Below, one piece after another: positions 1 to 64,000 of a DNA stretch of 64,000 nt. Below the pieces are notes generated by a model, which was not told where the DNA came from, made no database searches, and saw only the letters and a program-made list of their open reading frames with translations. Position numbers and translations under genes: made by a program. The first letter of the stretch is position 1. Each line of letters begins with the position of its first letter. The stretch is from an archaeon (lineage in GTDB: Archaea; Aenigmatarchaeota; Aenigmatarchaeia; CG10238-14; SCSR01): contig DATEAB010000045.1 in the NCBI GenBank assembly GCA_035288545.1, positions 1,329 through 65,328 on the forward strand. The letters are read 5' to 3'.

Positions 1-581
1 CTAAAGCTAAATACGATGCAGAAGTCGCAGAACTTTGGTTTGGAAGCGACGTCGCACCAGGAAATTTTGCATGGGTCGTGCCTGAGAGCGAAACTGTTGC
101 ACGTGTGGGACTGATGACGAACGATCATCCACGCGCTTTTTTTGAGAAGTTTTTCGAAAAGCGAATCGGCTATCCGCTTGCTGAAGTAAATGGCAACATT
201 ACCGACCGCTTGGGCGACACTATCCGTTACGGCCTCATAGAGAAATCTGTTGCAGACCATGTTTTGCTTGTCGGAGATGCGGCAGCTCAGGTCAAACCCT
301 TCAGTGCAGGTGGCCTTGTATACGGTCAGATCGGCGCTAGTTACGCCGGAGATGCGATTGTCAGAGCTCTGCAGGAAAACAATTTTTCTGAGAAGTTTCT
401 GATGGAAAATTACGAGAAGAAATGGAAGACGGAGCTTGGCAAAGGAATTAAGAAGGGTTTGATGTTCAAGAAAATTTTCGAGAAGATTCAAGACAGACCA
501 GTTCTTTTCAGCTTGATGCGCAAGACCGGAATCGCTAACTTTGCGGCTTTCTTCGACGCTGACTTCATCGGTAAAGATTGA
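1..581 (+). CDS. Geranylgeranyl reductase family FAD-dependent oxidoreductase (5' truncated by window edge)
   Basis: Frame is open from nt 3. Translation ...AEVAELWFGSDVAPGNFAWVVPE...LLVGDAAAQVKPFSAGGLVYG matches the GGR / digeranylgeranylglycerophospholipid reductase signature. The track's 78..581 begins at an internal GTG. Confidence 0.6.
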   Translation, partial: KAKYDAEVAELWFGSDVAPGNFAWVVPESETVARVGLMTNDHPRAFFEKFFEKRIGYPLAEVNGNITDRLGDTIRYGLIEKSVADHVLLVGDAAAQVKPFSAGGLVYGQIGASYAGDAIVRALQENNFSEKFLMENYEKKWKTELGKGIKKGLMFKKIFEKIQDRPVLFSLMRKTGIANFAAFFDADFIGKD

Positions 582-930
582 GAGTTGCAAGCTTGAACGC
601 TTTCAGCGACAACAGCGCGCATTTCAGCCTGACAGCAGTAACTTCAATTCCCAAAATCTTCAACACGTCATCTTTCTGCAAAGTCTTCAGCTCTTCAATT
701 GTCTTTCCCTTGATAAAATCAGCAAGCAGATCAGCTGACGCCTGAGAAATGCTGCACCCCTCGCCGGAGTATTTCACATCAAAAACTCTTCCCTCTTCTA
801 TTTTCAGTTGCATCTTTATCCTGTCTCCGCAAATCGGATTCATGTCCTCGGCTTCCGCGTTTGCTCCTTTCAATTCTCCAAAATTTCTAGGATTTTTATA
901 ACGATCGATTATTTGTTCTGTATAAAGCAT
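565..930 (-). CDS. sufU: SufU/IscU-type Fe-S cluster scaffold protein
   Basis: NPICGDRIKMQL...EGEGCSISQASADLL...LKCALLSLKAF gives the three conserved Cys plus the SufU-type insertion. Lies directly downstream of sufS. Start placed at internal MLYTEQ (ATG 930, GAGGA upstream); the track's longer start at 969 would overlap sufS by 25 nt. Confidence 0.72.
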   Translation of the reverse strand: MLYTEQIIDRYKNPRNFGELKGANAEAEDMNPICGDRIKMQLKIEEGRVFDVKYSGEGCSISQASADLLADFIKGKTIEELKTLQKDDVLKILGIEVTAVRLKCALLSLKAFKLATLNLYR

Positions 931-943
931 TCGAAGTTCTTCC

Positions 944-2176
944 TCAGCCAAGCCGGAACACCTCTGCAACTTTCTTCAGTCCATTTACAAATGCATCGAT
1001 CTCTTCCTTTGTGTTGTAAATGTAGAAACTGGCGCGCGTAACATCGCTAACACCCAATCTTTTCAACAGAGGCTCGGCACACATGCGACCAGAACGAACG
1101 GCAATTCCCTCTCTGTTCAGAATATCAGCGACATCATGTGGATGAACGCCATCAAAAACAAACGAAATGACGCCACCGCGAATTTCCAAATCATGAGGAC
1201 CGAAAATTTTTATTCTTTTCACATTTTCCATTTCGTCCAGTGCGTATTTGGTCAATTCTTTTTCATGTTTTTGCACATTTTCCATTCCAATTTTATTCAA
1301 GTAATCAATTGCTGCACCAAGTCCAACAGCAGACGCAACGTCAGGAGTTCCTGCCTCCCATTTCCATGGCGCTTCGTTCCACTTTGCTTCATGCATCGAC
1401 ACCTGTTTGTTCATCTCCCCACCATACATGAACGGCTCGAGCATTTCTTGCACTTCTTTTTTCACATAGAGGCAACCAATTCCCATCGGAGCTAGCATCT
1501 TGTGGCCACTGAATGCAAGAAAGTCGCAATTTATTTTTTGCACGTTGACAGGAATGTGAGGAATTGATTGAGCTGCATCGACAAGAAAAAGAGAATTATT
1601 TTCATGAGCAATCTTCGCAATGTTTTCTACATCGTTAATCGTTCCAACAACGTTTGACTGATGTAAAACTGTAATAAGTCCTGTTCTTTCATTTACCAGT
1701 TTGTCGTATTGCTCCATCTTCAGCGTCCCGTCATCCTTTATGTCGATAAAATTAAGCTTTCCTCCTGCATTTCGTTCCCAGAATTGCCATGGCAGTATGT
1801 TGCTGTGGTGCTCCATAATCGTCGTTATTATTTCCCTGTTTTTTCCTAACTTGTTCATCGCATACGCATGCATGACAAGATTGATTGCTTCCGTGGTGTT
1901 GCGCGTGAAAATTATTTCCTCAGTATGTTTCGCATTGATGAATTTAGCGACTTTGCTCCTTGCTTCTTCATGCATCTCCGTCGCTTCGACAGACAAGTCG
2001 TAAATCGCTCGCTGCACGTTTGAGTTTGTGCTCCTGTAATACTCCTCAATTGCTTGTATGACCTGCATGGGTTTTTGGCTGGTTGACGTCGAGTCGAGGA
2101 AAATCAAATTCTTCCCGTGCATCTTTCTTTTCAAAATAGGGAAGTCTTCCCTCAAGCTTTCGAAGTTAACGCTCAT
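944..2176 (-). CDS. sufS: Cysteine desulfurase SufS (class V aminotransferase)
   Basis: 410 aa. N-terminal LREDFPIL...IFLDSTSTSQKP, the PLP-lysine region FLAFSGHKM, and the C-terminal RSGRMCAEP catalytic Cys loop are all present. 4-nt overlap with sufD. Confidence 0.9.
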   Translation of the reverse strand: MSVNFESLREDFPILKRKMHGKNLIFLDSTSTSQKPMQVIQAIEEYYRSTNSNVQRAIYDLSVEATEMHEEARSKVAKFINAKHTEEIIFTRNTTEAINLVMHAYAMNKLGKNREIITTIMEHHSNILPWQFWERNAGGKLNFIDIKDDGTLKMEQYDKLVNERTGLITVLHQSNVVGTINDVENIAKIAHENNSLFLVDAAQSIPHIPVNVQKINCDFLAFSGHKMLAPMGIGCLYVKKEVQEMLEPFMYGGEMNKQVSMHEAKWNEAPWKWEAGTPDVASAVGLGAAIDYLNKIGMENVQKHEKELTKYALDEMENVKRIKIFGPHDLEIRGGVISFVFDGVHPHDVADILNREGIAVRSGRMCAEPLLKRLGVSDVTRASFYIYNTKEEIDAFVNGLKKVAEVFRLG

Positions 2177-3297
2177 TCCGACAACCTTTGACCAATCACT
2201 TGCTGATATCTATTTCTCACTTCATCGTTTAGTATCTTTTGCAACACTGGCTCGAAAAATCCGCTTACAATTAATTTTTCTGCTTCCTTCTCACTCAATC
2301 CTCTGCTTGTAAGGTAAAACATTTGCTCTTTGTCAAGTTGACCGATTGTCGCGCCATGCGTCGCCCGAACATCATTGGCTTCGATTTGAAGACTTGGAAT
2401 CGAATTTGCTGTCGCATTTTTATTTAAAATAAGAGTATGATCTGCAAGATATGAATCGGTTTTCTGCGCAGGTTTTTCTATTCGTATTAGACCGCGAAAG
2501 ACGGACGATGACGAATCTTTCATGACTCCTTTTGCCAAAATGTTATTTGTTGTATGCGGAACGATGTGTTGAGCGATTGTTGTGATGTCAATATGCTGTT
2601 TGCCACTGCCGAAGAAGACTGCAATATTTTCTGACTGGGCTCCCTCTCCTTCTAACTTTGTTTCAATCTTCCATCTGCTGAACTGACCGCCGAAGCATCC
2701 AAAATTCCAATCACAAACTGCATACCGTCTAAGTGCTGCTGATTTGTAAGACAGATGATAGACGTCTTGAGGAAAATCCTGGAAAGATTGAAAGTTAATT
2801 TGAGAATTCTCTGCCGCGAAAATTTCTGTTGCGTCTACAACAAATCCGTTTCCTTGCTCGTAATTTTCAAAATAATTTAACTTCGCCCCTTCCTCGAGAA
2901 CAATAATGTTGTGAATTGCTGAGTTGGTTGCCGAAATGTTTAATTTTAGAGTTGCTGATGAATTTTTCGGCAAGAACAAGAGTAAACCATCGCCAATGTT
3001 TGCGTAATGTGCCGAGATTAACTTGTCTTTATTTAGCGAAATAATCTTTCCAAGGTAATTTTTTGCAATTTCAAAATTTTTGTTTATGTTAGTTGCGATG
3101 ACAGCTTTAGAATTTGTCTCCAACTTGAAACTAATTTCTGATTTTCCTTCTAGATTTATCTGTTCCAGCTGTTTCAGAAACTTGTAATCTATGTAACGCC
3201 ACTCTTCGTCTTTCGCGGTCGGAAATTTTTGTATCTGAAATTCTTTTCTTGCATTTTCTCGAAATTCTTCTAGCCAAACATCTGATGACACAACCAT
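2173..3297 (-). CDS. sufD: Fe-S cluster assembly protein SufD
   Basis: 374 aa. C-terminal beta-helix region ANDVRATHGATIGQLDKEQMFYLTSRGLSEKEA is typical of SufB/SufD. Positioned between sufB and sufS. Confidence 0.85.
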   Translation of the reverse strand: MVVSSDVWLEEFRENARKEFQIQKFPTAKDEEWRYIDYKFLKQLEQINLEGKSEISFKLETNSKAVIATNINKNFEIAKNYLGKIISLNKDKLISAHYANIGDGLLLFLPKNSSATLKLNISATNSAIHNIIVLEEGAKLNYFENYEQGNGFVVDATEIFAAENSQINFQSFQDFPQDVYHLSYKSAALRRYAVCDWNFGCFGGQFSRWKIETKLEGEGAQSENIAVFFGSGKQHIDITTIAQHIVPHTTNNILAKGVMKDSSSSVFRGLIRIEKPAQKTDSYLADHTLILNKNATANSIPSLQIEANDVRATHGATIGQLDKEQMFYLTSRGLSEKEAEKLIVSGFFEPVLQKILNDEVRNRYQQVIGQRLSE

Positions 3298-3323
3298 CTC
3301 ATCTCACCAATTTTTTTTCAAAA

Positions 3324-4760
3324 TTAGCCAACTGATCCTTCCATTTCTATCTCAATAAGGCGGTTCATTTCGACAGCGTAATCCAGTGGCAAATGCTTTG
3401 TGAATTCCTCGATGAAGCCGCGGACAATCATAGACATAGCCTCGTTTTCCTTCAATCCTCTGCTCATCAGATAGAAAAGTTGCTCCTCGCTGATTTTTCC
3501 GACTGTTGCCTCGTGCTGTATTGTGACATCCTTTTCATCAATTTCCATGTATGGAATTGTATCGCTTGCTGACTGCTCATCGAGAATAAGCGCGTCGCAG
3601 CGAACATTGCTCTTCACTCCAGTCGCTCCTCGCCTGACCTTGACAAGCCCGCGGTATGTTGTGCGGCCTCCGTCTTTGCTGATTGATTTTGAAGTGATGA
3701 TTGATTTTGTGTTAGGTGCGAGATGGACTGCCTTAGCTCCCGAGTCGATATGCTGCCCGCGACTGGCAAACGCGACTGACAAAATCTCGCCTTTCGCTCC
3801 CTCGCCAAGCAAGAACACCGACGGATATTTCATCGTGACCTTGCTGCCGATGTTGCAGTCAATCCAAAAGACTGTCGAGTTGTCGTAGGCGAACGCCCGC
3901 TTTGTGACGAGATTGAATACATCACTGGACCAGTTTTGAATTGTCGTGTACTGGATGCGCGAGCCTGGCATCGCAATAATTTCAACCACGGCCGCATGCA
4001 ACGAATCGGTCGAATATACAGGAGCGGTGCAGCTTTCCAAATAATGGACTGACGAATTTTTCTCGGCGATGATGAGCGTGCGTTCGAACTGGCCCATGCG
4101 CGCGGCGTTTATTCTGAAATAAGCCTGAAGCGGCAGCTCAATCTTCACGCCTTCGGGAACGTAGAGAAAACTTCCGCCCGACCAGACTGCCGAGTTGAGA
4201 GCCGCGAACTTGTTGTCTGTGAAAGGAACGACAGTACTGAAAAACTTCCGCACGACGTCTTCATGCTCGCGAAGGCCAGAATCCATGTCAGTGAAAATAA
4301 CTCCCTGCTTCGTCAGCTTGTCCTGAATACTGTGATAAACCGTTTCGCTCTCGTACATCGCGCCGCTGCCTGCCAAAAATTTGCGTTCGGCCTCCGGAAT
4401 TCCGAGTCTGTCAAAAGTTTTTCGTATCGTCTCTGGAACTTCTTCCCATGTCTTCGCCTTCTTTTCTGTCGGCTTTATGTAGTAAGTGAAATCGTCAAAA
4501 TTTATTTTTGAAATGTCAGCCCCCCACACCGGCATCGGTCTTGACTTGAAGTGCTCGAATGCTTTCAGCCGAAACTCAGTCATCCACTTCGGCTCGCCTT
4601 TGATTTTAGAAATTTCCTCGACAATTTCCGCGCTAAGACCTTTAGGTGTTCTGTAAACGTACTGCTCTGGATCTTTGAAACCATACTTGCTATAATCTTT
4701 TTCTAAAAGTAATTTCTGTTTTTGCGCCGCATCTGACAAAACTTTTTCTTTACTTCCCAT
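3324..4760 (-). CDS. sufB: Fe-S cluster assembly protein SufB
   Basis: 478 aa. Conserved SufB C-terminus (...[24 protein letters not shown]...). Overlaps the sufC end by 11 nt. Confidence 0.9.
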
Positions 4761-5532
4761 TTAATTCACCAAATTCGCCATATCCCTTTGCTTCAATCTC
4801 ATCAGCCAGCGATGCATCGCCAGTCTTAACAATTTGTCCATCGACTAAAATGTGAACATAGTGCGGGCGAATGTGCTGCAGAATCCTGTTGTAATGCGTG
4901 ATTAGAAGAATTCCGCTATTGCCTTCCTCGAAAATTTTGTTCATACCATTCGCGATAATTTTCAGCGAGTCGATGTCCGCTCCCGAATCAGCTTCGTCAA
5001 TGACAGCGACCTTCGGTTTCAGCACTGCCATTTGTAAAATTTCTGCCTTCTTCTTCTCCCCTCCAGAAAATCCCTCGTTAAGGTAGCGCCGCGCGAATGT
5101 GTCGTCCATCTGCAGCATCTTCATCTTCTCGCTTAGCAGTTTGGAAAATTCCAAAATGTTGATGAACTCTTCCTTCTTCGTGTCTGGTTTGCCGCCGAAC
5201 TTCAGCGACGTGTAGGCCGTTCGCAGGAAGTTAAACACGCTGACGCCTGGCACAGCGTACGGATATTGGAACGCGAGAAAAAGACCGAGCTTCGCCCTCT
5301 CGTGCGGCTTCATTTGTAAAATGTTTTTTCCCTCGAATAGTATCTCTCCGCTCTCGATTTTGTAATTCGGATGACCCATAAGCGTCATTGCCAGCGACGA
5401 CTTGCCGCTTCCATTCGGCCCCATTAGCGCGTGGATTTCACCCCTGCTTATCGTCAAATTAATTCCTTTCAGAATTTCCTTTCCTTCAATGCTGACATGA
5501 AGATTTTTTATCTCAAGAGTCACAAATTTCAC
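4750..5532 (-). CDS. sufC: Fe-S cluster assembly ATPase SufC (ABC-type)
   Basis: 260 aa. Walker [14 protein letters not shown] signature LSGGEKKK, Walker [11 protein letters not shown]. First gene of the minus-strand suf operon. Confidence 0.9.
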
Positions 5533-5595
5533 CTATATACTATAACAGCGTTATGATTTATATATTTTAAAGACGAAAAATAATAAAAGATAATC

Positions 5596-6192
5596 ATGAA
5601 AAAATTCGAACTTCCCCCCTTGCCTTATGCTTACGATGCGCTTGAACCGCACATCTCGAAGGAAATTATGACTCTTCATCACGACAAACATCACCAGGCT
5701 TACGTTAACGGGGCAAATGCCGCGCTGGAAAAGCTGGAAAAGTCGAGAAAAGGTGAAATGGAAATTGATTACAAAGCAACTGCTCGCGATCTTAGTTTTA
5801 ACTTGGCAGGCCATAACTTGCACGCAATGTTCTGGCCAAATATGGGACCAAACAAGGGAGGAACTCCAGGAGGAAAAATTGCTGATCAGATAAACAAGGA
5901 CTTTAGCAGCTTCACTGCATTTGCAAAGGAATTCAGTTCTGTCGCGAAAACTGTGGAAGGAAATGGATGGGCTGTTCTAGCTTTTGATGTCAGCACCCAG
6001 CAGCTTTTCGTCGTGCAGCTTGAGAAGCACAACGTCGCAGCAATTCCCGGACTGCGACCGGTTCTTGTGCTTGATGTATGGGAACATGCATACTATCTCG
6101 ATTACAAAAACGATCGTGCGAAGTATGTTGACACATGGTGGAACGTCGTTAACTGGGACGATGTCGAGAAAAGATTTGCTGAAGTCGTTTAA
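5596..6192 (+). CDS. sod: Fe/Mn superoxide dismutase
   Basis: 198 aa. HHDKHHQAYVNGAN near the N-terminus and DVWEHAYYLDYKNDRAKYV near the C-terminus are the metal-binding signatures of Fe/Mn SODs. Divergent from the suf operon across an AT-rich promoter region. Confidence 0.9.
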   Translation: MKKFELPPLPYAYDALEPHISKEIMTLHHDKHHQAYVNGANAALEKLEKSRKGEMEIDYKATARDLSFNLAGHNLHAMFWPNMGPNKGGTPGGKIADQINKDFSSFTAFAKEFSSVAKTVEGNGWAVLAFDVSTQQLFVVQLEKHNVAAIPGLRPVLVLDVWEHAYYLDYKNDRAKYVDTWWNVVNWDDVEKRFAEVV

Positions 6193-6224
6193 AGTATTTT
6201 TGCCTTTACTTTCATTCTATTCAT

Positions 6225-7904
6225 ATGGAACTACTTGCCGGGAAAAATATTGCAATATTTTTCTTCGCCGCTGTAATTCTTGCAGTCAATATCTTCGTTT
6301 TCTATTCGCCGATTCTGAGATATGGCTATGCGACTGGCTGGCTAGATGCCAACGACCACACATACGCGATCAAACTGTTGTTCATTGATCCGGCTCTGTC
6401 TCTGAAATCTATTTTCTCTCTGACAACCTTGTGTGATCCTTTTCCTAAAGACGAATGCAAGCTCCTAGCCAGTAGCACAAATCCGCCGACATTTTACCTC
6501 ATCGGGGGATTGGTAAGCGCGTTGCCGATAAAGGATGTAAATGTTGGTTATGCTACAACGACTATACTTCTCTCCTTGGCATCCATTGCACTTTTTTTTA
6601 TACTTTATTCTCTAACCAAAAACTTGCTATTGAGCTTCCTGCCCTCTGCAGCGTTTGGAATCAACATAATTCTGCTTTGGGGTCTGCAACAAGGGCTCTA
6701 CACTGCTTTAATCGGCACGCTGTTCTTTCCTCTTGCAGTTTACTTTTTCTACAAATCTCTGAAGGAGCAGACAAGGAAAAATTTCGCATACCTTCTTGTG
6801 GCAATCACATTTCTGAATCTTTCAACCCTTTATTATTTAATTCCGTTTGCAATTTCTGCAGCGGTCTTGATTCTTTTCTTGACTTTACGAGATAGAACTT
6901 TCGTGAAAAATTATTTTGCTAGTTTTTTTGGAATATTCAAGGAGAAAAAATATTGGCTACTGTTGATTTTGAATTTATTTTATTTCATTCGAGCTTTTTT
7001 CGCTTTCCGTGAAGCTATTTTTAGAGGTTTTGAAGGAACTTCTATGGAAGTTCTACAGGTTGCTGCCCAGGTTAATTACGTTGGCTCGCTTGAAACATTA
7101 TTCGTGATGCTTCCTAACTTATTCTATCCATTTATGGTAATTGCAATCGTGCTTTCGGGTTACACGCTGCTAAAAATTTTGCGAAAGAAGGATCAACTTG
7201 AGTTGAATGAGTTTTCATTTTTGGTTTTGTATACTATTGGCCCTTTACTGGTTATTTATTTTCCAATTTTGATGGCAAAATATTTTCCTTCTATAAATTT
7301 CTTGACTGTTTATGTAGCTGATCATATTCTAAAGTCAATCAATCTTCTCACTCATCTCTTCCTCATCTCTTTTGCCTTTTTATTTTATTTCTTATTCAAA
7401 AAATTCGGCTCATCTCTAGGCAAGCAAATCATTCTCTACATCATGATCATCGGATTGATTTATCTGGCTTACAAATCGATTGCAAATCCTATCAACATAA
7501 TTTCTGGCGAGAACTATGAATTTGGTTATTACAGAACTCCTTCAGGTAAAATCGTTCAGGTTGGTGAATATGGCAGACTATTTGCGACTTTCATTGACAG
7601 ACAGCCTTCACTAAACGATAACAAGTATGTTGCAATGGAATTCATACGGACAGAATCACCACAAAATGCGAAAATTCTCATTATGCATCCGCAATATAGT
7701 TTTGAAAGTTTCTTTTTGCGCGACTATGAACTTATTACAAAAGCAAATACTACTGTTGAAGAATTGGATGAAATGGGGATCAACTCAAATTACGATTATG
7801 TTCTTATGTCTACGGAATTTGTCGATCTTCGAAATTATTTCATTACCAAAAATTATAATTCTGTTTATAGCAATCCGGAAATAAGCATACTGGCAAGGAC
7901 TTAA
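6225..7904 (+). CDS. Polytopic integral membrane protein, possibly a GT-C-type glycosyltransferase (unassigned)
   Basis: 559 aa with at least 10 predicted hydrophobic helices. First extracytoplasmic loop has WLDANDHTY (acidic DxD-like), as in GT-C enzymes. No specific family recognised. Confidence 0.35.
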   Translation: MELLAGKNIAIFFFAAVILAVNIFVFYSPILRYGYATGWLDANDHTYAIKLLFIDPALSLKSIFSLTTLCDPFPKDECKLLASSTNPPTFYLIGGLVSALPIKDVNVGYATTTILLSLASIALFFILYSLTKNLLLSFLPSAAFGINIILLWGLQQGLYTALIGTLFFPLAVYFFYKSLKEQTRKNFAYLLVAITFLNLSTLYYLIPFAISAAVLILFLTLRDRTFVKNYFASFFGIFKEKKYWLLLILNLFYFIRAFFAFREAIFRGFEGTSMEVLQVAAQVNYVGSLETLFVMLPNLFYPFMVIAIVLSGYTLLKILRKKDQLELNEFSFLVLYTIGPLLVIYFPILMAKYFPSINFLTVYVADHILKSINLLTHLFLISFAFLFYFLFKKFGSSLGKQIILYIMIIGLIYLAYKSIANPINIISGENYEFGYYRTPSGKIVQVGEYGRLFATFIDRQPSLNDNKYVAMEFIRTESPQNAKILIMHPQYSFESFFLRDYELITKANTTVEELDEMGINSNYDYVLMSTEFVDLRNYFITKNYNSVYSNPEISILART

Positions 7905-7906
7905 CA

Positions 7907-8218
7907 TTAAACTTTTACAAAAACATCTTTTCCTTCAATCTTCACTTCAAAGGTCTCTTGGCCTAGCCCCCAGGGAGTTTCTTTGAAGCCGTTGCCGTTC
8001 CTCACGTCGTACTTGGCTCCATGGCAGGGACAAGTGATGACGAATCCTTCCAAATCTCCGTCCGATATCGAGCATTGTTCATGAGAACAAACATCTTCAA
8101 GCGCGTAAATTTTCCCGCTGACGTTGGTAAGCATGATTTCAATTCCATTCACATCAACCTTCATCTTCCTACCTTCAGAAATCTTGTCTGTCGTCGCGAC
8201 TTTCACAAAATCTGCCAT
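7907..8218 (-). CDS. Rieske [2Fe-2S] domain protein
   Basis: 103 aa. CSHEQCS...CPCHGAKY = CxH(x15-17)CxxH Rieske cluster-binding boxes. Confidence 0.75.
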   Translation of the reverse strand: MADFVKVATTDKISEGRKMKVDVNGIEIMLTNVSGKIYALEDVCSHEQCSISDGDLEGFVITCPCHGAKYDVRNGNGFKETPWGLGQETFEVKIEGKDVFVKV

Positions 8219-8221
8219 AAA

Positions 8222-8509
8222 TTATTTCACCAATTTCTCTATTTTGTCCGCTAAATTGAAATCTTTTTCCGTCAGCCTGCCCTCGTCGTGCGTTGTCAAG
8301 TTCAGCTGCACCGTATCGTACTTGATCAGGATATCTGGATGATGATTGCTGTTTTCCGCTACAGCAGCGACTCGTGTGACGAACCACATCGCTTCAATGA
8401 AGGTTCTGAATTTGAAAACTTTCCAAATCTCTTTTCCCTTCAGCTTCCATCCTTGCAATTTTTTCAATTCTTCATTAATTTGTTTTTTTCCGTATCTCAT
8501 GAGAGCCAC
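8222..8509 (-). CDS. Pterin-4a-carbinolamine dehydratase (PCD/DCoH)
   Basis: 95 aa. FKFRTFIEAMWFVTRVAAVAENSNHHPDILIKYDTVQLNLTTHDEG matches the PCD fold signature (E...HHP...W). Confidence 0.78.
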   Translation of the reverse strand: MALMRYGKKQINEELKKLQGWKLKGKEIWKVFKFRTFIEAMWFVTRVAAVAENSNHHPDILIKYDTVQLNLTTHDEGRLTEKDFNLADKIEKLVK

Positions 8510-8615
8510 AGGTGGGAATTGAACCCACGACCTTCCGCTTACATTCCGCTCGATTTCTCGATGGGCGGGTGCTCTTTGTTGCGTTTTTTCAACGAACCAA
8601 CTGAGCTACTGTGGC
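8504..8615 (-). tRNA. tRNA with apparent insertions in the D-loop (~20 nt) and anticodon region (~19 nt); anticodon not resolved
   Basis: Minus-strand read: GCCACAG-TA-GCTCAGTTGGT[TCGTTGAAAAAACGCAACAA]AGAGC-A-CCCGCCCATCGAGAAATCGAGCGGAATGTAAGCGGA-AGGTC-GTGGGTTCAATTCCCAC-CTGTGGC-T. Acceptor, D stem, T arm and discriminator are canonical. The anticodon arm cannot be folded without removing an insert. Confidence 0.5.
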
Positions 8616-8678
8616 ATGCTGGTAATTCTATCAACAACTCTACTTTATAAATTTTGCCTTTTATTGTATTGAGGTTAA

Positions 8679-9425
8679 GTGATTAGTATGCGGGCTGAAG
8701 GCGGGAAAGGTGAGAAAAGCAAGGGGAAATTCTGCCCCAGATGCGGACGTCATGCGGAAAAGTTTTACAACAATTTGTGCAAGAACTGCTTTCCCGAAAC
8801 TATAAGTTTGGCTGAAAAATTGCCAAGCAGGTTTGCTTTGCGCCAATGCAAAAACTGCGGAAGGATTTACGTCAACGATGACTTTGGGGAAACGATTGAA
8901 GGGGCGCTTGACATATTGTTGAGGGAGCTTTTGGCAGACAAAAAAATGCAGCCGTTGCATGCGGCTAGTTATCGAATTGAAGGTCGGCTTGTGCATGTTA
9001 CGCTTGTGATGAAGGTTGACGACGTGGAGAAGATTGAGAAGAAGGATGTTGAGCTTGTCGTCAAAACCATCTTGTGCGAGCGTTGCGCACGCGAGGGAAG
9101 CGGCTACTTCCAGTCGATAATGCAGCTGCGCGCGCCGACTAAGGAACTGACGGAAGCTCTGTTTGATGATGTACAGCAGCAAATTGAACTGATGAGTCAC
9201 TACGACCAGCATGCATTTATTTCTAAAATCGAAAGAAAGAAGGAAGGACTCGACCTGTACATAGGCAGCAAGAAAGTGACGATGCAAATATCTAAAAACA
9301 TTAAAAATAAATTTAACGCTAATGTCGTCGTGTCGAGAAAACTGGCTGGAAAGAAGCAGGGGCAAAAAGTTTATAGAGACACGGTGTTAGTAAGAATAGG
9401 AGAAAAGAAAAAGGGGCGCAGGTAA
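8679..9425 (+). CDS. Nmd3-like (COG1499-type) Zn-ribbon protein
   Basis: 248 aa with four CxxC pairs (CPRCG, CKNCF, CKNCG, CERCAR) arranged as in the Nmd3 N-terminal domain. The overlapping minus-strand ORF 8661..9365 looks antisense and low-complexity. Confidence 0.42.
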   Translation: MISMRAEGGKGEKSKGKFCPRCGRHAEKFYNNLCKNCFPETISLAEKLPSRFALRQCKNCGRIYVNDDFGETIEGALDILLRELLADKKMQPLHAASYRIEGRLVHVTLVMKVDDVEKIEKKDVELVVKTILCERCAREGSGYFQSIMQLRAPTKELTEALFDDVQQQIELMSHYDQHAFISKIERKKEGLDLYIGSKKVTMQISKNIKNKFNANVVVSRKLAGKKQGQKVYRDTVLVRIGEKKKGRR

Positions 9426-9428
9426 AAA

Positions 9429-9749
9429 ATGAAAAAGAAAATGGAAATGAGTCAGGAAGAGTTTGAAGTCTCTCGCATACGCATACCGCGGCAGGGAGAG
9501 GTGCTTGGAATCATCGAGATGATGGTTGGCGGAGACAAGATGCGGGCGAGATGCGACGATGGAAATGAGCGACTCGTAAGAATTCCAGGTAGATTGAGAA
9601 AACGTGTGTGGATGAGAGAGGGTGATTTGATTTTGATTGCGCCATGGAAAGTTCAGACCAACGAGCGTGGTGATGTGGCGTTTCGTTACACTTCTACTCA
9701 GGCGAATTGGCTGAAAAGAAAAGGTTTTATAAAATCAAATATTTTCTAG
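9429..9749 (+). CDS. eif1A: Translation initiation factor aIF-1A
   Basis: 106 aa. GEVLGIIEMMVGGDKMRARCDDGNERLVRIPGRLRKRVWMREGDLILIAPW is the S1-like OB fold of eIF-1A. Confidence 0.85.
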   Translation: MKKKMEMSQEEFEVSRIRIPRQGEVLGIIEMMVGGDKMRARCDDGNERLVRIPGRLRKRVWMREGDLILIAPWKVQTNERGDVAFRYTSTQANWLKRKGFIKSNIF

Positions 9750-9767
9750 AAGCAAGGTCAATATTAA

Positions 9768-10301
9768 TTGCGAAAGGTGTTGTGCTGGATGATAGACTTC
9801 GTGAAAATTCCTGAAGAGAGAATCAAGATGCTGAAGGCCGACCCACGCATCCAGAAGAAGTTTGAGGAGCTATGCCAGTGCAAGCTGCAGTTGAATGAGC
9901 AGGAACAAGAAGTGCAGATTGAATGCGACGACGGACTGATGATGCTGAAAGCAAAGGATGTTTTGAAAGCTTTCGGCCGGGGCTTCTCCAGTGACGATGC
10001 GCTCTACCTGCTTGACGACGATTACTATCTTGAGATCATTAACATAACAGAATTTGTTGGAAAGGACAAGGATCGCGTCAAGACGATGAAAGGAAGACTT
10101 ATAGGCGCGGAGGGGCATAGTAAGAAGACAATAGAAAAAGACACGAATTGCAAAACGGCAATATATGGAAAAAGCATAAGTATTATAGGAAAGTGGGACG
10201 ACGTGCTGGCAGCAAAGAAAGTTGTTTTGCGACTTCTTTATGGAAGCAAGCATTCGACTGTTTATCGCATGCTGGAAGAGAGAAAGAAATTCAAGGGATG
10301 A
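9768..10301 (+). CDS. KH-domain RNA-binding protein, Pno1/Dim2-like
   Basis: 177 aa. RLIGAEGHSKKTIEKDTNCKTAIYGKSISIIG is a KH GxxG-type motif. Sits immediately downstream of eif1A, the usual archaeal neighbourhood for Dim2. Confidence 0.6.
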   Translation: MRKVLCWMIDFVKIPEERIKMLKADPRIQKKFEELCQCKLQLNEQEQEVQIECDDGLMMLKAKDVLKAFGRGFSSDDALYLLDDDYYLEIINITEFVGKDKDRVKTMKGRLIGAEGHSKKTIEKDTNCKTAIYGKSISIIGKWDDVLAAKKVVLRLLYGSKHSTVYRMLEERKKFKG

Positions 10302-12017
10302 ATGGGGAGAAGATTGAGACAGATGGCAGAACAAAGAGTTTTGACCGCAGAAGAAATGGCAAAGACGATGCGCGAAGTCTCTGTCGCCGAGTTCTTCGAA
10401 AAAAACAGGCACCTGCTTGGGTATGAAAACACGACGAAGGCATTGATAACAATTATCAAGGAACTTGTGGACAATTCGCTCGATGCGTGCGACGAGGCTG
10501 GCATACTTCCAGACATAAAAGTGCAGATAAAGGAAGTCGGCCCTGATCGTTTTCGAATTTCAAACGAGGACAACGGGCCTGGAGTTGTTGCAGAAAAAGT
10601 TCCTTTCGCGTTCGGCTCGCTTCTGTACGGAAGCAAGTTCCACCGCCTTCGACAGTCGAGAGGAACTCAAGGTATCGGAGTCAGCGGCGCAATACTTTAC
10701 TCGCAGCTGACGGCTGGAAAGCATGCGAAAGTTTCTGCTTCGACCGGAAAAGCACTCCATGATTTCGAGATCGGGATTGATGTTGCGAAGAACCAGCCGC
10801 ACGTTTTCTCGCACAAGGAACAGAAAAATCCTGACAACTGGCACGGGATAAGAATCGAGATGGAGGCAGAGGGGCGTTACATAGAAGGAAAGCAATCGGT
10901 CGCGGAATATCTTAAGCAGACTGCCATCGCTAACCCGCATGCGAAAATTGTTTACGACGGACCGAACGGAAAAATTAATTTTGACCGCGTGCTGAAAGAA
11001 GTTCCGAAGCAGCCGAAGGAAATTCGCCCTCATCCGTATGGAATCGAGCTCGGAATTTTGCGGAGAATGCTTGCAGGCACGAAGGCGCGAAACGTTGTCG
11101 GCTTTCTCACCTCGGAATTTTCCCGAGTAGGAAAAGGTTCGGCCGAGCAGATTTGCAAGCTTGCGAAGATTGAGTTCAGCCGCAAGGCACAAAGCCTGAC
11201 GCACGAGGAGTCAGAGCGACTGCACAAGGCGATGCAGATGGTCAAGCTCATCGCGCCGCCGACCGACGTGCTGAGTCCGATGGGGGAGCATGTCATAACC
11301 GAAGGGTTGAAGAAAGAATTGAAGGCCGATTTTTACGTTGCAATCTCCCGCTCGCCGACAGTCTATCGCGGATATCCGTTCCAGGTCGAGGTCGGAATCG
11401 CTTACGGCGGGGAACTACAGCAAGAAGGTACTGCTCAATTGTTCCGGTTTGGGAACAAAGTTCCGCTGCTTTACCATCAGAGCGACTGCGCGACTGCATC
11501 AGCGGCAACAGAAGTCAACTGGCGCTCTTACGGACTTTCGCAATCCGGAGGAGGCCTGCCTCAGGGGCCGGTCGCAATTTTAATCCACTTCGCCTCCGTG
11601 TGGGTGCCGTTCACATCAGAAGGAAAGCAGGCGATTGCGGAATATCCGGAAATCGTAAAAGAAATAAAGCTGGCACTGCAGGATGCCGGACGAAAGCTCT
11701 CGCACTTCGTCAATCAGAGAAGGCGGGCGCAGGCACAGGCAATGCGCAGGCAGATTTTCGAAAGATACATGCCGGTCGTTGCTGAGTCTCTTTCAAAACT
11801 CACGAAGAGAGACGAAAAAACTATTTTAAAGAAGTTTGAGGATGTAATAAAGAAGAGAGCAGCAATTATGGCGGAAGCAGAAAAATCTGAGGAAGAAAAT
11901 AAAGAAGGAAAGGAAGACGTCGGGGAAGTCATCGGAGAAAGTATGGTTGAGGTGGAAGAGGGTAACGAGGAAAAAAACGAGAAAGACAAGGAAAAGAAAA
12001 AAGGTGAAGAGGAATGA
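10302..12017 (+). CDS. top6B: DNA topoisomerase VI subunit B
   Basis: 571 aa. GHKL ATPase Bergerat fold (ELVDNSLDACDE...NGPGV...GTQGIGVSGA), transducer domain, and an acidic K/E-rich C-terminal tail. 4-nt overlap with top6A. Confidence 0.9.
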   Translation: MGRRLRQMAEQRVLTAEEMAKTMREVSVAEFFEKNRHLLGYENTTKALITIIKELVDNSLDACDEAGILPDIKVQIKEVGPDRFRISNEDNGPGVVAEKVPFAFGSLLYGSKFHRLRQSRGTQGIGVSGAILYSQLTAGKHAKVSASTGKALHDFEIGIDVAKNQPHVFSHKEQKNPDNWHGIRIEMEAEGRYIEGKQSVAEYLKQTAIANPHAKIVYDGPNGKINFDRVLKEVPKQPKEIRPHPYGIELGILRRMLAGTKARNVVGFLTSEFSRVGKGSAEQICKLAKIEFSRKAQSLTHEESERLHKAMQMVKLIAPPTDVLSPMGEHVITEGLKKELKADFYVAISRSPTVYRGYPFQVEVGIAYGGELQQEGTAQLFRFGNKVPLLYHQSDCATASAATEVNWRSYGLSQSGGGLPQGPVAILIHFASVWVPFTSEGKQAIAEYPEIVKEIKLALQDAGRKLSHFVNQRRRAQAQAMRRQIFERYMPVVAESLSKLTKRDEKTILKKFEDVIKKRAAIMAEAEKSEEENKEGKEDVGEVIGESMVEVEEGNEEKNEKDKEKKKGEEE

Positions 12018-13087
12018 AAGAATCTATAAAAAAACTTGAACAGCTTGGAGAAAAAGTGCTGAAAGATGTTGAGAAAGGGGAAAATCCGAATCTTGACATC
12101 CCGCTGAGAACTCTTTCAAATGTCAAGTACGACAAGAAGACTGGAATGCTGACGATTGGCGACAAGTCTGCAAAAAGATATTTCTTCAACGTCGCTCACG
12201 CCAAAAAATTCATGCAGACAATGATGGTTGCTGCTTTTACAAAGGAATTGCTTGAAGAAGGCATACATACGAGCCTCAGGGATGCGTTCTACGCACTGAA
12301 GCGAACTTTTCCTAACTCTAATGAAAACACTTTTGATGAGCAAAGCGAAAGCGATCCGATAATCGTTGATATCGAGGTCGCCCTTGACATTTTACGTGAG
12401 CAATTGCATTTGTCAGCTGACGTGCGCGGCCGCGTGGTCGGAGATGTCGTTATCGAGGACAGAGGAGACTCGGTCGACTGGTCGAAGCTCGGCTCTGGCG
12501 GCTGGAGCATGCCGTCGAATGTGGAGGAAATAAAATTCAAGAAAGTGAAGGCAGATTTCATACTTGTAATAGAGAAGAACGCAGCGTTCGAACGATTGCA
12601 TGAAGATAAATTCTGGCAAAAACACAAATGCATCTTGCTGACAACGCAAGGTCAAGCAGCTCGCGGTGTGAGAAGAGTAATTCAACGTCTTTCTTCAGAA
12701 TTCAAACTCCCGGTTTACGTTTTGACTGATATCGACTCATACGGGCTTTACATCTACTCGGTTATCAAGCGCGGGTCAATTTCACTGAGTCATGTTTCTG
12801 ATCGCCTAGGCACGCCGAACGCGAAATTCCTTGGGCTGACGATGGACGATATAGAGAAGTACGGGCTGCAGAAGTTCACCATCAAGGCGGAAGACACTGA
12901 CATAAAGCGCGCGCAGGAGCTGATGAACTACGAATGGTTCAAGAGTCCTGACTGGCAAAGACAGCTTAAGATGCTGATGCAGAAGAAGATAAAGGCGGAA
13001 CTTGAGGCGCTGTCCGGCCGCGGGCTGAAATTCATGACAGAAACTTACTTGCCTGAGAAGCTGAAGAAGAAAGAATTTCTTGACTGA
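12014..13087 (+). CDS. top6A: DNA topoisomerase VI subunit A (Spo11 family)
   Basis: 357 aa with a winged-helix catalytic-Tyr region and Toprim domain (...LVIEKNAAFERL...LLTTQGQAARGVRR...VLTDIDSYGLYI). Confidence 0.9.
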   Translation: MKESIKKLEQLGEKVLKDVEKGENPNLDIPLRTLSNVKYDKKTGMLTIGDKSAKRYFFNVAHAKKFMQTMMVAAFTKELLEEGIHTSLRDAFYALKRTFPNSNENTFDEQSESDPIIVDIEVALDILREQLHLSADVRGRVVGDVVIEDRGDSVDWSKLGSGGWSMPSNVEEIKFKKVKADFILVIEKNAAFERLHEDKFWQKHKCILLTTQGQAARGVRRVIQRLSSEFKLPVYVLTDIDSYGLYIYSVIKRGSISLSHVSDRLGTPNAKFLGLTMDDIEKYGLQKFTIKAEDTDIKRAQELMNYEWFKSPDWQRQLKMLMQKKIKAELEALSGRGLKFMTETYLPEKLKKKEFLD

Positions 13088-13142
13088 TTTGGACTGAGAA
13101 AAAACTTCAAATAAATATGCTTCTTTCTCTAAATGAGATATT

Positions 13143-13841
13143 ATGTCCAGGAAATTTAAGAAACACATTGCACTAATTCCCGCGTTCAATGAGGAGCGAA
13201 ACATCGAAGAAGTAATCCTGCATATGCGCAAGCATCCACATATCGACGTGATTGTTATTGACGACGGAAGCACTGACACAACACCTGAGATTGTGAAGAG
13301 GATGGGAGTAATTCTTGTCAGGCATGAGGTCAACAAGGGAAAGGGCGAGGCTCTCAACACAGCCTTCCGCTACATTTTGAAAAATCACCGTCGCGCAAAA
13401 TACGTCGTGCTTATTGACGCCGACCTCCAGTACCATCCCAACGATGCTTGGAAACTTTTGGAACCGCTGGAAAACGGAGAGGCAGATTTTGTCATGGGTT
13501 ATCGCAACTTCAAAAGAATGCCCTTCCGCCACGTTTTGGGAAATTTCGTATGGCGGACTTTTTTCAACACAATGTTCGGAACTGATTTCCCTGATACAAA
13601 CTGCGGATACATGGCAATGACGACTGATGCGATAAAAAAGATCGGAAGAGTTCATGGCGGTTATATAATTGAAAACTCCATGCTTGCACAGTCAGTGAGA
13701 AAGCATCTACGCGTCAAGCATGTCGGGGTGAAGGTAAGCTACAAGCACATCAGCGAAGTCCCTCGCGGCATTCGTGTTGTCGCCGGCGTGCTGATTTACA
13801 TATTTACAGAAGGATTTAAATATCGATTAGGAATTAAATAA
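13143..13841 (+). CDS. Family-2 glycosyltransferase (dolichyl-phosphate sugar synthase-like)
   Basis: 232 aa. ALIPAFNEERNIEE...VIVIDDGSTDTT...LIDADLQYHP are the GT2 DxD and acceptor motifs. Confidence 0.75.
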   Translation: MSRKFKKHIALIPAFNEERNIEEVILHMRKHPHIDVIVIDDGSTDTTPEIVKRMGVILVRHEVNKGKGEALNTAFRYILKNHRRAKYVVLIDADLQYHPNDAWKLLEPLENGEADFVMGYRNFKRMPFRHVLGNFVWRTFFNTMFGTDFPDTNCGYMAMTTDAIKKIGRVHGGYIIENSMLAQSVRKHLRVKHVGVKVSYKHISEVPRGIRVVAGVLIYIFTEGFKYRLGIK

Positions 13842-13851
13842 ATTGCTAGTC

Positions 13852-13947
13852 GGGACAGTAGCTCAACCCGGGAGAGCAACTGATGATGAATCAGCTCTAT
13901 ATCGCCTGAAGAGCGATGTGTTCGGAGTTCAAATCTCCGCTGTCCCA
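13852..13947 (+). tRNA. tRNA-Phe(GAA) with a ~22-nt insertion between the D stem and the anticodon stem
   Basis: GGGACAG-TA-GCTCAACCCGGGAGAGC-[AACTGATGATGAATCAGCTCTAT]-ATCGC-CTGAAGA-GCGAT-GTGTT-CGGAGTTCAAATCTCCG-CTGTCCC-A. The anticodon arm is a perfect stem with the classic Phe loop CUGAAGA. The insert position (about 25/26) is non-canonical. Confidence 0.75.
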
Positions 13948-14005
13948 TACTTTTAACGGGCAAAATAAAATAAGTAAATAGAAAAATGGAACGAGTTGAA
14001 AAGAA

Positions 14006-14578
14006 ATGCAGGAAAAAATTTTGGAAGGAGAATTAATTGAAAATCGCGTGATACTTTGGGATAGCGAAGCTGTCAGCATTTACGACGAGAACGGTTATGG
14101 GAAGCCGCTGCCTGAAGAAAAACCAAATCGCGTCGAACTTGAGCTGATTGAAGCAGTTTACCTTGTAGAGAAAGAGAAGTTGAAAGTTTTTGTGAAGGAA
14201 GAGGGTAAGAAAAAAAAGAAAGAAGTTGAGTTTAAAGAGTTGTTGGAGATAGGAAGCAAACAGGTGAACGAATTTCATCCGCAATTCATAGTTTTTCGCG
14301 ATTTGCGCGAGCGCGGCTACTTGGTCAAATCAGGGTTCAAGTTCGGCACCCACTTCCGATTGTACGAACGCGGTGTGAAGCTGAAAAGAGGGCCGAAGGA
14401 GGCAGGCGAGCACACAAAGGCCGTCGTGCATGCGGTTCCTGAAGAGGCTGCGTTCAGTCTTCCTGAGATGTCCCGTGCAGTGCGGCTTGCCCACAACATT
14501 CGAGCGACTTTCTGGTGGGCTGTTGTTGATCGTGAAGGCAGTGTAACGTATTACGAAATAAAGAGGCTTACTCCTTGA
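14006..14578 (+). CDS. endA: tRNA-splicing endonuclease EndA
   Basis: 190 aa. FRDLRERGYLVKSGFKFGTHFRLYERG...AVVHAV...RLAHNIRA aligns with the archaeal EndA catalytic domain (catalytic Tyr/His/Lys context). Immediately downstream of the intron-bearing tRNA-Phe. Confidence 0.85.
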   Translation: MQEKILEGELIENRVILWDSEAVSIYDENGYGKPLPEEKPNRVELELIEAVYLVEKEKLKVFVKEEGKKKKKEVEFKELLEIGSKQVNEFHPQFIVFRDLRERGYLVKSGFKFGTHFRLYERGVKLKRGPKEAGEHTKAVVHAVPEEAAFSLPEMSRAVRLAHNIRATFWWAVVDREGSVTYYEIKRLTP

Positions 14579-14585
14579 GTGATTA

Positions 14586-14942
14586 GTGTTTATTATGGGA
14601 CGAATAAAAACTACTTTTATAAAAAACCTTGCGCGCGAATTGATCGAGAAAGAGACCGAGAAATTTTCTGCTGACTACAAGAAGAACAAGGAAATTGTCA
14701 AGCAGCTCGTCGACATAAAATCCAAACGAATGAGGAACATTGTCGCTGGATACATAACTGCGCTGAAAGGAAAGGAGAAAAGAACTGCTGTTGGCGGCTG
14801 GGACTACAGGGAAAGAGGTAGCACGGGAAGGGAGGATAGAGAAGGAAGAGGAAGCGGGAGAATGGGCGGAAGAGGAGTCGGAGGAGGCCGAGGCGGAAGG
14901 AGCGACAGGGGCGAGAGAAGAGGAGGAAGAGGCAGAAGATAA
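14586..14942 (+). CDS. rps17e: Ribosomal protein S17e with a C-terminal RGG/Gly-Arg-rich extension
   Basis: The N-terminal 65 aa (MGRIKTTFIKNLARELIEKETEKFSADYKKNKEIVKQLVDIKSKRMRNIVAGYIT) match eS17. About 50 extra residues GRGSGRMGGRGVGGGRGGRSDRGERRGGRGRR follow. Confidence 0.78.
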   Translation: MFIMGRIKTTFIKNLARELIEKETEKFSADYKKNKEIVKQLVDIKSKRMRNIVAGYITALKGKEKRTAVGGWDYRERGSTGREDREGRGSGRMGGRGVGGGRGGRSDRGERRGGRGRR

Positions 14943-14982
14943 AAGATAATTATAATTCTTTAAAAGAGCAATTAATTTCTAG

Positions 14983-16125
14983 GTGTATTTTTTGAAAGGG
15001 CGTCTTCGTCTTGGTTTGAAAGGTCAGGCACAAAAAATCGATGAGTTCGCGTTTGTCCTCATGGCAGGAGTCGTCCTTATTCTCGTGCTGACGATTGCAT
15101 GGGGTTCTCTGGCCCGCGGGCCGGTTGGGGTTTCTCCTACAGAAAAAGTTCTGACAATTGCACGCGGCGACTCGAAAGATTTTACCCTGGCAATCAACGG
15201 GACGGCAATCAACGTCACGCTGCAGACAAGAGGGGAGATAGCGAATTGGATCAGCTTTGAGCAGAACAATTTCGATGTGGACGGCACGACAGAAGTGCAG
15301 GCGACCGTATTCGTGCCAAGCGACGCAGAGGAGAGGATATACGAGGGAAAGATAGACGTAATAACTGGGACAAACAAGAAGACTGTTGATGTGAGGGTGC
15401 AGATTTCCGCCACCACGGTTGCAGACGTCGTGAAGAACATTCGGTTCGGAGACTTTTCTGTCAGTTATTCCGTAGGTTCTGAGACCGCTGGGGAAAGAAG
15501 TAATTTCGAGGTTTCTCATGGATACTTCTCAGACTATCCAGCCACAGTCGTCGCGGTTTTGACTCAGGACAGGCTCGACATCACTACTGCCGGGGAAATC
15601 ATGATTGAGGTCGACCAGACGAACGACGCAGGCAATCTCATCGTCGAGTTTAACGGGCAGCAGGTCTACAACCAGCGCGCATCTCCAGGCGAGATCAGAA
15701 TTCCAGTCGACAAGTCGATGATAAAACGCTCGAACAACATCGTGCTGCGCGCGGACGTGCCAGGTTTCAGATTCTGGATGAACACAGTCTACAAAATAAA
15801 GAGCGCCTCGTTCAGCGTCGATTTCTTCGGAGTCGTGTCTAAGGACATTGAATTCAAACTCACTCAAAGCGAGCTTGATGGCTTCAAGTTCGGAAAGCTC
15901 TCATTTGCAATACGCAGATACAACCCCGCTGCAGTCAACCAGCTTGTGATAAAAATTAACGACGAGATACTCTACGACGACATACCGACAATCGCCTCAT
16001 TCTCGAAAACTTTCGGCATAGAAATTCCTCTTAACGTCGGCACAAACGAAATTTCCTTCTCAGTTCCGAAAGAGGCGTTTTATGAATTGAACAATGTGGT
16101 TCTTTCAATCGTCCGTGAAGCCTGA
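14983..16125 (+). CDS. Secreted or membrane-anchored hypothetical protein, possible class III (pilin-like) signal peptide
   Basis: 380 aa. N-terminus LKGQAQKIDEFAFVLMAGVVLILVLTIAWG has a basic stretch, G-Q, then a hydrophobic helix. No homology recognised. The antisense ORFs overlapping it are rejected. Confidence 0.4.
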   Translation: MYFLKGRLRLGLKGQAQKIDEFAFVLMAGVVLILVLTIAWGSLARGPVGVSPTEKVLTIARGDSKDFTLAINGTAINVTLQTRGEIANWISFEQNNFDVDGTTEVQATVFVPSDAEERIYEGKIDVITGTNKKTVDVRVQISATTVADVVKNIRFGDFSVSYSVGSETAGERSNFEVSHGYFSDYPATVVAVLTQDRLDITTAGEIMIEVDQTNDAGNLIVEFNGQQVYNQRASPGEIRIPVDKSMIKRSNNIVLRADVPGFRFWMNTVYKIKSASFSVDFFGVVSKDIEFKLTQSELDGFKFGKLSFAIRRYNPAAVNQLVIKINDEILYDDIPTIASFSKTFGIEIPLNVGTNEISFSVPKEAFYELNNVVLSIVREA

Positions 16126-16147
16126 AAAATTTGGAAAATTTAGTATT

Positions 16148-17017
16148 TTAAACACCAATTACAAGCCGCAGGAAATCTCGAGTCGACGTCGCGCTTCCTA
16201 AAATTCCGATTACCAGCTTCAGATAATTGTTGAAATTTCTATCGTCGGAATATTTATCAATCAGAACTAGCGCCGCGATGACCGCGACAGCCTTAACAAT
16301 TATGAATGACGCGGGACCGAACTGGCCGATGAAAAGCTTCGGAAGGAAATGCTGCTCAAGATAGCCGAAAAAATTCAACGACACGAAAGTGTTGGTAGCG
16401 TCAAACATCTGGACTGAGGCGACGACTTTGTTCGATTCTTTCCATCTGATGAAATGAAACAAAATCGGCCAGGGCGCGAAAAATGCGAGGATTAGAAAAA
16501 GAGCATTTGCGTTGAATGAAAAATTGTTTGCGTGCGCGGCCAGCAGTGCGAAGGGAATTGCTGCAAAAACAATTCCTGTCGTCGTCATTGTTTTGTAATA
16601 CGGAATCTTTCTTTTCCTTTCGATGAAAAGCGCGGCGATGAGCGTGATGAAGGTGGCTGAGAAAATTACGAAATAGATGAGAGGAGTGATGAATAGAAAG
16701 CTGAAGAAGATGTTTGCATCGACGAGGACACGCGAAGCGCTGCCGAAAATAATGAACGGAGCGATCGACATGCCGAGGCGTCTGTCGATTTTGACGTGAA
16801 GTTTGTTGAGAGCATTGTAGATAAGATAAGCTGCTATGACAAGAATCGTTGCATAAATTGTGGTGTTGATTAGATTGTAGCCTTGGTTGAGCATGATGGG
16901 ATTGACGAAATATGTTTGGAAAAAATCCTCAAGTACAGACGGCATAAATGACCTAAAAGAAATAATACCTTTCGAGTTTAAATTTAACTTATGGAAGCTT
17001 TCGCCAAGAAATTTCAC
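16148..17017 (-). CDS. Polytopic membrane protein (unassigned)
   Basis: 289 aa with about 8 hydrophobic helices. Start uncertain (MKFLGES vs internal MPSVLED). Confidence 0.4.
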   Translation of the reverse strand: MKFLGESFHKLNLNSKGIISFRSFMPSVLEDFFQTYFVNPIMLNQGYNLINTTIYATILVIAAYLIYNALNKLHVKIDRRLGMSIAPFIIFGSASRVLVDANIFFSFLFITPLIYFVIFSATFITLIAALFIERKRKIPYYKTMTTTGIVFAAIPFALLAAHANNFSFNANALFLILAFFAPWPILFHFIRWKESNKVVASVQMFDATNTFVSLNFFGYLEQHFLPKLFIGQFGPASFIIVKAVAVIAALVLIDKYSDDRNFNNYLKLVIGILGSATSTRDFLRLVIGV

Positions 17018-17959
17018 AAGAAAATCATTCCGATATTCTTTCTTTTCCTAGCAGTTTTCGTCTCTGGCTGCATCACCCTTGGCGGTGGGCCTGGCATACA
17101 ATACAAAAACGATGTGATTACTGTAGAGGATTATGTAATAACTGAAACGAATCCGATTCCTGGCAGCACCACCACGATAAAATTTTTGCTGAGGAACAAC
17201 GGCGACCGTGAAGTCCCGCGCGCGGTTGTTGATTTCTACGACACGAAGGGGCTGAAGACTAGCGTGAATTGCAAGAACGAAAACCAACTGAATGACCACT
17301 CGTGCCAGTACACCAAAATTGCTAGCTTTGACGACAGGACGTTTGAGATAACTTTCACTATTCCGAACAAGGAAGAGATAGATGTCAGAGGGGCTACGAC
17401 CTTCAACATCAATTACAAGATCGAGTACGACTACCAGGGATCGAGAAGGATAACGATTCCTGTCATCGACGACACAAGACTGAAAGAGCCGAGGACAAAA
17501 TATCAGACCGGCCAGCCGTCCGTCGGTCCGATTGTTGCTGAATTCGACCCGCCTGTCGGCAGGACAACGAAGAAAGACAGCCAAGTAATTAAGGAATATT
17601 GGGGCGTGAGGAATTCACCGTTTGAAATAAAAGTAAGTTTCAAAAACGTCGGCACAACCACTGTCGGGCAGATAAAGCCTGTCAACATTTCGGCAGGAAA
17701 GGCCACGCTTAAACTGACAGGACTTCACACGGACTCACAGAGGCGCTGCGACTTTTCAGGCACCAGCGGCACGATTTCCTCGAAGTTCGACATAACAGTC
17801 CCAGACAATCTTGTCTGCAATTTCATAGCAGATTTCAACAACGTCTGCCCGCCTACGTGCGAGAAGACCGTTGCAGTTGATGCATTGTTTTCGTACACAT
17901 ACAGCATACAGAGGTCAGAGACGTTGCAGATTACCGTGGAAAGAGTGAAAACGCAATAA
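16991..17959 (+). CDS. Secreted lipobox-containing protein (paralog of 18064..18912)
   Basis: 322 aa. Signal peptide ...FLFLAVFVSGCITLGGGPG has lipobox-like VSGC followed by a Gly-rich linker. The next gene has the same architecture. Confidence 0.5.
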   Translation: MEAFAKKFHKKIIPIFFLFLAVFVSGCITLGGGPGIQYKNDVITVEDYVITETNPIPGSTTTIKFLLRNNGDREVPRAVVDFYDTKGLKTSVNCKNENQLNDHSCQYTKIASFDDRTFEITFTIPNKEEIDVRGATTFNINYKIEYDYQGSRRITIPVIDDTRLKEPRTKYQTGQPSVGPIVAEFDPPVGRTTKKDSQVIKEYWGVRNSPFEIKVSFKNVGTTTVGQIKPVNISAGKATLKLTGLHTDSQRRCDFSGTSGTISSKFDITVPDNLVCNFIADFNNVCPPTCEKTVAVDALFSYTYSIQRSETLQITVERVKTQ

Positions 17960-18063
17960 AAAAGAACGGCTCAATGGATAAGCAACTATGCTTAAATTAT
18001 AAGCCAAAAGCGACCAAAATATAATTAATAGCAAACGACAGCGAGATGAAATGATAAGAGGAA

Positions 18064-18912
18064 ATGGCAAGAGGAAATGAAGTTATGCACAAGAAAGATT
18101 TGAAAAAACTTGCACTTCTTTTTCCAATCGTGTTTTTGGCAGGATGCATACAGCTCGGAGGCGGCGGGGCAGGCACCGGACCTGGCCTTTCTATTAATAG
18201 CTTTTCTCCGTCAGACACGCAGGTCGAACCAGGCACTACTGTTGTGCTGACTCTTATTCTCGAGAACCGCGGCAACTCTATTGCAAGAAACATACGCATC
18301 GAACTCGGCGGGTTGACCGACGACTGGCAGATTGATGGCAGAAGCAGGAGCATTCCTGACTTGGACAAGGCGGATCCCTCACGCGGAGTGAACACGGCAC
18401 CGCGCGATACTCTTGACTGGACGCTCGTTCCTCCAGGACTTTCGAACAAGCTCGATTACCAGGCAGTCGCGCAGGTGACTTACGATTACAGCACAACTCT
18501 CGACACGCTCATTCGTGCAACGTCTCAGGATTACTGGAGGACTAACAAGCCGAAGACCGGCGTTATCGGTCCGAGCAATGTCGCGACCGGCCCGATTTCC
18601 GTAACAGTCAAAGCTCCGAATTCAGTTTTCGCCGGCTCAAGCGTTCCTGTTTATTTTGAGTTCCACAACACCGCCTCAGGTCGTGTTGTCGGCCCTGCGA
18701 TTGACACGGTAAACGTGCAGATATCAGGCAGCGGAATCTCGTGCCAGAAATCTCAGGTCAAGCTGATACAAGGAAAGGACGGCTTCCTGAGGTGCGACGC
18801 GTCGACAGGCGGCGTGTCTACGTTCAAGGACTTCCGCGTGTCTATGACAGCCAGCTACGCATACCAGCTAACTTCCATCACAACGATAAGTGTTCTTCCG
18901 CGAGCTGGATAA
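18064..18912 (+). CDS. Secreted lipobox-containing protein (paralog of 16991..17959)
   Basis: 282 aa. ...LLFPIVFLAGCIQLGGGGAGTGPG has lipobox LAGC followed by the same Gly-rich linker. Confidence 0.5.
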   Translation: MARGNEVMHKKDLKKLALLFPIVFLAGCIQLGGGGAGTGPGLSINSFSPSDTQVEPGTTVVLTLILENRGNSIARNIRIELGGLTDDWQIDGRSRSIPDLDKADPSRGVNTAPRDTLDWTLVPPGLSNKLDYQAVAQVTYDYSTTLDTLIRATSQDYWRTNKPKTGVIGPSNVATGPISVTVKAPNSVFAGSSVPVYFEFHNTASGRVVGPAIDTVNVQISGSGISCQKSQVKLIQGKDGFLRCDASTGGVSTFKDFRVSMTASYAYQLTSITTISVLPRAG

Positions 18913-18920
18913 ATTTTAAG

Positions 18921-19015
18921 TGGGTCCGCAGAGAATTGAACTCTGTTCTTCACCGTGCTCCCAATGTTTCTTCCAATGTTGTGAGGGTGACGTCCTACCG
19001 GTAGACTACGGACCC
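18921..19015 (-). tRNA. tRNA, probably Val(CAC), with a ~24-nt insertion in the anticodon loop
   Basis: Minus-strand read: GGGTCCG-TA-GTCTACCGGTAGGAC-G-TCACC-CTCACA[ACATTGGAAGAAACATTGGGAGCA]C-GGTGA-AGAA-CAGAGTTCAATTCTCTG-CGGACCC-A. The TCACC/GGTGA stem encloses a 31-nt loop. The loop begins CUCACA (anticodon CAC if the intron is at 37/38). The 5' end overlaps the stop codon of the adjacent CDS by 10 nt. Confidence 0.55.
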
Positions 19016-20298
19016 TTTGCTTTCGTTTTGTCGAATTCGCTCAAGCTGCTCTGAATTTTCATTCCTGATGATTTAATTGTTGAGCTTCCGTTGAAAATAG
19101 GCTTGCCATAAACTCCATCGTATCCGGCGACAAACTTTACGTTTCCTTCGCGGATTTTCAAAATCGAGTCGGCAATTTTCTCCTGCGTCACTTTCAGCAA
19201 TTCCTCCCGCGTCACGTTCAGCAGCACGTTGAACTCATTTCCAAACCTGTTGATCAGCTTGTCCTGCTCTTCCAAAACTTTCTTCGAATACAGCTGCTCG
19301 ACGCCGAGAGTGAAGGAAATAATTTCATAAAGAGGAAGCAGGTTCTTGAAAGGTATCGCATCCTTCGGAACAAACCCTTCCGGTCTGTCCGCAAGCTGCT
19401 CCACTCGGTTGAGCACTCCAACAGTCAGCCTTCTCTTGCATCGCGGACAAATTCCATTCAATGTTTTCGTCTGATCTGGCGCGCAGCTAAACCCGCACAC
19501 GCGGTGGCCGTCGAAATGATATTTTCCGTAGTTCGGATCTGTTTCGACTGTAAACAAAAATCTTTTTTTATCTTTCTGTTTTACAGCATCAACAAAATTT
19601 TTGTAAGTAATTTCATCTTCTTTCATTTCAAAGACATTTGCCTCTCTTCCCAAACGCCAAGGATTTGCTGAGTGCGCGTCTGAATTTGAAACAAGCGTGA
19701 TTTTGTCAAGCGCGGACAGACGCCAGTTCATCGCAGGATCGCTGGACATGCCTGTTTCAACAGAAAAAATATGTTTCGTCTGATCTTTATAACATTCCTC
19801 GAGAGAGTCGAAACCAGACTTGCTGCCAAAAACTCCAAACCAGGGTGTCCATACGTGGGCTGGTGTTATCATGATGTTGCTGTCAATGCTCATCAAAATT
19901 TCCACGAACTCAGGCGAAGTAATTTTTATCATCGGTCTTCCGTCAATTTTCAAATCAACATGCTTTCCAAGCTGGTCGTTAATCTGATCTAAAATTTCGA
20001 AAGAAGGAACGTGAAACATATGATGAACTCGATGAAGTTTTCCATTCTGCTCATAATCAGTGCTCACCTCGCCTGTGATCATCCAGAAAATTTCTCCATA
20101 TTTGTAAATTCCCGTGTCGCCAATAGGTTGCAAGTTTTCTTTTAGCTCTTTCAACCATAGAGGATGAGTGCAATCGCCTGTGCCGAGAAGATTGATTCCT
20201 TTTATCTTTGCTCCTGCCTCGAGAGTTCTGACACTGAGATATTTGCTGGTTGCGCGCGAATACTTCGAATGAATTTGAAGATCAGCAATAATCTGCAT
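19006..20298 (-). CDS. PHP-family phosphoesterase with C-terminal Zn ribbon (COG1379-like)
   Basis: 430 aa. The N-terminal MQIIADLQIHSKYS is the PHP-domain His motif. C-terminal CPRCKRRL...C(x)C gives the zinc ribbon. Architecture is typical of the archaeal COG1379 family. Confidence 0.55.
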   Translation of the reverse strand: MQIIADLQIHSKYSRATSKYLSVRTLEAGAKIKGINLLGTGDCTHPLWLKELKENLQPIGDTGIYKYGEIFWMITGEVSTDYEQNGKLHRVHHMFHVPSFEILDQINDQLGKHVDLKIDGRPMIKITSPEFVEILMSIDSNIMITPAHVWTPWFGVFGSKSGFDSLEECYKDQTKHIFSVETGMSSDPAMNWRLSALDKITLVSNSDAHSANPWRLGREANVFEMKEDEITYKNFVDAVKQKDKKRFLFTVETDPNYGKYHFDGHRVCGFSCAPDQTKTLNGICPRCKRRLTVGVLNRVEQLADRPEGFVPKDAIPFKNLLPLYEIISFTLGVEQLYSKKVLEEQDKLINRFGNEFNVLLNVTREELLKVTQEKIADSILKIREGNVKFVAGYDGVYGKPIFNGSSTIKSSGMKIQSSLSEFDKTKAKGP

Positions 20299-20338
20299 GA
20301 CAAATCAATAAAGAAAATAGATGCTTAAAGTAAAGAAG

Positions 20339-20920
20339 TTAAAGCAAAAAGGTTAGCAGCGACACGCCGAGAAGGAAGATCCAGAGCCATGGCTTCCATT
20401 GAAAGACTTTGTTGCCGTCCAGCGGATTGATGGGCAGAAGGTTGAATAACGCAAGATAACTGTTTATTCGCGCTACAAAATCCAAGCCCGGGATTCCGGC
20501 CAGGCCGAAGACAAACGCAAAAAAGATGTTGACGATAGGTCCGACTGCTGATATTATACCTACTTCACTCGGCGTGAGATGCATTTCTCGATAACCCCAA
20601 CGGCCGTAGCGATAGGGCTGAATGACGACAGCGCCTGGTGCGATGAAACGGAATGGAAGCAGAAGCGTGACGAAACCTACTAGAAGTCCTTCAGGCCACA
20701 GCTTGAAGAAGGCGACGGCGTTGAATTTCATCGCCGCAAACTTGTGCGCCAGCTCGTGCAGCAAGAATGCCACAATTACCGTGATAAAGACAAGAAAAAT
20801 GTTTCCGAAATCTGGATATGCGAGGATGATTGTCAGGGAAAAAACTGCAATGATAATGTCTCTTATCTCCGTATATGAAAAAATACCAATGCGCTTTCCA
20901 GTTTCAATTTTCGTTTTCAT
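20339..20920 (-). CDS. Site-2 protease family (M50) intramembrane metalloprotease
   Basis: 193 aa, multi-TM. HELAH (HExxH) sits in a TM helix, and LLPINPLDGNKV supplies the downstream LDG motif. Confidence 0.75.
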   Translation of the reverse strand: MKTKIETGKRIGIFSYTEIRDIIIAVFSLTIILAYPDFGNIFLVFITVIVAFLLHELAHKFAAMKFNAVAFFKLWPEGLLVGFVTLLLPFRFIAPGAVVIQPYRYGRWGYREMHLTPSEVGIISAVGPIVNIFFAFVFGLAGIPGLDFVARINSYLALFNLLPINPLDGNKVFQWKPWLWIFLLGVSLLTFLL

Positions 20921-21006
20921 TTTTGTCTAATAAATAAAATGGCAAAGCAAGCTAAAATAATATTAACCATATTAGCCATGGAACTTGCTAACCTGTCAAC
21001 CTGCGA

Positions 21007-21843
21007 CTAGCCGCCGACCAGAATATACGGCAGCGCGTCCCTGACGTTCGAAACTTCCTTCACACTTATCCCGACGGTCGAGCTTATGTCCTTCTTTGTC
21101 CCGACGTATTCGTTAGTGCAGTAAAGAAACGGTCCGATGGTTTCGCAATGCCTCACAGGCTTGTACGTCGCAGCCATGCCCTGACCGGCAGGAACTAGTA
21201 AAAGAGTTCCGCCGACATCTTTTGCCGCCTGCGCCTTTTCTTCAATTCCCCCTACTTCCCCGACCGTTCCGTCCGGCTCGATTGTTCCAGTCAGAATGAC
21301 ACTGTGGTTGACGTCCTTCCCTTGCAGAACAGCTATTGTCGCGACCGTGAGGGCGGCCCCAGCAGACGGTCCTTCCAATGCCGTGACGTTGCCTGCGTCG
21401 ATTCTGTAAATCAAGTCAACCCCAGAAAGGTCAAGCCCCGTGACATTTTGCGCCACGCGCTGAGCGACTCGAATGGAGTTTTGAGTATCAACAAAAAATA
21501 CAATGTCGTTCACATCGACAAGAACCCTTCCCTTCCCGTAAACTGCCTGCACGTAAAGGTTTGTCGCAACACCATTTCCATCCTGATCAATCGCGGGAAG
21601 AATCATCGTTATTTCTTTTCCCGAAAGTACTGGGATGTTTCCATTACTGCCAGCTGTTGTTGTGGTTGTTGATGTGGATGTAGTTTGAACTTGCGATTGC
21701 GGGAACGAATTTAATGCAGGAAAAATTTCACTTCTGAAATATGCAAATAATGCAAAGCTGATGACCATTCCGAATACGAATGCAAAAATTACTGATGATC
21801 CTTTCATCTTTCTTTCTCTAATTCCTTTTCTCATTGCAACCAA
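21007..21843 (-). CDS. Membrane-anchored Lon-like S16 serine peptidase domain protein (no AAA+ module)
   Basis: 278 aa. N-terminal TM anchor and Thr-rich linker, then LEGPSAGAALTVATIAVLQGK...LTGTIEPDGTVGEVGGIEEKAQAAKDVG, which is the Lon proteolytic domain with its Ser and Lys dyad context. Confidence 0.7.
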   Translation of the reverse strand: MVAMRKGIRERKMKGSSVIFAFVFGMVISFALFAYFRSEIFPALNSFPQSQVQTTSTSTTTTTAGSNGNIPVLSGKEITMILPAIDQDGNGVATNLYVQAVYGKGRVLVDVNDIVFFVDTQNSIRVAQRVAQNVTGLDLSGVDLIYRIDAGNVTALEGPSAGAALTVATIAVLQGKDVNHSVILTGTIEPDGTVGEVGGIEEKAQAAKDVGGTLLLVPAGQGMAATYKPVRHCETIGPFLYCTNEYVGTKKDISSTVGISVKEVSNVRDALPYILVGG

Positions 21844-21989
21844 CTTCTTTTTCTTCCGGCTTTCTATATTAATAGCTTTTCCCGAATTGTAAAGCTTTCG
21901 TAGGAATTTTCCTTCATTGATATAAAAGTTTTGTGGAACAGCATTTCACAAATGCTGCACGGACAAAAATCCGCAAAAAGATAAATGTG

Positions 21990-22265
21990 CAGAAGGCGCG
22001 CCGCAAGTGGATACAGACCTCCAGAGCAGTTAACCCGCATATCCTTCTCCATCATGTATCCTTCAAGCATCAAAACAACTAACTTATCCTTGCTCGGTTC
22101 CCCGCCTAGGGAGGTTCGATAATTGCCTGACCCTGTAGGGCATGACTTCTCAGTCGGAAACACGGACTGCGCTACAGGTTTTGCATCGCCTCTTGGCTTC
22201 AGTCGAGCATGTAGGCCATTTCTCGATTAAGGTGAGGCCTAGCCACCCCGCTTAGCCCTCTGCAT
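21990..22265 (-). ncRNA. GC-rich structured RNA, candidate signal recognition particle (7S) RNA
   Basis: The interval has no credible ORF and is locally GC-rich. The minus strand reads, 5' to 3': an Alu-domain-like GGUGGCUAGGCC and CCUGUAGCGCAGUCCG, then a helix-8-like CUAGGCGGGGAACCGAGCAAGGAUAAG (GGAA tetraloop plus AGCA asymmetric loop). The ends can pair (GCAGAG/CUCUGC). Strand and ends are tentative. Confidence 0.35.
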
Positions 22266-22384
22266 TAACAATTAGCTCAAGATGGCAATTTAAAGCTTTC
22301 GAATTTCAGTAATTTGAAGAAAAAAGAAAAAGAAAAGAAAGAAATTTTAAACGCATGCTCCATTAACGCAGACTTGCTGTTACT

Positions 22385-22732
22385 TTAACCTGCCGTGCTA
22401 TTTGGGACGTTCACTTCGCTAGTATCTGTAGGACTAACGCATCCAGGATCGTCTGGATAATCGATTAGGAAATCGCCATCATCGTCCAATCCATTGTCGC
22501 AGGCAACGGTTCCAAGCTCGTTGTTGTCATGTTTGCTACTACATCCAGGATCTGATGGATAGTCTGTAAATGTGTCTCCATCGTTGTCAATTTTATCTCT
22601 ACACTGTAGAGGAGGAGCCATCACAGACGGAAATAGTGCATAGCTGACTACAAGAATTGTCGCAGTTAGGAGCAAAATACCAGCAATTGCAATTCCTTTT
22701 TTCATACTATCTTTAACAAAATTTGTTTGCAA
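22385..22732 (-). CDS. Small secreted protein with two Cys-bracketed acidic DxDxDG (calcium-binding-like) repeats
   Basis: 115 aa. Signal peptide MKKGIAIAGILLLTATILVV. The motif CRDKIDNDGDTFTDYPSDPGC is repeated as CDNGLDDDGDFLIDYPDDPGC. Confidence 0.45.
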   Translation of the reverse strand: MQTNFVKDSMKKGIAIAGILLLTATILVVSYALFPSVMAPPLQCRDKIDNDGDTFTDYPSDPGCSSKHDNNELGTVACDNGLDDDGDFLIDYPDDPGCVSPTDTSEVNVPNSTAG

Positions 22733-22750
22733 ATTATTTATAGTGGCTAT

Positions 22751-23923
22751 TTATCTCAATTTTCGAACTGACGATTCTATCCTGTCCATCGCTTCCTCAA
22801 TCTTGTCGTAGGCCGTCGCGTAGCTCATCCTAACAAAGCCCTCCCCATGTTTTCCGAACTCGGTTCCCGCAATAACGGCAACTTTTGCCTTGCTGAGCAG
22901 GAAATCCACGAATTTTTCCGACTTCATCTTCGTCTCGGTTATGTTCGGGAAGATGTAAAACGCGCCTTGCGGGATGTTCTTGAGATAAATGTTGGGAATT
23001 TGATTGATTCGCTTTGTTATTAGGCGTCTTCTTCTGTCGTACTCCTTTCTCATCTTCGCCACATACTTTCTGGAGTTCTGCAACGCGTCAACTGCGGCCA
23101 GCTGGGCGAACGTCGGAGCGGCAAGCGTCGTCGTGAGCTTGAATTCCTTCATCTCTTTTATTATTTTTTCGTTCGCAGCAGCGTATCCGACGCGGAAGCC
23201 GCACATCGCGTACGTCTTTGAGAAGCTTTGCGTCGTTATGACGTGATCAAACATCCCGTTGAGTCCCGCCATGCTGACGTGCCTTGCCTTTCCGTAAATC
23301 AGTTTCTCGTAAGCCTCATCGACCAGCGCAATTAGATTTTTCTCAATGACAATATCGGCAATTTCTTCGAGAATTTTCTTGCTCATCACAGTGCCGGTGG
23401 GGTTTGCAGGGGTGTTCAGAATCAACATCCTCGTCTTTCTCGTAATCAATTTTTTCAGATTTTCCGGATGAACTTCAAAATTGTCGCTTTCATGCAGGTT
23501 GACGGAAACGGCCTTCGCGTCTACCGCCTCGACAATCGGGCGAAAAGCAAGATAGCCCGGATCCGGTATGATCGCCTCGTCTCCGGCATCAAGCGCGACA
23601 AGCGACGAAAGCAAAATCGCCTCTTTCGATCCGCAGCAGACGATTATTTCTTCAGGGTCAGCGTCAATTTTGTTTTCTTTTTTCAATTTTTCCGCAAGCG
23701 CCTCTCTCAACTCGTGCCGACCCTGCATCGGCGAGTAGTGCGTGTACCCTTCCTCCAAAAATTTTTCAGTTGCCTTTATAACGTTAGGCGGAGCAGGAAA
23801 GTCAGGCTCGCCAGCACCGAGCGAAATTATGTCTTTTCTCGATTCTAAAATTTTCAGGCTCTGCTCAATCCGAGTGGTGCCGACAACGCCAACGCGCTTT
23901 GCAAGCCTGAAGGCCCTACGCAT
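22751..23923 (-). CDS. Class I/II aminotransferase (aspartate aminotransferase family)
   Basis: PLP-lysine motif SFSKTYAMCGFRVGY and the conserved GAGEPDFP and NPTG boxes are present. Start placed at internal MRRAFRL; the track's 36 extra N-terminal residues (to 24031) look like a spurious extension into the divergent promoter. Confidence 0.8.
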   Translation of the reverse strand: MRRAFRLAKRVGVVGTTRIEQSLKILESRKDIISLGAGEPDFPAPPNVIKATEKFLEEGYTHYSPMQGRHELREALAEKLKKENKIDADPEEIIVCCGSKEAILLSSLVALDAGDEAIIPDPGYLAFRPIVEAVDAKAVSVNLHESDNFEVHPENLKKLITRKTRMLILNTPANPTGTVMSKKILEEIADIVIEKNLIALVDEAYEKLIYGKARHVSMAGLNGMFDHVITTQSFSKTYAMCGFRVGYAAANEKIIKEMKEFKLTTTLAAPTFAQLAAVDALQNSRKYVAKMRKEYDRRRRLITKRINQIPNIYLKNIPQGAFYIFPNITETKMKSEKFVDFLLSKAKVAVIAGTEFGKHGEGFVRMSYATAYDKIEEAMDRIESSVRKLR

Positions 23924-23938
23924 AATAATTATTCTGGC

Positions 23939-25354
23939 GTGCAATATCTTAATTATAGTGAGCTCATGGGTACTAAAAACTTGCAAAATTTTTTCGATCC
24001 TCTTTCTGTCGCAATTGTCGGCGCGAGCCACGATCAGAAGAAGCTAGGCTACATCGTGCTGGAGAATTTCGTCCGCGAGAACTTTCACGGCATGCTGTTT
24101 CCTGTTAATCCCGACACGACTCCGATTCTCGGAAAGGAAGTCTATCCGAGCGTGAAAAAAATTCCGGAGAAGGTTGATCTTGCCGTTGTTATTGTGCCTG
24201 CGTTTGCCGTGTCAAAAGTTTTGAAAGAATGCGTGGAAAAGAAAATTTCAAATGTGATTGTTATCTCAAGCGGTTTTTCAGAAATTGGCGGAAGAGGAAT
24301 AGTTTTGGAACAGCGTTTGAAGAAAATTATTGAAGTTGCGAAAGGGAGGACGAGCGTCGTTGGGCCGAATTGCATCGGCGTGTTCAATCCAAAAACAAAA
24401 ATTGATACAATGTTTCTGAGCAGAGAGCGTTTGAGGAGGCCTCGCGAAGGGAATATTGCTTTCATCTCTCAATCAGGCGCCGTCGGTTCGACCGTCCTTG
24501 ATTGGCTCGCGCAGGAAGGCATTGGCATAAGCAAATTCGTTTCTTACGGAAACGGGATTGACGTGAACGAGACGGATTTCCTGGAATTTTTTGCAGACGA
24601 CAAGGACACGCATGTCGTGGCGATGTATTTGGAAGGAATGAAAGGGGAAGGGGAGGAATTTTTGCAGGCGATGAGGAAAACGACAAGCAAGAAGCCAGTT
24701 GTCGTGTTGAAGGCAGGAAAGACAGAAAAAGGGACGAAAGCAGCCGCCAGCCACACGGGAAGTCTTGCAGGAAGCGCGAGAATTTATTCTGGAGCGTTCA
24801 AGCAGACGAACACAATAGAGGCAGGAAACTGGGAAGAACTTTTCGATTTTGTTAAAACATTCAGCATGCAGCCACCGCCGAAAGGAAACAAGCTGGCAAT
24901 AATTACTGACGGCGGAGGTTTCGGAGTTCTTGCGACGGACGAAGCAGAAAGGCAGAAATTGGAATTGCCTGAACCATCGTTGATTTTGAAAAAGAAACTG
25001 CAGAGCAAAATGCCGGCACATGTCAAAACCCACAATCCGATGGATGTGACTGGAGACGCGAACATGGAAAGATATTGGTACGCGATGGAAGCCATGCTCG
25101 GCAGCAAAGAATACGACGGTGCGGTTGTCATTTCGCTCATGCAAGTTCCGACGCTCGAACCGAAGATTGTCGATGCGGTTGTCGAGATGAAAAAATTCGA
25201 GAAACCAATTCTGGTATGCGCTGTCGGGAGCGATTTCACTCAGAGAGTCGAGAGAAATTTCGAAAACAACAGAATTCCTGTTTTTCCAACGCCGGAAAGG
25301 GCCGTTCGTGCCTTCGCAGCGATGTGGAATTACAAAAAATATCTGCAAAAATAA
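23939..25354 (+). CDS. acdA: Acetate--CoA ligase (ADP-forming) alpha subunit (CoA-binding plus CoA-ligase domains)
   Basis: 471 aa. LSVAIVGASHDQKKLGYIV is the CoA-binding Rossmann motif; GPNCIGVFNP and the region of the phosphohistidine loop are present. The true start may be the internal MGTKNL at 23966. Confidence 0.8.
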   Translation: MQYLNYSELMGTKNLQNFFDPLSVAIVGASHDQKKLGYIVLENFVRENFHGMLFPVNPDTTPILGKEVYPSVKKIPEKVDLAVVIVPAFAVSKVLKECVEKKISNVIVISSGFSEIGGRGIVLEQRLKKIIEVAKGRTSVVGPNCIGVFNPKTKIDTMFLSRERLRRPREGNIAFISQSGAVGSTVLDWLAQEGIGISKFVSYGNGIDVNETDFLEFFADDKDTHVVAMYLEGMKGEGEEFLQAMRKTTSKKPVVVLKAGKTEKGTKAAASHTGSLAGSARIYSGAFKQTNTIEAGNWEELFDFVKTFSMQPPPKGNKLAIITDGGGFGVLATDEAERQKLELPEPSLILKKKLQSKMPAHVKTHNPMDVTGDANMERYWYAMEAMLGSKEYDGAVVISLMQVPTLEPKIVDAVVEMKKFEKPILVCAVGSDFTQRVERNFENNRIPVFPTPERAVRAFAAMWNYKKYLQK

Positions 25355-25807
25355 AAAACTTGTGAAAATTTTCCTGAAAATCTGAAAAAAATTTAAAATT
25401 CTGGAAAATTTCTGCGGAAAAATATTTTTTAAAAAATTTTGTCACCAAATAGTAATTCTTTGTCTCCACCAATGTTTATATACTTGGATTGTTCTTTAGT
25501 AAGACATAGGTGAAGATCAAATGTTTTATCAAATAATTGATCTGACTAATAAATCCTTTGTTTCTCTTCTTCAATGGGATGAGGGAGAGGATGAAAGTGG
25601 CGAAGAGGAAGGATGGGGGGAGGACGAGGAAGAGCTAGGGTTCGAAGACCACGAATGGTGAAACAAAAATACAGTAAGTATCGCAAAAACCGTCAAAAAT
25701 TTCATCAACATCAATTACATCATCAAAACACACTGAAAACATGCTGAAGACCCCCCTTCACTTTTTTGTTTTTTGTTTCCAGAATTTTCTTTTTCTCGCG
25801 AACCGCT

Positions 25808-25851
25808 GTCAGTTCAATGTCAGTTCAATGTCAGTTCAATGTCAGTTCAGT
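25808..25851. repeat. 11-bp direct tandem repeat (gtcagttcaat) x4
   Basis: Read directly: gtcagttcaat gtcagttcaat gtcagttcaat gtcagttcagt. Lies in a non-coding patch of atypical composition. Confidence 0.85.
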
Positions 25852-25942
25852 GAAGTTGTCACTTTGCAAGAACGAAGCTTAAATAGTACATAGAAGTCTT
25901 TATATCCCGACCAAAGTCAAAATTTCATTAGGTGAACAATGA

Positions 25943-26221
25943 ATGGTACTGTTTGAAGGTACTCTAGGACTCGGTGTTGGGTTCCTTCTAGCAGTTGCCT
26001 TTGCTGAGTATGCAAAGTTGAGACACAAGTCGGAGAAAGGTTACTCCTGGTTGGGAGTTTCCGCCGCCTTCTTCCTGTTCTCAGCAGCATTTGCAGCCCC
26101 AGCAGTAGGTTTGTACCTAGGATCGATCACCATCTTACAACAGATATTCGAACTGCTCGGATGGTTGTTCGCTCTCATAGCTGTAATCTTCGTAGCGTAC
26201 GAATCGCTTATGGAGAGATAA
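25943..26221 (+). CDS. Small 3-TM membrane protein (hypothetical)
   Basis: 92 aa made of three hydrophobic helices. No homology recognised. Coding status uncertain. Confidence 0.3.
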   Translation: MVLFEGTLGLGVGFLLAVAFAEYAKLRHKSEKGYSWLGVSAAFFLFSAAFAAPAVGLYLGSITILQQIFELLGWLFALIAVIFVAYESLMER

Positions 26222-26535
26222 GGCAGTAGGAGATAACGGTACAGCAGGGCAGCGCTAGACAGACATTACGTTAACACGTAAAAACCAATACGTTAAAACA
26301 AATCAACAAACGCTACATTAAATGATTAACTGAACAATGGCTTAGGATTTTGTAGCTTTTTTTATTCTTACTTTTACTTTTCCCCTTTTTTCCTTCCTTA
26401 CTTTCTTCATCCTCATTTTGTCACGCTTTTAAGTTTGAAGCTTCATCTATCAATTAATTAACCTAACAACTAACATTTGAACAGCGTTTGACTTGTCGGT
26501 GTGTCGAAGCCTGACGACGTGGAGTCCAGAGTGAA

Positions 26536-26823
26536 GTGCTAGAATTGCAGGGCTTTGAAGGTAGAAAACCGACCCGAGCCAGAAACCTGAAAGTGATAGA
26601 CCATCTTGGCACACTCTATGCTACATTCGACGGCAGCCACATGTGGAAGATGGACAAAGTTGCCTACGGAATCTGGCAGATGTGCGACGGTTCTCGAGAT
26701 TTTGATCAAATCACAGTCGCACTTGCGGCACGCATTGGTCACACTAACGAGGATGTCCGGCCTGTTGTAGAAGAGATTCTTACGGACTTGACAAAAATGA
26801 AGTTCATAGAATGGATAGGATGA
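26536..26823 (+). CDS. PqqD-like protein (RiPP recognition element fold), stand-alone
   Basis: 95 aa. YGIWQMCDGSRDFDQITVALAARIG...DVRPVVEEILTDLTKMKFIEWIG matches the PqqD pattern (aa-IW-L-DG-R----I---L---------DV--fl--L-----I). Confidence 0.6.
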   Translation: MLELQGFEGRKPTRARNLKVIDHLGTLYATFDGSHMWKMDKVAYGIWQMCDGSRDFDQITVALAARIGHTNEDVRPVVEEILTDLTKMKFIEWIG

Positions 26824-26901
26824 ATTTTCCAACTTTCTAATTTCTAACACAATAACTTTATTTACTGCCAAATAGAAAACTCTTTATAGTGCGTTGTAGG
26901 T

Positions 26902-29900
26902 GTGGGGGTTTTGATTAATTCCATAAAAATTTTGTTCTTTATTATTTTTCTGACTGTTATCTTTATAAATTACTTTGCTTTTCCTGTTTTGGCAACAATC
27001 AGTTTGAATGTTTCAGCTTCTCTCACTACGCAGCTAAATAAAAATATAACAATCAAAGGCTCGATAGTAAATACAACTACTTCTGACACGATAGCTGGAA
27101 TAAATGTTACTGCAGTTGTGAATGGGAGTGGCGCTTCTCAAACAACAGGAGCAGACGGAACTTTTCGTTTTAACATAACCGCTCCTAACACTCCCGGAGA
27201 AAAGTTTGTTACTATCACAACAAATTCAAGTTCTCTTCGAACTGAAACAATTCCTATTTTTGCGACCAACTTGACATCAGGAAGCATTTCTTATGTAGGA
27301 AACTTCCCGCCATTTACCAACGGCTCAAACATGACAATTAATATCACTTTGTTTAATGGTACAATACCTTTCGCAAATTATTTTCCCAACGTGAGTATTT
27401 ACAAATCAAATGGAGGAAGAATCTCTTGGGGAATTTACAATTATTCGGCCAGTACTGGCACTGGTGGATTCATCACTTTCAACGTAACAATCCCTGCTAG
27501 TGCGGAAATCGGGCAGTATGCGATTGTTGTCGAGCGTGGTGCACTGTTCACAATTTTCGAGATAAGATCGAACTACATGATGGCAGTCAGCACAATGTCG
27601 ACTGCTGATGAGAGAACGTCGAATTTTGCTCCTAGCGGCACTGTGAATGTTCTTGCAAAAGTCAGGACAACAACTGGAAATCCTACCAGTGCGACAGGCA
27701 TCTCTGCGCTGATAACTCTTCCAAACGGAACTGTGCGAAATATCTCGCTCTCCGTGCATCCGACCCTTACTGGCCAGTACAACAAAACCTTCACAGAGAC
27801 GTCTGCTTCCGGGCAATATCAAGTCGCAATTTATGCAGTTGTCGCTGGCGCTCAGCTCCAAGCCAACACAGTTTTCAGCACAAAAGTTTTTGAGGTGGAT
27901 TTGGAAATGCAGAAGAAGTTCTTCATGGAATGGGGAGGTCAGGCTGCGTTCAAAGCAGGCGGCGTGGTCGCGCTTGACATCGTTCCAATTAATATGACAG
28001 ACGACACCACGATAAACGTAGGCGGGGCGGTATGGCCTGCATGCAACACAACTTATCTCAAGATGGTTGATGTCACTTATCCCAACGGAACCTCCATCAA
28101 CAGCTCCCAACCGATTGTAGGGGTGTCTTTCTCAACAAGCCAGAGCCTGACCGACAGCGTTTGCAAAATCAATTTTACAGCCCCCGCTGTTACTGGCGCT
28201 TACGGATTGAAAGTCAATGTGACGGTCGCAGGGGTGACTGAACAGGCAGAAGGATTTTTCGCAGTTCAGAAAATTTTCCTTAAAGTTTCCCCTGTTTCAG
28301 GACTGGGCGGACAAGAGGATTTCATGTCAGTAGTTTCGCCTGGAGAAAATGTGACCCTTGATATGACGGCGTATAACCTGACAACTGAAGCTCAAATCGA
28401 CGGCACAAGCATTTCAAACATAGTTGCAAAAAGAATCGTTCCTCTTGAATTTGCAACAGGCAGCTCCGAACTGACAACGCTCAATCAGTCAGCCACAACA
28501 GGGAGCAACCCGCAAATACTTGTCCAGATTCCTTCCTCGGTCATGGGGCCTGCGATTGTCGAGATAGAGGCAAGCGTTGGAACTGAGAAAGTCATCGGTA
28601 CTGCTTTCTTCATTTCCAATTATCTTTCAGGATTTCTGTTTCCCGCTTCCGGAATGGGCGGTGAAGGCGGCGGGGATTTTGGCGGCGCGCCTTTCGCCTC
28701 CTGCTCAGGCACTCTTAGCTTCAGGGGAAATGTCAACGAAGTGAAGACAGGGACGGCTGCACAAGGAGTGAGCGTTGTAAGCATCATACAGGCGCGCGAG
28801 GAACTTACAGGCCGCGATGTCAGCGGCATGCTTTCCATTGCCGGCACTACGGCAAGCGACTCGAACGGGCAGATAACCATCAACGTCACATTCAGTCCGA
28901 GCAGCGGATACGGCTTCTCAGGTTTCTATTTCATGATTTTCAACGCAAGCTACAAAGGCAATTCCGCAGGCCTGCCGGCTGGTTTCATGTGCAAGCAACT
29001 GGACTTCTGGCCGACCATTCAGGCGATAGGAACGACACAGGAGAGCTGGCGCGTGTCGCCGACATCAGGAGTCAACGTTACAATTTCAAATGTTGCCAGA
29101 CTGAACGACAGTGCGATAATAACTAACAGGAGCTATCTCACCCTTCCAACAGTTTTCAACTTCAATCCCTCAAAAGGTGGGATGAAAGTTCTTATTCCGC
29201 AAAACATTTCTGCTCTCAACGCGACTTTCGTGCAGAGAGGAAACAACTATACAGCAGTCGACTCAAACTACGTCAGTCTTGCGATTTACCCACAGAACTT
29301 CACTTCGGGCGGCCAGGCTCTCACAGAGTGGCCCAACGGTTTCCTTGATCTCCAGCCGCGCATTACGTCTGTTGATATTGACGGGGCGTCCGATACAGGT
29401 TTCGGCGGGTTCCAGGTCGTCGGCTTCGACGCATGGATTGAGGGATGGGACTGGGGAGCGAAAGGAGCAGGTCAGACTCTCTCTTATGTAGTCGACGTCA
29501 GGGCGAATGTCAGCAAGAACGTGACGAATGCAGCTGGCGAGAATGGTATTGTGCCTGACACTGTTTTCGTACGAACTTCTGCCAGCAACAACATGACAGG
29601 ATTCACTGTCAGGATCGGAAGGCCGTGGGAAGGCGAAATGACGACACTCACAGCAGTCAACGCGACTCTGCTTTCCGACGGATGGAACCATAGCAGCAAC
29701 ACGAGCTTCGAGAGGTGGAACGTGACATTTGTCATTCCGCAGACCACGAAGAAAGGAGAGGCTCAGCTTGTCATTACGGTCAACAATTCTAACGGCCAGG
29801 AAACAGACATCGACCTTTGGTTCACGATAACAAAATACACAGTTATACTTCCCTCGGAGGAAGGTCTTGGATCTCAGCCGTCCTCTCCATTCGACGCGTA

Positions 29901-31416
29901 CTACATTCCCATGGTCGACAATGGCCAGTGCAGTGGGGGATGCGGCGGCAATACCAGTGCATACGGCTGGAACATGACATACATCAATTATACGTACGGC
30001 ATAACCTCTCGCTCGACTGGATGGAACCCATCATGGGCGGGCAAAGTCTGCGTGAAGAACCAGTTCAACGTGACTAGATATGTGCAAGCCAACCAGCTCG
30101 CCATCACGATCAATAGCAGCGTGCGCGTGGCAGTGGTCGACAACCGAACCGCTGGAGTGTACGACACTGTCATACTCAACAACACCGAGGGCAACATAAC
30201 AATTTTGAACACAACAGACATCAATTCAAGGAAGTACGGCTCGAGCGCGCTCTACTTGTGGTCGATAGAGGACTGCGGATATGTGAAGTTTGTCAACGCC
30301 TCGTCAGGCGCGCTGCCTAGCTCAGGCAACTGGGGCGGCTCTCATCAAGCCAACACCAACTTCACCATTCCTTACGTAATCACTCTTGCCAACACGCCTC
30401 AAGCGTCAGTCAACGTCAGCATAAGGTCAATTGGCAAGCAGGACGACCGCGGTTTCGGATTTGAGGGCAAGATGACAGTAGGGGACACGCCAAGAGGGAA
30501 CTACACCTCTGTGCCGGTCAACGCGACGACTGATACGAACGGCATCGCGTTTGTCGGAGTGAATGTCTCGGCAAGCGGGCGCCTTGTTGCTTTCTGGAAG
30601 ATCGACACCACAGCAGGCGACACAGACATAGCCACGATGAGCAGCGCTACATTTTTCGAGTCGAAGGCTTTCAGCACGAACGGCTACAGCGTTTTCGACC
30701 TTCCGATGAGATATGTCAATCTCACTTATGTCGCAAATTCCGGAGGCGGATACCTGGGGGCGTTCGCGGCAGCAAGCGAGCCGTGGGTGTACGCTGCGAA
30801 CGTTACAGAAACGAATGCGAATGATTTTGTCCGCGACGGCACTGCTGCGACTTATTACATTGTCTATGCTCCTAACAGGAACGCCACGAAGACATCAACA
30901 TCAACAGACCTTTCCGGCTCGGCTGCTGACTACCTCAACGCCACAACCAGCATCGGTGGAACGAGTCTGGCAGTGGCATGGATGCATCCCAACTCTTCTG
31001 CGACCGGCTCTCTACAGTTCGTATTTTTCCAGACAAGTCCGCAGGGAAACAGGCCGACGACCGTCACCACAGGGACTGAAAACATAACTGTTGCGGTGTG
31101 TGGGGAAGGATATGAAAAGCCGAACGCGCGGCCGAAGGAAGGGGCTGCAGTCAGGCTGACTGTGACAGACTGGTCTGCATTCCCGCCTTCAACTAAGAAC
31201 TTGCAGATGTATGAGATGCAGAACCACACGGCCATCGCTCTGGGCAGCTCGGCAGTGACAGGACCGAAGGGATGCGCTCTCCTCAACGTCGGCCCAGGCC
31301 AGCTCAGCACGTGGCCGTCAGCAAGCGCAGGCAAGCCTCCAGTGTTCATCGAAGGAACAGTCACCTCGGGCAGCTTGGTTGAGAGCGTGTACGTCACAGA
31401 TGTTTTCAGGATTTAA
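26902..31416 (+). CDS. Giant secreted cell-surface protein (1504 aa) rich in Asn/Thr/Ser and N-glycosylation sequons
   Basis: N-terminal signal/TM MGVLINSIKILFFIIFLTVIFINYFAFPVLA. Dozens of N-x-S/T sequons (NIT, NVT, NGS, NAT...) run throughout. No C-terminal TM segment. Probable S-layer or adhesin-type glycoprotein. Confidence 0.6.
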   Translation: MGVLINSIKILFFIIFLTVIFINYFAFPVLATISLNVSASLTTQLNKNITIKGSIVNTTTSDTIAGINVTAVVNGSGASQTTGADGTFRFNITAPNTPGEKFVTITTNSSSLRTETIPIFATNLTSGSISYVGNFPPFTNGSNMTINITLFNGTIPFANYFPNVSIYKSNGGRISWGIYNYSASTGTGGFITFNVTIPASAEIGQYAIVVERGALFTIFEIRSNYMMAVSTMSTADERTSNFAPSGTVNVLAKVRTTTGNPTSATGISALITLPNGTVRNISLSVHPTLTGQYNKTFTETSASGQYQVAIYAVVAGAQLQANTVFSTKVFEVDLEMQKKFFMEWGGQAAFKAGGVVALDIVPINMTDDTTINVGGAVWPACNTTYLKMVDVTYPNGTSINSSQPIVGVSFSTSQSLTDSVCKINFTAPAVTGAYGLKVNVTVAGVTEQAEGFFAVQKIFLKVSPVSGLGGQEDFMSVVSPGENVTLDMTAYNLTTEAQIDGTSISNIVAKRIVPLEFATGSSELTTLNQSATTGSNPQILVQIPSSVMGPAIVEIEASVGTEKVIGTAFFISNYLSGFLFPASGMGGEGGGDFGGAPFASCSGTLSFRGNVNEVKTGTAAQGVSVVSIIQAREELTGRDVSGMLSIAGTTASDSNGQITINVTFSPSSGYGFSGFYFMIFNASYKGNSAGLPAGFMCKQLDFWPTIQAIGTTQESWRVSPTSGVNVTISNVARLNDSAIITNRSYLTLPTVFNFNPSKGGMKVLIPQNISALNATFVQRGNNYTAVDSNYVSLAIYPQNFTSGGQALTEWPNGFLDLQPRITSVDIDGASDTGFGGFQVVGFDAWIEGWDWGAKGAGQTLSYVVDVRANVSKNVTNAAGENGIVPDTVFVRTSASNNMTGFTVRIGRPWEGEMTTLTAVNATLLSDGWNHSSNTSFERWNVTFVIPQTTKKGEAQLVITVNNSNGQETDIDLWFTITKYTVILPSEEGLGSQPSSPFDAYYIPMVDNGQCSGGCGGNTSAYGWNMTYINYTYGITSRSTGWNPSWAGKVCVKNQFNVTRYVQANQLAITINSSVRVAVVDNRTAGVYDTVILNNTEGNITILNTTDINSRKYGSSALYLWSIEDCGYVKFVNASSGALPSSGNWGGSHQANTNFTIPYVITLANTPQASVNVSIRSIGKQDDRGFGFEGKMTVGDTPRGNYTSVPVNATTDTNGIAFVGVNVSASGRLVAFWKIDTTAGDTDIATMSSATFFESKAFSTNGYSVFDLPMRYVNLTYVANSGGGYLGAFAAASEPWVYAANVTETNANDFVRDGTAATYYIVYAPNRNATKTSTSTDLSGSAADYLNATTSIGGTSLAVAWMHPNSSATGSLQFVFFQTSPQGNRPTTVTTGTENITVAVCGEGYEKPNARPKEGAAVRLTVTDWSAFPPSTKNLQMYEMQNHTAIALGSSAVTGPKGCALLNVGPGQLSTWPSASAGKPPVFIEGTVTSGSLVESVYVTDVFRI

Positions 31417-31502
31417 AGAAAATTAAAATAAAAATTAAATAAAATTGAAAGAAAATTAAAATTGAAACAATATAAAAAAATTAAAAATAAAAAAGTGAAA
31501 AA

Positions 31503-32918
31503 ATGGCAGGAATTGCAAACGCAAACACGGCAAAAAAGAAAAGTAACTTGAAAAATAATTTCATTTGCACTCTGGCATTTGTTTCAATGGCATTTATTTC
31601 GTTTTCAATCTTGTTTTCAATCTTATTACCGCAACAAGTTTTTGCATCAGTGACAGAAGTCACGACATCAGCTTCTGCCAGCAGAGCGACGACTGGAACG
31701 AGCGTGACGATAACAGCTTCGGTAACGGCAAGTTCGACCGAAACAACTTCAGTTAATTTTGTCTCAACCCCTTCCGGGATAACAGTCAGCGATCCTGCGG
31801 GCGGTTCCTATTCCTCAGTCGCTGTGTCCACCTCTCCCACGACTAAGACATTCACAATTTCAGCTGGCAGCGCCAACACTTACACTTATTACGTGCAGGC
31901 AGGAAGCGTTCAGTCAACTTCTGCAACAATTGTTTTCGTTGATCCTTCTGCCATTGTAGTCACAGGTGATCCGAGTTCGACCACTCAAACTAGCGGCAGC
32001 GAGTTTGACATTGAAGTTAACATGGAAAATAGTCAGTCTTCCTCGGTTACAACTTCTTATTCTCTCAATCTTCCTTCAGGTTATTCCGTTACTGCAGGCG
32101 ATGCATCTTCAGATACAATAACCCTTGGGCCAAATTCTATTGTGCAGGTGGCATGGACAATAAAAGTTGGCTCTGCATCAGGAACTATTACTTTTAAAGT
32201 TGGAAGCAATTCAAACGCGTTTTCCACTTCTGTTACTTGTAGTGATTGCGTAACAACTTCTCCGTCCTCCGTAACTGCTGAATTAAAAGCAAGTGCTTCA
32301 GTAATAGGTTCACCATACAACAGAACATTCTTTTCAATCGCTGCTGAAACGATAAAACTTATTCCTGAAACAGATTTGTCAAATACCAATTCAAGGTTTA
32401 CAGAAATATCGTTTGCAGTTAAGGAAAGAGTTACAGACGTTGTATTTTTTGTACAAGGATTTGGTTATCTTGTTAAGCCGAGTGATGCCCCGTCCGTTGA
32501 TCCAGGAAAAGTTTATCGATACATAAAAATTTTAACAACTAATCTCCCTGATGAAAAAATTAAAAACGCCACAGTAAAATTCAAAGTTGAGAAAGCATGG
32601 TTTACTGAAGAAAAAGTCGATGCTTCTACAATCGCGCTTTACCGTTATGTGAATGGAAAATGGGACAAACTGTCGACAGTTAAACTGACTGAGGATGCTA
32701 ACTTTATTTACTACCGCTCTACAATTCCAGGATTTTCATATTTCACAATCGCAGGAGAAGCCCCAACAACAACAGCAACACAACCTCAAGAAACTCAAAC
32801 TACGACAACTACACTGCCGACAGGAGTAACATTTCCAAGTGAAATAATAATTGGAATAATTATAATTTTTGTAATCGTTGTTGCTGTTCTACTGTTCATG
32901 CGAAAAAATAAAAAGTAA
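31503..32918 (+). CDS. Secreted Thr/Ser-rich surface protein with C-terminal Thr-rich linker, TM helix and basic tail (archaeosortase/PGF-CTERM-like anchor architecture)
   Basis: 471 aa. N-terminal hydrophobic signal. C-terminus TTTATQPQETQTTTTTLPTGVTFPSEIIIGIIIIFVIVVAVLLFMRKNKK. Confidence 0.55.
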   Translation: MAGIANANTAKKKSNLKNNFICTLAFVSMAFISFSILFSILLPQQVFASVTEVTTSASASRATTGTSVTITASVTASSTETTSVNFVSTPSGITVSDPAGGSYSSVAVSTSPTTKTFTISAGSANTYTYYVQAGSVQSTSATIVFVDPSAIVVTGDPSSTTQTSGSEFDIEVNMENSQSSSVTTSYSLNLPSGYSVTAGDASSDTITLGPNSIVQVAWTIKVGSASGTITFKVGSNSNAFSTSVTCSDCVTTSPSSVTAELKASASVIGSPYNRTFFSIAAETIKLIPETDLSNTNSRFTEISFAVKERVTDVVFFVQGFGYLVKPSDAPSVDPGKVYRYIKILTTNLPDEKIKNATVKFKVEKAWFTEEKVDASTIALYRYVNGKWDKLSTVKLTEDANFIYYRSTIPGFSYFTIAGEAPTTTATQPQETQTTTTTLPTGVTFPSEIIIGIIIIFVIVVAVLLFMRKNKK

Positions 32919-33031
32919 AAAATAAAATATCGATAATCCTACTTTCATGCATTTAAATTCTAAGAACTAATTTTTATCTAGGGTGTATAAAGATCATTTC
33001 AATCTGGGAAATTTTAAAAGTCGCTAAATAT

Positions 33032-33379
33032 TTGATTATTCCAGGTTTGTTTTTGTTCTATCTCAGTTTTCTTGACGTTATAGTTGCATCAATTCCTGCA
33101 GTCTTCGAGCAGGGATTCGGCGGTTCGGGCGGCGGTGGAGTTGAAGTAATAGGTATGGGATATGCTGTTTCAGTCTCTGTTACACGTCCTTATTTGTTTG
33201 ACCTAATAAGACTGCCTGTTTACGGAGGCCCGCTCGGCGACATTTCTGGAATTCATACAACTTTCTTCGCAATTCTCGGTTTCCTGCTAGTTGCATTTGT
33301 TGCTTGGGATGTTTGGTCATTGCTCAAAGGAAAAACGAGTTATACTTATGGGTCTAAATATCAATGGAGGAAGTGGTGA
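33032..33379 (+). CDS. Small membrane protein (hypothetical)
   Basis: 115 aa with two hydrophobic helices and a Gly-rich stretch GFGGSGGGGVEV. Confidence 0.3.
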   Translation: MIIPGLFLFYLSFLDVIVASIPAVFEQGFGGSGGGGVEVIGMGYAVSVSVTRPYLFDLIRLPVYGGPLGDISGIHTTFFAILGFLLVAFVAWDVWSLLKGKTSYTYGSKYQWRKW

Positions 33380-33567
33380 CAAAAACTATGGATGGAGTCA
33401 GGTTTGGAAGAAGAGGTTTTGACTGGAGAAAATTGGCGTGGGCAGTTGCACTGGCGGCGTTGCTCGGTTTCATAACAGGATTATTCACAAATTTTCACGA
33501 GGTAAGTTGGGCTGTGTTTTTCATTATTTTGTATCTTGAATACAGATTGACAATGCGACGAATCTAA
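33364..33567 (+). CDS. Small membrane protein (hypothetical)
   Basis: 67 aa with two hydrophobic helices. Overlaps the previous ORF by 16 nt. Confidence 0.25.
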   Translation: MEEVVTKTMDGVRFGRRGFDWRKLAWAVALAALLGFITGLFTNFHEVSWAVFFIILYLEYRLTMRRI

Positions 33568-33616
33568 AACATTTATATAGGAAAAAACCAAAATTAATTT
33601 ATCAAATTAGAGGGTT

Positions 33617-34315
33617 TTGATGGAGAAGAAATACAAATATATTCTTAAATTAGGAGTTCCAATTGTCATAGTATTGGCATTAGTCGGTGTTGGAGGTTTC
33701 TATCTAGGTACAACTACTGTAACTACATCGCCTCTTGAAGCATCTATTTTCTCACCGCTCCATGTTGCATTTGTTTGCGTGAGTCCTGTAAGACATCCAG
33801 GCGACCCTGACTCTGTTTTGTCGCAATACGCTGATTGTTCTCACAATGTTTACACCCGTCAGGGAATGAATATGACAAGAGATTATCTCTTCCGTCCTGG
33901 GGCAGGACTACAAGGAATTAACGTGACTAGTTTGGGAGTGACTGGAAACGGAACAGCCCCAGGTCAAACAGGAACTGACAGATGCATAGCAAACGGAACT
34001 TTAGGTGCAGCTGGTTCAGGATGCAATGATTATACCAACAATGGACTGCAACCAGCAGTCGGAAGCGTCTTTGATGTTGTCGGTGGTCCAAGCGACTTCG
34101 GAAACATTTCAATTTCCAAAGTATTTACTTGCACACAATGTACAAACACTGGAATAAACGCAACTGGACTCTACAATTCGACAACAGTCACAGCAGGCGG
34201 AGCCAACTCGACCAGCGTGGGTGGTCTCAGTCTGTTTGCGGAAGCAAACTTCACATCAGCTACACTACAGACAAATGACCAGATAAACGTAACTTGGTTC
34301 GTGTGGACCCAGTAA
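33617..34315 (+). CDS. Secreted Cys- and Gly/Thr-rich protein with N-terminal signal anchor
   Basis: 232 aa. MMEKKYKYILKLGVPIVIVLALVGVGGFYLG signal anchor, multiple N-glyco sequons, 8 Cys. Confidence 0.4.
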   Translation: MMEKKYKYILKLGVPIVIVLALVGVGGFYLGTTTVTTSPLEASIFSPLHVAFVCVSPVRHPGDPDSVLSQYADCSHNVYTRQGMNMTRDYLFRPGAGLQGINVTSLGVTGNGTAPGQTGTDRCIANGTLGAAGSGCNDYTNNGLQPAVGSVFDVVGGPSDFGNISISKVFTCTQCTNTGINATGLYNSTTVTAGGANSTSVGGLSLFAEANFTSATLQTNDQINVTWFVWTQ

Positions 34316-34380
34316 TTTAAAATTTTTCTTTGAAATTTTAAAATAGTTAAATTTATTTTCTAATTTTTCCAATAAATTAC

Positions 34381-35193
34381 TTGATAATAATGCCATTTCA
34401 AAAACGTCACATTCGATGGACTAAAGGCAAAAAACTTGATAATAAATATAGAGAAAAAATTTCAATCGCAGTGAAAAAATGGAGTGAGAATAATCCAGAA
34501 AAATTTAGGGCTATTTATGAAAAACAAAAGGGAAAACCAAAACATTCTGAAGAATTCAAGAATAAAATGAGTGAAATTAAAAAAGGAAAACATCAGTCTC
34601 CAAATACAGAATTTAAGAAAGGATATCATCAACCTGTTGAATGGATAGAAAAAATGCGACAAAAAAAGTTAGGTATGCCTTCTGATAAGAAAGGGAAAAC
34701 CTATGATGAATTATACGGTAATCAAAGAGCATTAGAAATTAAAGAAAAACAAGCAGAAAGGCATAAAAATAAGAAACTTTCAGAAACTCATCGACTAGCT
34801 ATTAGCATAGCACATAAACAAAATTTTGAAAATGAGAAATTCAAGAGTCAATGGGCAGCTAGATTTCATAGAAAACCTGGACCATCAGAGAAAAAAATGA
34901 TAGAACTGATTAATTTATTTGGCCTTCCCTTCAAATATGTCGGCAATTATAAACTCTGGATTGGCAATAAAAACCCTGACTTTGTGCATACTCAAGGTAA
35001 GAATCAAGTAATCGAGTTATTTGGGGAGTATTGGCATCAAACAAAACCTAATATAAAGTACCATCAAACTACAGAAGGAACTATGGATCATTACAAAAAG
35101 GCTGGTTATAAATGTCTTATTATTTGGAGCCAAGAAATGAAGAATCCTCAACACGTCTTGCAGAAAATAAAGGCATTTTCAGAGGCAAGCTGA
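34381..35193 (+). CDS. Homing-endonuclease-like protein: NUMOD3 DNA-binding repeats fused to a Vsr-like (PD-(D/E)xK superfamily) nuclease domain
   Basis: 270 aa, K-rich, in a very AT-rich segment. At least three NUMOD3-type repeats (KGKKLDNKYREKISIAVKK; KGKPKHSEEFKNKMSEIKKGK; KNKKLSETHRLAISIAHK). C-terminal NPDFVHTQGKNQVIELFGEYWHQ matches the Vsr motif PD-v...IfvdGcFWH. Confidence 0.6.
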   Translation: MIIMPFQKRHIRWTKGKKLDNKYREKISIAVKKWSENNPEKFRAIYEKQKGKPKHSEEFKNKMSEIKKGKHQSPNTEFKKGYHQPVEWIEKMRQKKLGMPSDKKGKTYDELYGNQRALEIKEKQAERHKNKKLSETHRLAISIAHKQNFENEKFKSQWAARFHRKPGPSEKKMIELINLFGLPFKYVGNYKLWIGNKNPDFVHTQGKNQVIELFGEYWHQTKPNIKYHQTTEGTMDHYKKAGYKCLIIWSQEMKNPQHVLQKIKAFSEAS

Positions 35194-35384
35194 ACTATCT
35201 ACTTCTCTACAATAACGCTTAAAAGGCATCTTCTACAAATTAATAATATAAAACGTTGTACAACAAATTAAACAACAACATTAATCAATAACGTTAATCA
35301 ACAACATTGTCCTTTGTCCAGAAGTGGTAAGAACTGCGAGCAGCAACGTTTGAGTAAAAGTAGAAATAGCGAGCAGCATTTGGA

Positions 35385-35642
35385 ATGAACGACGAGAACC
35401 ACTTCAAGGAAAGGATAGAGGAAATTTTAGCGAAGCATCCAGAAGGTTTATCTATAGCCGAAATTTCTCGACTTCTTGGCGCGCATAGACACACAGTTAC
35501 CAAATATATCCAATTTCTAATGGGTGCTGGAGTAATTTATCAACGCGATCTCGGCACTGTGAAATTGCATTACTTAGCAAGCAAACTCCCCGAGAAAGAA
35601 AAGCTGCTTCTTGAAAAATTAAACAGGCGGGGTAAAAAATGA
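35385..35642 (+). CDS. Small winged-HTH transcriptional regulator
   Basis: 85 aa. LSIAEISRLLGAHRHTVTKYIQFLMGAGVIYQRDLGTVKLHY is an HTH plus wing. Stop overlaps the start of the giant gene (ATGA). Confidence 0.6.
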   Translation: MNDENHFKERIEEILAKHPEGLSIAEISRLLGAHRHTVTKYIQFLMGAGVIYQRDLGTVKLHYLASKLPEKEKLLLEKLNRRGKK

Positions 35643-38600
35643 AAGTTAATAAAATTATTGCTAATAGAATTATTCTTCTTGCTGCAGTCTTCATCTCATT
35701 TTCATTAATGGGAATTTTTGTTAGTTTAATTCTCTTTGCCGAACCTGCTAAAGCAGAAGTAAGAGTTTGGAGATACAATGCTACTAATGCAAGTCTTTTT
35801 TCCGTGTTTAATAAAAGTGATGATGACACGACAACTCCACCTGCTTGGACTTCAGGATGGGACGGATCAAACGTTAGTGCTAGTTATTATGCAAACGTTT
35901 TAGGTGCTCAAGGCACTGGTATTAACGTTACTTCAGGTGGTCAGAATGACGAACCTTGGGTGAGATTTAATGTAACTATCATTCAAAACAAGTCGCAAAT
36001 TGTTTGGGTGCATGTCTCATTGACGCAGAGGAAAAATTCTTTGGCAGATGGAGGCGAAGATTGCACTTATATTATGGCTAATTATACTTCCTCTGGAGGT
36101 ACGGGACAGTGGTTTAAATTTGCCTCCGATGTCACAGGCATAACAGATACACAAAGATCCTTTAATCTTTCACGTCTGACTGACTCTGATCAGTTTGAAA
36201 ATATTACGGATGGTTATGCAACAGGAAAAAATCTACAAGTCGGTAATCTTGTAATAAGAGCAAACGGTATTAATGAAGATGCTGATGAAGGATGTGTTGT
36301 TACAAACGCTAGCGTACATGTTGGATATGACGACACTGCGCCGATATGGAGCAATGCAACGAACAATTTCACGTACGCCTATCCGAGCATAAAAACTGTT
36401 GCTGCCATGAGAGGTGAACTTATTAACATTTCTGCAAACGTGACCGATAACTACGGCGTGTTTACAGCATGGCTTTTGACAAACGAAACTGGTGGAGACA
36501 GAAACTACACGTACGACCAGCTTGCAAATTCTTCAAACTACACGATAAGAATTTTGGGTGGAGGGTCGATAATAGACCAAGCTCATAACACAACTACTGA
36601 AGGTGCGATGGTTAACTGGACTTGGCAAAACATGACAGGCGCCCCACGTGCAATCAAATGGCATATTTTTGTTAACGACACAGCAAACAACACGAACGGA
36701 ACTACTAACGGCGCGAGCGGAATCGCCGATATAGGAAACTTCACGATGTGGGGATGGGCAAACGTTACTCCTCCTAACTGGCTAAGTTCACAAATGGTGC
36801 CTGCGTCTGCAACTCCAGGCAATGTAGTTTACATACAAGTCAATGTGAGTGACGTGAACTTGACATGGCTAGAGCCAATAAATAGTTACAACGTAACTTT
36901 CTTTTACCGCCAAGAACCAGGAAATTATGTTTCACTTGGAGCCAACTGGACAAATTCTTCAGGAATTGCTGGATTTTACTGGGACACTACTGGCTTGTCA
37001 GGTGGAAGATATTTCCCTATGGCAAACATAACTCACAATGCAACTCTTTTCTACAACACAACTTATGTTCACAATAGCACAAACGGGACTATCGATCTTG
37101 CGGCAGCAGCTGTTGTTAACTACGGTAATGGTACGCTTCAAGTAGGCGTCAGCTCGAGTACAGATAGAGCACAAACTGTGAAAAGAGCACCGATCATCAA
37201 TCTTGTACAGAATCCGATAACCGCCCAAATAGTTGGCCTTTTCAAGTCATTAACAAATGCAATAAACGCCCTGACAAGCATACCTGCAATTTTTGCGCCT
37301 CTAAGACTTTCAATCATATCACCAATTTTGTCCACTCCAATTTCTAACTTTTTCACACAAGTGAAATCAATAGCTCAAGCCATAACTTCAAATTTCGTTT
37401 CTTCAAATCTCGGATATATTTCAAGATCAATAGCAAACGCAATAACAACTTCTCCTTTAACTGCAAGAATAGTTTCCTTAATAAAAATTATAACATCTCC
37501 ATTTGTTTTTGCATTTCAAACCATTGCTGGAAAAGTTTTGCAATTTCAAACATCACTCACATTAAGCGTGACGTCAACCGCTTCAAGAATATTTACAGGA
37601 GTCAGACCGATATCGAATGCAATTACATTTTCTACAATAACTGCCAGAATAACGAATTTCGGCAGAAGCCTGATTAACGCGTTATCATTTAACACAATTG
37701 CAACAAGAACTGCATCGTTCTTCAGAACAATCTCTCAGCCATTTACATTTACTACTCAAGTAACGGGCGTGTTCGCGCAGGGCGTTCAAGTTATTAACAG
37801 AGCTGTGGAACTGGCACTTTCAATAACCAATACAGCAACAAGAATTTTCACAGCGGTAACATTTCCAACACAGCAGCTTTCTTTCACAACATTAGTGCAG
37901 AGAATAACATTGCTAAACAAAGCTTTAACCAACACACTTTCATTTAACGCTCTAGCAATTAGATCAGCAACGTTTCTAAGAATTGCATCTCAATCATCCA
38001 CCTTCTTAACAAACGTTACAACTGCAATAACTATACTCACGTCACGAGTTGCTACTTTAACGATTTCTATGATAAACACAGCAACAAGAATTTTCACAGC
38101 GGTAACATTTCCAACACAGCAGCTTTCTTTCACAACATTAGTGCAGAGAATAACATTGCTAAACAAAGCTTTAACTAACGCAATATCATTTAACACAATT
38201 TCTTCCAGAATTGCGATATTTTCTCGTCAAGTTTCCCAACCCTTTGTTTTCAGTTTCGATCTTTTCACTAGAGTAATTGTTGGAGGAATTGCAGAAAGAA
38301 CTGCTGCTTTGCAAATATCATTAAGTAATTCGGCATCAGCTGTTTTAACTGCAGCACGTTTTCCAACATCAGCAATAACTACAAACACAATAGTATTAAG
38401 AACGCAACTTCTTTTCAAAGCACTTTCACAAACTCTAAACTTCTCAACAATATCGGCAAGAATACTCTCAACAACGAGAACAGTCTTCACAAACTTAACA
38501 TTCTTAACTTCGAGCATTAGGACAAGAATAGTACCAAGAGTAACAACTGCAGCGATTACGTTCTCTAACGCAATTGAAAAATCATTATTATTTGTAAGAC

Positions 38601-40153
38601 CGATAACAGCGCAAATAACTTTTGCTCAAAATGCAATAAAGCAACTTTCCTTCTTTAGAACAATCACTCAAACTATTAATTTAAATGACTTGGTTATAAG
38701 AAGTCAGCCATTTTTGAGAATTGTCACAGGAACTTTCAGATTTAATTTCGGAGCAACTGCTGTAAATCAAACTGGAACCACCACTACCACAACATCCTCT
38801 GCTGGTCCAGGCCCAGCACCAAGTGCAGGCAGTGGAGCAGGCAGTGGAGCAGGCGGTGGTGCAGCCGCTGCCCCAGGAATTCCTATCTCGATACTAGCAC
38901 CACCACCGTCATTCATTCCAACCCCAACGGTTGCAATTGACTTTACACAAATAGAAGTGCTGCAGGAAGTAGTTCCGGATCAAGCTCAAAACATATCGTT
39001 TGAAATTAAGAACAAAGTCAACACGACTCTGGGCAATGTTACTGTCACTTTCAGTGGAGTGCCTGAAGATTGGATTAAAGAAAAACTTGTTGGCAAGAGT
39101 CTTAATCCAAATGAAAAAACAGAATTCGAAATCCCCGTATCGCCATCTCGAGGCACAGGGAGTGGGGATTATCGTGTGGATATTAGTGTAAAAGCCGGAG
39201 GAGTCGTCGATAAAGGATTTTTCATAATTCGTGTCAAACCTAACGCAGGAGAAACCAACGCACCTTCTGTGACAAGGTCAGTTGTGGTGAACAGTGAGGA
39301 GAAAAAGACAACCTTCACATTAAATGTTGTAAATGTGAAAGGAACAGACACAGTAGAAGTGCAAGAAGATATACCAAAAACAATTGCGAACAGCACAAAG
39401 GAAATATTTTTTGACACTCCGCCGACAAAGATAATAAAGGACGATCCGATTGTCGAATGGCAACTCAAAAATTTCAAGAAAGGAGAGAGCAGGATCATCA
39501 AATATTCTGTTCAAAAAATTTTGGTAGATTACGCCCCGTATGTTTACTTCCCATTGAAGCAATTTAGCATATCTTCCAAATCAACATTAGAAAACTTCAA
39601 GTTGCTACTGTTTGACATTCCACCCTTCTATTCGGGACATGCGTCAATTGTTACGTTAAGAATTGAAAACTCAGATTCAAAGTCCCACAACTTCAGCTTC
39701 GCAATGGGACTTCCGGAAAAATGGAGCGTACAGCCGCAGCAGATAAACGAAATTATTGGTGACAACGAGCAAAGGGAATACAAGCTCTCTGTTTATGCTC
39801 CTTCGAGCGAACCTTCTGGAATTCGCATCATTCAGGCTCAATATGCCTGGGATGATTCAGCTGTAATAAGAGAGTATAGTGTGATTGTTTCACAAATAAT
39901 TTCATTTGACACCATAATCTACATCACCATTGTAATAATTGTAGTATCGGCAGCATATTTTGCAATAAAATCCTATATATCTTATAGAGGAACTCCAATG
40001 GAAACCTTACGAAAACTGAGAGCAATAGTAAAAAGCAGGACACCGATTCATCTAGCGCCTCATGAGCATTCCAAACAATACAGTGGCATTTTTTACGACG
40101 CGCTGTATCATTCAAAACATCTGTCGAAAAACAAAAAGGAGAATAAGTTATGA
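35639..40153 (+). CDS. Giant cell-surface protein (1504 aa) with N-terminal signal/TM, N-glycosylation sequon-rich ectodomain, internal tandem repeats, Gly/Ala/Pro linker and C-terminal TM anchor
   Basis: N-terminus MKVNKIIANRIILLAAVFISFSLMGIFVSLILFAEPAKA. Degenerate ~35-40-aa repeats span about aa 520-1010, including two exact 100-nt DNA copies. Linker GPGPAPSAGSGAGSGAGGGAAAAPG. C-terminal TM IIYITIVIIVVSAAYFAIKSYI. Confidence 0.6.
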   Translation: MKVNKIIANRIILLAAVFISFSLMGIFVSLILFAEPAKAEVRVWRYNATNASLFSVFNKSDDDTTTPPAWTSGWDGSNVSASYYANVLGAQGTGINVTSGGQNDEPWVRFNVTIIQNKSQIVWVHVSLTQRKNSLADGGEDCTYIMANYTSSGGTGQWFKFASDVTGITDTQRSFNLSRLTDSDQFENITDGYATGKNLQVGNLVIRANGINEDADEGCVVTNASVHVGYDDTAPIWSNATNNFTYAYPSIKTVAAMRGELINISANVTDNYGVFTAWLLTNETGGDRNYTYDQLANSSNYTIRILGGGSIIDQAHNTTTEGAMVNWTWQNMTGAPRAIKWHIFVNDTANNTNGTTNGASGIADIGNFTMWGWANVTPPNWLSSQMVPASATPGNVVYIQVNVSDVNLTWLEPINSYNVTFFYRQEPGNYVSLGANWTNSSGIAGFYWDTTGLSGGRYFPMANITHNATLFYNTTYVHNSTNGTIDLAAAAVVNYGNGTLQVGVSSSTDRAQTVKRAPIINLVQNPITAQIVGLFKSLTNAINALTSIPAIFAPLRLSIISPILSTPISNFFTQVKSIAQAITSNFVSSNLGYISRSIANAITTSPLTARIVSLIKIITSPFVFAFQTIAGKVLQFQTSLTLSVTSTASRIFTGVRPISNAITFSTITARITNFGRSLINALSFNTIATRTASFFRTISQPFTFTTQVTGVFAQGVQVINRAVELALSITNTATRIFTAVTFPTQQLSFTTLVQRITLLNKALTNTLSFNALAIRSATFLRIASQSSTFLTNVTTAITILTSRVATLTISMINTATRIFTAVTFPTQQLSFTTLVQRITLLNKALTNAISFNTISSRIAIFSRQVSQPFVFSFDLFTRVIVGGIAERTAALQISLSNSASAVLTAARFPTSAITTNTIVLRTQLLFKALSQTLNFSTISARILSTTRTVFTNLTFLTSSIRTRIVPRVTTAAITFSNAIEKSLLFVRPITAQITFAQNAIKQLSFFRTITQTINLNDLVIRSQPFLRIVTGTFRFNFGATAVNQTGTTTTTTSSAGPGPAPSAGSGAGSGAGGGAAAAPGIPISILAPPPSFIPTPTVAIDFTQIEVLQEVVPDQAQNISFEIKNKVNTTLGNVTVTFSGVPEDWIKEKLVGKSLNPNEKTEFEIPVSPSRGTGSGDYRVDISVKAGGVVDKGFFIIRVKPNAGETNAPSVTRSVVVNSEEKKTTFTLNVVNVKGTDTVEVQEDIPKTIANSTKEIFFDTPPTKIIKDDPIVEWQLKNFKKGESRIIKYSVQKILVDYAPYVYFPLKQFSISSKSTLENFKLLLFDIPPFYSGHASIVTLRIENSDSKSHNFSFAMGLPEKWSVQPQQINEIIGDNEQREYKLSVYAPSSEPSGIRIIQAQYAWDDSAVIREYSVIVSQIISFDTIIYITIVIIVVSAAYFAIKSYISYRGTPMETLRKLRAIVKSRTPIHLAPHEHSKQYSGIFYDALYHSKHLSKNKKENKL
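37200..38700 (+). repeat. Intragenic tandem repeat array (degenerate ~105-125-nt units; two 100-nt copies identical at 37829 and 38078)
   Basis: The string aatacagcaacaagaattttcacagcggtaacatttccaacacagcagctttctttcacaacattagtgcagagaataacattgctaaacaaagctttaac occurs twice, 249 nt apart. Flanking units share the protein pattern ...T(A/I)(T/S)RI..F.R.(I/V)SQPF.F... Confidence 0.7.
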
Positions 40154-41400
40154 GAGCTAGAAGTATTGCAATAATTTCGTTGATTTTAATTGCAATTTTG
40201 GTTTCAGCACTTTCAGATGTGTTTACTGTAAGCGCGCAAGAGAAGCTAGCCGAAATTTACACTTTAGCCTACGAGCCAGAAAAACCGGTCGTTCTTGAAA
40301 GTATTCAGTTTACAGTTGGGGTGAAGAACAATGAAAATCAATTACGAAATTACAGACTGGAACTCATAATAACGAAAGATGGAATATTCAAGGATTCGCA
40401 AGAGTTCACATTTAATTTGAAACCTGAATCAAGTACAGCATTTTCTCCAAACTATATTCCTGACGACATAAATGATTTTGATCTTATCACAAAACTTTAT
40501 GACGCAACCACTTCTCAACTTTTAGATTTGAAAACTTTGAAATTCAGAGTGGTTAGCGAAATAGGGCCATTTGATTTGGAAGTAAACGTTCCGTCTAAAT
40601 TTATAAAAGCAAACTCCATTGCACCGGTAATTCTAACTCTTTCAAATAAGGGAATCAATGGAACAGATATAAACGTCGAGATTGAATTGAAATGTGTTAA
40701 TCAAAGCAATATTAGAAGTTCATTCTTTTTCTTCATTCCAACGACCTCTGTGGAAACAAAAATAACTCCCATTCAAACTTGTGATGAGGAAGGTCCACAC
40801 GAAATATCTGCGAGCATAATACTTTTCAACAAGACATGGATATCTTCGGCCAATCAATTTTTCCTTAATAAAACTTATCAGGAACTTCTTTTTGATGTTC
40901 CAACTAAGATTAACATTAATGCCGGTGAGTCAAAAATATTCGACGTGCAAATTCGCAACACGGGAACGACCACTCTTCATAACCTAAGACTTCTCGTTTC
41001 AATAATCTCAAATAACTGGATAAAAATTTCTCCGCAAGCAGTCACCCAGTTGAATCCCGGAGAATTTTCAATATTTGTCGTAAACATAACAGTGCCAAAA
41101 GATGCATCATCACAAGAATTTCCAGTTGGAATAGCAGCGGCCGCCGACGAGTTGCTGACAAGAAAGGAGACAACTTTTAATGTGGCGGCTCTATCGGCCC
41201 TCCCGCAGATATTAAATATTTCTAGTAAAGAAACTATTCCAAAAATTGTTCTGCCAAGAATTTTAACCGATAATGCAACTTACATTCTTATCGCAGTTTT
41301 AATTTTGGTTGGCATTTTTGCATTAATAAAAACGATCGAGGTACAGCGTAGAAGCAGAAGGGAGGAAGTCGTTAGAAAGTTGAAGGATCTGATTGGTTAG
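40150..41400 (+). CDS. Secreted protein with C-terminal TM anchor (hypothetical cell-surface protein)
   Basis: 416 aa. Signal MRARSIAIISLILIAILVSALS, C-terminal TM YILIAVLILVGIFALI, then a basic tail. 4-nt overlap with the giant gene. Confidence 0.45.
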   Translation: MRARSIAIISLILIAILVSALSDVFTVSAQEKLAEIYTLAYEPEKPVVLESIQFTVGVKNNENQLRNYRLELIITKDGIFKDSQEFTFNLKPESSTAFSPNYIPDDINDFDLITKLYDATTSQLLDLKTLKFRVVSEIGPFDLEVNVPSKFIKANSIAPVILTLSNKGINGTDINVEIELKCVNQSNIRSSFFFFIPTTSVETKITPIQTCDEEGPHEISASIILFNKTWISSANQFFLNKTYQELLFDVPTKININAGESKIFDVQIRNTGTTTLHNLRLLVSIISNNWIKISPQAVTQLNPGEFSIFVVNITVPKDASSQEFPVGIAAAADELLTRKETTFNVAALSALPQILNISSKETIPKIVLPRILTDNATYILIAVLILVGIFALIKTIEVQRRSRREEVVRKLKDLIG

Positions 41401-41511
41401 TCGATTAGCTGATCAGTTGCTTGATTAGCTGATCGATTAGTTGAATTTAATTGCAGCAAAACAAAATTTAATTATGAAAAGTTTGCAGGAAAAGAAACGG
41501 GGGTAGGATGA

Positions 41512-42537
41512 GTGGGAAAGGTAATCGGAGTTTTTTCAGGAAAAGGTGGAGTTGGAAAGACGACACTCGTTGCTAATTTGGCAACTTCTCTGACGAAGAA
41601 CTTTAATAAGAAAGTCGTTGTCGTTGACAGTAATTTTTCGACAAGCCATCTCGGATTGCATTTTGGTTTGTATGAAGAGCCGAAAGTAACTCTCAGGGAC
41701 GTTATTCTTGAAAATGAGTCGTTGGTTTCAGCATTTTACATTCATCCATCCACAGGAGTGCGATTGATTCCCGCGCCCATCAGTGGTAGTCTTGACGAAG
41801 TAGTCGTGAATGGACTCGCAAATGTGGTCGAACAGCTCAAAGAAGACAACGACATTGTTATTCTTGATGCTGCGCCAGGATTAGGAAGAGAAGTTATTAC
41901 TACGATGAAATCGATTGATGAAGCCTTGATTATTGCGACTCCTGATATTCCTTCCATCACGGATGCACTCAAAACAACAAATCTAATAAAAAAAGTTAAC
42001 GACAAAATAAATATTTCTGGTGTGATAGTGAATAGAGTCAGAAATGAAAAGTATGAGCTGACGAGAAAGGAAATAGAATCTGCGTGCAATACAAATGTTG
42101 TAACTCACATACCAGAAGATTCAAAAGTTCCTGAGTCGATTGCAAAAGGGGTACCACTTATAGAGCTCCATCCCTATTCAAAAGCGAGTGTTGCTTTTGG
42201 CAGACTCGCAGCAGCAATGGTTGGTCAGACTTATGAGCCCAGAAGTTTTGTTTACGCTTTAATGAAACTTTTAGGAATTGTAAAAGAAGGGTATGTTAAG
42301 ATACCGCCGAGAATTGAAAGGCAACAGAGAGTAAAGAAAGTGCGATTGAAAAAAGACGAAGAAGAGAAACAAACAAAACAACAAAAAGAAAAAGGAAAAG
42401 GGAGAGAAAAGGAAGATGAAATGGAAGACGTAAAAAAATTACATGAAGAAGTTGAAGAATCAATAAAGAGTGACATAAAGAAAAGATTAGCGATGAAGAT
42501 AAAAGAAAAATTGAAGGAAAAGGGAGTTGGGGAATGA
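41512..42537 (+). CDS. MinD/ParA-family ATPase (TadZ/CpaE-like) with K/E-rich C-terminal tail
   Basis: GTG start 8 nt after GGGGGTAGGA. Deviant Walker A GKGGVGKTT at residues 10-18. ...IVILDAAPGLG is the Walker B region. Last ~70 aa are K/E-rich and low-complexity. Confidence 0.7.
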   Translation: MGKVIGVFSGKGGVGKTTLVANLATSLTKNFNKKVVVVDSNFSTSHLGLHFGLYEEPKVTLRDVILENESLVSAFYIHPSTGVRLIPAPISGSLDEVVVNGLANVVEQLKEDNDIVILDAAPGLGREVITTMKSIDEALIIATPDIPSITDALKTTNLIKKVNDKINISGVIVNRVRNEKYELTRKEIESACNTNVVTHIPEDSKVPESIAKGVPLIELHPYSKASVAFGRLAAAMVGQTYEPRSFVYALMKLLGIVKEGYVKIPPRIERQQRVKKVRLKKDEEEKQTKQQKEKGKGREKEDEMEDVKKLHEEVEESIKSDIKKRLAMKIKEKLKEKGVGE

Positions 42538-42927
42538 ATGACGCTTAAACAATCTGAGAAGGATGAACTTATAGAAGAACTTTTGGATGCAGTCGCCGAG
42601 CAGGTTTCCGATTTGCTTGCAAGCTCTAGCTCAGTAAAAATTAGGGGAATAAATTCTTATACTGATAAATATCTCGACAATATAATCGAAATTAAACAGA
42701 GAATTTCTGCACTAGAGACGAAAACAGAAAAAAGACTTGAAGACTTTGAAATAATTGTTAACGATTTGGAGAAACAACTTAATGAAAAGTTTCATTCGGT
42801 ACATAACGAAAGCGAGCAAGAGTACTTCAGACTCACAGATCAAATAGCGAATTTACGTGCGGCGGCCATAAAGTTAAGCAATGAGATAAAGGAAATAAAA
42901 ATTCAACTCGCTCTGCGAAGGACTTAA
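42538..42927 (+). CDS. Coiled-coil protein (hypothetical)
   Basis: 129 aa, heptad-rich (LEKQLNEK..., IKEIKIQL). Begins 1 nt after the stop of the ATPase gene. Confidence 0.35.
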   Translation: MTLKQSEKDELIEELLDAVAEQVSDLLASSSSVKIRGINSYTDKYLDNIIEIKQRISALETKTEKRLEDFEIIVNDLEKQLNEKFHSVHNESEQEYFRLTDQIANLRAAAIKLSNEIKEIKIQLALRRT

Positions 42928-42969
42928 TAAAATATTTTTACTTTATAATGCAAAACTAATTCTAATATT

Positions 42970-43377
42970 ATGAAAATTGAGAAGGCGCAAGCAGCTCTTG
43001 AATACTTGATGATAACTTCGATCGCGCTCGCAGTAATAATTCCAGTTTTTTACTACTCCTTCTTCTACTCCAGCGGTTCTGTGAATTATTCCCAGGCTCT
43101 GGACGCTGTCAACGCGATTGGAAAAGGAGCTGATTACGTTTATTCACTTGGCGTCGGGAGCAGGACAAGAATCTTGGTTTCAATCCCCAGCAACGTGATT
43201 AATTACACAATTTCAACCAAAGCTATTACATATCAAATACGCTCATCATCGGGCGCAACTTCATCGATCACAGCATTCACAAAGGCAAACATAACTGGAA
43301 CCCTTCCAACAAATCCAGGCAATTATTACATTTCCCTAAACATGACAGAACAAGGTGTTGTAATATCAGTGTCGTGA
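42970..43377 (+). CDS. Type IV pilin-like protein with class III signal peptide
   Basis: MKIEKAQAALEYLMITSIALAVIIPVFYY: basic N-region, A-Q, conserved E at +5, then a hydrophobic helix. This is the archaeal prepilin peptidase substrate pattern (QxALEYLM). Confidence 0.6.
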   Translation: MKIEKAQAALEYLMITSIALAVIIPVFYYSFFYSSGSVNYSQALDAVNAIGKGADYVYSLGVGSRTRILVSIPSNVINYTISTKAITYQIRSSSGATSSITAFTKANITGTLPTNPGNYYISLNMTEQGVVISVS

Positions 43378-43799
43378 GAAAGTTGAAGGCACAGGTAGGA
43401 GTCGAGACACTCTTTATTATTGGTTTTTTATTCATCATTCTAGTGGCAGCACTTTACATTTATTTCAGCAGAAGTTCGTCAATCGCTAACACAGAAGTAA
43501 TTCTCTCAGCAAGAAAAATTTGCAATGAATTCCAAACAAGCATAAATCAAGCAGCGTCAAGCAGCTTCGGTTTTCGAACGAAAGTTATTCTGCCAGATAA
43601 AATATTTTCAAACTCTTTGAACGTGACGGTTGACGCACAAAACAAAATAATATTTTTGAATTTGAGCTCAACTCTCTTGCTTTGTCCGTTGTCCTTTCAA
43701 AATATAACAAACGGCAACTCGTCATTCTTTTCCATACCTTCTGGCAATATTACAATTAGGACAAATGAGAGCGGGGTAGTCATCATTGAAAAAATGTGA
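43374..43799 (+). CDS. Type IV pilin-like protein with class III signal peptide
   Basis: MRKLKAQVGVETLFIIGFLFIILVAALYIYF. 4-nt overlap with the upstream pilin. Confidence 0.5.
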   Translation: MRKLKAQVGVETLFIIGFLFIILVAALYIYFSRSSSIANTEVILSARKICNEFQTSINQAASSSFGFRTKVILPDKIFSNSLNVTVDAQNKIIFLNLSSTLLLCPLSFQNITNGNSSFFSIPSGNITIRTNESGVVIIEKM

Positions 43800-44298
43800 A
43801 ATGAAATTTGAAGTCAAGAAATGTAAAGGACAAATAACGTCGACTGAATTCTTGATAGTTTCTGTAGTTCTTGTCATTCTTTTCACTTTTGCAACAAACT
43901 TTTGGAACATTGTGGCCTTCAGATTCGGCGAGAAGAGCTTCAGAAGCGGTTTGGAGCTCACCGCCCTGGACATTTCGGACATCCTCATCAACACACCTGG
44001 AACACCCGGCAACTGGCAGGACGACACTTCGAAAATATTTTCGCTTGGGATTTCGGACTCGACTCATGTCATGAATGAAAAGAAACTCATTGCATTTACA
44101 AACCTTAACTACACTCAAGCAAAAAAGGCTTTAGGCGTTCCAGCATACGACTACAAATTTAGGATTAGAACACTCAACGGGACTGTGATTTACCAGTCTG
44201 GGCTAGACCCTTCTGCAACAAGCCAAATTGTTGTCATCACTCGTTTCGTACTTTTGAAAAATGATATCATGAAAATGGAGTTTGGTGTTTGGTCGTGA
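43786..44298 (+). CDS. Type IV pilin-like protein with class III signal peptide
   Basis: ...KKCKGQITSTEFLIVSVVLVILFTFA (KGQ..E then hydrophobic). Overlaps the upstream gene. Confidence 0.5.
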   Translation: MKKCEMKFEVKKCKGQITSTEFLIVSVVLVILFTFATNFWNIVAFRFGEKSFRSGLELTALDISDILINTPGTPGNWQDDTSKIFSLGISDSTHVMNEKKLIAFTNLNYTQAKKALGVPAYDYKFRIRTLNGTVIYQSGLDPSATSQIVVITRFVLLKNDIMKMEFGVWS

Positions 44299-44747
44299 AA
44301 ATATTCAAAAATGAAAAAGGATTTTTCTTTGCTGTTGATTCGCTAATTGCTGTAGTGATAGCTTTCATCTTTATTGTTGGAGTTGTCTTTTTTGTTAATC
44401 GCGCTTCGGAAGACAAGTTTGCTAACTTGTATCTTGAGAAAGTTGCTAATGACATTCTTTTTGTGATGAATAAAAACGAAACACTGCAGAGTTTGGACAA
44501 CAATAAGATTCAAGGAGTTCTTGCAGGAGTTCTGCCGAAAAATCTAGCTGCTAACCTAAACGTAACTACTTTCAAATGCACCGACCAGAGCTGCAATACT
44601 TTCACGTACAACAACAACATAAACATTCTAACTCCTGCGAATGCTGTTGAAAGCGATGCAGTGATTGCGCGGACAGGTTTTGTGACTTTCAAAGCAGGTA
44701 AGATAGATCTTTTTGCAACTGCCGAGCTCAGGATTTGGTTGATATGA
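44289..44747 (+). CDS. Type IV pilin-like protein with class III signal peptide
   Basis: ...KNEKGFFFAVDSLIAVVIAFIFIVGVVFF. Overlaps the upstream gene. Confidence 0.45.
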   Translation: MVVKIFKNEKGFFFAVDSLIAVVIAFIFIVGVVFFVNRASEDKFANLYLEKVANDILFVMNKNETLQSLDNNKIQGVLAGVLPKNLAANLNVTTFKCTDQSCNTFTYNNNINILTPANAVESDAVIARTGFVTFKAGKIDLFATAELRIWLI

Positions 44748-45685
44748 GTGCGATTAAACTGAAGGCAAAAGGTGTTGTGTCTTCGCTCATAGTTCTGTTA
44801 AGTTTTGTCACAATTTTATCGCTTGCAATTGTTTTTTCCAACAGGAGCAGCGAGACTTCTGATATAGTTGCAAAGGGCGTCATTTCCGACAGGATTTTCT
44901 ACAAATATTCTGCATTGCAGGAGGCATTGCTGAAAATACTAAAAGGAGTTGCTGCTGATTTCGGCGGAATAAATGTCTCGACTCAGGAAAACGGTTTTAA
45001 CATCGTGACAATTGATGAAGTTCTGCCAAGAGTAACGTCTAGTTTCAAGACAGAAGCTGACAAGTTTGAAAGATTCGCAGAACAAAAAATGAATGAGACA
45101 AATCTTTTTGTCGACCTAAGCGTTACTAATTTCATCTGCGGCGCACTGACGATCAATCCGTACGGAATGAATTACACTCATTATCCTTCAGACTGTTCCA
45201 ATCAGCCAGCACAGACAAGAATTGTTTCAGACCCTGGCAATAGTTGGAATTATCTTAACAGTTATGAGTTAGTTTTTCGTCCTAATGGAGCAATTGCAAA
45301 CGCAAATCTAGTTGGATGGAACGGTCCTGGCTGCGACAAGGGAAATTTGAAACTGAATATAACAATTATTGGCACAGACACCACTTTCGGGCCGGTCGTG
45401 ACGACGACAGATCCTGCGAAAATGTGCAGATACAACGCAGATAACCTAAACTGTCCGGGAGGACTCGGCTTTATCCATGTGATTCACAACCAAAACTCCG
45501 GTGACAATGACAAAGGAGTGCTGGACGTTCAGGTACAGACTAATTGCAACGTCACGACAAGAGTCAGAATCAATTTGACAGACATTCCTGGCAAGCTCGA
45601 AGTTGTTTTTCCGGACAATCAAGCAATAAAGGTAAAAGAAACGCTATATGAAATAGAGAAGAACAGTTCGATTAGAATTTCATAA
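44735..45685 (+). CDS. Larger pilin-like protein (minor pilin or tip candidate)
   Basis: 316 aa. ...KLKAKGVVSSLIVLLSFVTILSLAIVF N-terminus. Cys- and Asn-rich C-terminal domain. Confidence 0.45.
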   Translation: MVDMSAIKLKAKGVVSSLIVLLSFVTILSLAIVFSNRSSETSDIVAKGVISDRIFYKYSALQEALLKILKGVAADFGGINVSTQENGFNIVTIDEVLPRVTSSFKTEADKFERFAEQKMNETNLFVDLSVTNFICGALTINPYGMNYTHYPSDCSNQPAQTRIVSDPGNSWNYLNSYELVFRPNGAIANANLVGWNGPGCDKGNLKLNITIIGTDTTFGPVVTTTDPAKMCRYNADNLNCPGGLGFIHVIHNQNSGDNDKGVLDVQVQTNCNVTTRVRINLTDIPGKLEVVFPDNQAIKVKETLYEIEKNSSIRIS

Positions 45686-45710
45686 AAGGAGAAAATAGAA
45701 AGGGATTGAA

Positions 45711-46739
45711 TTGGCAGGCATTTTGGATTGGTTGAGAAAAATATTTTTTGGAAGAACTGCAGAAGAAAATAAAGCAGCGACGATAGGCAGAATTCTGAGA
45801 GGAAAAAGCAGAAGAAGACTTGCAAAGAAAAAAAGAAAAAAAAAGTTAGTGAAAATCAGGGTAAGAAAAATTCCTCGACGCGTGAAAAGATTAAAACCAA
45901 AAATTAAGAAGCCACTCATAAAGTTCAGCGTAACAAGAAGGCCAAGAGCGGTGCAACAGAAGCCGCAGCAAAAACAGCAGCCAGCCCAACTATCTCAGGC
46001 AACTCCTTTGATGCAGAAAGCAATGATAGCCAAGACGTCGAAGAAGCCAGAAATTCACAAACTCCCTGAAGAGATAACACGAGAAGTGATTGTTTCTGAC
46101 ATAATGGTGAAAAATGTTTACAAGGTGAAGACAGACGATACGCTCAGTTATGTTGTTCGTCTTTTTGCTGACAAAGGAATAAGCGGCGCCCCGGTTATAC
46201 ATGACAACACTTTCGTTGGAATAATCAGCGAGAGTGACGTGTTGAAAGTAATAGGAGCTAAAGATCTGCTCAGCATAGGAGGACTCGGATTGAAACGTCT
46301 GGGGGAAATAAAAGTCGAGCAGGCGATGAACAGAAATTCAGTGACAGTCAATGAGTACACCTCTCTCGCCCAGGCTGCTGACTTGATGAACAAGTATGAC
46401 GTGACGAGGCTGCCAGTGCTTGACGAGCGGCGCAACATTGTAGGCATACTTACAAGATCAGATATAATCCGAGGAATATCGAAAGAAATTTTGTTCAGAG
46501 TTTTGAGGAGAAGGCCAGAAGAGATTGCAAAGCTGCGATTGAAAATCGAAACAGACATCGACGAGATTTTGAGAATTGTTGAGAGGAAGGGACTGATCAG
46601 CGTCGAGGAGATTCAGAAGAAACTAAACATCCCGGAAGATAAGATAGAAGAATGGGGAAAAGTTTTGGAAAAGCACGATCTTGTTGAAGTTTTCTATCCC
46701 CCTATCGGAAAGCCTGAGCTGAGAAAGAAACCGAAGTGA
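45711..46739 (+). CDS. CBS-domain pair protein with a basic N-terminal region and C-terminal winged-helix-like domain
   Basis: 342 aa. K/R-rich N-terminus, then two CBS motifs (VSDIMVKNVYKV...GISGAPVIHDN...; ...VEQAMNRNSVTVNE...RLPVLDERRNIVGILTRSDI). Confidence 0.65.
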   Translation: MAGILDWLRKIFFGRTAEENKAATIGRILRGKSRRRLAKKKRKKKLVKIRVRKIPRRVKRLKPKIKKPLIKFSVTRRPRAVQQKPQQKQQPAQLSQATPLMQKAMIAKTSKKPEIHKLPEEITREVIVSDIMVKNVYKVKTDDTLSYVVRLFADKGISGAPVIHDNTFVGIISESDVLKVIGAKDLLSIGGLGLKRLGEIKVEQAMNRNSVTVNEYTSLAQAADLMNKYDVTRLPVLDERRNIVGILTRSDIIRGISKEILFRVLRRRPEEIAKLRLKIETDIDEILRIVERKGLISVEEIQKKLNIPEDKIEEWGKVLEKHDLVEVFYPPIGKPELRKKPK

Positions 46740-46769
46740 TTTTGAAAGGCATGCAACAAGTGAATAGTT

Positions 46770-48329
46770 ATGAAAGTGAAAGATTTTGGAAAAGAAAAAG
46801 ATGAGAACAAGGTAATTGAAAAATATTTCGTGGAATCTTTCAAAGTAAAGGCAGAAGTCAATATAGAAAAATCGCTGAAGGAATTCGTGCCCGTTTACGT
46901 TTTGAAAGTTCCGGATATCGAGCCAGGAACGCTCGCATTGATGGATCTGATACGTGAAAAAATTTTGACTGAGATTTCCATAAAAACTTCCGAGCTGTTG
47001 AACCCTCGCGCGCTTGAAGAGCTGAAGGACAAATTTTTCGAACGGGGGTTCGATTTGTTAAGGAGAGAACTACCACATGCGAATGAAGATGTGTGGGAAT
47101 TTATTTCAGGTTCCCTCGTTCATGAAATGCTTGGACTTGGGAAAATCGAGCTGCTGATCAATGACGGCGAGCTTGAAGATATTGTCATCAATAATGCTGA
47201 TGAGCCCGCGTGGGTTTACCACAAGAAGTATGGATGGCTGAAAACTAATGTCTACGTTCCGAACGAGCTGCAGATTCAGAATTACGCATCAATCATCGGA
47301 CGTCGTGTAGGAAGGCAGATCACAACCCTCTCACCTCTCATGGACGCGCATTTGACGACAGGAGACAGAGTCAACGCAACACTCTTCCCTCTCAGCACCA
47401 AAGGAAACACGATCAGCATAAGAAAATTCAGAAGAAAGCCATGGGTCATTACAGACTTGCTCGAGGCACACACTCTTAGTTTCGATGTTGCGGCTTTACT
47501 TTGGTCGGCTGTTCAATATGAAATGAATACAATTGTTTCTGGTGGAACAGCAACAGGAAAAACAACTTTCCTCAATGTCCTCACACCTTTCATACCGCCG
47601 AACCAGAGAATAATCAGCATAGAGGACACTCGTGAGATCCAGCTGCCACGTTTCTTGCATTGGGTACCGCTGACAACGCGTGAGCCGAATCCGGAAGGAA
47701 AAGGCGAGATAAGCATGCTTGACTTGCTGGTCAACAGCTTGCGAATGAGACCTGACAGGATTATAGTAGGTGAGATTCGTCGTGCCGAACAGGCAGAAGT
47801 CCTATTCGAGGCAATGCACACAGGTCACAGCGTTTACGCCACGCTGCATGCAGATACTGCCGAGCAAACGTACAGGCGACTGGTGAACCCGCCGATAAAT
47901 GTTCCTATAGCTTTGCTCGAGGCGCTTCACCTGAATGTTGTGATGTTTCGTGACAGAAGACGCGGCATAAGAAGACTATTTCAAATCGCGGAAATTGTTC
48001 CGATTCCGGACATAGAAAAGGAGAGGGCGACGATAAATGTTTTGTACAAATGGCATCCTGTGCATGACAAGCTTGTAAAGCTACATGAAAGCAAGCGAAT
48101 AGTTGACGAGCTCAAGCTGCACACTGGGATGACCGACAGGGAGTTCAAGCAAGACTTGAATGACAAAGAAAAAGTTTTGAAGTGGATGCTGAAGCAAAAT
48201 ATCAGAACAATTGACGGAGTCGGGAAAGTTATTTTTGAGTATTATTTCGATCCTAGTAATGTTTTAAATGTTGTTAGGAAGAATTTGAAGCCGACTGCGA
48301 TTGTTCCACCGGATTTGCTGAAGGAATAG
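46770..48329 (+). CDS. Type II/IV secretion system ATPase (TadA/FlaI/VirB11 family)
   Basis: 519 aa. Walker A SGGTATGKTTFLNVL, Asp box, Walker B RPDRIIVGEIR, and His box HTGHSVYATLHA. Confidence 0.85.
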   Translation: MKVKDFGKEKDENKVIEKYFVESFKVKAEVNIEKSLKEFVPVYVLKVPDIEPGTLALMDLIREKILTEISIKTSELLNPRALEELKDKFFERGFDLLRRELPHANEDVWEFISGSLVHEMLGLGKIELLINDGELEDIVINNADEPAWVYHKKYGWLKTNVYVPNELQIQNYASIIGRRVGRQITTLSPLMDAHLTTGDRVNATLFPLSTKGNTISIRKFRRKPWVITDLLEAHTLSFDVAALLWSAVQYEMNTIVSGGTATGKTTFLNVLTPFIPPNQRIISIEDTREIQLPRFLHWVPLTTREPNPEGKGEISMLDLLVNSLRMRPDRIIVGEIRRAEQAEVLFEAMHTGHSVYATLHADTAEQTYRRLVNPPINVPIALLEALHLNVVMFRDRRRGIRRLFQIAEIVPIPDIEKERATINVLYKWHPVHDKLVKLHESKRIVDELKLHTGMTDREFKQDLNDKEKVLKWMLKQNIRTIDGVGKVIFEYYFDPSNVLNVVRKNLKPTAIVPPDLLKE

Positions 48330-48392
48330 TCAAAGAACAGTCGAGGAATAGTCAAAGAACAGTTAGGTCAGAAAAAATAGGAGTTGAAATAA

Positions 48393-49298
48393 TTGGCGCT
48401 GATAAAAAATATTCCATTCGTACCTTTTTCAATGTACCAAGCAGTCAGAATATCTAGAAAAATTGGCTTGATAGGAACAGGGAGTCGTGCGTCAAAACTT
48501 TTCCCAAAACTTTCGCTCTATCTTTTGCAGACAGGAATTTCATTCGAGGACAGGGAATACACGGCGATAGCAATTCTCGCGGCAATGATATGGTTCATAA
48601 TTCCTGCATCAATTTTCACAGTCCTCTACTTTTTCGTTTTGCTTCCTTCAAACTTCATTACAATTGCTCTGCTTTCATCATTCGGCCTTTCCTTCCTTTC
48701 ATTCTTTTACGTCATTTTGTTTCCGCAAGTTGTCATCACGAGAAGAATCAAAGATCTTGAGAAAAATCTTCTCTTCGCTCTTCGTCATTTGCTAATCCAA
48801 GTCCGTTCAGGAATTCCACTGTTCGACTCGATGGTTTCTGTCTCGAAAGCAGGATACGGTCTTATCTCAGAAGAGTTCGAATTCGCAGTCAAACAAATCA
48901 GCACAGGAGTTCGGGACATCGACGCGCTGGAAGAAATCGCGCTGAAGAATCCTTCTCTTTATTTCCGCCGCTCGATGTGGCAGATAACGAACGCAATACG
49001 CTCAGGAGCGGACATCGCGAACACACTCGATACCATTATTGGCAATCTTGCTAATGAGCAGAGAATTCTTGTCCGTCGTTACGGCTCGCAGCTAAACCCC
49101 CTTGCATTCATGTACATGATGATGGGAATTATTTTGCCAAGCCTCGGAATATCTCTGATGATAAGTCTCTCCTCATTTTCTGGACTCAAGGTCGAAAGAA
49201 TTTTCTTCTGGGCAATTTTAATTTTCCTTATATTTTTCAAGTTCAATTTCCTAGGTATCGTCAAAAGCCGCAGACCATCAGTGGAGGTTTACGTCTGA
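48393..49298 (+). CDS. Pilus platform membrane protein with a single T2SS-F domain (TadB-like)
   Basis: 301 aa, three TM segments. The cytoplasmic region SLYFRRSMWQITNAIRSGADIANTLDTIIGNLANEQR is typical of GspF/TadB/FlaJ domains. Confidence 0.65.
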   Translation: MALIKNIPFVPFSMYQAVRISRKIGLIGTGSRASKLFPKLSLYLLQTGISFEDREYTAIAILAAMIWFIIPASIFTVLYFFVLLPSNFITIALLSSFGLSFLSFFYVILFPQVVITRRIKDLEKNLLFALRHLLIQVRSGIPLFDSMVSVSKAGYGLISEEFEFAVKQISTGVRDIDALEEIALKNPSLYFRRSMWQITNAIRSGADIANTLDTIIGNLANEQRILVRRYGSQLNPLAFMYMMMGIILPSLGISLMISLSSFSGLKVERIFFWAILIFLIFFKFNFLGIVKSRRPSVEVYV

Positions 49299-50284
49299 TG
49301 TATCAATTCATCTATGCAATAAGCCCGAAGGGGTACAAGAAGTGGATTGACAGGTATCTTCAATACTGCGACTTCAAAATATCCACGATACGCCTGATAG
49401 GATTCTTCTTTCTGTTTGGCCTTGGCCTGAGTTTTTCGGTCAGCTTCATTTTGTTTTTGCTCAACTATGTCGACACTCTTTTATTTTTTGTAACTTGGCT
49501 GGGAATTTTTGTCACATTCGAAATTGCTACTCATGGGATTTTGGTATTCATTGCTGACAGTCGCGCTAACTTTGTAGAAGAAATACTTCCTGACGCTCTT
49601 CAAATCATTTCTGCGAACTTGCGATCGGGTCTCACACCAGACAAGGCGATACTGACATCTGCTCGACCAGAGTTCGGACCTCTCGAGAAGGAAATGAAAT
49701 TCGTTGCCAAGGAAACACTTTCAGGGCGTCCGCTCGAGGAGTCTCTCAAAGAAATCGCGAAGAAAATAAATTCCAAAATTTTAGATAAGACAATTACACT
49801 TTTGATTGAAGGAATGGCAAAGGGTGGAAGCTTAACACAGCTCCTAGACAGCATCTCAGAAGATATTCGCCAAATAAAAATCCTGCGTCGCGAAATAAAA
49901 TCATATGTAATGATGTACGGCATTTTCATATTCTTCGCAATAGTCATCGGCGCACCTCTTCTATATTCGGTCTCTACGTTTCTTGTCGAAACTATGAGCA
50001 GGTTCGGCAGTAGCATCGAGCTTCAGCAACTCTTCGAATCACAGTCATCCCTTCCAATATTCAAATCCACTGTGACAGATGTCACCCCTGACTTTTTGAT
50101 ATTGTATTCAATTCTTTCCATCTCCGTCACGGCGATTTTCGGAAGTTTGCTGATAGGTCTAATACAGGAAGGAAGCGAGAAGGCAGGAATGAAGTTCATA
50201 CCTTTGCTGCTTCCTCTTTCTTTGGCAGTGTTTTTCATCGCCCGCATTGCTCTTCAGAATTCATTCGGAACGCTAATTGTTTAA
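49298..50284 (+). CDS. Pilus platform membrane protein with a single T2SS-F domain (TadC-like)
   Basis: 328 aa. 1-nt overlap (TGATG) with the upstream gene. ISANLRSGLTPDKAILTSARPEFGPLEKEMKFVAKE is the T2SS-F domain cytoplasmic motif. Confidence 0.65.
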   Translation: MYQFIYAISPKGYKKWIDRYLQYCDFKISTIRLIGFFFLFGLGLSFSVSFILFLLNYVDTLLFFVTWLGIFVTFEIATHGILVFIADSRANFVEEILPDALQIISANLRSGLTPDKAILTSARPEFGPLEKEMKFVAKETLSGRPLEESLKEIAKKINSKILDKTITLLIEGMAKGGSLTQLLDSISEDIRQIKILRREIKSYVMMYGIFIFFAIVIGAPLLYSVSTFLVETMSRFGSSIELQQLFESQSSLPIFKSTVTDVTPDFLILYSILSISVTAIFGSLLIGLIQEGSEKAGMKFIPLLLPLSLAVFFIARIALQNSFGTLIV

Positions 50285-50409
50285 TTGGTTAGCTGAGGAA
50301 AAGATGCTGATGTGCAGTTGTACTGCAGTTGTAGTGCAATTGTGCAATCGTACAAAGTTGTATAATTTATATGCCCCTAAAACCAATTCTAAATTAAAGA
50401 GGATGTTTA

Positions 50410-50877
50410 ATGAGACTATTCGGGAAATTAAAAGGTCAAACGGCCCTTGAGTACTTGATGACGTATGGATGGGCCATCCTGATAGTTATAATAGTCGTCG
50501 GTGCGTTGTTCGCACTGGGACTTACAAAACCATGTCGATGGGTCGGAACTCAAGTTCGTGAATTCGCCGATTTCAGAGTAGAAAATCCGCGAGCAACAAC
50601 TTCTCAATTGGCATTCGACTTATCTAGCCTAAAGCCACAGACAGTAAATCTAACATCAGTAACAGTTTCTGGTGACTTGAGTGGAAACACCGTTTCGCCA
50701 ACTCTACCAGCAAGCCAGGGAACGACAGCAGTAAGATACACAGTCACGACAAGTTCTGGTTCACTAGTGACAAATGATTGCTACAATGCTGATGTTGTTA
50801 TAACTTACAACTTAGCAACAGCAGGTGGACAACAATCATTCAACACGACTGGTAAAATATCAGGAATAATATCGTAA
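50410..50877 (+). CDS. Type IV pilin (probable major pilin) with class III signal peptide
   Basis: MRLFGKLKGQTALEYLMTYGWAILIVIIVVGALFALG gives the canonical KG/QxALEYLM pattern. 155 aa with a Thr/Ser-rich globular part. Confidence 0.65.
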   Translation: MRLFGKLKGQTALEYLMTYGWAILIVIIVVGALFALGLTKPCRWVGTQVREFADFRVENPRATTSQLAFDLSSLKPQTVNLTSVTVSGDLSGNTVSPTLPASQGTTAVRYTVTTSSGSLVTNDCYNADVVITYNLATAGGQQSFNTTGKISGIIS

Positions 50878-50987
50878 GACGATAACAATCAACTTTGAGA
50901 ATTTTTTGCTTTCCATAACTAACTTCTTCAATTTTTCTATTGTTATTAGTAAATTTTTGAGAATCTTTATTTAAAAATAAAAAATCG

Positions 50988-51119
50988 TGCAGGGGGCGAG
51001 ATTCGAACTCACGAACGGACTAACCGACAGCGTTTCTTATTTCATCTTTTCATCAAAGCTCAAATTTCTGTTTTGAAAACTTGAGCGCTGCCCCTTTGAC
51101 CAGACTTGGGTACCCCTGC
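50988..51119 (-). tRNA. tRNA-Leu(CAA), class II, with a ~46-nt intron at the canonical 37/38 position
   Basis: Minus-strand read: GCAGGGG-TA-CCCAAGTCTGGTCAAAGGGG-CAGCG-CUCAAG[46 nt]A-CGCTG-TCGGTTAGTCCGTTC (variable arm)-GTGAGTTCGAATCTCGC-CCCCTGC-A. The anticodon loop reads CU-CAA-G before the intron. Confidence 0.72.
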
Positions 51120-51873
51120 GTGAATCATAGTAAGATTCTGGGTTTATAAAACCCTTTAAAATTTTAATTCTTTCATTTAAGGTAGTTTTTGGTGGAACAT
51201 AACCGAACTTTTTCCATATAGATACTTTTGTTTGATGGACAGGATTTTTTGTGCCGATTAAATTTAACCATTTTTGAATGGAACTTTTTTCATTAATTTC
51301 AAAAATATAAACAGGATTTTTATCATTTTTCCAATTAAAAGGACTTGGATTGGAATGTTTTATTCCAATATTCTTAGATAAAAACTTAATATCATCAATA
51401 AGTCTTTTCGAAATACATGCTATTCGTATTCTTGGTCTTACATGAAAACTACTTTTTCTTTTTGGATTCGGATCCCTCATAAAATAAATCGAACCATCTG
51501 TATCAAAAATTCCTCTTAACAATGGAATAAAATATTTTTTATTTCTTTTAAACTTGTCTGGAATGAAGGTTCGCGATGCTTTTTCGCCTTGTAACATTCC
51601 TAGTTCTAAAAATTGTTTAATTATTTCTTTTTTATATATTCCAACCCCATAAGTTCTCCAATATAAAAAAGATCTCGGCTGTAAATCTATTTTCAATTCT
51701 TTTCTAATCAAAGGTGCTAGATGATTATCATAATATTTCTTATCTTCTGTTAAGTTACCTGTAATAAAAAGATTTTTTCCATTAGATTGTATCCACCCAT
51801 CTCCAATAATAGATCCACAAATTTCGCTAATTCCTCTTGTGATTTTCATATTTTTATTTTGCACAGTATTCAA
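51037..51873 (-). CDS. LAGLIDADG homing endonuclease (double-motif, I-DmoI-like)
   Basis: 278 aa, very AT-rich. Two motifs, ICGSIIGDGWI and LLRGIFDTDGSI. The ORF continues on the same strand through the 5' exon of tRNA-Leu, and its stop lies inside the tRNA intron. Confidence 0.7.
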   Translation of the reverse strand: MNTVQNKNMKITRGISEICGSIIGDGWIQSNGKNLFITGNLTEDKKYYDNHLAPLIRKELKIDLQPRSFLYWRTYGVGIYKKEIIKQFLELGMLQGEKASRTFIPDKFKRNKKYFIPLLRGIFDTDGSIYFMRDPNPKRKSSFHVRPRIRIACISKRLIDDIKFLSKNIGIKHSNPSPFNWKNDKNPVYIFEINEKSSIQKWLNLIGTKNPVHQTKVSIWKKFGYVPPKTTLNERIKILKGFINPESYYDSRRGTQVWSKGQRSSFQNRNLSFDEKMK

Positions 51874-51917
51874 GATAAGTTTATCGTTAAAAATTTAAGA
51901 AAAAGACTTTTCACAAT

Positions 51918-52646
51918 CTATTGTTTCTGCTCTGTTTTGACTTCAGCATTCATTTCATCAGAGCTCATCTGATCGAGCTCTTCCTTCAACTTGTCAATCT
52001 GCGAACGCAAGTCAGTAATCATTCCGTGCAATCCTTCGTCTCCGCCAGATTCTTCAGTCCATTGCTGCTCTTCATTCTCAGGCTCAACCAATCCTGTCGG
52101 TCTAACGAATTCAGAATCAAGATCGACAATGCGCGCCTCGACTTTCTGCACAGCCGCTTCCAGCACTCGCAAGTTCTCTGCTTTCACCCTCTCCATCTCG
52201 CTGAACATCGCGAACGCGTTTTTCACTTTCGTCACGGTCTGCTTCAAATCAGAAATTGTGTGCAAAATATTCTTGTAACGGTCGAGCTTCACAAAAAGAG
52301 GAACGTCAGGAATTTCTCCGCCAGATTTTTTCGTTGCTGGTGCTTGCGTCGTGGCTGTCCATGTGGTTGCTTTCGAGATGTTTGGCGTTTGCAATGCTTC
52401 CACTTTCGGCAACGGCGAGGGCATTGAAAATTGCTGATTCGCCCATTCGTTCGGATTTTCGGAAAGAGCCGCCGTTTCTTTAGTCCACTGATCAATCGCT
52501 GAAGGAGGCTCCATTTTAGAAACTGTCACGTCGGAAGGTTCAATCGCTTCCTTAATCTGCTGTATGTCCTCCCACTCTTTGCTCGCTTCTTCCTTCTTTC
52601 TACCAAAAAAGCCCATGTTATCAATAATTATTTTCTTTTTCAGCAA
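51918..52646 (-). CDS. Hypothetical protein with C-terminal coiled coil and acidic tail
   Basis: 242 aa. Heptad-rich C-terminal 80 aa (RVLEAAVQKVEARIVDLD...ITDLRSQIDKLKEELDQMSS). No confident family assignment. Confidence 0.35.
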   Translation of the reverse strand: MLKKKIIIDNMGFFGRKKEEASKEWEDIQQIKEAIEPSDVTVSKMEPPSAIDQWTKETAALSENPNEWANQQFSMPSPLPKVEALQTPNISKATTWTATTQAPATKKSGGEIPDVPLFVKLDRYKNILHTISDLKQTVTKVKNAFAMFSEMERVKAENLRVLEAAVQKVEARIVDLDSEFVRPTGLVEPENEEQQWTEESGGDEGLHGMITDLRSQIDKLKEELDQMSSDEMNAEVKTEQKQ

Positions 52647-52653
52647 ATAAAAG

Positions 52654-53076
52654 CTATCTAGGACTTCCTTTATCCATCAAATGATGAGTTTTTCTTATTA
52701 TGAAACCCCTAGATTCCAATAGCCTAATAGAAGCCTCATTAGTTTTTTCTACATGTGCATATCTTAAAGGAATTGCAAGTTCGTCTGCTTTTCCCTCAAA
52801 TTTATCGATGAGTTTGGTTCCTATCTCTTTTCTCCTGTAACTCTCTGCAACAGCCAGTTTCCCGAAATATGCTTTGAATGCCCCATCACACTCTCCAAAA
52901 ATATTACCAACTATTTTTCCATCAACTTCAGCCACAAAGCAGAAACCTTTGTTTCTTTCAATATATCTTCTGAATGCGTCCGCTGTGAAGTAAGATTGTA
53001 CAAGATTCGTGTCTTCTAGCAGTTTTGAAATTCCTTGGTAATCCGGTGCTTGAGTTTCACGTATGATAACTTCCAC
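52654..53076 (-). CDS. GNAT family N-acetyltransferase
   Basis: 140 aa. VAEVDGKIVGNIFG...LAVAESYRRKEIGTKLI are acetyl-CoA-binding motifs A/B. Confidence 0.7.
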   Translation of the reverse strand: MEVIIRETQAPDYQGISKLLEDTNLVQSYFTADAFRRYIERNKGFCFVAEVDGKIVGNIFGECDGAFKAYFGKLAVAESYRRKEIGTKLIDKFEGKADELAIPLRYAHVEKTNEASIRLLESRGFIIRKTHHLMDKGSPR

Positions 53077-53121
53077 TTCATTCGCCTGGCAGAATTTTTA
53101 ATAATCAAATTTAAATAAACG

Positions 53122-53233
53122 TGCGCCAGCCGGGATTTTCAGGGCGAACCTTTTGAACCCGGGTCTCGGCCGTGGCAGGGTTCTACTGCCATTATCTGGC
53201 ATCCGTATCTTAACCAGGCTGGACTACTGGCGC
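53122..53233 (-). tRNA. tRNA with expanded D-loop, ~16-nt insertion in the anticodon region and ~16-nt insertion in the T-loop; anticodon not resolved
   Basis: Minus-strand read: GCGCCAG-TA-GTCC-AGCCTGGTTAAGATAC-GGAT-G-CCAGATAATGGCAGTAGAACCCTGCCACGGCCGAGAC-CCGGG-TTCAAAAGGTTCGCCCTGAAAAT-CCCGG-CTGGCGC-A. Acceptor and T stems are perfect. The T loop is 23 nt instead of 7 and reduces to TTCAAAT once the insert is removed. Confidence 0.5.
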
Positions 53234-53326
53234 TTCACAAAACGCACGCTAAAATTGCCACAAATGCCACAAAAATTTGTTTTGTTTTGCCACTTACCAT
53301 TTTTTATTTTTGCCACGTTTTTATTT

Positions 53327-53629
53327 TTATCCGAATATGCTACCAAAGCCTTCCATAGCCTTATCTTGCTCTTCCTTTATCTTTCTAATTACTTCTTCCT
53401 TCTCCTTATCCTTTACTTCTTTCCTCAATTCTTTTGTCAGCTCTTCCGCCCCCTTCACCTGCTCGTCAGTCCCGCTAATATATATGTAATATCCTTCGCT
53501 AAAGCCGAACGACTTCGCCTCACGCCAAGTCAAGCTCGCCCTTGAAACTACATCGTCCTTCAGCAGCAGATCTTTCGCTTTCTGCAAATTCTTGCTCTCA
53601 ATCAGCAACAACGTTTCCATATTTTTCAC
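53327..53629 (-). CDS. Small hypothetical protein with K/E-rich C-terminus
   Basis: 100 aa. No family recognised. Confidence 0.3.
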   Translation of the reverse strand: MKNMETLLLIESKNLQKAKDLLLKDDVVSRASLTWREAKSFGFSEGYYIYISGTDEQVKGAEELTKELRKEVKDKEKEEVIRKIKEEQDKAMEGFGSIFG

Positions 53630-53675
53630 TTCATTTCTATTCGATGTTTGACCTTTTTAAAGTTTTAAATAAATG

Positions 53676-53781
53676 AGCCTCGGAAGGGATTTGAACCCTT
53701 GACCTTCTGCTTACGAAGCAGTTGAGCTCACAATTTTTTCCATTTTTTGTGATTTGCTCTACCGAACTGAGCTACCGAGGC
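53676..53781 (-). tRNA. tRNA-Thr(CGT) with a ~31-nt insertion between the D stem and the anticodon stem
   Basis: Minus-strand read: GCCTCGG-TA-GCTCAGTTCGGTAGAGC-[AAATCACAAAAAATGGAAAAAATTGTGAGCTC]-A-ACTGC-TTCGTAA-GCAGA-AGGTC-AAGGGTTCAAATCCCTT-CCGAGGC-T. The insert carries an internal inverted repeat TCACAA/TTGTGA and ends with a GAGCTC duplication of the D-stem junction. Confidence 0.62.
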
Positions 53782-53895
53782 AAATTTTCTCTGAACTCGT
53801 TGGAACTATATTAGTCAGAAAAGACAATATAATATTAATAGTGATTTTCTAGTGGTAAAACCAGCGAAACATGCCGGTGAAAGCGGGGACAAGTA

Positions 53896-54903
53896 ATGCA
53901 GGAAGCGCAACTTTGGCATAAGGAGCGCAACGGGGTTCGATGCGAGCTTTGTGCAAGAAAATGTTTCATAGCAAAGGACAAGTTCGGCTATTGCTTGGTT
54001 CGAAAGAATGTCGACAACAAGCTTTACACAACAAATTTCGGAAAGATCCAGGACATTTCCTTTGACGCAGTCGAAAAACGGCCGCTGTTTCATTTTTTTC
54101 CAGCTAGCACCAACATGAGCTTGACAATTCCTGGCGACAATTTTCCGACCACGGACATAACGCAGCTTTACAAGGACAGAAAGCAGGAAGCGACAGTCGG
54201 GAAGGACTACACACCAGAAAATATCGTATCGATGGCAGAGGACAAGGGGGTCTTCGGCATAAGCTTCTCCGCCGCGGAACCGTTCATGCAGTTCGAATTC
54301 GCATATCGCGTGGCAAAGCTTTCCCATCGCAGCAATATAAAAAATATTCTTGTCACGAACGGCTTCACGACCGAAGAGGCCGTGAAAAAAATCGCGAAAT
54401 TTATTGACGCGGTTGTCATCAACCTCAAAGCCTCGCTCGACCCGGAATTCTATTCAAAATTTTTGGACGTCCATGACGTGAGGCCAATTTACGACATCAT
54501 AAAGCAGTTCAAAAAACAGCGCGTGCACATCGAAATCACAAACACGATAGTTCCGCAGGTTGGCGACAACACCGACCAGTGCAAAAAGGTTGCTGAGTGG
54601 ATTAACGCCGAGATAGGTTCTGAATTTCCAGTCCACATCATGCAGTTCCACTACGACCCTAAGCTTGCCGACATACCTATGACACCTGTTTCGACTTTGG
54701 AGAGATGCATAGAAGTCACAAACAACGCGGGAATCCGCTACGTTTACATCGGAGGAGTGCCAAAGCACGAAATGCAAAACACGATTTGTTACAATTGCCG
54801 GGAGCCTCTTGTCATTCGCGAGGGAAGCAAGGTGAAAAAAGTCCATTTGTCGAAAGACAGATGCCCGAATTGCGGACTGAGAATCAACATGATTGTCGAA
54901 TAA
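53896..54903 (+). CDS. PflA/AmmeMemoRadiSam-like protein lacking the canonical radical-SAM CxxxCxxC cluster motif
   Basis: 335 aa. N-terminal WHKERNGVRCELCARKCFIAKDKFGYCLVRKN...AVEKRPLFHFFPAS mirrors the COG1180 N-terminus (...iEKKPLyHFlPGS...). The expected GCNxxCxxCQN that follows is replaced by TNMSLTIPGDNFP, with no Cys. C-terminal Zn ribbon CYNCREP...CPNCG. Confidence 0.5.
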   Translation: MQEAQLWHKERNGVRCELCARKCFIAKDKFGYCLVRKNVDNKLYTTNFGKIQDISFDAVEKRPLFHFFPASTNMSLTIPGDNFPTTDITQLYKDRKQEATVGKDYTPENIVSMAEDKGVFGISFSAAEPFMQFEFAYRVAKLSHRSNIKNILVTNGFTTEEAVKKIAKFIDAVVINLKASLDPEFYSKFLDVHDVRPIYDIIKQFKKQRVHIEITNTIVPQVGDNTDQCKKVAEWINAEIGSEFPVHIMQFHYDPKLADIPMTPVSTLERCIEVTNNAGIRYVYIGGVPKHEMQNTICYNCREPLVIREGSKVKKVHLSKDRCPNCGLRINMIVE

Positions 54904-54968
54904 AAAGTAAAGAGTAGAGAGTAAGAAAGAACAGAAAAAAATAAAAGTTTAAGTGCGTTAAACTCTTT

Positions 54969-55934
54969 ATGTTCATTGTGAGGAATTTTTTTCCGACTGA
55001 AACAATTGCAGAGCAAAATGAAACTATTTCAATTTTTGCGTTCGCCGTTTTTTCCATTATCTTCCTGACTTTCTTCGTCGCCGTCGCATATGCGCAAGTC
55101 CAATTCTACGGAGTAAATGTTGATATCGACGACAAGCACAAATCGACAGTCCAGATGACGATAACATTTTCGCAGCCGGTGAAGGAATTCAATTTCACAA
55201 TCATCGGGAGCATCCAAAAATTCGGAGTGAACAGCACTTCAGGGTCGCAAAACTGTATTTTGAAGGTCACTGGTATCACCGTCATCAGCTGCAAGCTGAA
55301 TTTGACTCAGGAAAAGCGAACGATTATTCTTTCGTTCGAAACTTTTGATTTTGTGAAGGATCTTGACGGGAAGTTTTTCCTCGACACCGACTTTTCTCTG
55401 ACCAGAAACATCGAGCAGCTTTCCATGACAGTCCGTTTGCCTGAAGGAAAAGGCATTGTTTCTGAGGATGTACCGAACAGAATTTCGTTCCCTGAAGTGG
55501 CAAACATCATCAGCGACGGCCGTCACATTATCGTGAACTGGCGCTTCACTCAAACTCCTGCTACCCAGCCACTCAAGTTCCAGGTCCTCTACGAAACAAT
55601 CATTCTGCCGCCTCTCTTCGACATCCGCATTCGTTACGCCATCATCGCAGGTGCCGCGATAGGCCTCGTGTCGACATTTGTCTATCTCCGCTACTTCAGG
55701 AAGCCTGAGAAGCTCATCCTTTCCGTGCTTGACGAGTACGAGAGGAAGATTTTCGACCTCATAGTGGCTGCCGGAGGCACGGTCAACCAGAAGAAGATCG
55801 TTCAGGAAACCAATCTGAGCAAGGCCAAGGTCAGCCGCGTCGTCAAGAGCCTGGTTGGCAGGGGCGTGATCGAGGTCGAACGCATGGGCAGGACAAACAA
55901 GCTGAAAGTTCTAAAAAGGAAGTTCATGATGTAA
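54969..55934 (+). CDS. Membrane-anchored one-component regulator: secreted N-terminal domain, single TM, cytoplasmic winged HTH
   Basis: 321 aa. Signal/TM at residues 20-42, ~200-aa extracytoplasmic domain, TM AIIAGAAIGLVSTFVYL. C-terminus YERKIFDLIVAAGGTVNQKKIVQETNLSKAKVSRVVKSLVGRGVIEVERMG is a MarR/TrmB-type wHTH. Confidence 0.5.
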   Translation: MFIVRNFFPTETIAEQNETISIFAFAVFSIIFLTFFVAVAYAQVQFYGVNVDIDDKHKSTVQMTITFSQPVKEFNFTIIGSIQKFGVNSTSGSQNCILKVTGITVISCKLNLTQEKRTIILSFETFDFVKDLDGKFFLDTDFSLTRNIEQLSMTVRLPEGKGIVSEDVPNRISFPEVANIISDGRHIIVNWRFTQTPATQPLKFQVLYETIILPPLFDIRIRYAIIAGAAIGLVSTFVYLRYFRKPEKLILSVLDEYERKIFDLIVAAGGTVNQKKIVQETNLSKAKVSRVVKSLVGRGVIEVERMGRTNKLKVLKRKFMM

Positions 55935-56113
55935 CTTTTGAAGAAACGAAATAAACGGCGTCGGTTTATCGAGTTGTCTATGGGATTAATGATTTTTTGA
56001 AACTAGATTTTTAGAAGCACATATTTTAAAATATATTTAAAATTTGATACTTCGCAGCTAGAACCCTTCGTCGTCGTTGTCCTGTCTTCGTCCGTCTCAT
56101 CATTCTAAAGCTT

Positions 56114-56545
56114 ATGTGCCAATGTTGCCAAATAAAATTAATGAAGAAGTCCAGAGTGGCTGGAAAGGTGAAAAAGATAATGGCGGTTGACGTGCTTGCA
56201 CTGATCCTTGTGTCCGTTGCCTTGGGTGCCTTCGGCCAGATGTTCATGAAACTGGGGTTGAAGGAAAAGCCGATCGACCTGACGCAGCTTGCCTCTCTCA
56301 AGCTCTTCGACACGCTCTTTCAAAGGTATGTCTTCATCGGCGTCGTGCTTTACCTGATCGCTGTAATGCTATGGTTCGTCGTCCTTTCAAAAGCCGAGCT
56401 CAGCTTTGCCTATCCTCTCATATCTATTGCTTACATCATCACAGCCTTTATGGCGTATTTCGTCTTCGGCGAGCGCATTTCCGTATTCCGCTGGCTTGGC
56501 ATACTGCTTATTCTCGGCGGCGTTTTCCTCATTACCCGGGGCTGA
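56114..56545 (+). CDS. EamA/SMR-like 4-TM small transporter (DMT superfamily half-unit)
   Basis: 143 aa. Four hydrophobic helices with conserved charged residues in TM1 and TM3, as in EamA domains. True start probably internal (MKKSRVAG or MAVDVLAL). Confidence 0.5.
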   Translation: MCQCCQIKLMKKSRVAGKVKKIMAVDVLALILVSVALGAFGQMFMKLGLKEKPIDLTQLASLKLFDTLFQRYVFIGVVLYLIAVMLWFVVLSKAELSFAYPLISIAYIITAFMAYFVFGERISVFRWLGILLILGGVFLITRG

Positions 56546-56800
56546 AAGCTGGTTCTGGTCAGTTTTTGATCGTTTCAAGACAGTTTCAAGGCGGTTTTGA
56601 AGTTTTTGAGGATTGCAACATGAAAAGTTATTCCAAGCTTTATTTTTTAGTTTAGAGACTTATTTTGACCTTAGAAACAATTAGCAACTTTATTCCAGCT
56701 ACTAGCAACTATTAGAAGCGTTCAATCACACTCAGAAAATAGTTCGTAAATTGTTTCAAGGAGTTTTTATATCCTATTAAATAGAAATAGATAATAAGAA

Positions 56801-56843
56801 AACCCGAGTATCCTTATCCTACGGGCTATATTACACTCGGGTT
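56801..56843. promoter_or_regulatory. 9-bp perfect inverted repeat (AACCCGAGT...ACTCGGGTT) about 50 nt upstream of the surface-protein gene
   Basis: aacccgagtatccttatcctacgggctatattacactcgggtt, read directly. Lies between an AT-rich putative promoter and the RBS (AGAGGG) of the 56891 gene. Confidence 0.4.
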
Positions 56844-56890
56844 AAAATGCCTGTGGGATATGGAGAAAGCCAAAAAGAGGGTTAATAAAA

Positions 56891-59197
56891 ATGAAAATGA
56901 AATTCGACTATGAAAAGACAATTGCAGGATTCATGGCTGCATTGTTAGCTACAACGCCAATTGCGTTCGCAGCTGCTAATGTCGGCACTGCCTTCAGCAC
57001 GCTCGGTACCAACGGTTCCTTGGATGCTGTGGTGGTCGTCGGTTCAGGTGCTGCTGCCTCGGACGTAGCTGGTGCTGTAGACATAGCGGCAAGAATGGCA
57101 GAACTATCCTACACAAAGACATCCACTACTGGTGGTTCTGACGTTAACGGGCTCTCAAAGGATGGAGTGACACTCTGTACTCAGGCAACACCTGAGACAA
57201 ACTGTCAATTGATTGACGGTACAAACGCATTCCCATCTTCAGGAGTCGTTAAGACGTTCCATTACACAGGACTCAAAGACGCCTCATTCGGATGGAGAGG
57301 TGACGATTACGACATCAGGGAACAGGTCGACGTCTCGGCAGTAACGATGAGACACAGCTGGTCATCCAGCGATATCAACGGTACTCCGAAGATGCAGATT
57401 GACTCTGGAGACGTCATCTACGAATGGGTTGCTGAAGAGCTCCTGAACGGAACTGGTTCAAGCGGTTCGAAGAACTACACGTATCCGGTTTACATAACGA
57501 TGCTAGGCAAAACATTTGCCATAGTGTCAACAAACGCGGATAACAGCTTCACTGCCTTGTCCGGTTCGATTGGAACAGCGACAGCTACCAGCGGTGTTAC
57601 ATACGGTGACTACACAGTCTATTCAGACCTAGCAAAGGACAATTCCTGGGCTAGAATAATAATCAAAGACGCCAATGGCAACACAGTCGACACTAAGGTC
57701 ACAAACGAGGGAGACTCGTATGACTCTAGCACGCTCGGCTTGACAGTAAAAGTTACAGATGTTAGAGCCCTTGACGATGGTACTGTAGTTGGTACAGACG
57801 TTACCTTTGGTCCGAAGGGAACGACTGAACACAGATTCGATACTTCAGCTGATACAACCTCAACAGGAACTGAATCAGACAGATTCCCAGGTGAAACAGA
57901 TTGGGGTATTAGAACAGGTTCAGGATTCTTCCCGGCAGGAACTGCTGGAAGCATTCCAGTCAATTCCAAGATCCAGGTAGTCTATCAGCCAACTAATACA
58001 AAGTACCTCAAGCAAGGTGAGAAGCTCGTGTTACCGAACACTTACGCGGAACTCGGCTATCTCGGCTACAACACTGACAAATTCGCCACAATAACAATAA
58101 GAACAGTTACTTCCCAGACCGCATACAACTATTCGGCTGACACTCAGTCGTTCGGAAACCTCAACGGTTTCGCGATCGAGTCTGACGTTTCTGGCTCAAT
58201 AATTGCGAACGGTGGCAATGCCTACACAAAGGCATATGTCCTGTTCAACAGGTCTTACGGAAACGGGAATGAACCTATGTTCCCAGTATTCTTCGGTTAC
58301 TATGATCAAGGTAAGCAGAAGATACTGATTAACGGAACTGTGCAACAGAACAACACAATAACAGTGGCTGAATACGTCAGCAAGCTGATCAACGGCAATG
58401 CCCCAGCGGACAACGCCACGTACGCTTTCAAGTTAAACTATGGAAGCGTGGGTGAGAACGATTGGTACCTGAACGTTAGCGTCAATTCGACGGGTAACTT
58501 AATCAGGGTATTCGGAGCTGGAACTGTAGGTGCGTCAATAAACATGACATACCAGAACAAGACTGTGTGGGATTCCTCAACTACACCAGAGTTCCGTTTG
58601 GGAGGAACTGCTGCTTCCTCTGATCCAGAAGACGTGAAGGTTACCACAGAAGGTACCGCCGAACAGAAGGCAGGAGAAACTGTTCAGGACGTCTTGGATG
58701 ACAGTGGAATAATAGTAGTTAATGCCGACGGAAACGCCAATGGTGACAAGGTAGTTCTGAAAGTCCCATCAAAGACACTGACAAACAAAGTCTACTTCGG
58801 TAAGCTCGGTGCCACAAGCACTGGCGGAACAGTCAACGCAGTCGTCCCAGTGAAGTCTGCGGTTGCGGTTCTCGACACTGAAGTGACTGCCGCGCACAAG
58901 GCTAAGAACATGGTGGCCGTTGGAGGCCCATGCGTGAACTCCGTGGTTGCTGATCTAGCAGCTTCTGGAAAGTTCAAGTACTCATGTTCTGGCTGGCCAG
59001 GCAGGGACTTTGGTTTCATCTCTGTCCACGATGGTGGATTCACTACTGGAAAGGTAGTCGTAGTAGTTGCTGGTACTCGCGCAGCTGACACAAGGCTCGC
59101 GTCGACAGTATTCCAGCAGCAAGACTTGCTAACCGGTAGGACAGACGCCGCAGTTGAAATAACATCGGCCACAGCAGCTGGTATAACTGCAGGTTAA
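56891..59197 (+). CDS. Probable S-layer / major cell-surface glycoprotein
   Basis: 768 aa. Signal peptide MKMKFDYEKTIAGFMAALLATTPIAFAAANVG. Gly/Thr/Ser/Ala-rich with many N-x-S/T sequons. Local GC is higher with biased codon usage, consistent with high expression. Strong RBS and a downstream terminator-like hairpin. Confidence 0.45.
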   Translation: MKMKFDYEKTIAGFMAALLATTPIAFAAANVGTAFSTLGTNGSLDAVVVVGSGAAASDVAGAVDIAARMAELSYTKTSTTGGSDVNGLSKDGVTLCTQATPETNCQLIDGTNAFPSSGVVKTFHYTGLKDASFGWRGDDYDIREQVDVSAVTMRHSWSSSDINGTPKMQIDSGDVIYEWVAEELLNGTGSSGSKNYTYPVYITMLGKTFAIVSTNADNSFTALSGSIGTATATSGVTYGDYTVYSDLAKDNSWARIIIKDANGNTVDTKVTNEGDSYDSSTLGLTVKVTDVRALDDGTVVGTDVTFGPKGTTEHRFDTSADTTSTGTESDRFPGETDWGIRTGSGFFPAGTAGSIPVNSKIQVVYQPTNTKYLKQGEKLVLPNTYAELGYLGYNTDKFATITIRTVTSQTAYNYSADTQSFGNLNGFAIESDVSGSIIANGGNAYTKAYVLFNRSYGNGNEPMFPVFFGYYDQGKQKILINGTVQQNNTITVAEYVSKLINGNAPADNATYAFKLNYGSVGENDWYLNVSVNSTGNLIRVFGAGTVGASINMTYQNKTVWDSSTTPEFRLGGTAASSDPEDVKVTTEGTAEQKAGETVQDVLDDSGIIVVNADGNANGDKVVLKVPSKTLTNKVYFGKLGATSTGGTVNAVVPVKSAVAVLDTEVTAAHKAKNMVAVGGPCVNSVVADLAASGKFKYSCSGWPGRDFGFISVHDGGFTTGKVVVVVAGTRAADTRLASTVFQQQDLLTGRTDAAVEITSATAAGITAG

Positions 59198-59247
59198 ACT
59201 TCGTTTAACTGTAGCAACAGCTGGTCCTGAGAAAACACGAAAAACTT

Positions 59248-59285
59248 TTGTGGCGTAAAGCCACAACTTTCTTTCTTCTTTTTCT
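59248..59285 (+). terminator. Stem-loop followed by a T-rich tract downstream of the surface-protein gene
   Basis: ttGTGGCgtaaaGCCACaactttctttcttctttttc: 5-bp GC-rich stem, 5-nt loop, oligo-T. Confidence 0.4.
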
Positions 59286-59414
59286 AAAAATTTAATTTCA
59301 ACTTCCACGCAATTCTAAAAATCAAATCAACATCTGGCGAAAGCCATACATCTCGAAAAGGTTAAAGAGCTTTTAAGAGAAAATCATAAGAGAAATCATA
59401 AAGCGAGGGCTAAA

Positions 59415-60023
59415 ATGGCAGAGGATGAAAAAAAGAAGGTCAAGGTCAAATTCAAAGTGACAAGAAACAGGATGATAACTGCGGGATTTATAATTTCAGG
59501 AGTCGTCATTGCCTACCTGTATGCGTTGTACGTGCCGAAGCCGGTTTATTCGGTCGATTATAGAGATACGGGCGTCATCCTCAATTTCCGAGTAGACTTG
59601 AGGGAGGCAGACAAAATCCCCGTAGATCCGGGACCAGATCAGGTTTACACGGAAATCGTCAATCCGCTTGTGAAAAACATTACAATAGTTTACAAACCAA
59701 CAGGAAATGAAACAGAGGACAGGTATTACGCGATTGAAGCGTTTGAAATTACTGAAAAGATGAAACTGGGACTGTATGCAAGAAAAATAACTGATGTCGG
59801 AATAGACGCAAAACCCCTCTCGTATTTCAACAGGACGACATACGACAATCTTCCCGGAAAAATCCAGCATCCCCTCATAGCGATTGTGCATCCGATTTAC
59901 GGAAACCAGACGCGCGTCGTTTCAGCCCCAGGCCATGTCGTCTACATTGAGGCGACATCGTATCGCGACCTTGATCTTGCAGTGGTCAAATTTTTAATAT
60001 CTGCTTTAAGGATAAAATTCTAA
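59415..60023 (+). CDS. N-terminally membrane-anchored hypothetical protein
   Basis: 202 aa. K-rich N-terminus, one TM (ITAGFIISGVVIAYLYALYV), extracytoplasmic remainder. Confidence 0.35.
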   Translation: MAEDEKKKVKVKFKVTRNRMITAGFIISGVVIAYLYALYVPKPVYSVDYRDTGVILNFRVDLREADKIPVDPGPDQVYTEIVNPLVKNITIVYKPTGNETEDRYYAIEAFEITEKMKLGLYARKITDVGIDAKPLSYFNRTTYDNLPGKIQHPLIAIVHPIYGNQTRVVSAPGHVVYIEATSYRDLDLAVVKFLISALRIKF

Positions 60024-60054
60024 TTATCAATTATCAGTAGCGATGTGACGATTA

Positions 60055-61383
60055 ATGTTAGCTGAAATGTTGTTCGACGCCGAAATTTACAGGCTGACCC
60101 TTTGGACTGCCCTTCTCGTTCTTGGCATTGTCGCTTTTTGGAATCTTATTTACATCAGGGGAAGAAAAAAAGTCCTCAACGAAGTTTATTCCGACTATGA
60201 GCCTTCGGTCTCGGTGGTCATTCCGGCGTTCAACGAGCAGAAAACGATTGAAAAGACTCTCAAAAATATTTTCGATTCCGATTATCCTCCCGGCAGTCTG
60301 GAGATTCTTGTAGTAAACGACGGTTCGACTGACAAAACGGAAAAAAATGTCAAGGACTTCATCAAAAAATTCGACGCAAGGAACATTGTGAAAATCATCA
60401 ACATGAAGGCGAACGTCGGCAAGTGCGCGGCTTTGAATTTCGGAGTCGAGCACGCGAGCGGCGAGGTTGTCATAACTACCGACGCTGACACTATTTTCAA
60501 TAAAGACTCGGTAAGGAAGCTTGTCGCGGGTTTTGCCGACGAGAAGGTCGGAGCGATCGCAGGTTACTACAAGGCCAACCAGTCGCTGACGTTTTCGGAC
60601 GCAATCCGCTTTCTCAAGCACCATGACTTCAAGAAATTCAGCCACTACTTTTTGGAAAAATTCCAGAACCTCGAATATATCTTGTTCCTTTTCACGCGCA
60701 AGAGGCAGGAAATCCTCGACGCTATCATGGTAGTTCCAGGCGCAATCGGCGCGTTCAGGAAGGACGTTCTGCGAAAAATCGGTGGCTTCGACGAGAAAAT
60801 TTTAATCGAGGATTACGACATAACGCTGAAGGTCCACAAGGCAGGCTACCTAGTGAAGTGCTACAAGGACGCAGAGGCAAGCACCACTCCTCCGCAGACG
60901 TGGAAGGAACTAATCGGTCAGCGCATTCGATGGTACCGCGGCGGACTGCAAGTCATGGCAAAGCATTCCGACCTTCTACGCTCGCGCCACGGCTTCGTCT
61001 CGTTTGTTTTCGGATTTGAATATGTGAACGTAGTTCTGCAGTTCTTGATATGGTCCCTATTTTTTTCAGGAATTTTCTACAAGGTCTTTATTCTTCAAGA
61101 AAGTATTTTATTCCTGCTGATGCAGTGGATAAACAGGATCATCTCGCTTCAGTTCCAGCTCTTCGACTACATTCTTTTCGTCGCAGCAGTCCTCTTCCTC
61201 ATCGGCATGTTCGAAGCCATCCAGTCAGTCAAACTATCGCGCGCAAGCAGGAAAACTCTCCTCTTCTATCCTCTTTTAGGAATTTATGCGATGTTCCTCG
61301 GCTACGTCTGGCTCTATTCATTCCTCGCCCACGTCACTCGCAGGAAAATTTCCTATGCCGGCCGCGGATGGAAAGGCCGCTGA
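60055..61383 (+). CDS. Processive family-2 glycosyltransferase (cellulose/chitin/hyaluronan-synthase-like) with C-terminal TM helices
   Basis: 442 aa. VSVVIPAFNEQ...LVVNDGSTD (DxD), ITTDADT, and GQRIRWYRGG, the Q(R/Q)xRW motif of processive beta-glycan synthases. N-terminal TM plus 3-4 C-terminal TMs. Confidence 0.75.
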   Translation: MLAEMLFDAEIYRLTLWTALLVLGIVAFWNLIYIRGRKKVLNEVYSDYEPSVSVVIPAFNEQKTIEKTLKNIFDSDYPPGSLEILVVNDGSTDKTEKNVKDFIKKFDARNIVKIINMKANVGKCAALNFGVEHASGEVVITTDADTIFNKDSVRKLVAGFADEKVGAIAGYYKANQSLTFSDAIRFLKHHDFKKFSHYFLEKFQNLEYILFLFTRKRQEILDAIMVVPGAIGAFRKDVLRKIGGFDEKILIEDYDITLKVHKAGYLVKCYKDAEASTTPPQTWKELIGQRIRWYRGGLQVMAKHSDLLRSRHGFVSFVFGFEYVNVVLQFLIWSLFFSGIFYKVFILQESILFLLMQWINRIISLQFQLFDYILFVAAVLFLIGMFEAIQSVKLSRASRKTLLFYPLLGIYAMFLGYVWLYSFLAHVTRRKISYAGRGWKGR

Positions 61384-61401
61384 TTTTTCCAGCTAATTTT
61401 T

Positions 61402-61743
61402 TCAGAGCAGCTTCAGCTTTCTCGTAATCTTGTCAATTTTTTTCGAGTCGGCAGGCCCGATGCCAATCGCAGTTATCGTCCCTTTCTTCAGCTGCGTCTT
61501 TCCCGCGTCTCTCACCAAAAAGTTCGGCAGCCTTGCAGCCTTTATTTTTTTGCAAATGACATTGAACTCCTTCAAGTCATTCACGCGCACGACGATCTTC
61601 ATCGCCCCTTCCTTGTTCCATCTCTTTACAATTTCAGCATCAGCAGCAAAAGCAGCACCAACAGCAGCATGTGAGCAATGAGCAGCTAACTTTCCTTTTC
61701 CCCAATCCAAGTCGCGACGCACGACAATAACTTGCTTCAGCAT
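61402..61743 (-). CDS. pth2: Peptidyl-tRNA hydrolase, archaeal type (Pth2)
   Basis: 113 aa. MLKQVIVVRRDLDWGKGKLAAHCSHAAVGA...KIVVRV...DAGKTQL...TITAIGIGPA matches the Pth2 fold. Confidence 0.85.
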   Translation of the reverse strand: MLKQVIVVRRDLDWGKGKLAAHCSHAAVGAAFAADAEIVKRWNKEGAMKIVVRVNDLKEFNVICKKIKAARLPNFLVRDAGKTQLKKGTITAIGIGPADSKKIDKITRKLKLL

Positions 61744-61796
61744 ATTTCTTCTTGGGATTTTTATGAAATAAAAGCGAATTATTTAGAAGGATTTTT

Positions 61797-62141
61797 ATGC
61801 AGGAAGACGACTCAACAACTCCGGAAAATGCAGCAGAAACACAACAGCCTCAGCAGCCACAACAACCTACTCAGCATCCTCAGCAACCGCAACAGCCGCA
61901 ACAGCCACAGCAAATCAACGACGGAATGGAAAAAATAATTCTCGAGGAAATCGCAAGACGGCTCGTGGTGAAAAAGGAAGAGCTGGTCCAATTTCTCGAA
62001 GGCAAGACCGCAAATCCTGTCTCGGTTGTCAAAGACGTCACGAAAAAACTGATCAGCGAGCAGCTCGTGACGAACGTGGATCCTGTCAGCATGTCCTCAT
62101 ACGCAATCACGCAGAAAGGAATGCGAGCCGCGAAAGTGTAA
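61797..62141 (+). CDS. Hypothetical protein with Gln/Pro-rich N-terminus (QQPQQP repeats) and a small alpha-helical, possibly DNA-binding, C-terminal domain
   Basis: 114 aa. The repeats are encoded by tandem cag-cc(a/g) codon repeats at 61850-61915. Confidence 0.35.
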   Translation: MQEDDSTTPENAAETQQPQQPQQPTQHPQQPQQPQQPQQINDGMEKIILEEIARRLVVKKEELVQFLEGKTANPVSVVKDVTKKLISEQLVTNVDPVSMSSYAITQKGMRAAKV

Positions 62142-62209
62142 GTAAGGCAAATCGTCGAAAGTTAAGCTTTAAATTCTTCATAAATTATTTTATCGTAGTT
62201 TCAGTAGAC

Positions 62210-62330
62210 AGTCCCGTCGTCTAGTGGCCAAGGACATGAGGCTTTGGACTTTTGGTCACAAAGCTCTGATTGCGAGATGAAGCAGAAAGGAAGATCCCTC
62301 AAAACGTCGGTTCGAATCCGGCCGGGACTA
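62210..62330 (+). tRNA. tRNA-Gln(TTG) with a ~47-nt insertion in the anticodon loop
   Basis: AGTCCCG-TC-GTCTAGTGGCCAAGGAC-A-TGAGG-CTTTGGA-[47 nt]-CCTCA-AAAC-GTCGGTTCGAATCCGGC-CGGGACT-A. Perfect anticodon stem TGAGG/CCTCA. The loop CUUUGGA is the canonical Gln(UUG) loop. Confidence 0.65.
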
Positions 62331-62367
62331 TTTTTTATTTTTTAACTAGCAAAACAAAATTTTTACA

Positions 62368-63030
62368 ATGGCAACATCACTACTCGCTGACCTAATCAAT
62401 TTCATTCTACACATCGACCAGAGCCTCAGCGCGTTGATTCAGACTTTCGGGTTGTGGACTTACGCTATTTTGTTTGCGGTAATTTTTGCAGAGACTGGCC
62501 TTGTCGTGGCTCCTTTCTTTCCCGGCGACTCCCTCCTTTTCGTCGCTGGCACTTTCGCTGCCCAGAGTTCGTTGGATATCATGTGGCTGTTCATTGCGCT
62601 TTCGGCCGCTGCGATTGCTGGGGACACTGCAAACTATTGGTTAGGACATTACCTCGGTCCGAAAGTTTTCACGAAGCAGAAGTCGCGATTCTTCAAGAAG
62701 GAATATTTGCAGAGGGCGCGCGAGTTTTACAAGAAGCACGGAGGCAAGACAATTATCATCGCGCGTTTCGTGCCGATCATCCGCACGTTCGCCCCGTTCG
62801 TCGCAGGCATAGGCGAGATGAGCTACAGAAAATTCTTGACATACAACGTCGTCGGAGGAATCGCGTGGGTCGCTATATTTCTCTTCGCCGGCTATTATTT
62901 CGGCACTCTTCAGGTCGTCCGCGACAATCTCTCAGTCGCGATCATCCTCATCATCGTCGTCTCTCTCATCCCAGTGATTCTGGAAGTCGTCAGGGAAAAA
63001 AGAAAAATAAAATCAAAGAAAAAGAAGTGA
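62368..63030 (+). CDS. DedA/SNARE-associated (TVP38/TMEM64) family membrane protein
   Basis: 220 aa. ...GHYLGPKVF...FYKKHGGKTIIIARFVPIIRTFAPFVAGIGEMSYRKF... is the DedA signature. Confidence 0.75.
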   Translation: MATSLLADLINFILHIDQSLSALIQTFGLWTYAILFAVIFAETGLVVAPFFPGDSLLFVAGTFAAQSSLDIMWLFIALSAAAIAGDTANYWLGHYLGPKVFTKQKSRFFKKEYLQRAREFYKKHGGKTIIIARFVPIIRTFAPFVAGIGEMSYRKFLTYNVVGGIAWVAIFLFAGYYFGTLQVVRDNLSVAIILIIVVSLIPVILEVVREKRKIKSKKKK

Positions 63031-63037
63031 AATAATT

Positions 63038-63724
63038 ATGAAGTGCAGCACGATTATACAAAACGCGAGAAAGCAAAAAAGAAAGCTGCTTACGCTGGCA
63101 GAGTCGCAGACGATTTTGCAGCGGCACAAGATTCCTTTCGTGAAAAATATTTTGGTGAAATACGAGGAGGACGCGATCAACGCAGCGAAGAAGATCGGTT
63201 TTCCTGTCGCACTCAAGGTCGTGTCGCCGGACATCACGCACAAGACCGAGTTCGGGGCGGTGCAGCTGAACTTGCGCAACGAGGCAGAGGTCTTGCTTGC
63301 ATTTAGAAAAATCGTTCACTCGATAAAAAAGAGGCGGAGAGATGTGAGAATTTCTGGCTTCCTTGTGCAGCAGATGGTGGGCGGCGCGGAAGTTTTGGTC
63401 GGAGGAAAGAAGGATTTGCAGTTCGGACAGACGCTGGCGTTCGGGGCGGGCGGCGTGTTTGTCGAAGTTTACGACGACGTCTCATTCCGTGTCGTGCCGA
63501 TAACGAAGAAGGACGCGAGGGAAATGATCGAGGAAGTGAAGGCGTACAAAATTTTGCACGGCTACCGCGGCAGACATTACGACTTGGCTGCGCTGGAAAA
63601 AATCCTGCTGCACACATCGGAACTTTTGGAAAAGCATCAGGACATCGTCGAGCTCGACATCAATCCGATTTTCGTCGGAGCGAAGGGCGCAGTCGCAGTC
63701 GACGCGAGGATTGCAATAAGTTAA
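63038..63724 (+). CDS. acdB: Acetate--CoA ligase (ADP-forming) beta subunit (ATP-grasp domain)
   Basis: 228 aa. ...LAESQTILQRHKIPFVK...INAAKKIGFPVALKVVSPDITHKTEFGAVQLNL...GGAEVLVGG is the ATP-grasp fold of the ACD beta subunit. The alpha subunit lies 38 kb upstream. Confidence 0.75.
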   Translation: MKCSTIIQNARKQKRKLLTLAESQTILQRHKIPFVKNILVKYEEDAINAAKKIGFPVALKVVSPDITHKTEFGAVQLNLRNEAEVLLAFRKIVHSIKKRRRDVRISGFLVQQMVGGAEVLVGGKKDLQFGQTLAFGAGGVFVEVYDDVSFRVVPITKKDAREMIEEVKAYKILHGYRGRHYDLAALEKILLHTSELLEKHQDIVELDINPIFVGAKGAVAVDARIAIS

Positions 63725-63733
63725 TTTTTCGTT

Positions 63734-64000
63734 ATGCAAGATTGGAAAGGTCATTTAATTTTCGGACTGCTGCTTACGATCGCTTGGATCAGCGGAATTT
63801 ATTTTTTCGGAATTTTTTCTCTCACGTTCGAAACTGCACTTCTTCTCGTTGCCGTCGTGATGTTTGCGAGCTTGTTTCCAGACATCGACCTGCGAGAGTC
63901 GAAGATTCGCGACTGGTTTTCTCTTGCAGTTTCTGCAATTGTTTCCGCAGTCTACATCTTCACCTATCGCGACACGTGGTACTACGGTCTTGCCTACTTC
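63734..64000 (+). CDS. Membrane-bound metal-dependent hydrolase-like protein (YdjM/DUF457-like), 3' truncated by window edge
   Basis: MQDWKGHLIFGLLLTIAWISGIYFFG...FASLFPDIDLRESKIRDW: His at the N-terminus, multiple TM helices, and a PDxD motif. Confidence 0.45.
   Translation, partial: MQDWKGHLIFGLLLTIAWISGIYFFGIFSLTFETALLLVAVVMFASLFPDIDLRESKIRDWFSLAVSAIVSAVYIFTYRDTWYYGLAYF

Follow-up and report, generated by a model that had tools for sequence, protein, structure and literature searches.

A doubly interrupted tRNA-Gly(GCC) gene with a T-loop intron in a member of the Aenigmatarchaeota

Organization of the tRNA-Gly(GCC) locus

The window, which is the whole 64-kb stretch of DNA analysed here, carries on its minus strand, at 53233-53122, a tRNA-Gly(GCC) gene with two introns, one in the anticodon stem and the other in the T-loop. 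The initial annotation gave no strand, but its coordinates match the gene exactly, from the discriminator base to G1, and its view of the locus as a tRNA with a bulge-helix-bulge (BHB) intron inside the T-loop and a second intron near the anticodon is supported by the BHB scan, the spliced product and the intron-less orthologues described below. The source organism is described as a tiny groundwater archaeon. The features of the gene are as follows.

53122..53233, minus strand: whole tRNA-Gly(GCC) gene, 112 nt, from G1 at 53233 to the discriminator A73 at 53122
53203..53233, minus strand: exon 1, tRNA positions 1-29 (acceptor 5' strand, D arm, A26 and C27-G29)
53181..53202, minus strand: intron 1, 22 nt, AUGCCAGAUAAUGGCAGUAGAA, at position 29/30 in the anticodon stem
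53152..53180, minus strand: exon 2, tRNA positions 30-59 (C30-C31, anticodon loop CUGCCAC, G39-G43, variable loop AGAC, T stem 5' strand and U54-A59)
53176-53174, minus strand: anticodon GCC, within exon 2
53136..53151, minus strand: intron 2, 16 nt, AGGUUCGCCCUGAAAA, at position 59/60 in the T-loop
53122..53135, minus strand: exon 3 (U60, T stem 3' strand, acceptor 3' strand and A73)

Read on the minus strand, with the introns in brackets, the gene is GCGCCAG UA GUCC AGCCUGGUUA AGAU A CGG [AUGCCAGAUAAUGGCAGUAGAA] CC CUGCCAC GGCCG AGAC CCGGG UUCAAA [AGGUUCGCCCUGAAAA] U CCCGG CUGGCGC A, and no CCA is encoded at its end. As had been reported, pairing is perfect in the 7-bp acceptor stem, GCGCCAG/CTGGCGC, which A73 follows, and in the T stem, CCGGG/CCCGG; the T stem encloses a 23-nt loop, TTCAAAAGGTTCGCCCTGAAAAT, from which removal of 16 nt leaves TTCAAAT. 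The previously described anticodon-region insert is also present, but it lies in the anticodon stem at 29/30, outside the anticodon loop, and its BHB is of a relaxed kind. Removal of both introns gives a canonical 74-nt tRNA that ARAGORN calls as tRNA-Gly(gcc), with U33, A37, a G15-C48 pair, C2-G71, G3-C70 and A73. When intron 2 alone is deleted, ARAGORN in intron mode reports tRNA-Gly i(34,22), that is, a tRNA with a 22-nt intron.

Other tRNA genes of the window

A structural scan identified seven tRNA genes in the window, all of them interrupted by BHB-type inserts.

8615-8504, minus strand: tRNA with a CAU anticodon, two inserts
13852-13947, plus strand: tRNA-Phe(GAA), intron at 27/28, 59 nt upstream of the splicing endonuclease gene endA
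19015-18921, minus strand: tRNA-Val(CAC), intron at 37/38
51119-50988, minus strand: tRNA-Leu(CAA), 46-nt intron at 37/38
53233-53122, minus strand: tRNA-Gly(GCC), introns at 29/30 and 59/60
53781-53676, minus strand: tRNA-Thr(CGU), 32 nt inserted after nucleotide 27, in a strict BHB formed with the D-stem 3' strand
62210-62330, plus strand: tRNA-Gln(UUG), 48-nt intron at 37/38

Most tRNA genes of this genome are missed by standard tRNA finders. ARAGORN, run on the raw window with and without its intron options, recovers none of the seven, and Rfam recovers two, so DPANN genomes annotated in this way would seem to be without essential tRNAs. At the tRNA-Gly locus the Rfam tRNA model gives no match, either at the gathering threshold or at E <= 10. 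Rfam reports at this locus only meaningless weak matches to CRISPR-DR47 and the L19 leader.

Splicing motifs

Introns were delimited with a custom BHB scanner, which looks for a 4-bp central helix that lies between an outer and an inner helix, with one 3-nt bulge per strand, and places the cuts after the second bulge nucleotide. It replaced a brute-force deletion approach in which doubly deleted sequences were passed to ARAGORN; this was too permissive, with 864 variants accepted and many anticodons among them. Scanning the 112-nt precursor for strict motifs places intron 2 in a strict hBHBh' motif in which h is 5 bp and h' is 2 bp, with these components.

53162-53158 and 53134-53130, minus strand: outer helix, the 5-bp T stem
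53157-53154 and 53141-53138, minus strand: central helix, U54-U55-C56-A57 paired with UGAA (UUCA/UGAA)
53153-53151 and 53137-53135, minus strand: bulges, AAA and AAU respectively

The inner helix is a 2-bp GG/CC that closes a UUCGC loop. The predicted cuts excise exactly 16 nt, bring A59 next to U60 and regain the loop UUCAAAU, so that a BHB prediction, proposed earlier for the interval 56/57-59/60, settles on 59/60. Within the precursor the T arm holds the sole full strict motif with a substantial outer helix; two weaker strict matches have h = 2, h' = 1 and junctions that are implausible. Shuffled inserts produce a strict BHB that restores a 7-nt loop in approximately 0.1% of cases (265 of 200,000, 288 of 200,000 and 44 of 40,000 under three null models), and the strict motif in the T-loop is not due to chance. 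The minimum free energy (MFE) fold of the T arm, at -11.2 kcal/mol compared with -8.9 for the BHB, is without the 4-bp central helix. BHBs in general are expected to differ from the thermodynamic optimum, and as MFE folding misses the central helix it counts neither for nor against the motif.

Intron 1 lies in a relaxed BHB of the HBh' type, whose cut sites fall exactly at the points that the cloverleaf demands. One pair of its central helix, AUAC/GUAG, is mismatched; the bulges read GGA and AAC, and the flanking helices have 5 bp (inner, UGCCA/UGGCA) and 1 bp (outer). With such a mismatch and so short an outer helix, a broad-specificity enzyme is needed. The two overlapping hairpins noted in the initial annotation both exist, but the BHB uses only TGCCA...TGGCA, as the intron 1 inner helix, and GGCAG...CTGCC is a competing pairing of intron 1 with the anticodon loop.

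Taking the GGCAG/CTGCC hairpin as the anticodon arm would turn the gene into a tRNA-Phe(GAA) whose D-arm region holds one large insert, and 256 artificially spliced variants are indeed accepted by ARAGORN as tRNA-Phe(gaa). This reading is practically untenable: the anticodon loop would be UAGAACC with an A at position 33, an 11-nt variable region would be left, the junctions are without any BHB support, and a genuine tRNA-Phe(GAA) gene is present at 13852-13947. It is refuted by the syntenic orthologues, which are unambiguously tRNA-Gly(GCC).

Orthologous loci

Syntenic loci from ever more distant relatives were fetched by way of the neighbouring radical-SAM gene (53896-54903). Gene order is conserved among them, with a 97-aa gene, the tRNA, and then radical-SAM, TrmB-like, EamA and S-layer genes. 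The loci, with the identity of the neighbouring protein or DNA, have the following tRNA-Gly introns.

Window (reference): 29/30 (22 nt) and 59/60 (16 nt)
L005 (neighbouring protein 86% identical): 29/30 (48 nt, including a tandem duplication), 45/46 (22 nt) and 59/60 (the identical 16 nt)
L228 (DNA closest to L006, 75-79%): 45/46 (17 nt) and 59/60 (the identical 16 nt)
L006 (neighbouring protein 82%): tRNA-Gly(GCC) without introns
L008 (neighbouring protein 79%): tRNA-Gly(GCC) without introns
L009 and L011 (neighbouring protein about 60%): only a canonical 37/38 intron of 13-14 nt

The intron-less genes of L006 and L008 read ...GATACGG|CCCTGCCAC... and ...GGGTTCAAA|TCCCGG... across the two sites, equal to the BHB prediction, and place the predicted junctions G29|C30 and A59|U60 in register. 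Intron 1 is missing from L006, L008 and L228, and intron 2 is found in three of the five closest orthologous genes. The three BHB introns of L005 and the two of L228 can be removed to give the same kind of mature tRNA in each case. The exons show compensatory differences: in the acceptor stem the window has A-U at 6-67 and G-C at 7-66 where L008 has G-C and C-G, and in the anticodon stem its 28-42 pair is G-C where L005 has U-A, so the stem split by intron 1 is still selected to pair. The structure of the gene is no assembly artefact, as four copies fetched from independent assemblies, out of 16 contigs that carry the gene, match the window gene at 100% identity. Together these loci form a fine-grained series in which one orthologous gene has 0, 2, 2 or 3 introns while its neighbouring protein remains 79-86% identical.

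These comparisons bear on whether the inserts are removed at all. The gene could be a decaying pseudogene in which both are junk that is never excised, with tRNA-Gly(GCC) supplied by another gene; ARAGORN and the Rfam tRNA model both fail on the raw sequence, and with 64 kb of the genome in view a second copy is possible. This is nevertheless very improbable, given that BHB motifs bound both inserts and restore the register to the nucleotide, that the exons equal those of the intron-less orthologues except in the D-loop and carry compensatory stem changes, and that intron 2 and its BHB persist unaltered in three lineages although their flanking DNA shares only about 73-78% identity. Moreover, an endA gene is present, and all seven tRNA genes of the window are likewise interrupted and cannot all be pseudogenes.

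The mature tRNA might instead retain the extra nucleotides, either in a larger T-loop or in an additional arm, as which the small AGG/CCU hairpin that the MFE fold places in the loop could be read, or they might form part of a long variable arm while the true T-loop lies at another place, the fold that the initial annotation had named as one that would refute it. Either is extremely improbable. The variable region is an ordinary 4-nt AGAC and the gene holds no other 7-nt T-loop matching GTTCRANNC; the variable arm of at least 10 nt with its own stem and the normal 7-nt T-loop downstream that mark a class II tRNA are both missing. The L006 and L008 orthologues have a plain 7-nt TTCAAAT at the very site, and the exact BHB geometry covaries across lineages (see below). 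A 23-nt T-loop would also wreck the conserved T-loop/D-loop elbow.

The doubly interrupted tRNA-Gly(GCC) at this locus is thus confirmed as real, and we put at about 90% the probability that it is a functional gene of the Aenigmatarchaeota (DPANN) interrupted by two protein-spliced archaeal introns. From its sequence we infer that both introns are cleaved out and the exons ligated in vivo.

Distribution of the 59/60 position

The T-loop was described in the initial annotation as among the rarest of intron positions, a claim that does not hold for the lineages at hand. Introns at 59/60 were published in 2011 for ARMAN-2 (Ca. Micrarchaeum acidiphilum), in which pre-tRNA-Cys(GCA) and pre-tRNA-Pro(GGG) have T-loop introns in strict or relaxed BHBs (Fujishima et al. 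2011, PMC3239211). In addition, one genome per species (GTDB representatives) was scanned for this T arm and acceptor end enclosing a loop of 10-36 nt, yielding 106 loci, 40 of them archaeal and 66 bacterial chance matches. Some 30 of the archaeal loci are, after removal of the BHB-predicted insert, tRNA-Gly genes (GCC, UCC or CCC) that hold a 12-33-nt intron exactly at 59/60. The taxa given in the titles of their records are Woesearchaeota, Nanoarchaeota, Diapherotrites, Micrarchaeota, Aenigmatarchaeota, Hadarchaeota, Promethearchaeota and Hermodarchaeota, and some of the metagenome-assembled genomes (MAGs) with 59/60 introns are titled Methanosarcinales or Thermococci. In these lineages 59/60 is a recurrent insertion site and no rarity.

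The same loci bear on the splicing motif. With the geometry fixed, and with pairing forming no part of the selection, all four pairs of the central helix can form in 28 of the 40 archaeal loci and in 3 of the 66 bacterial ones. Among the archaeal loci nucleotide 57 and the intron base opposite it covary, with 15 A:U and 14 G:C pairs, and this covariation is independent support for the BHB. Within the family of intron 2 itself covariation is absent, as all copies are fully identical.

T-loop BHB introns at 59/60 are therefore already known as a kind, and what is new here is the evolutionary series. The present case resembles ARMAN-2 in having a DPANN host and an intron exactly at 59/60, in the strict hBHBh' form also found in the ARMAN-2 tRNA-Pro, together with further non-canonical introns and an EndA with lineage-specific loop insertions. 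It differs in that the tRNA species is Gly, that the second intron is at 29/30 and not 53/54, and that EndA is a single-unit protein of about 190 aa, compared with the three-unit epsilon2 enzyme. The gene is a well-documented case of a T-loop intron outside the Micrarchaeota and Thermoproteales; the before-and-after series of orthologues, an intron shared between tRNA-Ser and tRNA-Gly, and the unusual EndA of the clade add to its interest.

Splicing endonuclease and proposed mechanism

The window encodes its own tRNA-splicing endonuclease.

14006..14578, plus strand: EndA, tRNA-splicing endonuclease, 190 aa, single-unit alpha-type, with PF02778 and PF01974

Its best relative of solved structure is the alpha4 enzyme of M. 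jannaschii (1a79; E = 2.4e-26), followed by ARMAN-2 epsilon2, the M. kandleri enzyme and the A. pernix alpha subunit. Homologues 72-89% identical are repeatedly titled Candidatus Aenigmatarchaeota, and the lineage is assigned on these titles. Relative to M. jannaschii the C-terminal domain has 6 additional residues between the catalytic Tyr and the catalytic His, and this insertion, GVKLxRGPK, does not vary among the clade members (15 of 15). Also invariant in the clade is an Ala at the site of the catalytic Lys of other EndAs, such that activity of this EndA is assumed and not certain. A CSL-like lysine, K39, aligned with K44 of A. pernix and at first sight suggestive of a specificity loop of the Crenarchaea type, is not conserved in the clade, and no claim of a CSL is made. 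A Pfam scan of the 30 larger ORFs of the 64-kb window found no RtcB ligase among them.

Kaneta et al. 2018 (PMC5829648) describe an 'L3' loop in the C-terminal region of alpha4-type EndAs of DPANN and Hadesarchaea and link it to heavy tRNA gene disruption. The EndA of the window shares with these enzymes a single-unit architecture, an insertion in the C-terminal domain, and a genome rich in interrupted tRNAs, the equivalence to L3 being one of position only; and the DPANN and Hadesarchaea named there for the L3 loop are lineages with 59/60 introns in the species-representative scan. The Aenigmatarchaeota EndA differs in apparently being without the canonical catalytic lysine, a feature for which the available text of PMC5829648 contains no mention.

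On the evidence of the motifs, we propose that the primary transcript would fold so that each intron is displayed in a BHB. For the T-loop intron, the T stem would serve as the outer helix, U54-U55-C56-A57 and the intron UGAA would form the 4-bp central helix, and the two 3-nt bulges, AA|A and AA|U, would carry the cut sites. The genome's own EndA would then cut after the second base of each bulge in both BHBs, and the exons would be joined by an RNA ligase (RtcB in archaea), with splicing expected to regain the 7-nt loop UUCAAAU and the C27-C31/G39-G43 anticodon stem. The BHB geometry, and presumably the enzymes, are those of the canonical archaeal intron at 37/38, although neither intron lies there and the outer helix of the T-loop intron is the T stem and not the anticodon stem. 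The accepted picture of archaeal tRNA splicing is unaltered by these results.

An intron shared by tRNA-Gly and tRNA-Ser

A pattern scan of metagenomes for the intron 2 family, in which the pattern set 11 of the 16 intron positions, located the intron AGGTTCGCCCTGAAAA at 59/60 in the tRNA-Ser(GCU) genes of L189 and L193; among the matches listed (at least 118 loci), 108 are chance matches. With the loci reached by synteny, the intron stands at 59/60 in the tRNA-Gly(GCC) genes of the window, L005 and L228 and in the tRNA-Ser(GCU) genes of L189, L193 and L237. The T stem of tRNA-Ser(GCU) is different, ACGGG/CCCGU. A gene next to the tRNA-Ser has homologues that are 74-87% identical, after which the next best falls to 52%, and one of these homologues shares an 838-kb contig with L008. 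There the intron is present in identical form in tRNA-Ser(GCU) (L237) and missing from tRNA-Gly(GCC) (L008), and the syntenic tRNA-Ser genes of L238 and L239 have a plain TTCAAAT loop from which the intron is absent. Elsewhere in the 64-kb window there is no further copy of intron 1 or intron 2 at up to three mismatches.

The presence of an identical intron, patchily distributed, in two non-orthologous tRNA genes of one clade points to recent mobility, and suggests that the 16-nt T-loop intron may have moved recently between genes. A stronger proposal is that it is an actively mobile BHB mini-intron, copied recently between the T-loops of tRNA-Ser(GCU) and tRNA-Gly(GCC) in a single clade of Aenigmatarchaeota, with genomes from before and after its insertion, and with introns at 29/30 and 45/46 being gained, lost and expanded by tandem duplication in the same gene. 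This we hold tentatively, at slightly short of even odds.

Convergence would account for the identity with no transfer between genes, if the T-loop forces the intron to contain UGAA and A-rich bulges. The UUCA of the loop does dictate the central-helix strand UGAA, the search pattern itself fixed 11 of the 16 positions, and similar introns of 16-17 nt (AGGCACUGCCUGAAAA and AGGCAUUCGCCUGGAAA) occur in tRNA-Gly genes from Hadarchaeota-titled genomes and in tRNA-Pro genes on metagenome contigs of unassigned origin. It is nonetheless unlikely, if a good deal less so than the readings of the locus set aside above. The five unconstrained loop bases UUCGC are also identical, an event expected once in 1024 per comparison, where the real tRNA matches number at least about five, and the two genes belong to a single narrow clade, as indicated by the fall in neighbour-protein identity and the shared 838-kb contig. 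That close relatives differ in whether they have the intron, for either gene, agrees with its recent gain or loss.

If the intron is indeed actively mobile, these groundwater populations would be a natural system in which to study the gain of protein-spliced tRNA introns, with reverse splicing and reverse transcription, or short-homology gene conversion between T-arms, as candidate routes; the mobile introns would be processed by an EndA apparently without the canonical catalytic lysine. Closely related genomes from before and after are the material needed to address how BHB introns are gained. Multi-intron tRNA genes and intron transposition are established in the Thermoproteales (Sugahara 2007/2008 and Fujishima 2010, via PMC4033280). 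Common to these and the present case are several BHB introns per tRNA gene at non-canonical positions, fast turnover of introns between relatives, and near-identical introns in different tRNA species, interpreted there as transposition. The Thermoproteales are Crenarchaeota with an (alpha-beta)2 EndA and a CSL loop, whereas the present host belongs to DPANN and has another EndA architecture; the copies described here are 100% identical, and the genomes are close enough for presence and absence to be scored at orthologous sites.

Interrupted tRNA genes

Besides tRNA-Gly, the window contains six tRNA genes, and all six carry introns:

8504-8615, minus strand, tRNA with a CAU anticodon, two inserts
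13852-13947, plus strand, tRNA-Phe(GAA), intron at 27/28
18921-19015, minus strand, tRNA-Val(CAC), intron at 37/38
50988-51119, minus strand, tRNA-Leu(CAA), 46-nt intron
53676-53781, minus strand, tRNA-Thr(CGU), 32-nt insert after nucleotide 27, strict bulge-helix-bulge
62210-62330, plus strand, tRNA-Gln(UUG), 48-nt intron

None of the seven window tRNA genes (these six and tRNA-Gly) was detected by ARAGORN, and Rfam at its gathering threshold detected two of the seven.

The tRNA-Gly introns in relatives

In L005, the closest relative, the tRNA-Gly gene (2452-2611, minus strand) has a third intron, at 45/46, and its 29/30 intron is 48 nt long as compared with 22 nt in the window. The longer intron holds tandem copies of GGCAGTAGAAA and so appears to have been lengthened by local tandem duplication, a process through which intron length seems to increase. 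Among the matches listed, closely similar 59/60 introns of 16–17 nt are present in tRNA-Pro of the metagenome contig loci L162 and L217 (AGGCATTGCCTGAAAA and AGGCAATGCCTGAAAA) and in tRNA-Gly of L103 and L071, from genomes titled Hadarchaeota (AGGCACTGCCTGAAAA and AGGCATTCGCCTGGAAA); the resemblance may stem from common ancestry, transfer or convergence.

Closely upstream of tRNA-Gly, the motif GTGGCA (on the tRNA-Gly strand; TGCCAC on the plus strand) occurs four times at 53256-53316. The copies lie inside a block, TTTTGTGGCATTTGTGGCAATTT, that is kept in the orthologous loci L005, L006, L008 and L228, with the distance from block to tRNA-Gly varying among loci. GTGGCA is complementary to nucleotides 33–38 of the tRNA-Gly anticodon loop (UGCCAC); the repeats may act in transcription initiation as a promoter, may be a regulator site, or may simply be coincidental.

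The splicing endonuclease

The gene for the tRNA-splicing endonuclease EndA (14006-14578, plus strand) has its start codon 59 nt downstream of the 3' end of tRNA-Phe(GAA) on the same strand; this tRNA is intron-bearing, and a substrate gene therefore adjoins the gene of its predicted processing enzyme. Alanine (A167) occupies the position of the catalytic lysine of the EndA Tyr-His-Lys triad, where the motif reads AHNIRAT as opposed to AHSVRK in other EndAs, and the same replacement is seen in all 14 Aenigmatarchaeota homologues sampled. Tyr120 and His136 are invariant across the window protein and these homologues, as is a clade-specific loop, G123-V-K125-L-x-R128-G-P-K131. A lysine of this loop may stand in for the absent catalytic residue; alternatively, the genome may encode a second subunit at another locus.

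Other features of the window

A LAGLIDADG-like open reading frame (51037-51873, minus strand; weak Pfam match to PF14528) extends into the same-strand tRNA-Leu(CAA) gene, with its final 83 nt overlapping the 5' exon and its stop codon falling within the intron. A homologue is syntenic in L008.

Two further features are:

26902-31416 and 35639-40153, both plus strand, open reading frames of equal length (1504 aa each) ~4 kb apart
21990-22262, minus strand, archaeal SRP RNA (Rfam RF01857, 111.8 bits)

The former may be paralogous genes for large surface proteins, and the latter confirms the archaeal origin of the window.
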